A stretch of 24,825 nt of DNA from a virus (Duplodnaviria; Caudoviricetes), in the IMG/VR virus record IMGVR_UViG_3300020042_004159, positions 1 to 24,825 of that record; one strand, written 5' to 3'. Every line of letters begins with the position of its first letter. The stretch's first letter is position 1. This document shows, piece by piece, positions 1-24,825 of the stretch. Position numbers and translations under genes: made by a program. The notes under the pieces are model-generated. The model was not told where the DNA came from and ran no database searches. It saw only the letters and a program-made list of their open reading frames with translations.

Positions 1-199
1 AACGGAAGATGTAGCGTGGCAGGAGTCGCTGACGATCGCCCAGCATATGCTAAACGGCAAGGAGAACGGCTACCGAGGACTCACGGAAGGGGCTACTCAC
101 TATCATGCTTACGACATTGACCCACCCCTGTGGACTAAAGGTCGGGATGTGCGGATGATTGGGCGTATCGGTGACCATATCTTTTACAGGTGGCAATGA
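1..199 (+). CDS. Cell wall hydrolase (SleB / Hydrolase_2 family), C-terminal fragment truncated by the window edge
   Basis: Frame from nt 2 reads TEDVAWQESLTIAQHMLNGKENGYRGLTEGATHYHAYDIDPPLWTKGRDVRMIGRIGDHIFYRWQ* (TGA 197-199). GATHYHA..P.W and IG.HIFY are the C-terminal signature of SleB-like lytic transglycosylases. Not in the ORF track. Confidence 0.85.
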   Translation, partial: TEDVAWQESLTIAQHMLNGKENGYRGLTEGATHYHAYDIDPPLWTKGRDVRMIGRIGDHIFYRWQ

Positions 200-685
200 G
201 TGAAGAGGAAAGTCAAGTACCAAAAGAGAGGGCTGTTAACATACAGCCATTTCCACGAGATGTTTGCCGACCCCGTTAAGCCGTTGTCGCAGGACAAGCG
301 GGTAGGCTACTTGATTAAGATATACGAGGGTTTAGACGCGTTAGACAACATGATGCACCCGGAAGACCACCACTGGCAGAACGTAGCGGATGCAGTGAAT
401 ATGCTGACAACATTGGTTACCGATATGGCGGTAATGGAAGACCCTACCGGTGTGATACGGGATGCAACCAAGACGCTGCATGGCGCATGGAAACGAGAGC
501 AGTCACTTGGGTATAACACGCTGGATGAGCTTGAGGTTGAGGCACTACGCACAGCCGTGGCGGAGTATGCTGCGGTGATTGAGACATTGCCGGAACGCGC
601 GATGGTGCGGTGCCACAGGCTGACGGAGAAAAGGATGCAGGAGATATTAAACGGCAAACGCCGTGAAGGGGATTTAGTTATATGA
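200..685 (+). CDS. Hypothetical phage protein (161 aa)
   Basis: GTG start abuts the upstream stop; co-oriented with the operon; no motif recognised. Confidence 0.7.
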   Translation: MKRKVKYQKRGLLTYSHFHEMFADPVKPLSQDKRVGYLIKIYEGLDALDNMMHPEDHHWQNVADAVNMLTTLVTDMAVMEDPTGVIRDATKTLHGAWKREQSLGYNTLDELEVEALRTAVAEYAAVIETLPERAMVRCHRLTEKRMQEILNGKRREGDLVI

Positions 686-704
686 CAATTGGGGAAGAGA
701 CAGA

Positions 705-1247
705 ATGTTGATAGCAGACACACCGTACCAGCAGGTCTTGATTAGGAATGAGTTCTTTTACAATGAGCAGCAAGGACATGGCGAGTACACGAAGGCTGTT
801 GTTTTTGGTTGTCGTGCAGAGCCAGCAAGGGCACCTATGTTTCAGGTTATGACAGAACACGGCGCACAATGGGCTAGAGTACCTATACATATGATTGTAA
901 CTAAACCCTGCGAGACATTGCCAGTAAGTGTCGTGAGCTGGTGGGATAATTATGGTTACAGTTTTGCGGTGCTTGAGTTTGTATTTTTACGGGGGTTCAG
1001 CTGTACAGCACTGGGGCGGGACAAGATAATCAGGAAAGGTAATTATCTGTTCACGATTGACTGGATGATTGACGGTTACAGCGAGACGCCAGATCAACAT
1101 AAATGCCACCACGTAATTGCATTAGAAACCGGGCAGTGGATTGCCTACCCAAATAACAGGTTAGTATGGAACGATGAGAGTTGGATTAAACCTAACCCGC
1201 AGAAAGAATGGCGGTGTCCGACAAAAGTATATTCAGCAGAATCATAG
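705..1247 (+). CDS. Hypothetical phage protein (180 aa, Trp/His/Cys-rich, HKCHH motif)
   Basis: ATG preceded by GGGGAAGAG. The C-terminal YLFTIDW...QHKCHHVI.LETGQ..AYPNNRL.W pattern resembles a recurrent uncharacterised phage family (recollection, not searched). Confidence 0.75.
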   Translation: MLIADTPYQQVLIRNEFFYNEQQGHGEYTKAVVFGCRAEPARAPMFQVMTEHGAQWARVPIHMIVTKPCETLPVSVVSWWDNYGYSFAVLEFVFLRGFSCTALGRDKIIRKGNYLFTIDWMIDGYSETPDQHKCHHVIALETGQWIAYPNNRLVWNDESWIKPNPQKEWRCPTKVYSAES

Positions 1248-1310
1248 CAGAGTTTAAACGGGTTAACTTTGGCTCCCGCTAAAAGCTGAAACTATTGGAG
1301 ATAAAACCCA
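1248..1310 (+). promoter_or_regulatory. Structured leader: H-type pseudoknot with an alternative SD-sequestering fold
   Basis: Pseudoknot: CGGG 1259-62/CCCG 1275-78 and TTTGGCT 1268-74/AGCTGAA 1284-90. Alternative fold: CTCC 1273-76/GGAG 1297-1300 and GGGTT 1260-64/AACCC 1305-09. Confidence 0.4.
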
Positions 1311-1451
1311 ATGAAGGAAATAATTGAAGAAAGTATTGTAGTGTTGACTACAAAAATTACCGCTGATACTACGGCTGTTGATGCCCTACATTATACGCAA
1401 GCAATTTTAAACTTGGCTAATGCAGCGTTAACAATTGAAAGTATAAGGTAG
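1311..1451 (+). CDS. Small hypothetical protein (46 aa) MKEIIEESIVVLTTKITADTTAVDALHYTQAILNLANAALTIESIR
   Basis: GGAG SD at 1297-1300, ATG 1311, TAG 1449-1451. Fills the gap between ORFs and is below the ORF-track cutoff. Confidence 0.7.
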   Translation: MKEIIEESIVVLTTKITADTTAVDALHYTQAILNLANAALTIESIR

Positions 1452-1458
1452 TAAAGAA

Positions 1459-1490
1459 TTCCCGCTGTATTCACTTGAGTACAGCGGGAA
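1459..1490. terminator. Strong 14-bp hairpin, terminator-like
   Basis: TTCCCGCTGTATTC-ACTT-GAGTACAGCGGGAA with one G-U pair. Followed by ACTTATA on + and TTCTTTAC on -, so the better U-tail is on the - strand. Confidence 0.6.
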
Positions 1491-1515
1491 ACTTATAACA
1501 ACTAGAGGAGAGAAC

Positions 1516-1848
1516 ATGAGCATAAGAGATTTAACACCGTCGCACATACCCGCGGATGCGGAGAGGGAGTCTGGGTACATGTACTACAAGGTGATTAAGA
1601 AGGGCAGTCGTGTGATACCGTTGGTTTGGCTTAATGGGGAGTGGAAGAGGTCTACGACCAAACTAAGTGACGCTAATAGGATGGCGTTAATCAGACCATA
1701 TACTGAGGAAGAAGGAGAAATAAGTGACAAAAATAACATGGTCTTACAGCAGTCTAAAAACGTTCGAGCAGTGTCCAAAAAAATATTACCACCTAAAGGT
1801 TCTCCAAGACGTAAAAGACACAGGCAGTCAAGCGACCCGGTACGGTAA
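1516..1848 (+). CDS. Hypothetical protein (110 aa; last ~41 codons overlap the nuclease gene)
   Basis: Strong SD AGAGGAG before ATG 1516; the C-terminal extent is uncertain. Confidence 0.55.
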   Translation: MSIRDLTPSHIPADAERESGYMYYKVIKKGSRVIPLVWLNGEWKRSTTKLSDANRMALIRPYTEEEGEISDKNNMVLQQSKNVRAVSKKILPPKGSPRRKRHRQSSDPVR

Positions 1849-2392
1849 TGAGGTACATAAGGCAGCGGAGAAGTACATAAAGACAGGGACTCCCCTGCCG
1901 CCGAAGTTTAGTTTTGTACAAGATGTGCTAGACGTATTGAAGGACATACCGGGGGAGAAGCACTGTGAGGTAAGGCTGGGTATCAAGCGAACCGATAAGG
2001 GGTATGAGCCGTGTACGTTCTTTGCACCGGATGTGTGGTGGAGAGGTATAGGAGACTTAGTGATTGTTAATGGGAGTCTTGGGTTCTCTGTGGACTACAA
2101 GACAAGCAAGAACGCCAAGTATGCAGATACAAAACAGTTGGACATTCTGGCAGCTGCATTGTTTGTGCATTACCCAGAGCTGGAGAAGATTAAATCAGGA
2201 TTAGTTTTTGTAGTCAGTAATGAGTTTATTAGGAAAGATCACCACGCAGATCAGCGGGATGAATATTTTGAATCTTTCGACCCACTGCTTGACAGATTAG
2301 AAGGAGCGTATGACACTGGTGTGTGGAACGCAAGCACAAGCCCCTTATGTGGGTACTGTCCAGTAACAAGTTGTGAACACAATAGGAGATGA
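1724..2392 (+). CDS. PD-(D/E)XK nuclease, Cas4/RecB(AddB)-like exonuclease with a four-Cys cluster
   Basis: WSYSSLKTFEQCP at the N-terminus, RGIGDLV and VDYKT catalytic motifs, QLD motif, C-terminal CGYCPVTSC. AAGGAG SD before GTG. Confidence 0.88.
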   Translation: MTKITWSYSSLKTFEQCPKKYYHLKVLQDVKDTGSQATRYGNEVHKAAEKYIKTGTPLPPKFSFVQDVLDVLKDIPGEKHCEVRLGIKRTDKGYEPCTFFAPDVWWRGIGDLVIVNGSLGFSVDYKTSKNAKYADTKQLDILAAALFVHYPELEKIKSGLVFVVSNEFIRKDHHADQRDEYFESFDPLLDRLEGAYDTGVWNASTSPLCGYCPVTSCEHNRR

Positions 2393-2396
2393 TGTT

Positions 2397-2663
2397 ATGC
2401 CATACGTAAACAAACCAAGACCGTACAAGAAAGAATACGCGGAGTATCAGGGTACGGAAGAACAGAAGAAGAACCGTGCCAAACGCAACGCTGCACGTAG
2501 GAAGCTGGCGGCGAACGGTACAGTACATAAAGGTGACGGTAAAGATGTTGACCACACTAAGCCAATATCTAAGGGCGGCACAAACGACGGGAGTAACCTG
2601 CGTGTAAAGAGCAAGAAAACCAACCGTGGATTCAAACGTAACGCGGATGGGTCAGTGAAGTAA
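2397..2663 (+). CDS. Small HNH-type endonuclease-like protein
   Basis: GDGKDVDHTKPISKGGTN..SNLRV.S...NR beta-beta-alpha-Me pattern. AGGAG at 2384-88 favours ATG 2397 over GTG 2373. Confidence 0.8.
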   Translation: MPYVNKPRPYKKEYAEYQGTEEQKKNRAKRNAARRKLAANGTVHKGDGKDVDHTKPISKGGTNDGSNLRVKSKKTNRGFKRNADGSVK

Positions 2664-2688
2664 AACATAAACAACAAAGGAGGAGCAG

Positions 2689-3831
2689 ATGAGCAAGCTG
2701 TACAACTATATTGTTTCGTTTTTCCGGTATTTTTTTTCGAAGGGGGAGTATGTATTTAAACCTAAGAAAAAATATCGTGATCGAATACAAACACTCTGGC
2801 CGTCTATAGTGGAACGCGTTGAACTATGGGAAGAATGTTATCGGGACACAACATGTGGAACAAAAATGTGCAGTTGGTACAACACAACCCCAGAAGAATT
2901 AAGAAAAACTATTCTTGAGTCCATACCGATTCACGGGGCGTATGCTTATACAGACGAAGCAATGGTAAGCGATAAAGTAGCGGAACAAGCTAGGATACCA
3001 TTTAGCAACTTAAAAGGGTTATCCATGTCTTGTGTACATTTTGCTGTGGATATGGATGGCACGAATAAGACTGATAACTCACTACTCAACGAGTATGGCA
3101 TATTGGTTTTTACAGCTAATCCAACGGACACCCTACCTAAAGGCTGGTTTGCTATGGACGAAGGTATGCTATACAACGTAAAACTTAGTCATTGGGCAAG
3201 GGGCGCGGGTCATTACATGACTGATACTGTAGTGGTGCTTACACCAGATAAAAGAGTACGCAATCTTTGGAGATACACGCAAACAGCACGCCAAATTAAA
3301 TGCAAAAAGGGGGCGGGGTATGTCTCTATCCCGCGAGTTGGGTGGGAGCCTATGCTTCCAGATGTCAATCTAGTAAAGCATTTAGCGTTCTATTTATCCC
3401 TGTCTTTTGAAAGAAACGCGCATTGGGCTTGTACGGTACGTAGTGCAGGTGTGCCGCCGTTAGCTTTCCCTGTACTTGACCATGATATAGCTAGAGTTTT
3501 CCCTAAACGACAGAGAGACGGCGATGGGAAAATAGTACATTGGGCACGAACACATATCAGAAAAACCAAACAAGGTTTAACTTCTGTCAAAGCCCATATA
3601 CGTGGCAACACATCTTGGGATATTGGCGGTAGGAGGGTAATGATCACTATGCCGGGGAAACACCACGATTTGCTAACAGAAATGAGCTCTGTTACGCGTA
3701 GTTCTGACAAGTTTAAAGTAGTACAAGACCCTATTACTGGGATTAACATACACGTCGCTACAGATAAGGTTATGAATGAAGGATTAAGTAGCGCCGTTAT
3801 AACAGAACAAAGAGTAGAGATGCGAATCTAA
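2689..3831 (+). CDS. Hypothetical accessory protein (380 aa) with a C-terminal HWARTHIR...VKAHIRG motif
   Basis: Long ORF with strong SD (AGGAGGAG); stop overlaps the next start (TAATG). Confidence 0.8.
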   Translation: MSKLYNYIVSFFRYFFSKGEYVFKPKKKYRDRIQTLWPSIVERVELWEECYRDTTCGTKMCSWYNTTPEELRKTILESIPIHGAYAYTDEAMVSDKVAEQARIPFSNLKGLSMSCVHFAVDMDGTNKTDNSLLNEYGILVFTANPTDTLPKGWFAMDEGMLYNVKLSHWARGAGHYMTDTVVVLTPDKRVRNLWRYTQTARQIKCKKGAGYVSIPRVGWEPMLPDVNLVKHLAFYLSLSFERNAHWACTVRSAGVPPLAFPVLDHDIARVFPKRQRDGDGKIVHWARTHIRKTKQGLTSVKAHIRGNTSWDIGGRRVMITMPGKHHDLLTEMSSVTRSSDKFKVVQDPITGINIHVATDKVMNEGLSSAVITEQRVEMRI

Positions 3832-4250
3832 TGAAAAAACTAAAACCTTTAATGAGTAGTGAGTCAACTGAATGGGAAACCCCGGATGATTTCTTTACCG
3901 AGATGAACACCCTGTACGGGGCTTTTACTACCGACGTATGCGCTACACCAGAAAATGCTAAGTGCCCAGTGTATTACACAAAAGACACAAACGGGTTAAC
4001 GCAGTCATGGTCTGGCATATGCTGGATGAATCCACCTTACGGTAGAGAGATTAAAGGTTGGATGAAGAAAGCCTACAACGAAAGTCTGCGGGGTGTACGT
4101 GTTGTATGTCTCGTACCTGCCAGAACGGATACGGTATGGTGGCACGACTACGCAATCAAAGGGCAGATAACGTTCATTAAGGGCAGGTTAAAATTTAAAG
4201 GGGCGAAACATAGCGCCCCCTTTCCATCGGCTGTTGTGGTGTTTAATTAA
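3831..4250 (+). CDS. dam: Phage N6-adenine DNA methyltransferase (phage Dam family)
   Basis: EWETP..FF, DVCA..ENAKC, NGL.Q.W, catalytic WMNPPY, LVPARTDT.WW, GRLKF and APFPS motifs. Confidence 0.92.
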   Translation: MKKLKPLMSSESTEWETPDDFFTEMNTLYGAFTTDVCATPENAKCPVYYTKDTNGLTQSWSGICWMNPPYGREIKGWMKKAYNESLRGVRVVCLVPARTDTVWWHDYAIKGQITFIKGRLKFKGAKHSAPFPSAVVVFN

Positions 4251-5809
4251 TGGAAATAATAGATAACAAAGTTCTGATGCTACGTACACGGCAGCCAGAG
4301 ACGTTAACAAAGCTGATACCCAAGAGCAAGATTATAAGTCAGGAAGACGACGTGTACCGTGTCGCTGTCAACTGGGGCTTAGAAGAGACGCAAGTACTTG
4401 CTAAGTTACGGGTGAAGGATGTCCCATCTACACTGAAGCGGGACTACCAGTGGACAGGCAGACTCAAACCGTTTGCCCACCAGAAAGATACCTCTGCGTT
4501 CCTGACGCTACATAATAAGGCGTTCTGTTTTAACGAGCAGGGTACAGGCAAAACCGCCAGCGTAATATGGGCAGCGGATTACCTAATGAAGATCGGGAAG
4601 ATAAAACGTGTGCTGGTGATATGCCCACTGTCTATTATGAAGGCGGCATGGCAGCAAGACCTGTTCAAGTTTGCTATGCACCGGAGTGTTGGTATTGCGT
4701 ATGGCGCATCTAAGGCTAGGGTTAAAGTCATAGAGTCCGGGGTTGAGTTCGTCATCATCAACTTTGACGGGGTGGGTATAGTAAAAGAAGCGATTATGCA
4801 GGGTGGGTTTGATTTAATCGTAGTTGACGAGGCGTCGGCATACAAGAACGTCGCTACCCAAAGATGGAAAACACTGCGGGATATATCTGCCAAGACAAAG
4901 TGGCTGTGGATGTTGACTGGTACGCCAGCAGCGCAGTCGCCCCTTGATGCCTACGGGCTGGCTAAGTTGGTTAACCCGGACAACACACCTAAATACTTCG
5001 GGGTCTTCAGGGACTCTATGATGTATAAAATATCCCAGTTTAAGTGGATACCCAAACCACTGGCACAGGAACGGGTGCATAACCTGCTCCAGCCAGCAAT
5101 ACGGTTTGAGCGTGACCAATGCCTAGACTTACCAGAGGTAACTTTCGTTGAGCGTGAAGCCCCACTAACAGCCCAGCAGAAAGCCATATACAAGAAGCTA
5201 AAGCAGGACATGTATGTTGAGGCAGCAGGGGAAGATATATCCGCTGTTAACGCTGCGGTACGAATAAACAAGCTGTTGCAGGTGTCATGTGGTGCGATCT
5301 ACACGGATACAGGAGAGATTGTAGATCTCGACGTGGGCAACAGGCTGAGTGCCGTGCTTGAGGTGATCGAGGAGTCCTCGCACAAGGTGCTTGTCTTCGT
5401 GCCGTTCACCCACACTATAGACCTGCTGAAAAATTACCTAGATAAAAATAAAGTACCCTGTGATGTTATAAACGGGAAGGTATCCGTGAACAGACGTAGC
5501 GATATAGTAAAGAGATTTCAGGAGCAACCTGACCCCCATGTGTTAATCATACAACCACAAGCAGCATCGCATGGGCTTACCTTAACGGCGGCGAATACTA
5601 TTATCTGGTATGCCCCGGTCACGAGTGTAGAAACGTACTTACAAGCTAACGCCCGCATCAATCGTCCCGGACAGAAGAACGCCATGACCATTGTGCATAT
5701 AAAGGGTAGTGAGGTAGAGGCACGTTTATACAACATGTTGCAAAATAACATAACAAATCATTCAAAAATAATTGACCTATATCGACAAGAGATTATGGAA
5801 AGTATTTGA
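4250..5809 (+). CDS. SNF2-family (SF2) DNA helicase/translocase
   Basis: EQGTGKT Walker A, VVDEAS Walker B, LTGTP motif III, HGLTLT and QANARINRPGQ motifs V/VI. Confidence 0.93.
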   Translation: MEIIDNKVLMLRTRQPETLTKLIPKSKIISQEDDVYRVAVNWGLEETQVLAKLRVKDVPSTLKRDYQWTGRLKPFAHQKDTSAFLTLHNKAFCFNEQGTGKTASVIWAADYLMKIGKIKRVLVICPLSIMKAAWQQDLFKFAMHRSVGIAYGASKARVKVIESGVEFVIINFDGVGIVKEAIMQGGFDLIVVDEASAYKNVATQRWKTLRDISAKTKWLWMLTGTPAAQSPLDAYGLAKLVNPDNTPKYFGVFRDSMMYKISQFKWIPKPLAQERVHNLLQPAIRFERDQCLDLPEVTFVEREAPLTAQQKAIYKKLKQDMYVEAAGEDISAVNAAVRINKLLQVSCGAIYTDTGEIVDLDVGNRLSAVLEVIEESSHKVLVFVPFTHTIDLLKNYLDKNKVPCDVINGKVSVNRRSDIVKRFQEQPDPHVLIIQPQAASHGLTLTAANTIIWYAPVTSVETYLQANARINRPGQKNAMTIVHIKGSEVEARLYNMLQNNITNHSKIIDLYRQEIMESI

Positions 5810-5833
5810 CATTGTATTTTAACGTAGTAATAT
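5806..5833 (+). promoter_or_regulatory. Sigma70-like promoter for the replication sub-operon
   Basis: Perfect TTGACA 5806-11 overlapping the helicase TGA, 16-nt spacer, TAATAT 5828-33, ~30 nt before ATG 5862. Confidence 0.55.
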
Positions 5834-5861
5834 TAGTACCCCCACAACCAAGGAGCAAACT

Positions 5862-6296
5862 ATGGAGCAGCTACAATTAGACTTAGGTGAGCCAGAAGGC
5901 AGCCCTAATCTGGATGCCCTCACCGCCATGTACATCAAGATACGCGACGTGGTGAGAGACAAAGAAGAGAAGCACGCGGAAGATATGCAGGAGTTGAAGG
6001 AACATCTTGATGCTGTCAGCGCACGTTTGTTAGAGGTATGCAACGAGCAGAACGCAGACAGTATACGTACGTCTTCCGGTACGATCTCACGCCGTATCCA
6101 GTCAAGGTATTGGACAACGGACTGGGAATCTATGTATGCCTTTATTGAGGAACATGCAGCACCGTTCCTGCTGGAGAAGCGTATACATAACGGCAACATG
6201 AAGGAGTTTCTTGAAGGTAACCCAGACGTGCTACCAATCGGGCTTCAAGCGGAGCGAAAATTTATAATCCAAGTACGTAAACCCAACGCCAAATAA
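5862..6296 (+). CDS. Conserved-type phage replication-module protein (144 aa, N-terminal coiled coil)
   Basis: AAGGAG SD; YIKIRD...SIRT..GT...TTDWE.MY.FI...LLEKRI pattern; lies between the helicase and the SSB-like gene. Confidence 0.8.
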   Translation: MEQLQLDLGEPEGSPNLDALTAMYIKIRDVVRDKEEKHAEDMQELKEHLDAVSARLLEVCNEQNADSIRTSSGTISRRIQSRYWTTDWESMYAFIEEHAAPFLLEKRIHNGNMKEFLEGNPDVLPIGLQAERKFIIQVRKPNAK

Positions 6297-6307
6297 GGAG
6301 GCAAACA

Positions 6308-6454
6308 ATGAGCGACTTTTGGATGCAAGCAAATGAGTATGAGCAACAGGAATATGAAGAATGGCTCGATGAGCAAGCCATCATTGAAGAAGATCATCCC
6401 AGTGCCGAAAGCATTTTAAATAAACTAGACTATTTGAGGAAAGAAGATGAGTAA
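6308..6454 (+). CDS. Small highly acidic protein (48 aa) MSDFWMQANEYEQQEYEEWLDEQAIIEEDHPSAESILNKLDYLRKEDE
   Basis: TAAGGAGG SD 7 nt before ATG 6308; TAA 6452-54 overlaps the next gene; below the ORF-track cutoff. Confidence 0.75.
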   Translation: MSDFWMQANEYEQQEYEEWLDEQAIIEEDHPSAESILNKLDYLRKEDE

Positions 6455-7358
6455 CTTAACTATATTTAAGCAGCAAGATAAGTCCGTAAGCCACGTACAG
6501 CGTGAGAAGAGCGATTTTGCTAAGTCATTGGCAGCTACCAGCACGACCCGCCGTATACAGGCTAACATCAACGGCACGTTTAAACGGTTGGTAAACGGTG
6601 AGCAGCTTGGTAACGCCATCCGTGGTGAGGTCAACATAATCGTAATCAACGCGCTACCTAAAGTTTCCCGCACGTTCTATGAGCAGAGCTATGACCCGAC
6701 CAAGGAAGCCACCCTGCCTGACTGCTGGTCAAACCAAGGCGATAAACCAGAAGCCGCCGCTTCCAATAGGCAGAGTGACTCTTGTGTATCGTGCCCACAG
6801 AACATCAAAGGTTCCGGGGACAACGGTGGTAGGGCTTGCCGATTCCAGCGCCGTATATCTGTACTGGTTGAAGGTGATACATCTGGGGATATATACCAGT
6901 TTAACGTACCCGCTAAGTCCCTGTTCGGTAAGGGTGAAGGCAACGTCCACCCGTTTGAAAGCTACATCAAGTTCCTTAACGGTAATGGTGAGTCGCTGGA
7001 TAACGTGGTTACCAACGCCAGCTTTGACCTGAACGCCGATACGATGCAGCTAGTGTTTACCCCGTTGCGCAATACCACCGATGCAGAGTACGCGCTAGTG
7101 AAGGAAGCCCAGAAGCGTCCAGAATCTAGATCTTATACTATGCTGACGGTGGCTCAGACTGATGGGGTTAGAGCCCTGCCACCCGCCGCTATTGCTGCAC
7201 CTAAACCTGCGCCAGTAGTAGTTGCCTCTGACGAGCCAGATGATGAAGAGGATGTACCGGCACCCGTAAAACGTCCGGGTAAAAAAGCAGCGGCTCCAAT
7301 AGAGGGCAAGAATATCTTAGCCGACGCCGTAGAAGTATGGGGTAAGGGGGGCAAATGA
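6447..7358 (+). CDS. Putative ssDNA-binding/annealing protein with a Cys4 zinc site
   Basis: PDCWS...CVSCPQN..GS....RACR; Pro/Ala/acidic flexible C-terminal tail; located in the replication module. Function is inferred. Confidence 0.6.
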   Translation: MSNLTIFKQQDKSVSHVQREKSDFAKSLAATSTTRRIQANINGTFKRLVNGEQLGNAIRGEVNIIVINALPKVSRTFYEQSYDPTKEATLPDCWSNQGDKPEAAASNRQSDSCVSCPQNIKGSGDNGGRACRFQRRISVLVEGDTSGDIYQFNVPAKSLFGKGEGNVHPFESYIKFLNGNGESLDNVVTNASFDLNADTMQLVFTPLRNTTDAEYALVKEAQKRPESRSYTMLTVAQTDGVRALPPAAIAAPKPAPVVVASDEPDDEEDVPAPVKRPGKKAAAPIEGKNILADAVEVWGKGGK

Positions 7359-7588
7359 AATACGGATATAGTTTAAGGATAGCAGACCTTAACAAGAAAG
7401 CGGATGGGTCACTGCTGGGTGTCAAGCTAGGTAGGTTATGTATAAAGAACAACGTCCCTGTTGTTGAGGTGTCTACCCTGCTAAAGGTATCTAGGCAGAC
7501 GGTGTACAACTGGTTCACAGCCGACACTTATGTACATAAAGATCTGGCAGACGCTGTGAAGGAGTACGTAGCCGTACTTCAAGGTTAG
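7355..7588 (+). CDS. Small helix-turn-helix DNA-binding protein (Cro/XRE-like)
   Basis: VVEVSTLLKVSRQTVYNWF is a canonical HTH; ATGA overlap with the upstream gene. Confidence 0.82.
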   Translation: MKYGYSLRIADLNKKADGSLLGVKLGRLCIKNNVPVVEVSTLLKVSRQTVYNWFTADTYVHKDLADAVKEYVAVLQG

Positions 7589-7612
7589 TTGTAGGTAATC
7601 TAAACAAGAAAC

Positions 7613-7634
7613 AAGGGGGGATAACTTCCCCCTT
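7613..7634 (+). promoter_or_regulatory. Hairpin in the primase leader (attenuator or weak terminator)
   Basis: AAGGGGGGA-TAAC-TTCCCCCTT forms a 9-bp stem with a poor U-tail; a second C6 tract lies at 7638-43. Confidence 0.45.
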
Positions 7635-7663
7635 TAACCCCCCATCGCTAAAAAGAAGACAAT

Positions 7664-10540
7664 ATGACCGACAAAGACCTTTTAAGTACTGTCCAACCGG
7701 CTGATGGCTGGTTTGCGGTAGTTGGAATTAAAGGTAAGACTGTCGTACAAAAGTTTAAAGAGACAAGGGAAGAGGTAGACCAGCTAGTCAATAAGTATGT
7801 TGCCGAGGGGAGAGACGTATATTTTGGTGTCGCCAAGTACGCAACACCAGATAACAGAACAAAGGATAATGTAAAGTCCCTACGTTCCTTCTGGCTGGAC
7901 ATAGATTGCGGGGAGGGTAAGGCTATAGCTAACCCAACCACCGGTAGACCCGACGGCTACATAGATCAACAGGCTGGGGTGCGGGCACTGGGCGCGTTCT
8001 GTGAGTTAGTAGGGTTACCTAAACCAACACTTGTTAATTCTGGGCGCGGTATACACGCCTACTGGCCGCTGACCCGTGACATATCACGGGGAGAGTGGGA
8101 ACCCGTAGCTGCTCGCCTGTTAAAGCTTTGTACCACACAAGACCTTTATGTAGATAACTCCGTGTTTGAGGTGGCGAGAATACTGCGCGTGCCGGGCACG
8201 TTGAATTTTAAGGACGACCCTCCTAAGCCTGTAACGGTGTTGCATTATGCTGACCCGCTAGATTATGAGGAGCTATGTGACCTGCTGGGTGTAGATCTGG
8301 GGGAAGAACCACAGGCAGAAGACAAGACCGAGAAGCCAGCGGATGTACCACAGGTAAGGCGGGAACTGAGCGACTTTGCCAAGTCGATGGTACAGAACAC
8401 GGTGTCTAACTTCGGCAAGATAATGCGCCGTAGTATATCCGGCACAGGCTGCAACCAGCTGCTCGACGCCTATAAAACGAGGGATACGCTACCAGAACCA
8501 CGGTGGTTTGATGCACTGTCTATTGCCAAGTTCTGCAACGACAAAGAAACGGCGATACACAACATGTCTCAAGGGCATGATGACTACGACTACAACGCAA
8601 CCGAATATAAGATACAGCACATACTCGGCCCCCATACGTGTAGCCAGTTTGAGAAGCACAATCCGGGTGGTTGTGAGGGTTGCCCACACAGGGACAAGAT
8701 AAAAAGCCCTATCCTGCTGGGCAAGGAGGTAGTTGCTGCCACGGAGGAAGACAGCGTACTAACGGAAGAGCCAGAGGTGGGAAGCGTAGAGCCGCCCATG
8801 GTACATAAAATACCGGAGTATCCGTTTCCGTTTGTCAGGGGTAAGACGGGTGGTGTATATTTCATACCCCAAGAAGAAGAAGTGGAACCTGTATGTGTGT
8901 ACGAGAACGACCTATACGTGACCAAACGTATGCGGGATCCAAACGTGGGGGATGTTGTAGTTATTAAAGTACATATGCCACAGGACGGGGTAAAAGAATT
9001 TATTGTGGCGAACACAGATGCAACAGACCCCAATGAGTTACGTAAAGCGTTATCGTTCCAAGGGGTAATTACTTCCCCCAAGAAATTTAAACTACTCGCG
9101 GATTACATACACGCGTCCATAAAAGATTTACAACATAGAAAAAAGGCGGAGCTAATGAGACTACAATTCGGATGGGCTGACAGAGATAGTAAATTTATTA
9201 TAGGTGACCGGGAAGTATCAAAGGACGGCGTATATCATAGCCCTCCATCCAGTGTCACCAAAGCAACAGCTGCATTTTTTGAGAAGGCAGGGTCATATGA
9301 GAAGTGGAGAGAAGTGTTCGCCCTATACGGTACTCCGGGGTTAGAGCCCCATGCGTTCGCGGCGTTGACTGCGTTTGGTTCCCCACTGTTAAAGTTTACC
9401 GGGCAGAGCGGGGCGATGATTAACCTTATTAACCCGATGTCAGGTACGGGTAAAACTACCATACTGCATATGATAAACAGTGTATATGGTAACCCCGATA
9501 AAATTGGTGCCACAGCAAAGGACACTATAGTAGCTAAGATCTTACTACTTGGCATCATGTGTAACTTGCCGTACACCATAGATGAAATGACAAACATGGG
9601 GCCTGAAGCCTTCTCTGATTTAATATATAGCATATCGCAGGGGCGGGATAAAAACCGTGGTAAGGGGTCAACAAATGAATTACGTATTAACTCAACCACA
9701 TGGAACACTATAGCAATAGCCAGTTCCAACTCATCCTTTGCAGAAAAACTTACCAAGATCAAACGCGCCCCGGACGGCGAAACAATGCGGTTGTTGGAAT
9801 ACCCTGTCGGGTTTAGAGGTGCGCTCGATGTGGCATACGCCAAGAACATGTTTGACCGCCAGCTACTTGAAAACTACGGGCACGCGGGTGACATCTACGC
9901 GTCTTACTTGGTCAATAACCTAGAGGATGTTAAGTCTCTATTGTTAGTCACACAGAAGAAAATAGACCTTGAGATGAAGCTAACCCAGCGTGAGCGGTTC
10001 TGGTCGGCAATAGTAGCCTGTAACATAACCGGGGGCATCCTTGCAAAACGTATTGGTTTGATTGATTGGGATCTAAAGGCTATCTACTCATTTGCCACGG
10101 CATTGATTAAAGATTTACGCACTACCACAGCACCACCTGTAATGCCCGCTACTGACGTAGTAGGTAGCTACTGCAACAGATACTGCCAGAACATTCTATC
10201 CACGCATGACGAGATAGACGCCCGTACCAATCTGGCTATGCAGCCTATGCGCGAACCACGCGGTGAGTTATTGGTGCGGCACGAGATAGACACGCAGAAA
10301 ATCTACATACTAGCCAAGTCGTTCAAGGACTACTGCATAGACAGCCAGACTAACTACCGGGATACGTTGAAGGAGTTAGGGGACTTAGGGCTGTATTTGG
10401 GCACACAAAAGAAGCGCATGTCAAAAGGTATGCCCCTAGTCTCGCTCCCTGTCCACGCGCTGGTGTTTGATAATAGCAACAACAAGCTGGTTGAATTAGA
10501 AACTTTGGAAAACCCTGTTGATGATAGTGGAGGGGGTTAG
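7664..10540 (+). CDS. Primase-helicase: N-terminal AEP/RepB-like primase, Cys-rich domain, DUF927-like domain and P-loop helicase
   Basis: FWLDIDC and NSGRGIHAYW primase motifs, ARILRVPGT.NFK, HTC..F......C.GCPH cluster, QFGWAD (DUF927-like), SGTGKTT Walker A, TIDEMT Walker B. Confidence 0.88.
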   Translation: MTDKDLLSTVQPADGWFAVVGIKGKTVVQKFKETREEVDQLVNKYVAEGRDVYFGVAKYATPDNRTKDNVKSLRSFWLDIDCGEGKAIANPTTGRPDGYIDQQAGVRALGAFCELVGLPKPTLVNSGRGIHAYWPLTRDISRGEWEPVAARLLKLCTTQDLYVDNSVFEVARILRVPGTLNFKDDPPKPVTVLHYADPLDYEELCDLLGVDLGEEPQAEDKTEKPADVPQVRRELSDFAKSMVQNTVSNFGKIMRRSISGTGCNQLLDAYKTRDTLPEPRWFDALSIAKFCNDKETAIHNMSQGHDDYDYNATEYKIQHILGPHTCSQFEKHNPGGCEGCPHRDKIKSPILLGKEVVAATEEDSVLTEEPEVGSVEPPMVHKIPEYPFPFVRGKTGGVYFIPQEEEVEPVCVYENDLYVTKRMRDPNVGDVVVIKVHMPQDGVKEFIVANTDATDPNELRKALSFQGVITSPKKFKLLADYIHASIKDLQHRKKAELMRLQFGWADRDSKFIIGDREVSKDGVYHSPPSSVTKATAAFFEKAGSYEKWREVFALYGTPGLEPHAFAALTAFGSPLLKFTGQSGAMINLINPMSGTGKTTILHMINSVYGNPDKIGATAKDTIVAKILLLGIMCNLPYTIDEMTNMGPEAFSDLIYSISQGRDKNRGKGSTNELRINSTTWNTIAIASSNSSFAEKLTKIKRAPDGETMRLLEYPVGFRGALDVAYAKNMFDRQLLENYGHAGDIYASYLVNNLEDVKSLLLVTQKKIDLEMKLTQRERFWSAIVACNITGGILAKRIGLIDWDLKAIYSFATALIKDLRTTTAPPVMPATDVVGSYCNRYCQNILSTHDEIDARTNLAMQPMREPRGELLVRHEIDTQKIYILAKSFKDYCIDSQTNYRDTLKELGDLGLYLGTQKKRMSKGMPLVSLPVHALVFDNSNNKLVELETLENPVDDSGGG

Positions 10541-10715
10541 TTACCAGATAAGCTGGCGCAAGTTTAGGCGTGGTACGTCTATTTTTATACCCTGTTTGGA
10601 TGGCACCAAGGCAAAGGAAGACGTGATGGTGGTGCTAAAAAGGTTGCGTATAGAGGTGGCACTACGGGTTTCGATTGAGGAGGGCATTCGGGGCTTGCGT
10701 ATATGGCGGGTCTGA
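10518..10715 (+). CDS. Small basic hypothetical protein (65 aa), last gene of the early block
   Basis: W..FRRG.S.FIPC...GLRIWRV; overlaps the primase stop; start could be TTG 10518 or ATG 10521. Confidence 0.7.
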   Translation: MMIVEGVSYQISWRKFRRGTSIFIPCLDGTKAKEDVMVVLKRLRIEVALRVSIEEGIRGLRIWRV

Positions 10716-10723
10716 TATAGTAT
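10695..10723 (+). promoter_or_regulatory. Sigma70-like promoter pointing into the non-coding junction
   Basis: TTGCGT 10695-700, 17 nt, TAGTAT 10718-23. An overlapping extended -10 TG-A-TATAGT lies at 10713-21. No ORF downstream. Confidence 0.55.
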
Positions 10724-10727
10724 CTGT

Positions 10728-10811
10728 CTTGGGAAGTTTGCTCCTTCCTGTTTGTCTCTCTTTGTTAGGTTGTACCCTTAAAACCCCGCCCTAAACCAGC
10801 GGGGTTTTTTT
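10728..10811 (+). ncRNA. Candidate ~80-nt anti-RBS small RNA
   Basis: Bounded by a promoter and a terminator. Hairpin GGAAG-TTTGCTC-CTTCC followed by a pyrimidine tract. AGTTTGCTCCTT (10735-46) is the exact reverse complement of the RBS at 5850-61, with further matches to other early RBSs. Confidence 0.55.
10780..10811. terminator. Bidirectional rho-independent terminator between the convergent operons
   Basis: AAAACCCCGC-CCTAAACCA-GCGGGGTTTT, T7 tract at 10805-11 on +, A4 tract on the other side. Confidence 0.88.
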
Positions 10812-13800
10812 ATTCCTCGGTAGCTTCTTCAGCCTCAAACAAATCATCCCATATAGATGATGCTTCATCCCACTCATCTCGTTCCTCTTGTACTTGGGAT
10901 TCTAAGTTTCTATTGACGGTTAACCCAGCTATTTTTTCTCGGCTGATACGATTACGACGTTTGTAGGAAGCATTTAAGTCTTGTTGTCTTATAGGGTATC
11001 CGGGAAATTTAGCCCTATATTCCTCTATCTCTTCCTGTATACGTGCTAGGGCCTCAACATCGTTTTCCTTCCGCGCCCTATAGTTCCGGGTGTATATCTC
11101 TGACCGCAGCTCACTGGCGTAGCGATCCATTTTAGAAGATGCGGCATTCTTCTCTAATAACTGTATATAGTCAGCAGGGGGGAACCCAAGCCCTTGCATA
11201 ATTGTTTCCCGAACATCTATAGGGGGTGCTATCTGATCCCCTGCTATGGTCTGAGGCCCTTCAGCGCTAAACCGTTGCGCTTTAAGGAGGTTACGGGCAA
11301 ATGAGGGAGCCGCCGCCTCCATTCCACGCCGTATTTCACCTTGTCCAAGCAACTTCGCGCTTGTTTCAAACTGCGAGGCCATGCCTACCAACGGGCCACC
11401 AAGTTGCAGTGCAATCCTCCATATATAGGGGGAGTCTTTATCCACGTATGTCTCCCTAAATATGAAGTCGGAGAAACCTATGCGGGATGATATTGAAGAC
11501 CCTAAGAGGTAACTGGCTAGACCCCCATATACTTTTTCACCCACCATTTTACGGGTTGCTGTCTCAAAGTCGTCTTCATCGTCGTCTGTAAATAGGTCAT
11601 ACAACAGAGCAAGCGACCCAAAGAAGGGCACCCCACCCACACCGGCAACAACTGCGGTGCTACCAAAAATACCCGCTAATTGCTGCCGTGCCATTTTCTT
11701 ATCTTCGGCGGTACCGTATACACTATCCTGAGACAACTTTAACAAAATAGAGAAGGTGTTTAGGCTGTACCGCCTAAACAAGGAAGCAACTTTACCAAAC
11801 CCTCCCCACGACTTACTAAATTCTGCGGCGGTCTGCGCCATCGTACCACTGTTAACCAGCTCCGTTACTAATACAGCCTCGTCAGCTGCGGCTAATTGCA
11901 TTTCTGGTGTAATCCGCCCGGCTGTAAACGCGGCAGCCAACCCCGATACAGGTATTTTTAACTGTTTAGCTAGTTCTAACTGGTAAGTAGCCATTGCCGT
12001 AGTCTGTCGCAGAATCCGTTCCGACTGGGACATAAACCACCCGGACGCATGATTGTATTTAGCTAGTTTCCCGCCCAATGCGGTTGCGTAAACACCTAAA
12101 TTTAATTCATCTTCTACTTCAGTCCTACCGAACTGGCCTAATTCTTTCATTCTGTTTTGCAGGGCAAAAAACATTTTTACCCCCGGAGGGATGTCAGCGC
12201 GGCTAAAATCATAATGCTCTAACCCTACTCTATATTTGTTCACATCAGGGGCAGCGAAAGACCCACTGTTCCTAAACACAGAGAACCCTACACCCATCGC
12301 CTTAGTGGTGTCTCCCCATGCTTTTTTATAGTTGGTGCCGCCAACAGCGTATTTTCCAGCAAGGTAGGGGTGTATCAACGTGCCGAAGGCAGATAAGTTA
12401 ATAAAGAAGCCTGATACGTTAAACCCTAACCCGAAGTTAAACCCTATAGAGCTAGCTATTTTTGCCCAATCTTCAACCGTAGGGTTTAAGGCAAACTTAA
12501 TATGTTCTTTTAGTTTGCTTGCGTAGAGATTTATTGTATCCGCATCGGGGGAGTATCGAGCCGTTTCCGCATACTCAGCCAGCTTAGTCTCTAACTTACG
12601 AAACTGCGTGTTGTATTTAAGCCTGCTTAAATGTGTCGCACTGGCGAACGCCTGCTGCTTAAGTGTGGAAACTACATCCACATACCCAAGGGTACCGGTA
12701 CGTTCTTTGGCTAACCCTTTAAGGTACGCCTTCTCTGGCATACTATCGAGAAACAGAGCTAGTATATCGTCCTCTACTTCTTTTTTAACTTTATTATCTT
12801 CAAGTATTTTAAGCACGCTTTTTATGAAGCTGGTATCAGGTGCTCTATTCCTATAGTTTGTGTTATCGCCGCGGGTTGTGCGGGCGATAGAAGCTTGGTC
12901 AACGTTTTTCTTATCGGCAACAAGTTCAGCAAGACGTTTTTCCCTTACAAATTCACTGGTAAAAATTTCAAAATACAGTTCCTCCCTACCTGTTGAAGGG
13001 TCTATCGCGTTAAACGTAAGGAAATATTTACCATCCGGCCTGCCCAATTTCGCATATGGGTCGATATAGCCCAGAGCCATTAACTTGGCTTCTAAGTTTT
13101 TTGCTAGTATATCGGCTTGATTAGCGTCAACCCCTGCCGTTTCCAGTATCTTGTTTTTAAGTACGCTAAAATGCTCGTCTCGTATCTTCTTATAAGCATC
13201 GAATGTGTCACCGTATAACTTCCTACCTACGTCATCCAACTTATTGAGGTACTCACCCTGCAACGTCGCCCAGAGCTTTTTCTTATCAATGTCATTTTTG
13301 TATTTTTTCTCGGCTTCTTTATCTGTAAGCCGGGCGTCTACCTCTTCCCTTGTACTGGTGTTAACAAGGTCACTAAACTCTTTGTATTTTGTTTTATTAT
13401 CCCCAGCCCATTTGGTTATAGACGCTGCGGTATCTGATAATATGGCGTGTATTCTTTTAGCGTACCCGTCCTGTTCTAGTATGGTCTTACTTATCTCAGT
13501 AGCCATAGGTATATATTTCTTGGCTATCTGCTCTAAAGGAATCAACGGGGTGAAGTGCATAACTATTTCTTTAGCAATACGTCCCCCCTTCCTAAGCGTT
13601 ACTTCCAAGAAACTACGAGCTTGGAGACTACTTACTGAGGGGGTAGCCTCGAAGTTCACGTCAACCGGCGCCATATACAATTCCCCAGCAAAACGAGACT
13701 TTGGAGCAGGGGCCATTATGGATAATATCGCCCTATGTAACTCATCCATAGTTTTTATATCCTGCTGCTTAGAAGGTAGGCCAAGCAGGTTACGGACAAA

Positions 13801-16800
13801 GTTAGTTACCGTGTTTACGAACTTACCCCAAACAGATATTTTTTCGTTTGGTTGTAATAACATGGCAAGCTTTTGCTGGAATACTTTATTTGTAAACGCC
13901 TCAGCAACAAACTCATCCAGATTCTGTGCGCCGTAGGCGGTGCCTAGCTTGTCTTTTACTGCATTAAACAAGACTGTTAGCTGCCTAGTAACTGGGTGAG
14001 ACGGGTTAGCCAGTACCGCAGAAACAGCGGCATGGGTCATTTCATGGAGGACAGCATGGCTGTTTATGCCGGTTTTAGAGTCCAGCTTTATAGTGTTGGT
14101 GTTAGGGTCAAACAGACCCGCAACAGGATTACCACTTTCATCTACCAGCCCGGTGACTACCTCAACCTTAGTACCACCTACTACCCTAAGTAACGCCCTA
14201 GCCATGAACCCTATGGATTTATTCTTTCCAGTGGCACCCAGCGCCTTCAGCGCACCTGCTAGATCCCCTGCGTTTAACGCGGCTACTACAGAGTCCTGTA
14301 GGGGGGCATCTATATTTTCCACTGCCTTAACGGTAAGTGGTTTTGGTGCTCTATTTTTATACTCTTCAAGAATATCGCCCGCACCAACACCGGTGTCTAT
14401 GTCTTCAATATAGTCTTTATCGAAGTTTGCTTTGTTTCTCTCATTTAGCGCCGCATCAGCTAAAGGATTTTCTTTTACAACGGGTTCACCCTTTTTCTTT
14501 ACGACGGATTTACCCTGCGCCTTCGCCTCCGCTTCTACAGCCCTAGCTTCCAACGCTTTTTCATAGGCGGCGTAGTTCTCATCATCTGTTTTAACTCTTG
14601 GCCTTTTGCCGGTAGGTTTAGGGGCATCAATTGTGTCTGGTGTAACCGTTGTTTTAGCCGGTGTAACCGGTGGTGGTGCTGTTTCAGCCGAGTCAAAGGA
14701 GGCATTTCTTGCTGCCTCGTTAAGTGCTTCTTGTTGGGCATCCTGCTCCTCGCTCTGACTCAGCCCTTGATTGTCGAACTCAGTAGTTGAGTCTTCCTGA
14801 TCCCGCCCATAGAGATCTCCACCGTAAAATTCTTTCGCATAAGCTTCCGCACCTGCCGCTTCGGCACCTTTATCGGAATATACTCTCCTCCCTCTCAACT
14901 CTTGTTGAATTAAGTCCATCAACACATTAGGGTCGTAATCGCCCTGTTCGTTAACTGTAGGAAAACCTCTCTCCGCTAACGCCCTAGCCAATCCGTCAAG
15001 GTCGTTACCACCCCGCTTAACTACTGACTGGTTAAACCCAGTCCTCAACTTAAGGTCAGGAATATCAAAATCTGCTTCCGCCGCAGCCTCGGGGGACACC
15101 CCACCCAGTTTAGCGATAGCGGTCAACAGACTGTCTCCGTCTTTTATAACTTGAGCTTTCTTATACCGTTCTTTGGCAATTATAGATAAGGTGTCATCTT
15201 TTGTTATTATTCTGTCTGTTGGTGTTTCAACTGATGTAGCTGGTGTAGCTGGTGTAGCTGGTGTAGCTGGTGTAGCTGGTGTAGCCGGGGTAGCCGGGGT
15301 AGCCGGGGTAGCAACTTTTCCTTTTTTAGCCGGTATCCTTTTACCAAACAAGTCCATCTGGGCTTCAGGTATACCTTGTATTTGAGTCCTTATTAATTCA
15401 TTGATGTTTGTACGAGCCATATTGGACACGCTTTTGTTTCTTGCGTACTCGCGGAGCGCATCTTGTACCTCAAGGGTATTTAAATCTTTACCAACCAAAC
15501 TGCGTGTTTCGTTGCCACGTATAGGGGCTTTTTCCAGTACTCCTAATTTTTTTAGTAAATCGTCCGTTAGGATAAAAGGTGTGGGGGCAACGTCTTCCTC
15601 TATAGGGAGGGCACCTTTTTTAGCTAATCCCGGAAACGACGCCTGCCCCGGATTTTGCTTCTGCCGCACCCTAGTAGCAGCGGCTTCAAGGTCTTGGTTT
15701 TGGGATGCGTTTGGATCTACCTCACCATCTACAAGTGGGTCTAATTCGGCAAGTGGTTGGACTGGGGTTATGGGAGCAGCAGGTGCGGTTATCACCCCTA
15801 TAGCCCGTTCAATTAACTTTTGTTCCGACGGCGTTATAGTTGTATCTGTAAACTTGGAACGTTTTAAGGCCGCAGAAAATGCTTCAGGTATAGATTCAGC
15901 GTAAGAGGCGTCAGCGTTTTCTATAATAGGTAATAGTAGTTTTCTACGGTTGGTCTCCGTCCGTAACTGTTGTGTTGCTCGCTGGGCAAGGCCTACAGTT
16001 TCTAAATCTGATTCGGCTCTAAGGGCTTTTAAATCTTGAGCACGTTGGGCTATTTCAGCTGCGTCATCCGCAAGTAGTTTTTCTATACTAACGGTTTCTG
16101 CTTCATCTATTGCTTTAGCTTCGGCGGCGGCCTTCGCTGCATCATCCTCCGCAATCATTCTTTCTATGTCGGCGGTTTCTTGCTGGTCAGCTTGTTGTAT
16201 AATACTCTGCGCCCGTGCACGACCCTCAATGGCCCCAGCTCTAAGGGCCTCGTCTTCTACCAGCTTCTCCGCAGCCTCGGCTTGTAGGGCTTTAACATCT
16301 TCTTGGGCGAGGGCATCTGCTGCTTTAGTTTCCCCGGCTAATTTATCTCCAGCCGCCGTCTTAAGCGCACTTTGTTTGAGGGCAGCACTGGCACCACCCA
16401 TAGGGGCACCAAGTAACGTAGCACCAATCGCTGCTTGTTTGTATTCTTCTTGGGCCTCTCCATCCGTAAGGGACAACCCGGCGTTCCACCGTTCAGCCGC
16501 TTGCTGGAAGATTTCTTGTGGTACTTCAAATGCTGCGCCCTTTCCTGCGCCTATCAGCACGCCTGTCTTGGTTACTTTATAGGCACCGTTAGCCACCGCG
16601 TCTTCTAGTAGCTTTCCTGTTTCTTTAACTACGGCCTCATCAGCTTCCCCAAATATATTCTTTAACCCGGGGAACTTACTAAATAGAGGTTTGAATAGTT
16701 TACCTACCGCATAATCAAGTGCGGTCTGTCCGGTGGCAGCAAGGGCGGCTTTACCCAACGAAACTGCTTCAGGTGTTTTACCTTCGACAGTAGCCTTCTC

Positions 16801-17301
16801 TTGCTCTTGAGCTTGGCGTAATAGGTTCTGAATAGTGTACTGCGTACCCATAGTAGCACCGGCAGCAGGTAGTCCCCCCACCCCGGTAGTAAGGGTAGCA
16901 ACGGTTGCAGCGGCGGTTGGCGCTACTAACGCACCTAGTGATCCACCTGCCGTTTCTTTTAGTGCCCGCCAGTTTCTAGTAAGCCCACCTTCCATACCGA
17001 ACCCACCCGCAGATTCGTATTTAGAATTCCCTGCGTCTATAAAGGCTTTCCGGTTTTCCTCGGTAGGGTTGGCAGTAAATGCAGCAGCTTCATCCGCTAG
17101 GCCAAGTGTCGCAGCCTGCTCAAAAAGGGAACTGAAGAACCCCGCCTGTTCTTTCTTAGGCTCTGCGGCAGTGAAGAATGGGGTTGTTTGAGATGTTTGT
17201 ATCTGTTTTTGTAGCAAACCCGCCAGAACCATAGCCCCTTTGGTGTCGTTATTACTTTCAGCTTTTTTTATAGCTGTAAGTAGCTCCTGTCTAGTAGGCA
17301 T
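10810..17301 (-). CDS. Giant (2163 aa) internal virion / large polyvalent protein with a zincin metallopeptidase (MPTase-like) domain
   Basis: VAGLFDP..NTI.L....HAVLHEMTHAA...NLDEFVAEAF (HExxH plus a downstream E); Ala/Gly-rich N-terminus; helical C-terminus; last gene of the virion operon; AGGAG SD. Confidence 0.82.
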   Translation of the reverse strand: MPTRQELLTAIKKAESNNDTKGAMVLAGLLQKQIQTSQTTPFFTAAEPKKEQAGFFSSLFEQAATLGLADEAAAFTANPTEENRKAFIDAGNSKYESAGGFGMEGGLTRNWRALKETAGGSLGALVAPTAAATVATLTTGVGGLPAAGATMGTQYTIQNLLRQAQEQEKATVEGKTPEAVSLGKAALAATGQTALDYAVGKLFKPLFSKFPGLKNIFGEADEAVVKETGKLLEDAVANGAYKVTKTGVLIGAGKGAAFEVPQEIFQQAAERWNAGLSLTDGEAQEEYKQAAIGATLLGAPMGGASAALKQSALKTAAGDKLAGETKAADALAQEDVKALQAEAAEKLVEDEALRAGAIEGRARAQSIIQQADQQETADIERMIAEDDAAKAAAEAKAIDEAETVSIEKLLADDAAEIAQRAQDLKALRAESDLETVGLAQRATQQLRTETNRRKLLLPIIENADASYAESIPEAFSAALKRSKFTDTTITPSEQKLIERAIGVITAPAAPITPVQPLAELDPLVDGEVDPNASQNQDLEAAATRVRQKQNPGQASFPGLAKKGALPIEEDVAPTPFILTDDLLKKLGVLEKAPIRGNETRSLVGKDLNTLEVQDALREYARNKSVSNMARTNINELIRTQIQGIPEAQMDLFGKRIPAKKGKVATPATPATPATPATPATPATPATPATSVETPTDRIITKDDTLSIIAKERYKKAQVIKDGDSLLTAIAKLGGVSPEAAAEADFDIPDLKLRTGFNQSVVKRGGNDLDGLARALAERGFPTVNEQGDYDPNVLMDLIQQELRGRRVYSDKGAEAAGAEAYAKEFYGGDLYGRDQEDSTTEFDNQGLSQSEEQDAQQEALNEAARNASFDSAETAPPPVTPAKTTVTPDTIDAPKPTGKRPRVKTDDENYAAYEKALEARAVEAEAKAQGKSVVKKKGEPVVKENPLADAALNERNKANFDKDYIEDIDTGVGAGDILEEYKNRAPKPLTVKAVENIDAPLQDSVVAALNAGDLAGALKALGATGKNKSIGFMARALLRVVGGTKVEVVTGLVDESGNPVAGLFDPNTNTIKLDSKTGINSHAVLHEMTHAAVSAVLANPSHPVTRQLTVLFNAVKDKLGTAYGAQNLDEFVAEAFTNKVFQQKLAMLLQPNEKISVWGKFVNTVTNFVRNLLGLPSKQQDIKTMDELHRAILSIMAPAPKSRFAGELYMAPVDVNFEATPSVSSLQARSFLEVTLRKGGRIAKEIVMHFTPLIPLEQIAKKYIPMATEISKTILEQDGYAKRIHAILSDTAASITKWAGDNKTKYKEFSDLVNTSTREEVDARLTDKEAEKKYKNDIDKKKLWATLQGEYLNKLDDVGRKLYGDTFDAYKKIRDEHFSVLKNKILETAGVDANQADILAKNLEAKLMALGYIDPYAKLGRPDGKYFLTFNAIDPSTGREELYFEIFTSEFVREKRLAELVADKKNVDQASIARTTRGDNTNYRNRAPDTSFIKSVLKILEDNKVKKEVEDDILALFLDSMPEKAYLKGLAKERTGTLGYVDVVSTLKQQAFASATHLSRLKYNTQFRKLETKLAEYAETARYSPDADTINLYASKLKEHIKFALNPTVEDWAKIASSIGFNFGLGFNVSGFFINLSAFGTLIHPYLAGKYAVGGTNYKKAWGDTTKAMGVGFSVFRNSGSFAAPDVNKYRVGLEHYDFSRADIPPGVKMFFALQNRMKELGQFGRTEVEDELNLGVYATALGGKLAKYNHASGWFMSQSERILRQTTAMATYQLELAKQLKIPVSGLAAAFTAGRITPEMQLAAADEAVLVTELVNSGTMAQTAAEFSKSWGGFGKVASLFRRYSLNTFSILLKLSQDSVYGTAEDKKMARQQLAGIFGSTAVVAGVGGVPFFGSLALLYDLFTDDDEDDFETATRKMVGEKVYGGLASYLLGSSISSRIGFSDFIFRETYVDKDSPYIWRIALQLGGPLVGMASQFETSAKLLGQGEIRRGMEAAAPSFARNLLKAQRFSAEGPQTIAGDQIAPPIDVRETIMQGLGFPPADYIQLLEKNAASSKMDRYASELRSEIYTRNYRARKENDVEALARIQEEIEEYRAKFPGYPIRQQDLNASYKRRNRISREKIAGLTVNRNLESQVQEERDEWDEASSIWDDLFEAEEATEE
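15235..15312. repeat. 9-bp tandem repeat, 8 full copies plus a partial, encoding AT(PAT)8
   Basis: TGTAGCTGG x5, TGTAGCCGG x1, GGTAGCCGG x2, then GGTAGC. Confidence 0.95.
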
Positions 17302-17310
17302 GGGCAGCTC

Positions 17311-20300
17311 CTATTGAAGTCCATAACGACGAAGCACACCACTTTCTTCCTCTGTGGTGTCTGTTTCCCCGCCCAGCACCATGCTCATTGCTATATTCTG
17401 CAAATCTGCTTTTTGTTTTGGATCCGTTACACTTTCAATTAGAGATTTTATCAAACCCGCTCTTGCAGTTGGTGTAAGGTCTTTAGCGTTTTGGATAGCT
17501 ATAAGTCTTGTAGCCACCGCAGGGTTGGATTCCATCAGGTCATATATGTTATCCGGCTTGCCTAAATTATCAATCTGCGCGGCTGTTAACTTGCTCCGGT
17601 CTAACCCTTCTTGTTTCTTCAACACCAGCTCTTGTGTTTTCAACGCCAGCTCTTGTTGTTTAAACACTTTCTCGGCGTCATCTTTCTCCAGACCTAGCGC
17701 AGTCTGGATCTGAGCGATCTTCATATCACGATCTTCCTTCTTACGGGTAGCCGTGGCCGCATTCTGCGCAGTACGTGCCTCAATAATTGCTGGCATAGTA
17801 GCCGCACCTGCTTCACCCACACCCCCTAAGAAGCTAGAATTTTTAGTGCCCGCTAAGTTAAGCCCAAACTGCATCAATGCTTCATACTTACGTTGTTCTT
17901 TATCCTTAGCCATTTCCTCGTCGGTCATAGCACCTGACGGGACACCCGCATACAACTCTTTAGCTTTAGCCATGTAATCTACTGGGGCTTCCCTTCTTGT
18001 CGGCATAGTAGACATGTCTACTTCTTGTATCTGGGCGAGTCCTTGTGGAGCTGATGGTTGTGGTAGCCCCGCTGGTTGTTCCTGTCGGTTGCCAAGATTT
18101 ATAGTTGGCGCAAAACTGTTTTCATCTAGTTCAACATTACCCCCAAACAAAGTAGATGGAATCTCGGGTATTTTTTTACCTGCGGCGACGGCTTCTAGCT
18201 CGGGTTCACTAAGTTTTTCTAAATCATCTGTCTGTAAGACTTTTCCGTTGATCATAGCTTGCCTATGAATAGCCATTATAAGTCTAACTTTCCTTAGTGA
18301 CATTTCCGCAGGTGGAGGGGCTGAATTCTTAAGCAAGAATGATTTGTTTTGCGTTGATAAAGCTCTTATTCCTTCTAGCCTTTGGTTTTCTTTTTCTTGG
18401 ACAGACCCACCGGGCGTAAAATGCGCAATACCACCATGGGCATAGGAATCTTCATCATAGTAATCATCAGGCAGGTTTATGTTCATTAAGCCGCCGTTGG
18501 CTGCCGTCATGGTAGGAGGTGGTGGTTGTTGACTTTGTGTTGGATCCATAGGAGGTTGTTGTGGTGCAATACTGGCTAACCCTTGTGGTGCCTGTGACTT
18601 ATTAACTAACTCTTGAAACACTGTATTAGGTGGTGCTTGGGGGGCTTTCATAGCCCTTTCTACTTCAGCTAAGGTCAAGGCTTTCAGCAATGGGTCAAGC
18701 CCCGGTATACCCGCTATCCGCTCTGAATCCCCCCGCATACGAACAGCCAGATCTTTAGCCTGCTTACCAAGATCACCTATAGGCTTTTCATCACCACCAC
18801 CAACATCACCGCCAACACCACCCTCAGCAAGAGCAACCAGACCACCGTTGTTATACGAACGCATCTCACCACCAGCAGCGGCAAACGTCTTATATCCGCC
18901 ATAAGCGGCGGCAGCGGTACCTGCTAACCCAGCTAAAGCAGAGGGAGCTTGCCCGTATTGTGTCATGGTCTTGTTTGGGGTCATGGGTAACCCTTGGATT
19001 ATGCCCGCATACCGCCCAAGCTGATCCATCGGGTAGTCCCGCTGCCTCTGAAAATCATCGTAGGCGGTGTCTAACCTTGTTTGATCTAACCCACGCTGGG
19101 TTTCACCCACTGCGTTCTGGGCGTTGAGGCGCTGCATATCCGCCTGCTGCTGGGCAGTTCCAAATTGGTTGAGGCTCTGTGCTGCACTTAAACGCTGGTT
19201 TCCCGCATACTGCCGGGACTGTTCTGCTTGCCTCTGGGCATCCATACTATAGTTAGCCCCAAACTGCCGTTCTGCTGCTGCCGACTGTTCCGCCTGTGTC
19301 CTTTGGGTTGCCCCAAACTGACGGGACTGTTCTCTCTGCCGCTGGGCGTCCATACCGAAGTTAGCCCCAAACTGCCGTTCTCTTGCTGCCGATTCTTCCG
19401 CCCGTGACCTTTGATCCGCCCCGTACTGTCGGGACTGTTCTCTCTGTTTTTGAGCGTCCATACCGAAGTTAGCCCCAAACTGCTTCGCTCTCTCTTGCTC
19501 CTGTTGCGCTTGTAACTGCCTAGTTGAGCCAAACTGCCGGGATGCTTCTCTCTGTTTTTGAGCATCCATACCAAAATTTGCCCCAAACTGATTCGCCCGA
19601 TCTTGCGCTTCTTGCGCTTGTAGCTGTCGGTTAGAGCCAAACTGCCGAGACTGTTCCGCTTGCCTTTGAGCCTCCATACCTTGACTTGACCCGAACTGCC
19701 GAGACTGTTCCGCTTGCCTTTGGGCCTCCATACTTTGGCTTCCACCAAACTGCCGAGACAGCTCGCCATACTGCTGCGCTTGCATCCTACGATCTTGTTC
19801 TGATCCAAACTGCTTCTGTGCCGCATCATAGGCTGATTGAAGCCCAGTGGCCTGAATACTCCCTAACTGGGTTCCCAAATTACGCTCACGTTCCATATTA
19901 GCCAAAAGCTGTCTAGAACCACCATAAGTACCTTGTCTTGCTGCACCGAGGTTTCCTGCTAACTGACTTTGTTTAGCATCACGTACAGCGGATTGTTTCT
20001 GTACGTCCACCACGTTCTGCATATAGGGCGACATGTACTGAGAAGCCATACCAGAGTTGTTAAAAGAGTTTGTATCAAACTGACCCGCAGCATAGTCGCC
20101 ACCCGTGAATTGAGTCGGGTTATACCCACCATTGAATTGGCCTGTAGCGTAGTCGCCACCAGTGAATTGTGTCGGATTATAAGTGTTGTCAAATTGCCCC
20201 GTGCCGTAATCGCCTCCGGCAAACTGAGTTGCATCATACCCACCATCAAATTGGCCTGTACCGTAGTCTCCTCCGGTAAACTTAGCTTGGTCATACCCGC

Positions 20301-20640
20301 CATCAAACTGACCTGTACCGTAGTTGCCTCCGGTAAATTGAGCCTGATCATACCCGCCGTTAAATTGACCCGGGGTGTAATTGCCAGCCTCAGTAGCCAT
20401 TTGGGTGGATGCGCCAAACTGACCCGGTGTGGTTAACCCCATTATCCCTTGCTGGGATTGTGTTTCGGCATCAGTAAAACCCGCTGTTCTCTGCCCGCCG
20501 TATGTCTGGTAGGGTCGGTTTGCTTCCCCTTGCGTGCGTGCTAGTACATCCTCAAAATAAGGTTTGGCATACGAGGGGATGTTCGTGTTCGTAGTGTTTT
20601 GGTATTGCACTTGCGGCTGTTTTTGTTTACTGGAACCCAT
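17311..20640 (-). CDS. Putative internal virion / DNA-ejection protein (1109 aa) with two repeat arrays
   Basis: Gln/Gly/Ala-rich; YMSPYMQNVVD, G.YGGSRQ and FQRQRDYP motifs resemble podovirus-like DNA-transfer proteins; directly upstream of the giant protein. Confidence 0.7.
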   Translation of the reverse strand: MGSSKQKQPQVQYQNTTNTNIPSYAKPYFEDVLARTQGEANRPYQTYGGQRTAGFTDAETQSQQGIMGLTTPGQFGASTQMATEAGNYTPGQFNGGYDQAQFTGGNYGTGQFDGGYDQAKFTGGDYGTGQFDGGYDATQFAGGDYGTGQFDNTYNPTQFTGGDYATGQFNGGYNPTQFTGGDYAAGQFDTNSFNNSGMASQYMSPYMQNVVDVQKQSAVRDAKQSQLAGNLGAARQGTYGGSRQLLANMERERNLGTQLGSIQATGLQSAYDAAQKQFGSEQDRRMQAQQYGELSRQFGGSQSMEAQRQAEQSRQFGSSQGMEAQRQAEQSRQFGSNRQLQAQEAQDRANQFGANFGMDAQKQREASRQFGSTRQLQAQQEQERAKQFGANFGMDAQKQREQSRQYGADQRSRAEESAARERQFGANFGMDAQRQREQSRQFGATQRTQAEQSAAAERQFGANYSMDAQRQAEQSRQYAGNQRLSAAQSLNQFGTAQQQADMQRLNAQNAVGETQRGLDQTRLDTAYDDFQRQRDYPMDQLGRYAGIIQGLPMTPNKTMTQYGQAPSALAGLAGTAAAAYGGYKTFAAAGGEMRSYNNGGLVALAEGGVGGDVGGGDEKPIGDLGKQAKDLAVRMRGDSERIAGIPGLDPLLKALTLAEVERAMKAPQAPPNTVFQELVNKSQAPQGLASIAPQQPPMDPTQSQQPPPPTMTAANGGLMNINLPDDYYDEDSYAHGGIAHFTPGGSVQEKENQRLEGIRALSTQNKSFLLKNSAPPPAEMSLRKVRLIMAIHRQAMINGKVLQTDDLEKLSEPELEAVAAGKKIPEIPSTLFGGNVELDENSFAPTINLGNRQEQPAGLPQPSAPQGLAQIQEVDMSTMPTRREAPVDYMAKAKELYAGVPSGAMTDEEMAKDKEQRKYEALMQFGLNLAGTKNSSFLGGVGEAGAATMPAIIEARTAQNAATATRKKEDRDMKIAQIQTALGLEKDDAEKVFKQQELALKTQELVLKKQEGLDRSKLTAAQIDNLGKPDNIYDLMESNPAVATRLIAIQNAKDLTPTARAGLIKSLIESVTDPKQKADLQNIAMSMVLGGETDTTEEESGVLRRYGLQ
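19190..19815 (-). repeat. 18/36-aa Gln-rich coding repeat (RQFG-anchored), about 11-12 units
   Basis: SRQFGSSQGMEAQRQAEQ-type units alternate with RQFGANFGMDAQKQREQ-type units; 54/108-nt DNA periodicity (CCAAACTGCC recurs on +). Boundaries approximate. Confidence 0.9.
20075..20380 (-). repeat. 19-aa (57-nt) Gly/aromatic coding repeat, 5 copies plus a partial
   Basis: GQFNGGYDQAQFTGGNYGT / GQFDGGYDQAKFTGGDYGT / GQFDGGYDATQFAGGDYGT / GQFDNTYNPTQFTGGDYAT / GQFNGGYNPTQFTGGDYAA. Confidence 0.92.
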
Positions 20641-20642
20641 AT

Positions 20643-21077
20643 CTAAACTCCTATACCTGTTTCAGCCGCCGGAATTTCATACACGCAGCCTATTTGTTTA
20701 TAACCGTCGTTCTTAAATATCTTAGCCCACCCGGGCCTGCCTATTGATTCTATCCCGTCGCAACCATTGTCATACGCCCAATGCTGTAATAACTCAAGCA
20801 TAGGCCCTTTCCATCTATGGCCTTCAACACCACCAACAAAGGCTAGGTTAACGTACTTCTTCCGGGGGTATACAACAAAGTTCGTTACTACTGCCCCGTA
20901 GTCACACTCCCCATCAAACGCAACCCATAACTGGTGGTCGTAATCCGTTATAGATATTAGAATATCGTCTAACTCAAATCTGCCGTAAGTATACTGTATT
21001 GCACCGGCTAAGTGCCCTTTCACATGCTCCCAACACTCTACTACGTGCGCTGGAGGCACCATGGACACTTTAATCAT
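20643..21077 (-). CDS. GNAT-fold-like virion assembly protein (144 aa)
   Basis: LWVAFD....GAVVT....YP...V.LAFVGG...W......WA...GC..IE..GRPGW. Sits between tail and internal protein genes, as acetyltransferase-like genes do in podoviruses. Fold is inferred. Confidence 0.6.
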   Translation of the reverse strand: MIKVSMVPPAHVVECWEHVKGHLAGAIQYTYGRFELDDILISITDYDHQLWVAFDGECDYGAVVTNFVVYPRKKYVNLAFVGGVEGHRWKGPMLELLQHWAYDNGCDGIESIGRPGWAKIFKNDGYKQIGCVYEIPAAETGIGV

Positions 21078-22357
21078 TACGCCATAAGACCACGGGATAG
21101 ACCTGTATCTTCACCTCTGTCCGCCGCCTTCCTTGCCTTATGCGCTTTATCCATAAGAGCATACAACTTGCCAGCCCCGCCCATTTCCTTTACTGCCCCC
21201 GGCGGCATCATAACCTCATCTCTTGCTACACGGGCTTCTTGCGTTCCACCTATATTGGCGTGGATAGAATCACTTACTCCGTCTCCGGGGCCATTTATAG
21301 GCACACCGCCTACACGACTTAGCGCCTCTTTCCCGGCATTACTGCTGCCGTTTCCTAGTTCAGAGACAGTACGGGCATCTAACACAAACGCGCCATCCTG
21401 CATATTCATCTCCCCGCCCGCCGCTGCCGTTGGGTACAAATCACGTACACCCCGTTGATTTAACAACCGGGAAGACGGCATGTAGCTAGGTGTGGGGTTA
21501 ACGGTGTCAAAATACTGGAACTCGGAAGAATCATTCGGGTCACGAGCAGCAACCCCGTCGACTCCGGGGAACTGGGCTACTCTTGGTGTTGGCTCATACG
21601 GGCCAGCGTAGTTAGATTTCTCTTCTTCTGTATTGAACTTAGGCATGGAAGGAGTTGCCGCTTTAGAGATGCCTTGCAGTGCGCCCATACCCGCTACTTG
21701 TGGAGCATAGCTCCCTAGGTAGTTTTTACCACCTTTAAAAAGTGGTGCTTTTGCGGCGGCGGCAAATCTATCAGTAAACCCTGCGAGTCCTGATGATGGA
21801 GCCATAGTTGTTGCCGCATTAGCCAAGTTTGTCGAAACAGCCGATGGAACCACACTTGATGCCGCAGTAGTAGCGGCTGGAACAGCGGTACCCCCTAAGT
21901 TAGCTATGTTTGTTGAAATAGCCGAAGGAGCCACACTTGAGGCAGCGGGAACAGCAGTAGTAGCCGCGGTTTTAGCCGCAGTTCCTAGACCAAACCCACC
22001 AGCTATACTAGCGCCACCATAAGCGCCCAATCCAGCCATAAGACCTTGCTTCAGGGATCCACCCAAACCTTTGCCTTTAGAGAGACCCAACCCAGTAGAA
22101 CCCCCACCCACCAACAATGCGGCCATGGGAGCGCCTATACCAGTAGCCATCAAAGCAGCCCCGGCAATCATAGGAAGTAGCTTCTTCAGGAACCCAGCTT
22201 CAGGAAGCCCCGTTTCCGGGTTTATAGTCAAAGACCCGCCGTGTGCCATAGCAAGCTGCTGTAGCCCATTAACTTCCCCGGGTGTCATGTGGATAAGAAC
22301 GGTATCCTCGTCCCGACCCTTAGACTGCACCTGTTTTGCTATATCATGTAAGCTCAT
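21077..22357 (-). CDS. Putative internal virion protein (426 aa)
   Basis: N-terminal GR.EDT.L.HMTP.E...TINPETGLPE module, Gly-rich hydrophobic segment, C-terminal GPGDGVSDSI.A module also seen in phage virion/tape-measure proteins. Confidence 0.7.
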   Translation of the reverse strand: MSLHDIAKQVQSKGRDEDTVLIHMTPGEVNGLQQLAMAHGGSLTINPETGLPEAGFLKKLLPMIAGAALMATGIGAPMAALLVGGGSTGLGLSKGKGLGGSLKQGLMAGLGAYGGASIAGGFGLGTAAKTAATTAVPAASSVAPSAISTNIANLGGTAVPAATTAASSVVPSAVSTNLANAATTMAPSSGLAGFTDRFAAAAKAPLFKGGKNYLGSYAPQVAGMGALQGISKAATPSMPKFNTEEEKSNYAGPYEPTPRVAQFPGVDGVAARDPNDSSEFQYFDTVNPTPSYMPSSRLLNQRGVRDLYPTAAAGGEMNMQDGAFVLDARTVSELGNGSSNAGKEALSRVGGVPINGPGDGVSDSIHANIGGTQEARVARDEVMMPPGAVKEMGGAGKLYALMDKAHKARKAADRGEDTGLSRGLMA

Positions 22358-22363
22358 GTTCTG

Positions 22364-22392
22364 ATTATCCTATTCTTTTTTTACAAAGTCAC
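22364..22392 (-). promoter_or_regulatory. Internal sigma70-like promoter, predicted leaderless start at ATG 22357
   Basis: Minus strand GTGACT (22392-87), 17 nt, GATAAT (22369-64), 6 nt, ATG. Confidence 0.45.
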
Positions 22393-22394
22393 TG

Positions 22395-22724
22395 CTATTT
22401 GGCTACCCAGCCAGTATTGCTAATTCCTGACTCTTTGACATACAGCGTAGTGTTTGCACCGCCATCGAGCCTTGAATACAGCGATCCTACAGGCGCGGTT
22501 ACAACTGCCTCTGGAGTGCCGTTCCCGGATAACCACAGTATCTGGTCAATGTAATATCCGCCGTTTATCCCTGTGCTTGACCTAAAATAGTCAGCCTGTA
22601 CCGGGGTCTTAGAGTCGAGCCTGTTAAAGTAAAGCTCCAAGATCTTAACCAACTGCATCATATACTGCTGGTTATACTCCAATGTTGGAATAGGCAGGGG
22701 TGCGGCTTTGAATTTCTCCATCAT
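22395..22724 (-). CDS. Small tail-associated protein (109 aa)
   Basis: LP.PT.EY.QQY...L...L.LYFNRLD N-terminus, followed by a G.GTPE.VVTAPVGSLY.R.DGGA.TTLYVKESG..NTGW.AK module typical of tail fibre/spike C-termini. Confidence 0.7.
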   Translation of the reverse strand: MMEKFKAAPLPIPTLEYNQQYMMQLVKILELYFNRLDSKTPVQADYFRSSTGINGGYYIDQILWLSGNGTPEAVVTAPVGSLYSRLDGGANTTLYVKESGISNTGWVAK

Positions 22725-22727
22725 CGG

Positions 22728-24737
22728 CTAACGCTCTCCATCTTCCCTGCCGTCAATACGGGGGTTACCTAACTGCCATTGCACCCCAAGGGCGGTAGAT
22801 CTTACTTTTAGCGCCACTTGACGCGCCCTTAACCGCACATATATCTGGTCAGTAAAAGTGTCAACCTCAGTAACTCCTTGTGGGGCTGCGGCATTTGTTG
22901 AAATAACGTCTTCGGTGTCCTGTGCGTCTGTAGCGGTATTAAACGCCGAGCCGGGGAAGTTTCTAGACCGTATTTGGAATTCAACCGAGGGGGCAGCGGC
23001 TGTAGAGGTATTAAAGCCAATATCCGGGATAATTCGTTTGGTCAGAATAAACTTGTCTCCATCCCCTAAATCAAAGTCATTGGACTGTATATAGGACACC
23101 ATAGCTGAAAGGTCGTCGTCTAAGCCTGTTTCATGGTCGTACATCGCGCCAATTTGATTGGTAAAATTGGTAGCAACAGCCTGCGGGTGAGGTTGTAAAC
23201 TTGAGTCTATCCACGCGGTACGCTCCATTGTTCCATACATCCATAGCTTTTCTAAGTGGTTGTATATCACGTAGCGGTCATTGGTGTTACTAGGCCCGTT
23301 GCTAGGCCCACCTGTATTGCTTGGATAGAACCACCATACCTCATTAAAACCTTCGTTAGTGCCGCTGATTATTTGGTCAACTTGGTTGTAGTTTAGGTCG
23401 TTGTAGACGTAGTTACGTATAGTACAAGGCAGCGTCTCCAGCCGACCCGCATAGGCATAGAACTTATCTATACCCATCCAGTACACCACGTTATTAGCAA
23501 CGGTCTTGGCGCGTGGGCTTATTATAGAGGTATTATCCGCGTATTCCTGCAACCCAAACACATCTGTTGTGCCTAAGAATGTGAGTGCGTATAGAGAAGA
23601 ATCCGTCCAAACCAGAATTTCCTGCCGAGAAGCCAGCCCAGTAATAATGAATGAACCACGAGAAACACGTAAATCACCCGCAGAATTAGTTGTTAGGGGT
23701 TCCCACTGTCCGGGGTTATCTTGGTCTGCCCAGCGGATTAAGAGCGGATCATAGTCATCTGGATCGGTAGAAGGATAAGGCACCGCGCCCAAGGCAAGAA
23801 GATGCTTGTCGTTCTGGGATATTAAAAGCTGACCCACTTTAATAGGCACGTCAGCCGGGTCGTAGCCTTCATTGAAGGCGTAGTCTTGTAGGGTAATAGC
23901 CCGGGTTGCTAGGGCGGTAGACGGGTCGGGGTCAGTCCCACGCTCCCAATAATACGGAGCACCTTCACGTATGTTCATTACCAAGTCGTTGTCAAAGTTA
24001 TCAAACCACCAGTCACGCTGAGGGAATAAAATTGGCACAGACCAACCATCACCCCAGCCGCCATCACCCCAAGGGCTTGCACCAAAGCCGTATCCGGATG
24101 TTCCGCCGGAGTAACCGGTGTCAATATCGTATTCCGCTACAGTTGCCCCGCCGCCAGCCAAAGTGTCATTTGCATTGGCGAATACCTCAGCCCCAGTAGT
24201 AGCATTTTTAGCCTTAATGGTATAGGAATTGACACCGATTACTGTGGCTATTTTGTAGCTTTGGTTTAGCACCGCAGCGGTTATGTTACCACCAGAAGAA
24301 AAAAGGTCGTTAGCGCCAGAGAAAGTGACGTAATTACCAGCCACAGCGTTAGAAGCCGCGTTTGTAACCGTTATAGTTGAAGACCCGTTGACAGCTGCAA
24401 AAGCGCTCGGGGCGGCCATGCTGGGGTCAGTGGCTCGCAGCGGGGTTATGTCAAATATATTGGTACCAACTTCTATGTAGACCTTCTCGTTTGTACCCAG
24501 CGCCATGAAGTTATCAGAAAAGGTAGTAACCCAGCTCCACATCTGACGGCACGTGCCTAAAATGTAGCTGCTCGTACCCACGGTAGCACCGGGTATGAGC
24601 TTCAGCCACCCACCCAGTTTCTGCGGATACCCTGAGAAAAACCGAATTTTGTTTGAATCCCACCAACCACCTTCACCGCTGTAGTTGGTCTGGTCTCTGT
24701 TTACTCCGGGTTTAAGCTGTACCTTGATAAATGCCAT
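22728..24737 (-). CDS. Tail nozzle / head-closure (P22 gp10-like, tail tubular B-like) protein (669 aa)
   Basis: Trp-rich beta-propeller-like sequence (LIRWADQDNP..W.P..TNSAG, VYWMG..KFY.Y.G....LPC, FNEVWWFYP, WQLG.PR.D...DG.R) with a Thr/Ala-rich inserted beta domain; position in the virion operon. Confidence 0.72.
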   Translation of the reverse strand: MAFIKVQLKPGVNRDQTNYSGEGGWWDSNKIRFFSGYPQKLGGWLKLIPGATVGTSSYILGTCRQMWSWVTTFSDNFMALGTNEKVYIEVGTNIFDITPLRATDPSMAAPSAFAAVNGSSTITVTNAASNAVAGNYVTFSGANDLFSSGGNITAAVLNQSYKIATVIGVNSYTIKAKNATTGAEVFANANDTLAGGGATVAEYDIDTGYSGGTSGYGFGASPWGDGGWGDGWSVPILFPQRDWWFDNFDNDLVMNIREGAPYYWERGTDPDPSTALATRAITLQDYAFNEGYDPADVPIKVGQLLISQNDKHLLALGAVPYPSTDPDDYDPLLIRWADQDNPGQWEPLTTNSAGDLRVSRGSFIITGLASRQEILVWTDSSLYALTFLGTTDVFGLQEYADNTSIISPRAKTVANNVVYWMGIDKFYAYAGRLETLPCTIRNYVYNDLNYNQVDQIISGTNEGFNEVWWFYPSNTGGPSNGPSNTNDRYVIYNHLEKLWMYGTMERTAWIDSSLQPHPQAVATNFTNQIGAMYDHETGLDDDLSAMVSYIQSNDFDLGDGDKFILTKRIIPDIGFNTSTAAAPSVEFQIRSRNFPGSAFNTATDAQDTEDVISTNAAAPQGVTEVDTFTDQIYVRLRARQVALKVRSTALGVQWQLGNPRIDGREDGER

Positions 24738-24825
24738 TACGCGACTAGCCCTTTGGTATAGGTTATTTTACCGGCCACTTTTGTCGCAGTCAGTGCTTCT
24801 TTCCTTAGATTATCAGATTTATAGG
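24737..24825 (-). CDS. C-terminal fragment of a probable Peptidase M15 (endolysin-like) gene
   Basis: Reads YKSDNLRKEALTATKVAGKITYTKGLVA* with a TAATG overlap. Resembles the tail that follows WVHVSY in phage M15A peptidases; the catalytic residues are outside the window. Confidence 0.55.
   Translation of the reverse strand, partial: YKSDNLRKEALTATKVAGKITYTKGLVA

Follow-up and report, generated by a model that had tools for sequence, protein, structure and literature searches.

Two convergent operons in the 24,825-nt stretch of viral DNA analysed here (the window; IMG/VR record IMGVR_UViG_3300020042_004159) are separated by a short gap, which raises the question of what, if anything, that gap encodes. 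An earlier note on this DNA had proposed that it specifies a small RNA antisense to the ribosome-binding sites (RBSs) of many of the phage's own early genes. Comparing the gap and the early RBSs across relatives, we consider it likely that a conserved, ~80-nt predicted phage RNA, whose seed is complementary to a lineage-specific tag in early RBSs, blocks translation in trans.

The window belongs to an uncultured tailed phage

The window is a portion of an uncultured tailed phage. Its plus-strand arm carries genes for an exonuclease, HNH, Dam, an SNF2 helicase and a primase-helicase, and converges with a minus-strand arm that holds virion genes and the gene for a 2163-aa protein; we call these strands early and late, labels that come from gene content only. 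In the 2163-aa late protein (10810-17301) an LPD39 domain was recognized, and the C terminus matches a DarB-like PHROG. Freshwater metagenomes hold DNA nearly identical to the window; among 24 sequencing runs listed, none was an RNA run. Near-complete relatives are 58-74 kb long. Loci were gathered from viral, genome and metagenome collections by the primase or by a 64-aa gene that ends at the gap. The search of cultured phages with the 64-aa protein returned no matching record. The window primase is 26-30% identical to those of Pseudomonas phage Rollin and of Rhizobium phages of the RHph_TM27A group, and no 64-aa homolog was found in the two records fetched. Five GTDB matches were considered for host assignment and dropped as host evidence, being MAG contigs of mixed taxa. 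No tyrosine integrase (PF00589) was found in 15 records, 12 of them at least 90% complete, and no serine resolvase (PF00239) in five. Lysogeny maintenance had been suggested earlier as one role for the RNA; because the 15 genomes yielded no integrase, that role is unsupported.

Table 1 Features of the window that bear on the predicted RNA and its targets.
Feature	Position	Strand	Remarks
Possible secondary target, RBS of 380-aa gene	2679..2689	+	7 Watson-Crick pairs plus wobble
Predicted replication-operon promoter	5806..5834	+	Perfect TTGACA
Main predicted target, SD and spacer (tag) of 144-aa gene	5850..5861	+	
144-aa gene	5862..6296	+	First in operon; weakly Mu Gam / Gp157 / DUF7307-like
Possible secondary target, RBS after 144-aa gene	6297..6307	+	One-base insertion relative to tag
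Primase-helicase	7664..10540	+	Belongs to this operon; no general target (1/70 with at least 9 nt)
64-aa gene	10521..10715	+	Conserved, function not assigned; without family match; predicted promoter in last codons
Predicted host sigma-70-type promoter	10695..10723	+	Overlaps end of 64-aa gene
Predicted small RNA, ~83 nt	10729..10811	+	Start from -10 box, end from U-tract
Hairpin 1	10731..10749	+	6-bp stem, 7-nt loop; seed in loop and 3' arm
Seed	10735..10746	+	12-nt exact complement of RBS 5850-61
Variable linker (motif 2 of the earlier note)	10749..10779	+	10768-73 complementary to 5844-49
Intrinsic terminator	10780..10811	+	Common to RNA and upstream replication operon

A conserved RNA element with a predicted promoter of its own

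The earlier description of the gap as a promoter, an ORF-free segment and a terminator agrees with the hexamers, with the fold and with the plus-strand U-tract of relatives. Promoter-like hexamers TTGCGT (10695-700) and TAGTAT (10718-23) can be read from the sequence, as can an alternative extended -10 at 10713-21; a consensus scanner run on the window did not list the promoter and listed only a shorter stem (10788-805) of the terminator. Folding of the 84-nt segment gives a 5' hairpin followed by that of the terminator (z -2.3, with 5 of 200 shuffles equally good). At 202 of 235 distinct junctions of relatives, a terminator is preceded by a called RNA body that contains an anti-SD core. The -35 (10695-700) falls in Leu-Arg codons of the 64-aa gene, and this Leu codon is TTA or TTG at 185 of the 202 junctions with the element versus 8 of the 33 called without it, counts that are not independent because element-less loci cluster in a few groups. 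Visual inspection finds the element in no fewer than five of the eight after all, and the background share of TTA/TTG among Leu codons elsewhere is 29%. After the stop of the 64-aa gene, TAnnnT occurs in 43 of 66 cases, compared with 0 to 14 of 45-70 for five other stops. These comparisons suggest that the promoter signal goes when the element goes, and a promoter for the RNA is predicted.

The downstream end is equally regular. A terminator U-tract (at least 5 of 8 positions) was found on the plus strand in 69 of 70 relatives and on the minus strand in 1 of 70, the terminators having been located via the plus-strand T run. The stop codon of the giant late gene, on the opposite strand at 10810-12, overlaps the terminator, and just 11 of 70 elements contain a 9-codon ORF with an SD-like 3-mer. 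On comparative evidence only, the element fits a non-coding unit with its own promoter and intrinsic terminator.

Hairpin 1 is maintained by paired changes: across 47 distinct sequences, both sides change at four of its six pairs, with 20 two-sided change cells versus 9.5 in shuffles (0/500 shuffles). This test used 47 of 61 variants, those with a shifted loop length or no hairpin having been dropped by eye. The G-U cells of the stem occur in the plus orientation, and six loop and closing positions are invariant in the main clade. Opening the 7-nt loop is predicted to cost 0.04 kcal/mol and opening the full seed 4.5 kcal/mol. The RNA element is genuine: a promoter-like site is followed by a hairpin that covaries, a linker that varies and a terminator on the plus strand. 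The element appears dispensable in some lineages, about one junction in seven being without it.

Several loci vary on this layout. Groups L010, L034-037, L088, L172, L191, L194 and L410-418 have lost the RNA, mostly along with the -35 codon, and in some of them no terminator separates the late gene from the 64-aa gene, which it directly adjoins. These groups are natural comparators. At L020, L059, L071, L096, L120, L181 and L456 the RNA reaches up to about 110 nt and has an additional 5' hairpin, often with a second CUCC motif that suggests module duplication, and at L178 the promoter region after the 64-aa gene is tandemly duplicated. The exact 17-mer of the hairpin occurs in 119 listed viral stretches, of which 87 by profile and one by eye lie at the junction and the remainder fall in unrelated sequence. 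In L201, L218, L222 and about 25 similar loci, all from unrelated viral contigs, the 17-mer matches the opposite strand of a conserved coding motif, W-E-G-A-N-F, which we take to be that of a T4-like gp32; this match is probably chance.

The seed co-varies with the first RBS of the replication operon

All sequences quoted in the earlier note are present at their positions in the window. The 12-nt match at 5850-61 is exact and is the sole AGGAGCAAA on the plus strand of the window; this RBS lies upstream of the seed at a distance of about 4.65 kb, and the gene that it precedes opens the operon that has the element at its 3' end. That gene has TTGAC no more than 90 nt from its start in 61 of 70 relatives. 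Every Pfam match of the 144-aa protein falls under the cut-off, and its family matches phrog_13900 in 52 of 52 cases and phrog_253 in 3 of 52. Its model has a long helix and a small alpha/beta domain with a weak Gp157 match (E 0.0085), while searches by sequence and by fold returned no PDB match and no solved relative. A PHROG label of 'minor head protein' was not adopted because the gene lies within the replication operon.

The decisive comparison is between each RNA and the target of its own genome. Starting from 191 anchored loci, we obtained 161 RNA bodies, 111 distinct RNA-target pairs and, after clustering, 70 pairs. The longest perfect run averaged 9.3 nt in own pairs versus 6.35 in permuted ones (0/20,000), and perfect pairing reached at least 9 nt in 13% of foreign pairs but in 46 of the 70 own pairs, the other 24 loci having shorter matches to the main target. 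From 151 loci, 40 new junctions were taken as a held-out set; of these, 15 reached at least 9 nt where 1.9 were expected. Control windows within genes had no excess pairing. Shared ancestry was addressed with 35 disjoint nearest-neighbour pairs on a primase tree, in which the own run exceeded the swapped run in 22, fell below it in 4 and tied in 9 (p 5e-4); scored by duplex energy, the same test gave 23 versus 12 and was not significant (p 0.09). The search for co-variation at the same junction in relatives, proposed earlier as a check, therefore finds that the seed motif changes with the RBS spacer of its genome.

The tags fall into 11 types and have changed 12 times along the primase tree. 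The RNA agrees with the base that follows GGAGC in 51 of 53 distinct main-clade pairs (A in 39, G in 10, T in 2); in deeper lineages the entire tag has been exchanged, yet 9 to 14 nt of perfect pairing persist. Relative to the start codon, pairing runs from about -12 to about -2 and so takes in both SD and spacer. Bases that border the perfect core are not enriched for G-U (15 versus 19.7 expected; A-C, 43 versus 25.6 expected), and single internal mismatches are wobble-type in 9 of 17 cases (4.1 expected) and of A-C type in 1 (0.8 expected), a weak signal. In L148, a different gene comes first behind the promoter and bears the matching tag, which suggests that the first RBS of the operon, rather than one protein, may be controlled. 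L403, L409 and L430 form a lineage with a GAGGT-type SD, in which the RNA seed has changed to match at several early genes.

Several early genes in long genomes match the RNA

The wider target set was assessed in 14 of 15 fetched long records (G001, from which no RNA body was extracted, was left out), three of which share one tag and are thus not independent. At least 9 nt of perfect complementarity to the own RNA was found at 75 of 633 early-strand starts, compared with 10.4 expected from foreign RNAs, and at 6 of 740 late-strand starts, compared with 5.2 expected. GGA content is alike on both strands (early 406/633, late 413/740), and the trace of the own-versus-foreign matrix was 75 versus 14.9 (0/20,000). 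The start-picker favours SD-like starts and calls some spurious ORFs, a bias that the foreign-RNA control shares. Each long genome has 1 to 10 targets (median 5.5), which would amount to a universal target, the gene that opens the replication operon, and 0 to 9 others. Of the 121 early-strand 9-mer sites, 81 fall within called RBSs. Five long records share the main seed: each has between 2 and 8 copies of the 9-mer tag on its early strand and a single inverted copy at the RNA gene, one record showing an additional opposite-strand copy, compared with 0 to 1 occurrences of the control pattern. Of the 75 targets, 49 are over 10.7 kb upstream of the RNA gene, beyond the reach of the window, so that further targets of the window's phage are probably outside it. 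Named matches among 37 such target proteins scanned include the SNF2 helicase, an ATPase (phrog_1297), an endonuclease (phrog_93) and phrog_1314, and 17 were without a family.

Closer to the RNA gene the signal is thinner. Within 10 kb, SNF2 helicase starts matched in 12 of 58 cases versus 3.2 permuted; primase, HTH, exonuclease and HNH starts had no clear excess of 9-nt own matches, and late starts had none at all (0/194). Nearest-neighbour comparison of the secondary sites within 10 kb was null (own 70, swapped 77), and the matches of Family 13 (8/12) were not significant inside their own clade. The earlier observation that pairing runs past the SD into the spacer holds for several early genes, with which the seed is seen to co-vary. 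The joint change of tag and RNA from one lineage to the next makes it likely that a single RNA reduces many early proteins at once. These comparisons support multi-target antisense control at the family level, with repression as its predicted outcome.

Within the window one site stands out

In-window sites were compared with 500 shuffles of the RNA, and again with shuffles that keep the anti-SD core. The number of shuffles that matched or beat the real site was 22 for the start at 5862, 14 for 6308 and 16 for 2689, and with the core kept 17, 8 and 64, respectively. The remaining sites listed in the earlier note were not beyond shuffles (705, 143; 1311, 149; 1724, 117; 7355, 169; 7664, 313 of 500). 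Its multi-target claim thus stands at the level of the family, while most of the window sites that it listed do not. Likewise, late genes are spared in relatives, but the two late sites that it had set aside as giving only 6 bp (-18.0 and -20.0 kcal/mol) pair equally well as those at 705, 1311, 1724 and 7664. The window contains one perfect site, and 5862 alone appears firm there, with 6308 and 2689 borderline.

At the family level, the start after the 144-aa gene has at least 8 nt in 15 of 70 cases versus 7.3. The 48-aa gene found there (6308-6447) is absent in close strains, in which contigs of runs X15 and X19 join 6307 to 6447; in these strains the 303-aa gene lies immediately after RBS 6297-307, and the 48-aa ORF seems to have been inserted behind this RBS. 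Family searches gave no family name for the 303-aa protein.

Motif 2, put forward earlier as a second seed, does not generalize. It was found in 2 of 124 distinct RNA bodies counted (the L005 group, which sat outside these 124, also carries it) and is confined to the window's subclade and one other locus. Its site before 7355 (77-aa gene) is lost in L005/L006 and in L321, which keep motif 2, and its primase site (7664) is kept in L321 and changed in L005/L006. The five motif 2 sites summed were matched by 17 of 500 shuffles, with the sites having been chosen post hoc. Other parts of the linker may contribute to pairing. The block 10768-73/5844-49 could lengthen the main duplex, and a cofold of the RNA with the 5862 RBS pairs both blocks and gains about 15 kcal/mol over the separate folds. 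The family-level signal for this extension is weak (at least 6 nt in 6 of 25 versus 1.9 in the main clade), and a mean-run test over all 42 was not significant (815/10,000). Linker complementarity of at least 8 nt to the primase start region was found in 6 of 42 versus 1.1, with 15 nt in L068, and second seeds may be lineage-specific. The subclade of L068, L075, L091 and L047 shows such complementarity between linker and primase start across 9 to 16 nt.

Between the HTH gene and the primase, at 7590-7640, lies a hairpin flanked by purine-rich sequence on its 5' side. Of the early windows it pairs best with both motifs; by energy, the family as a whole shows no excess here. A GC hairpin is found between these two genes in many relatives. 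In L025 and L027, a hairpin ahead of the primase start resembles the reverse complement of the main-clade RNA hairpin and does not match the RNA of these phages themselves.

Alternative explanations

The same pairing could be carried out by the 3' end of the operon mRNA, cut by RNase E or folded back, with no promoter of its own. The universal target is the first gene of an operon, and the element does end at that operon's terminator; CarZ offers a precedent for an operon 3'-end RNA (PMC7398697). We consider this improbable: the promoter signal tracks the element, in the -35 codon (185/202 versus 8/33) as in the -10 motif (43/66), and the targets more than 10.7 kb upstream (49/75) fit a diffusible RNA.

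We give a still smaller chance to a protein that reads the tag, as a translational repressor, a RegB-like nuclease or a DNA operator binder, with the junction serving as a minus-strand read-through decoy. The minus strand has the tag in sense and lacks a U-tract in 69 of 70 relatives, both strands fold about alike (the plus strand lower in 34 of 70), and the duplex borders are without a G-U excess. However, the promoter, the U-tract and the G-U cells of the hairpin all lie on the plus strand, and the tag has been swapped in full on at least 11 occasions while a complementarity of 9 to 14 nt survived, sometimes shifted upstream of the SD. The sites are also non-palindromic and lie on internal RBSs without promoters, and no candidate protein was identified.

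Betaproteobacteria toxic sRNAs have an anti-SD character, and the main job of the phage RNA could be host shut-off of that type, with its phage matches incidental. The window RNA does match the covariance model of these sRNAs (RF02278), scoring 23.7 bits under the 50-bit threshold, and its seed has an anti-SD core. We regard host shut-off as very unlikely, as the RF02278 match spans motif 2 and the terminator rather than the conserved seed, and the seed follows the phage's own spacers across lineages.

Chance or shared ancestry, that is, a pyrimidine-rich terminator leader combined with a genome-wide RBS style, would accommodate the single window sites that do not exceed shuffles and the null swap of secondary sites, but is largely refuted for the main target, and barely credible overall, given the nearest-neighbour test, the held-out set, the early/late contrast at similar GGA content and the hairpin covariation.

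A proposed model for early gene damping

In the reading that we favour, a trans-acting RNA that pairs with early RBSs, host RNA polymerase would transcribe the RNA from its own promoter. The exposed loop would nucleate pairing on the spacer, after which the stem would open, and the duplex on the SD and spacer would block 30S loading; downstream genes of the operon may drop through polarity or decay. The accumulating RNA would provide delayed negative feedback that damps the early programme in lytic growth. Because a host-type promoter would be active from entry, delayed negative feedback is the simplest reading, rather than a sharp switch. Since there is no minus-strand U-tract, late transcripts may run through the RNA gene as an antisense copy and titrate the RNA.

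Comparison with known systems

No Rfam family, C4 included, reached its gathering score for the window RNA or for 20 related loci, in keeping with the earlier remark that this is not a described family. The literature searched, which covered few subscription papers, held no description of the RNA family, and the motif was absent from the 7 supplementary files searched of PMC10690425. The phage sRNA family thus appears to be uncatalogued, a variant of base-pairing regulation with a predicted function.

CarZ and OppZ of Vibrio cholerae are cut by RNase E from mRNA and have no promoter of their own, and CarZ needs Hfq (PMC7398697). The likeness is that an RNA from an operon 3' end pairs with a translation start of the same operon (for CarZ, that of the first gene) in negative feedback; the phage RNA differs in its predicted separate promoter, in having up to ten targets with one tag and in belonging to a phage. 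Phage antisense RNAs are described as acting mostly on one phage locus in temperate phages or on host genes (PMC12197685). Among them, c4 (P1/P7), sar (P22) and OOP (lambda) each act on one locus (ant or cII) in temperate phages (PMC12197685). Like these short RNAs (68-77 nt), the phage RNA would repress a phage gene by base pairing; in contrast, it has no Rfam C4 match, its targets are many and scattered, and 15 relatives have no integrase. SviR of the Vibrio satellite PLE is a 210-nt, highly conserved RNA with two seeds that also hits the helper phage (bioRxiv 10.1101/2022.04.08.487710). Both are intergenic, with a promoter and an intrinsic terminator, and both are trans-acting RNAs, predicted as such for the phage, that pair near the 5' UTRs of several genes of their own element, whereas the phage RNA is ~80 nt long and has one fast-changing seed tied to a common RBS tag. 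The toxic sRNAs of RF02278 (PMC4603805) are likewise short, terminator-ended and pyrimidine-rich, and motif 2 resembles the 5' end of their consensus; they are chromosomal, and the resemblance falls outside the conserved seed. Finally, the T4 endoribonuclease RegB inactivates early phage mRNAs via a GGAG motif (PMC1702504), a regulatory outcome like that proposed for the phage RNA, reached by a protein nuclease rather than by a pairing RNA.

Implications

In phages without a detected integrase, a single RNA appears to act on a whole class of early genes by way of a lineage-specific tag that their RBSs share. It is conceivable, though we put it forward tentatively and doubt it on balance, that each lineage of this large group of freshwater phages writes a private barcode in its early RBSs and that one RNA reads it, which would make the RNA an RNA-only master switch of the early regulon in an apparently lytic phage. 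Fast barcode turnover would then define immunity groups, because a resident phage's RNA would shut down related phages that arrive with an identical barcode. With so many natural pairs of seed and tag, near-orthogonal translational switches are on offer, and the idea is directly testable. If true, such phages would have a protein-free way to damp early expression.
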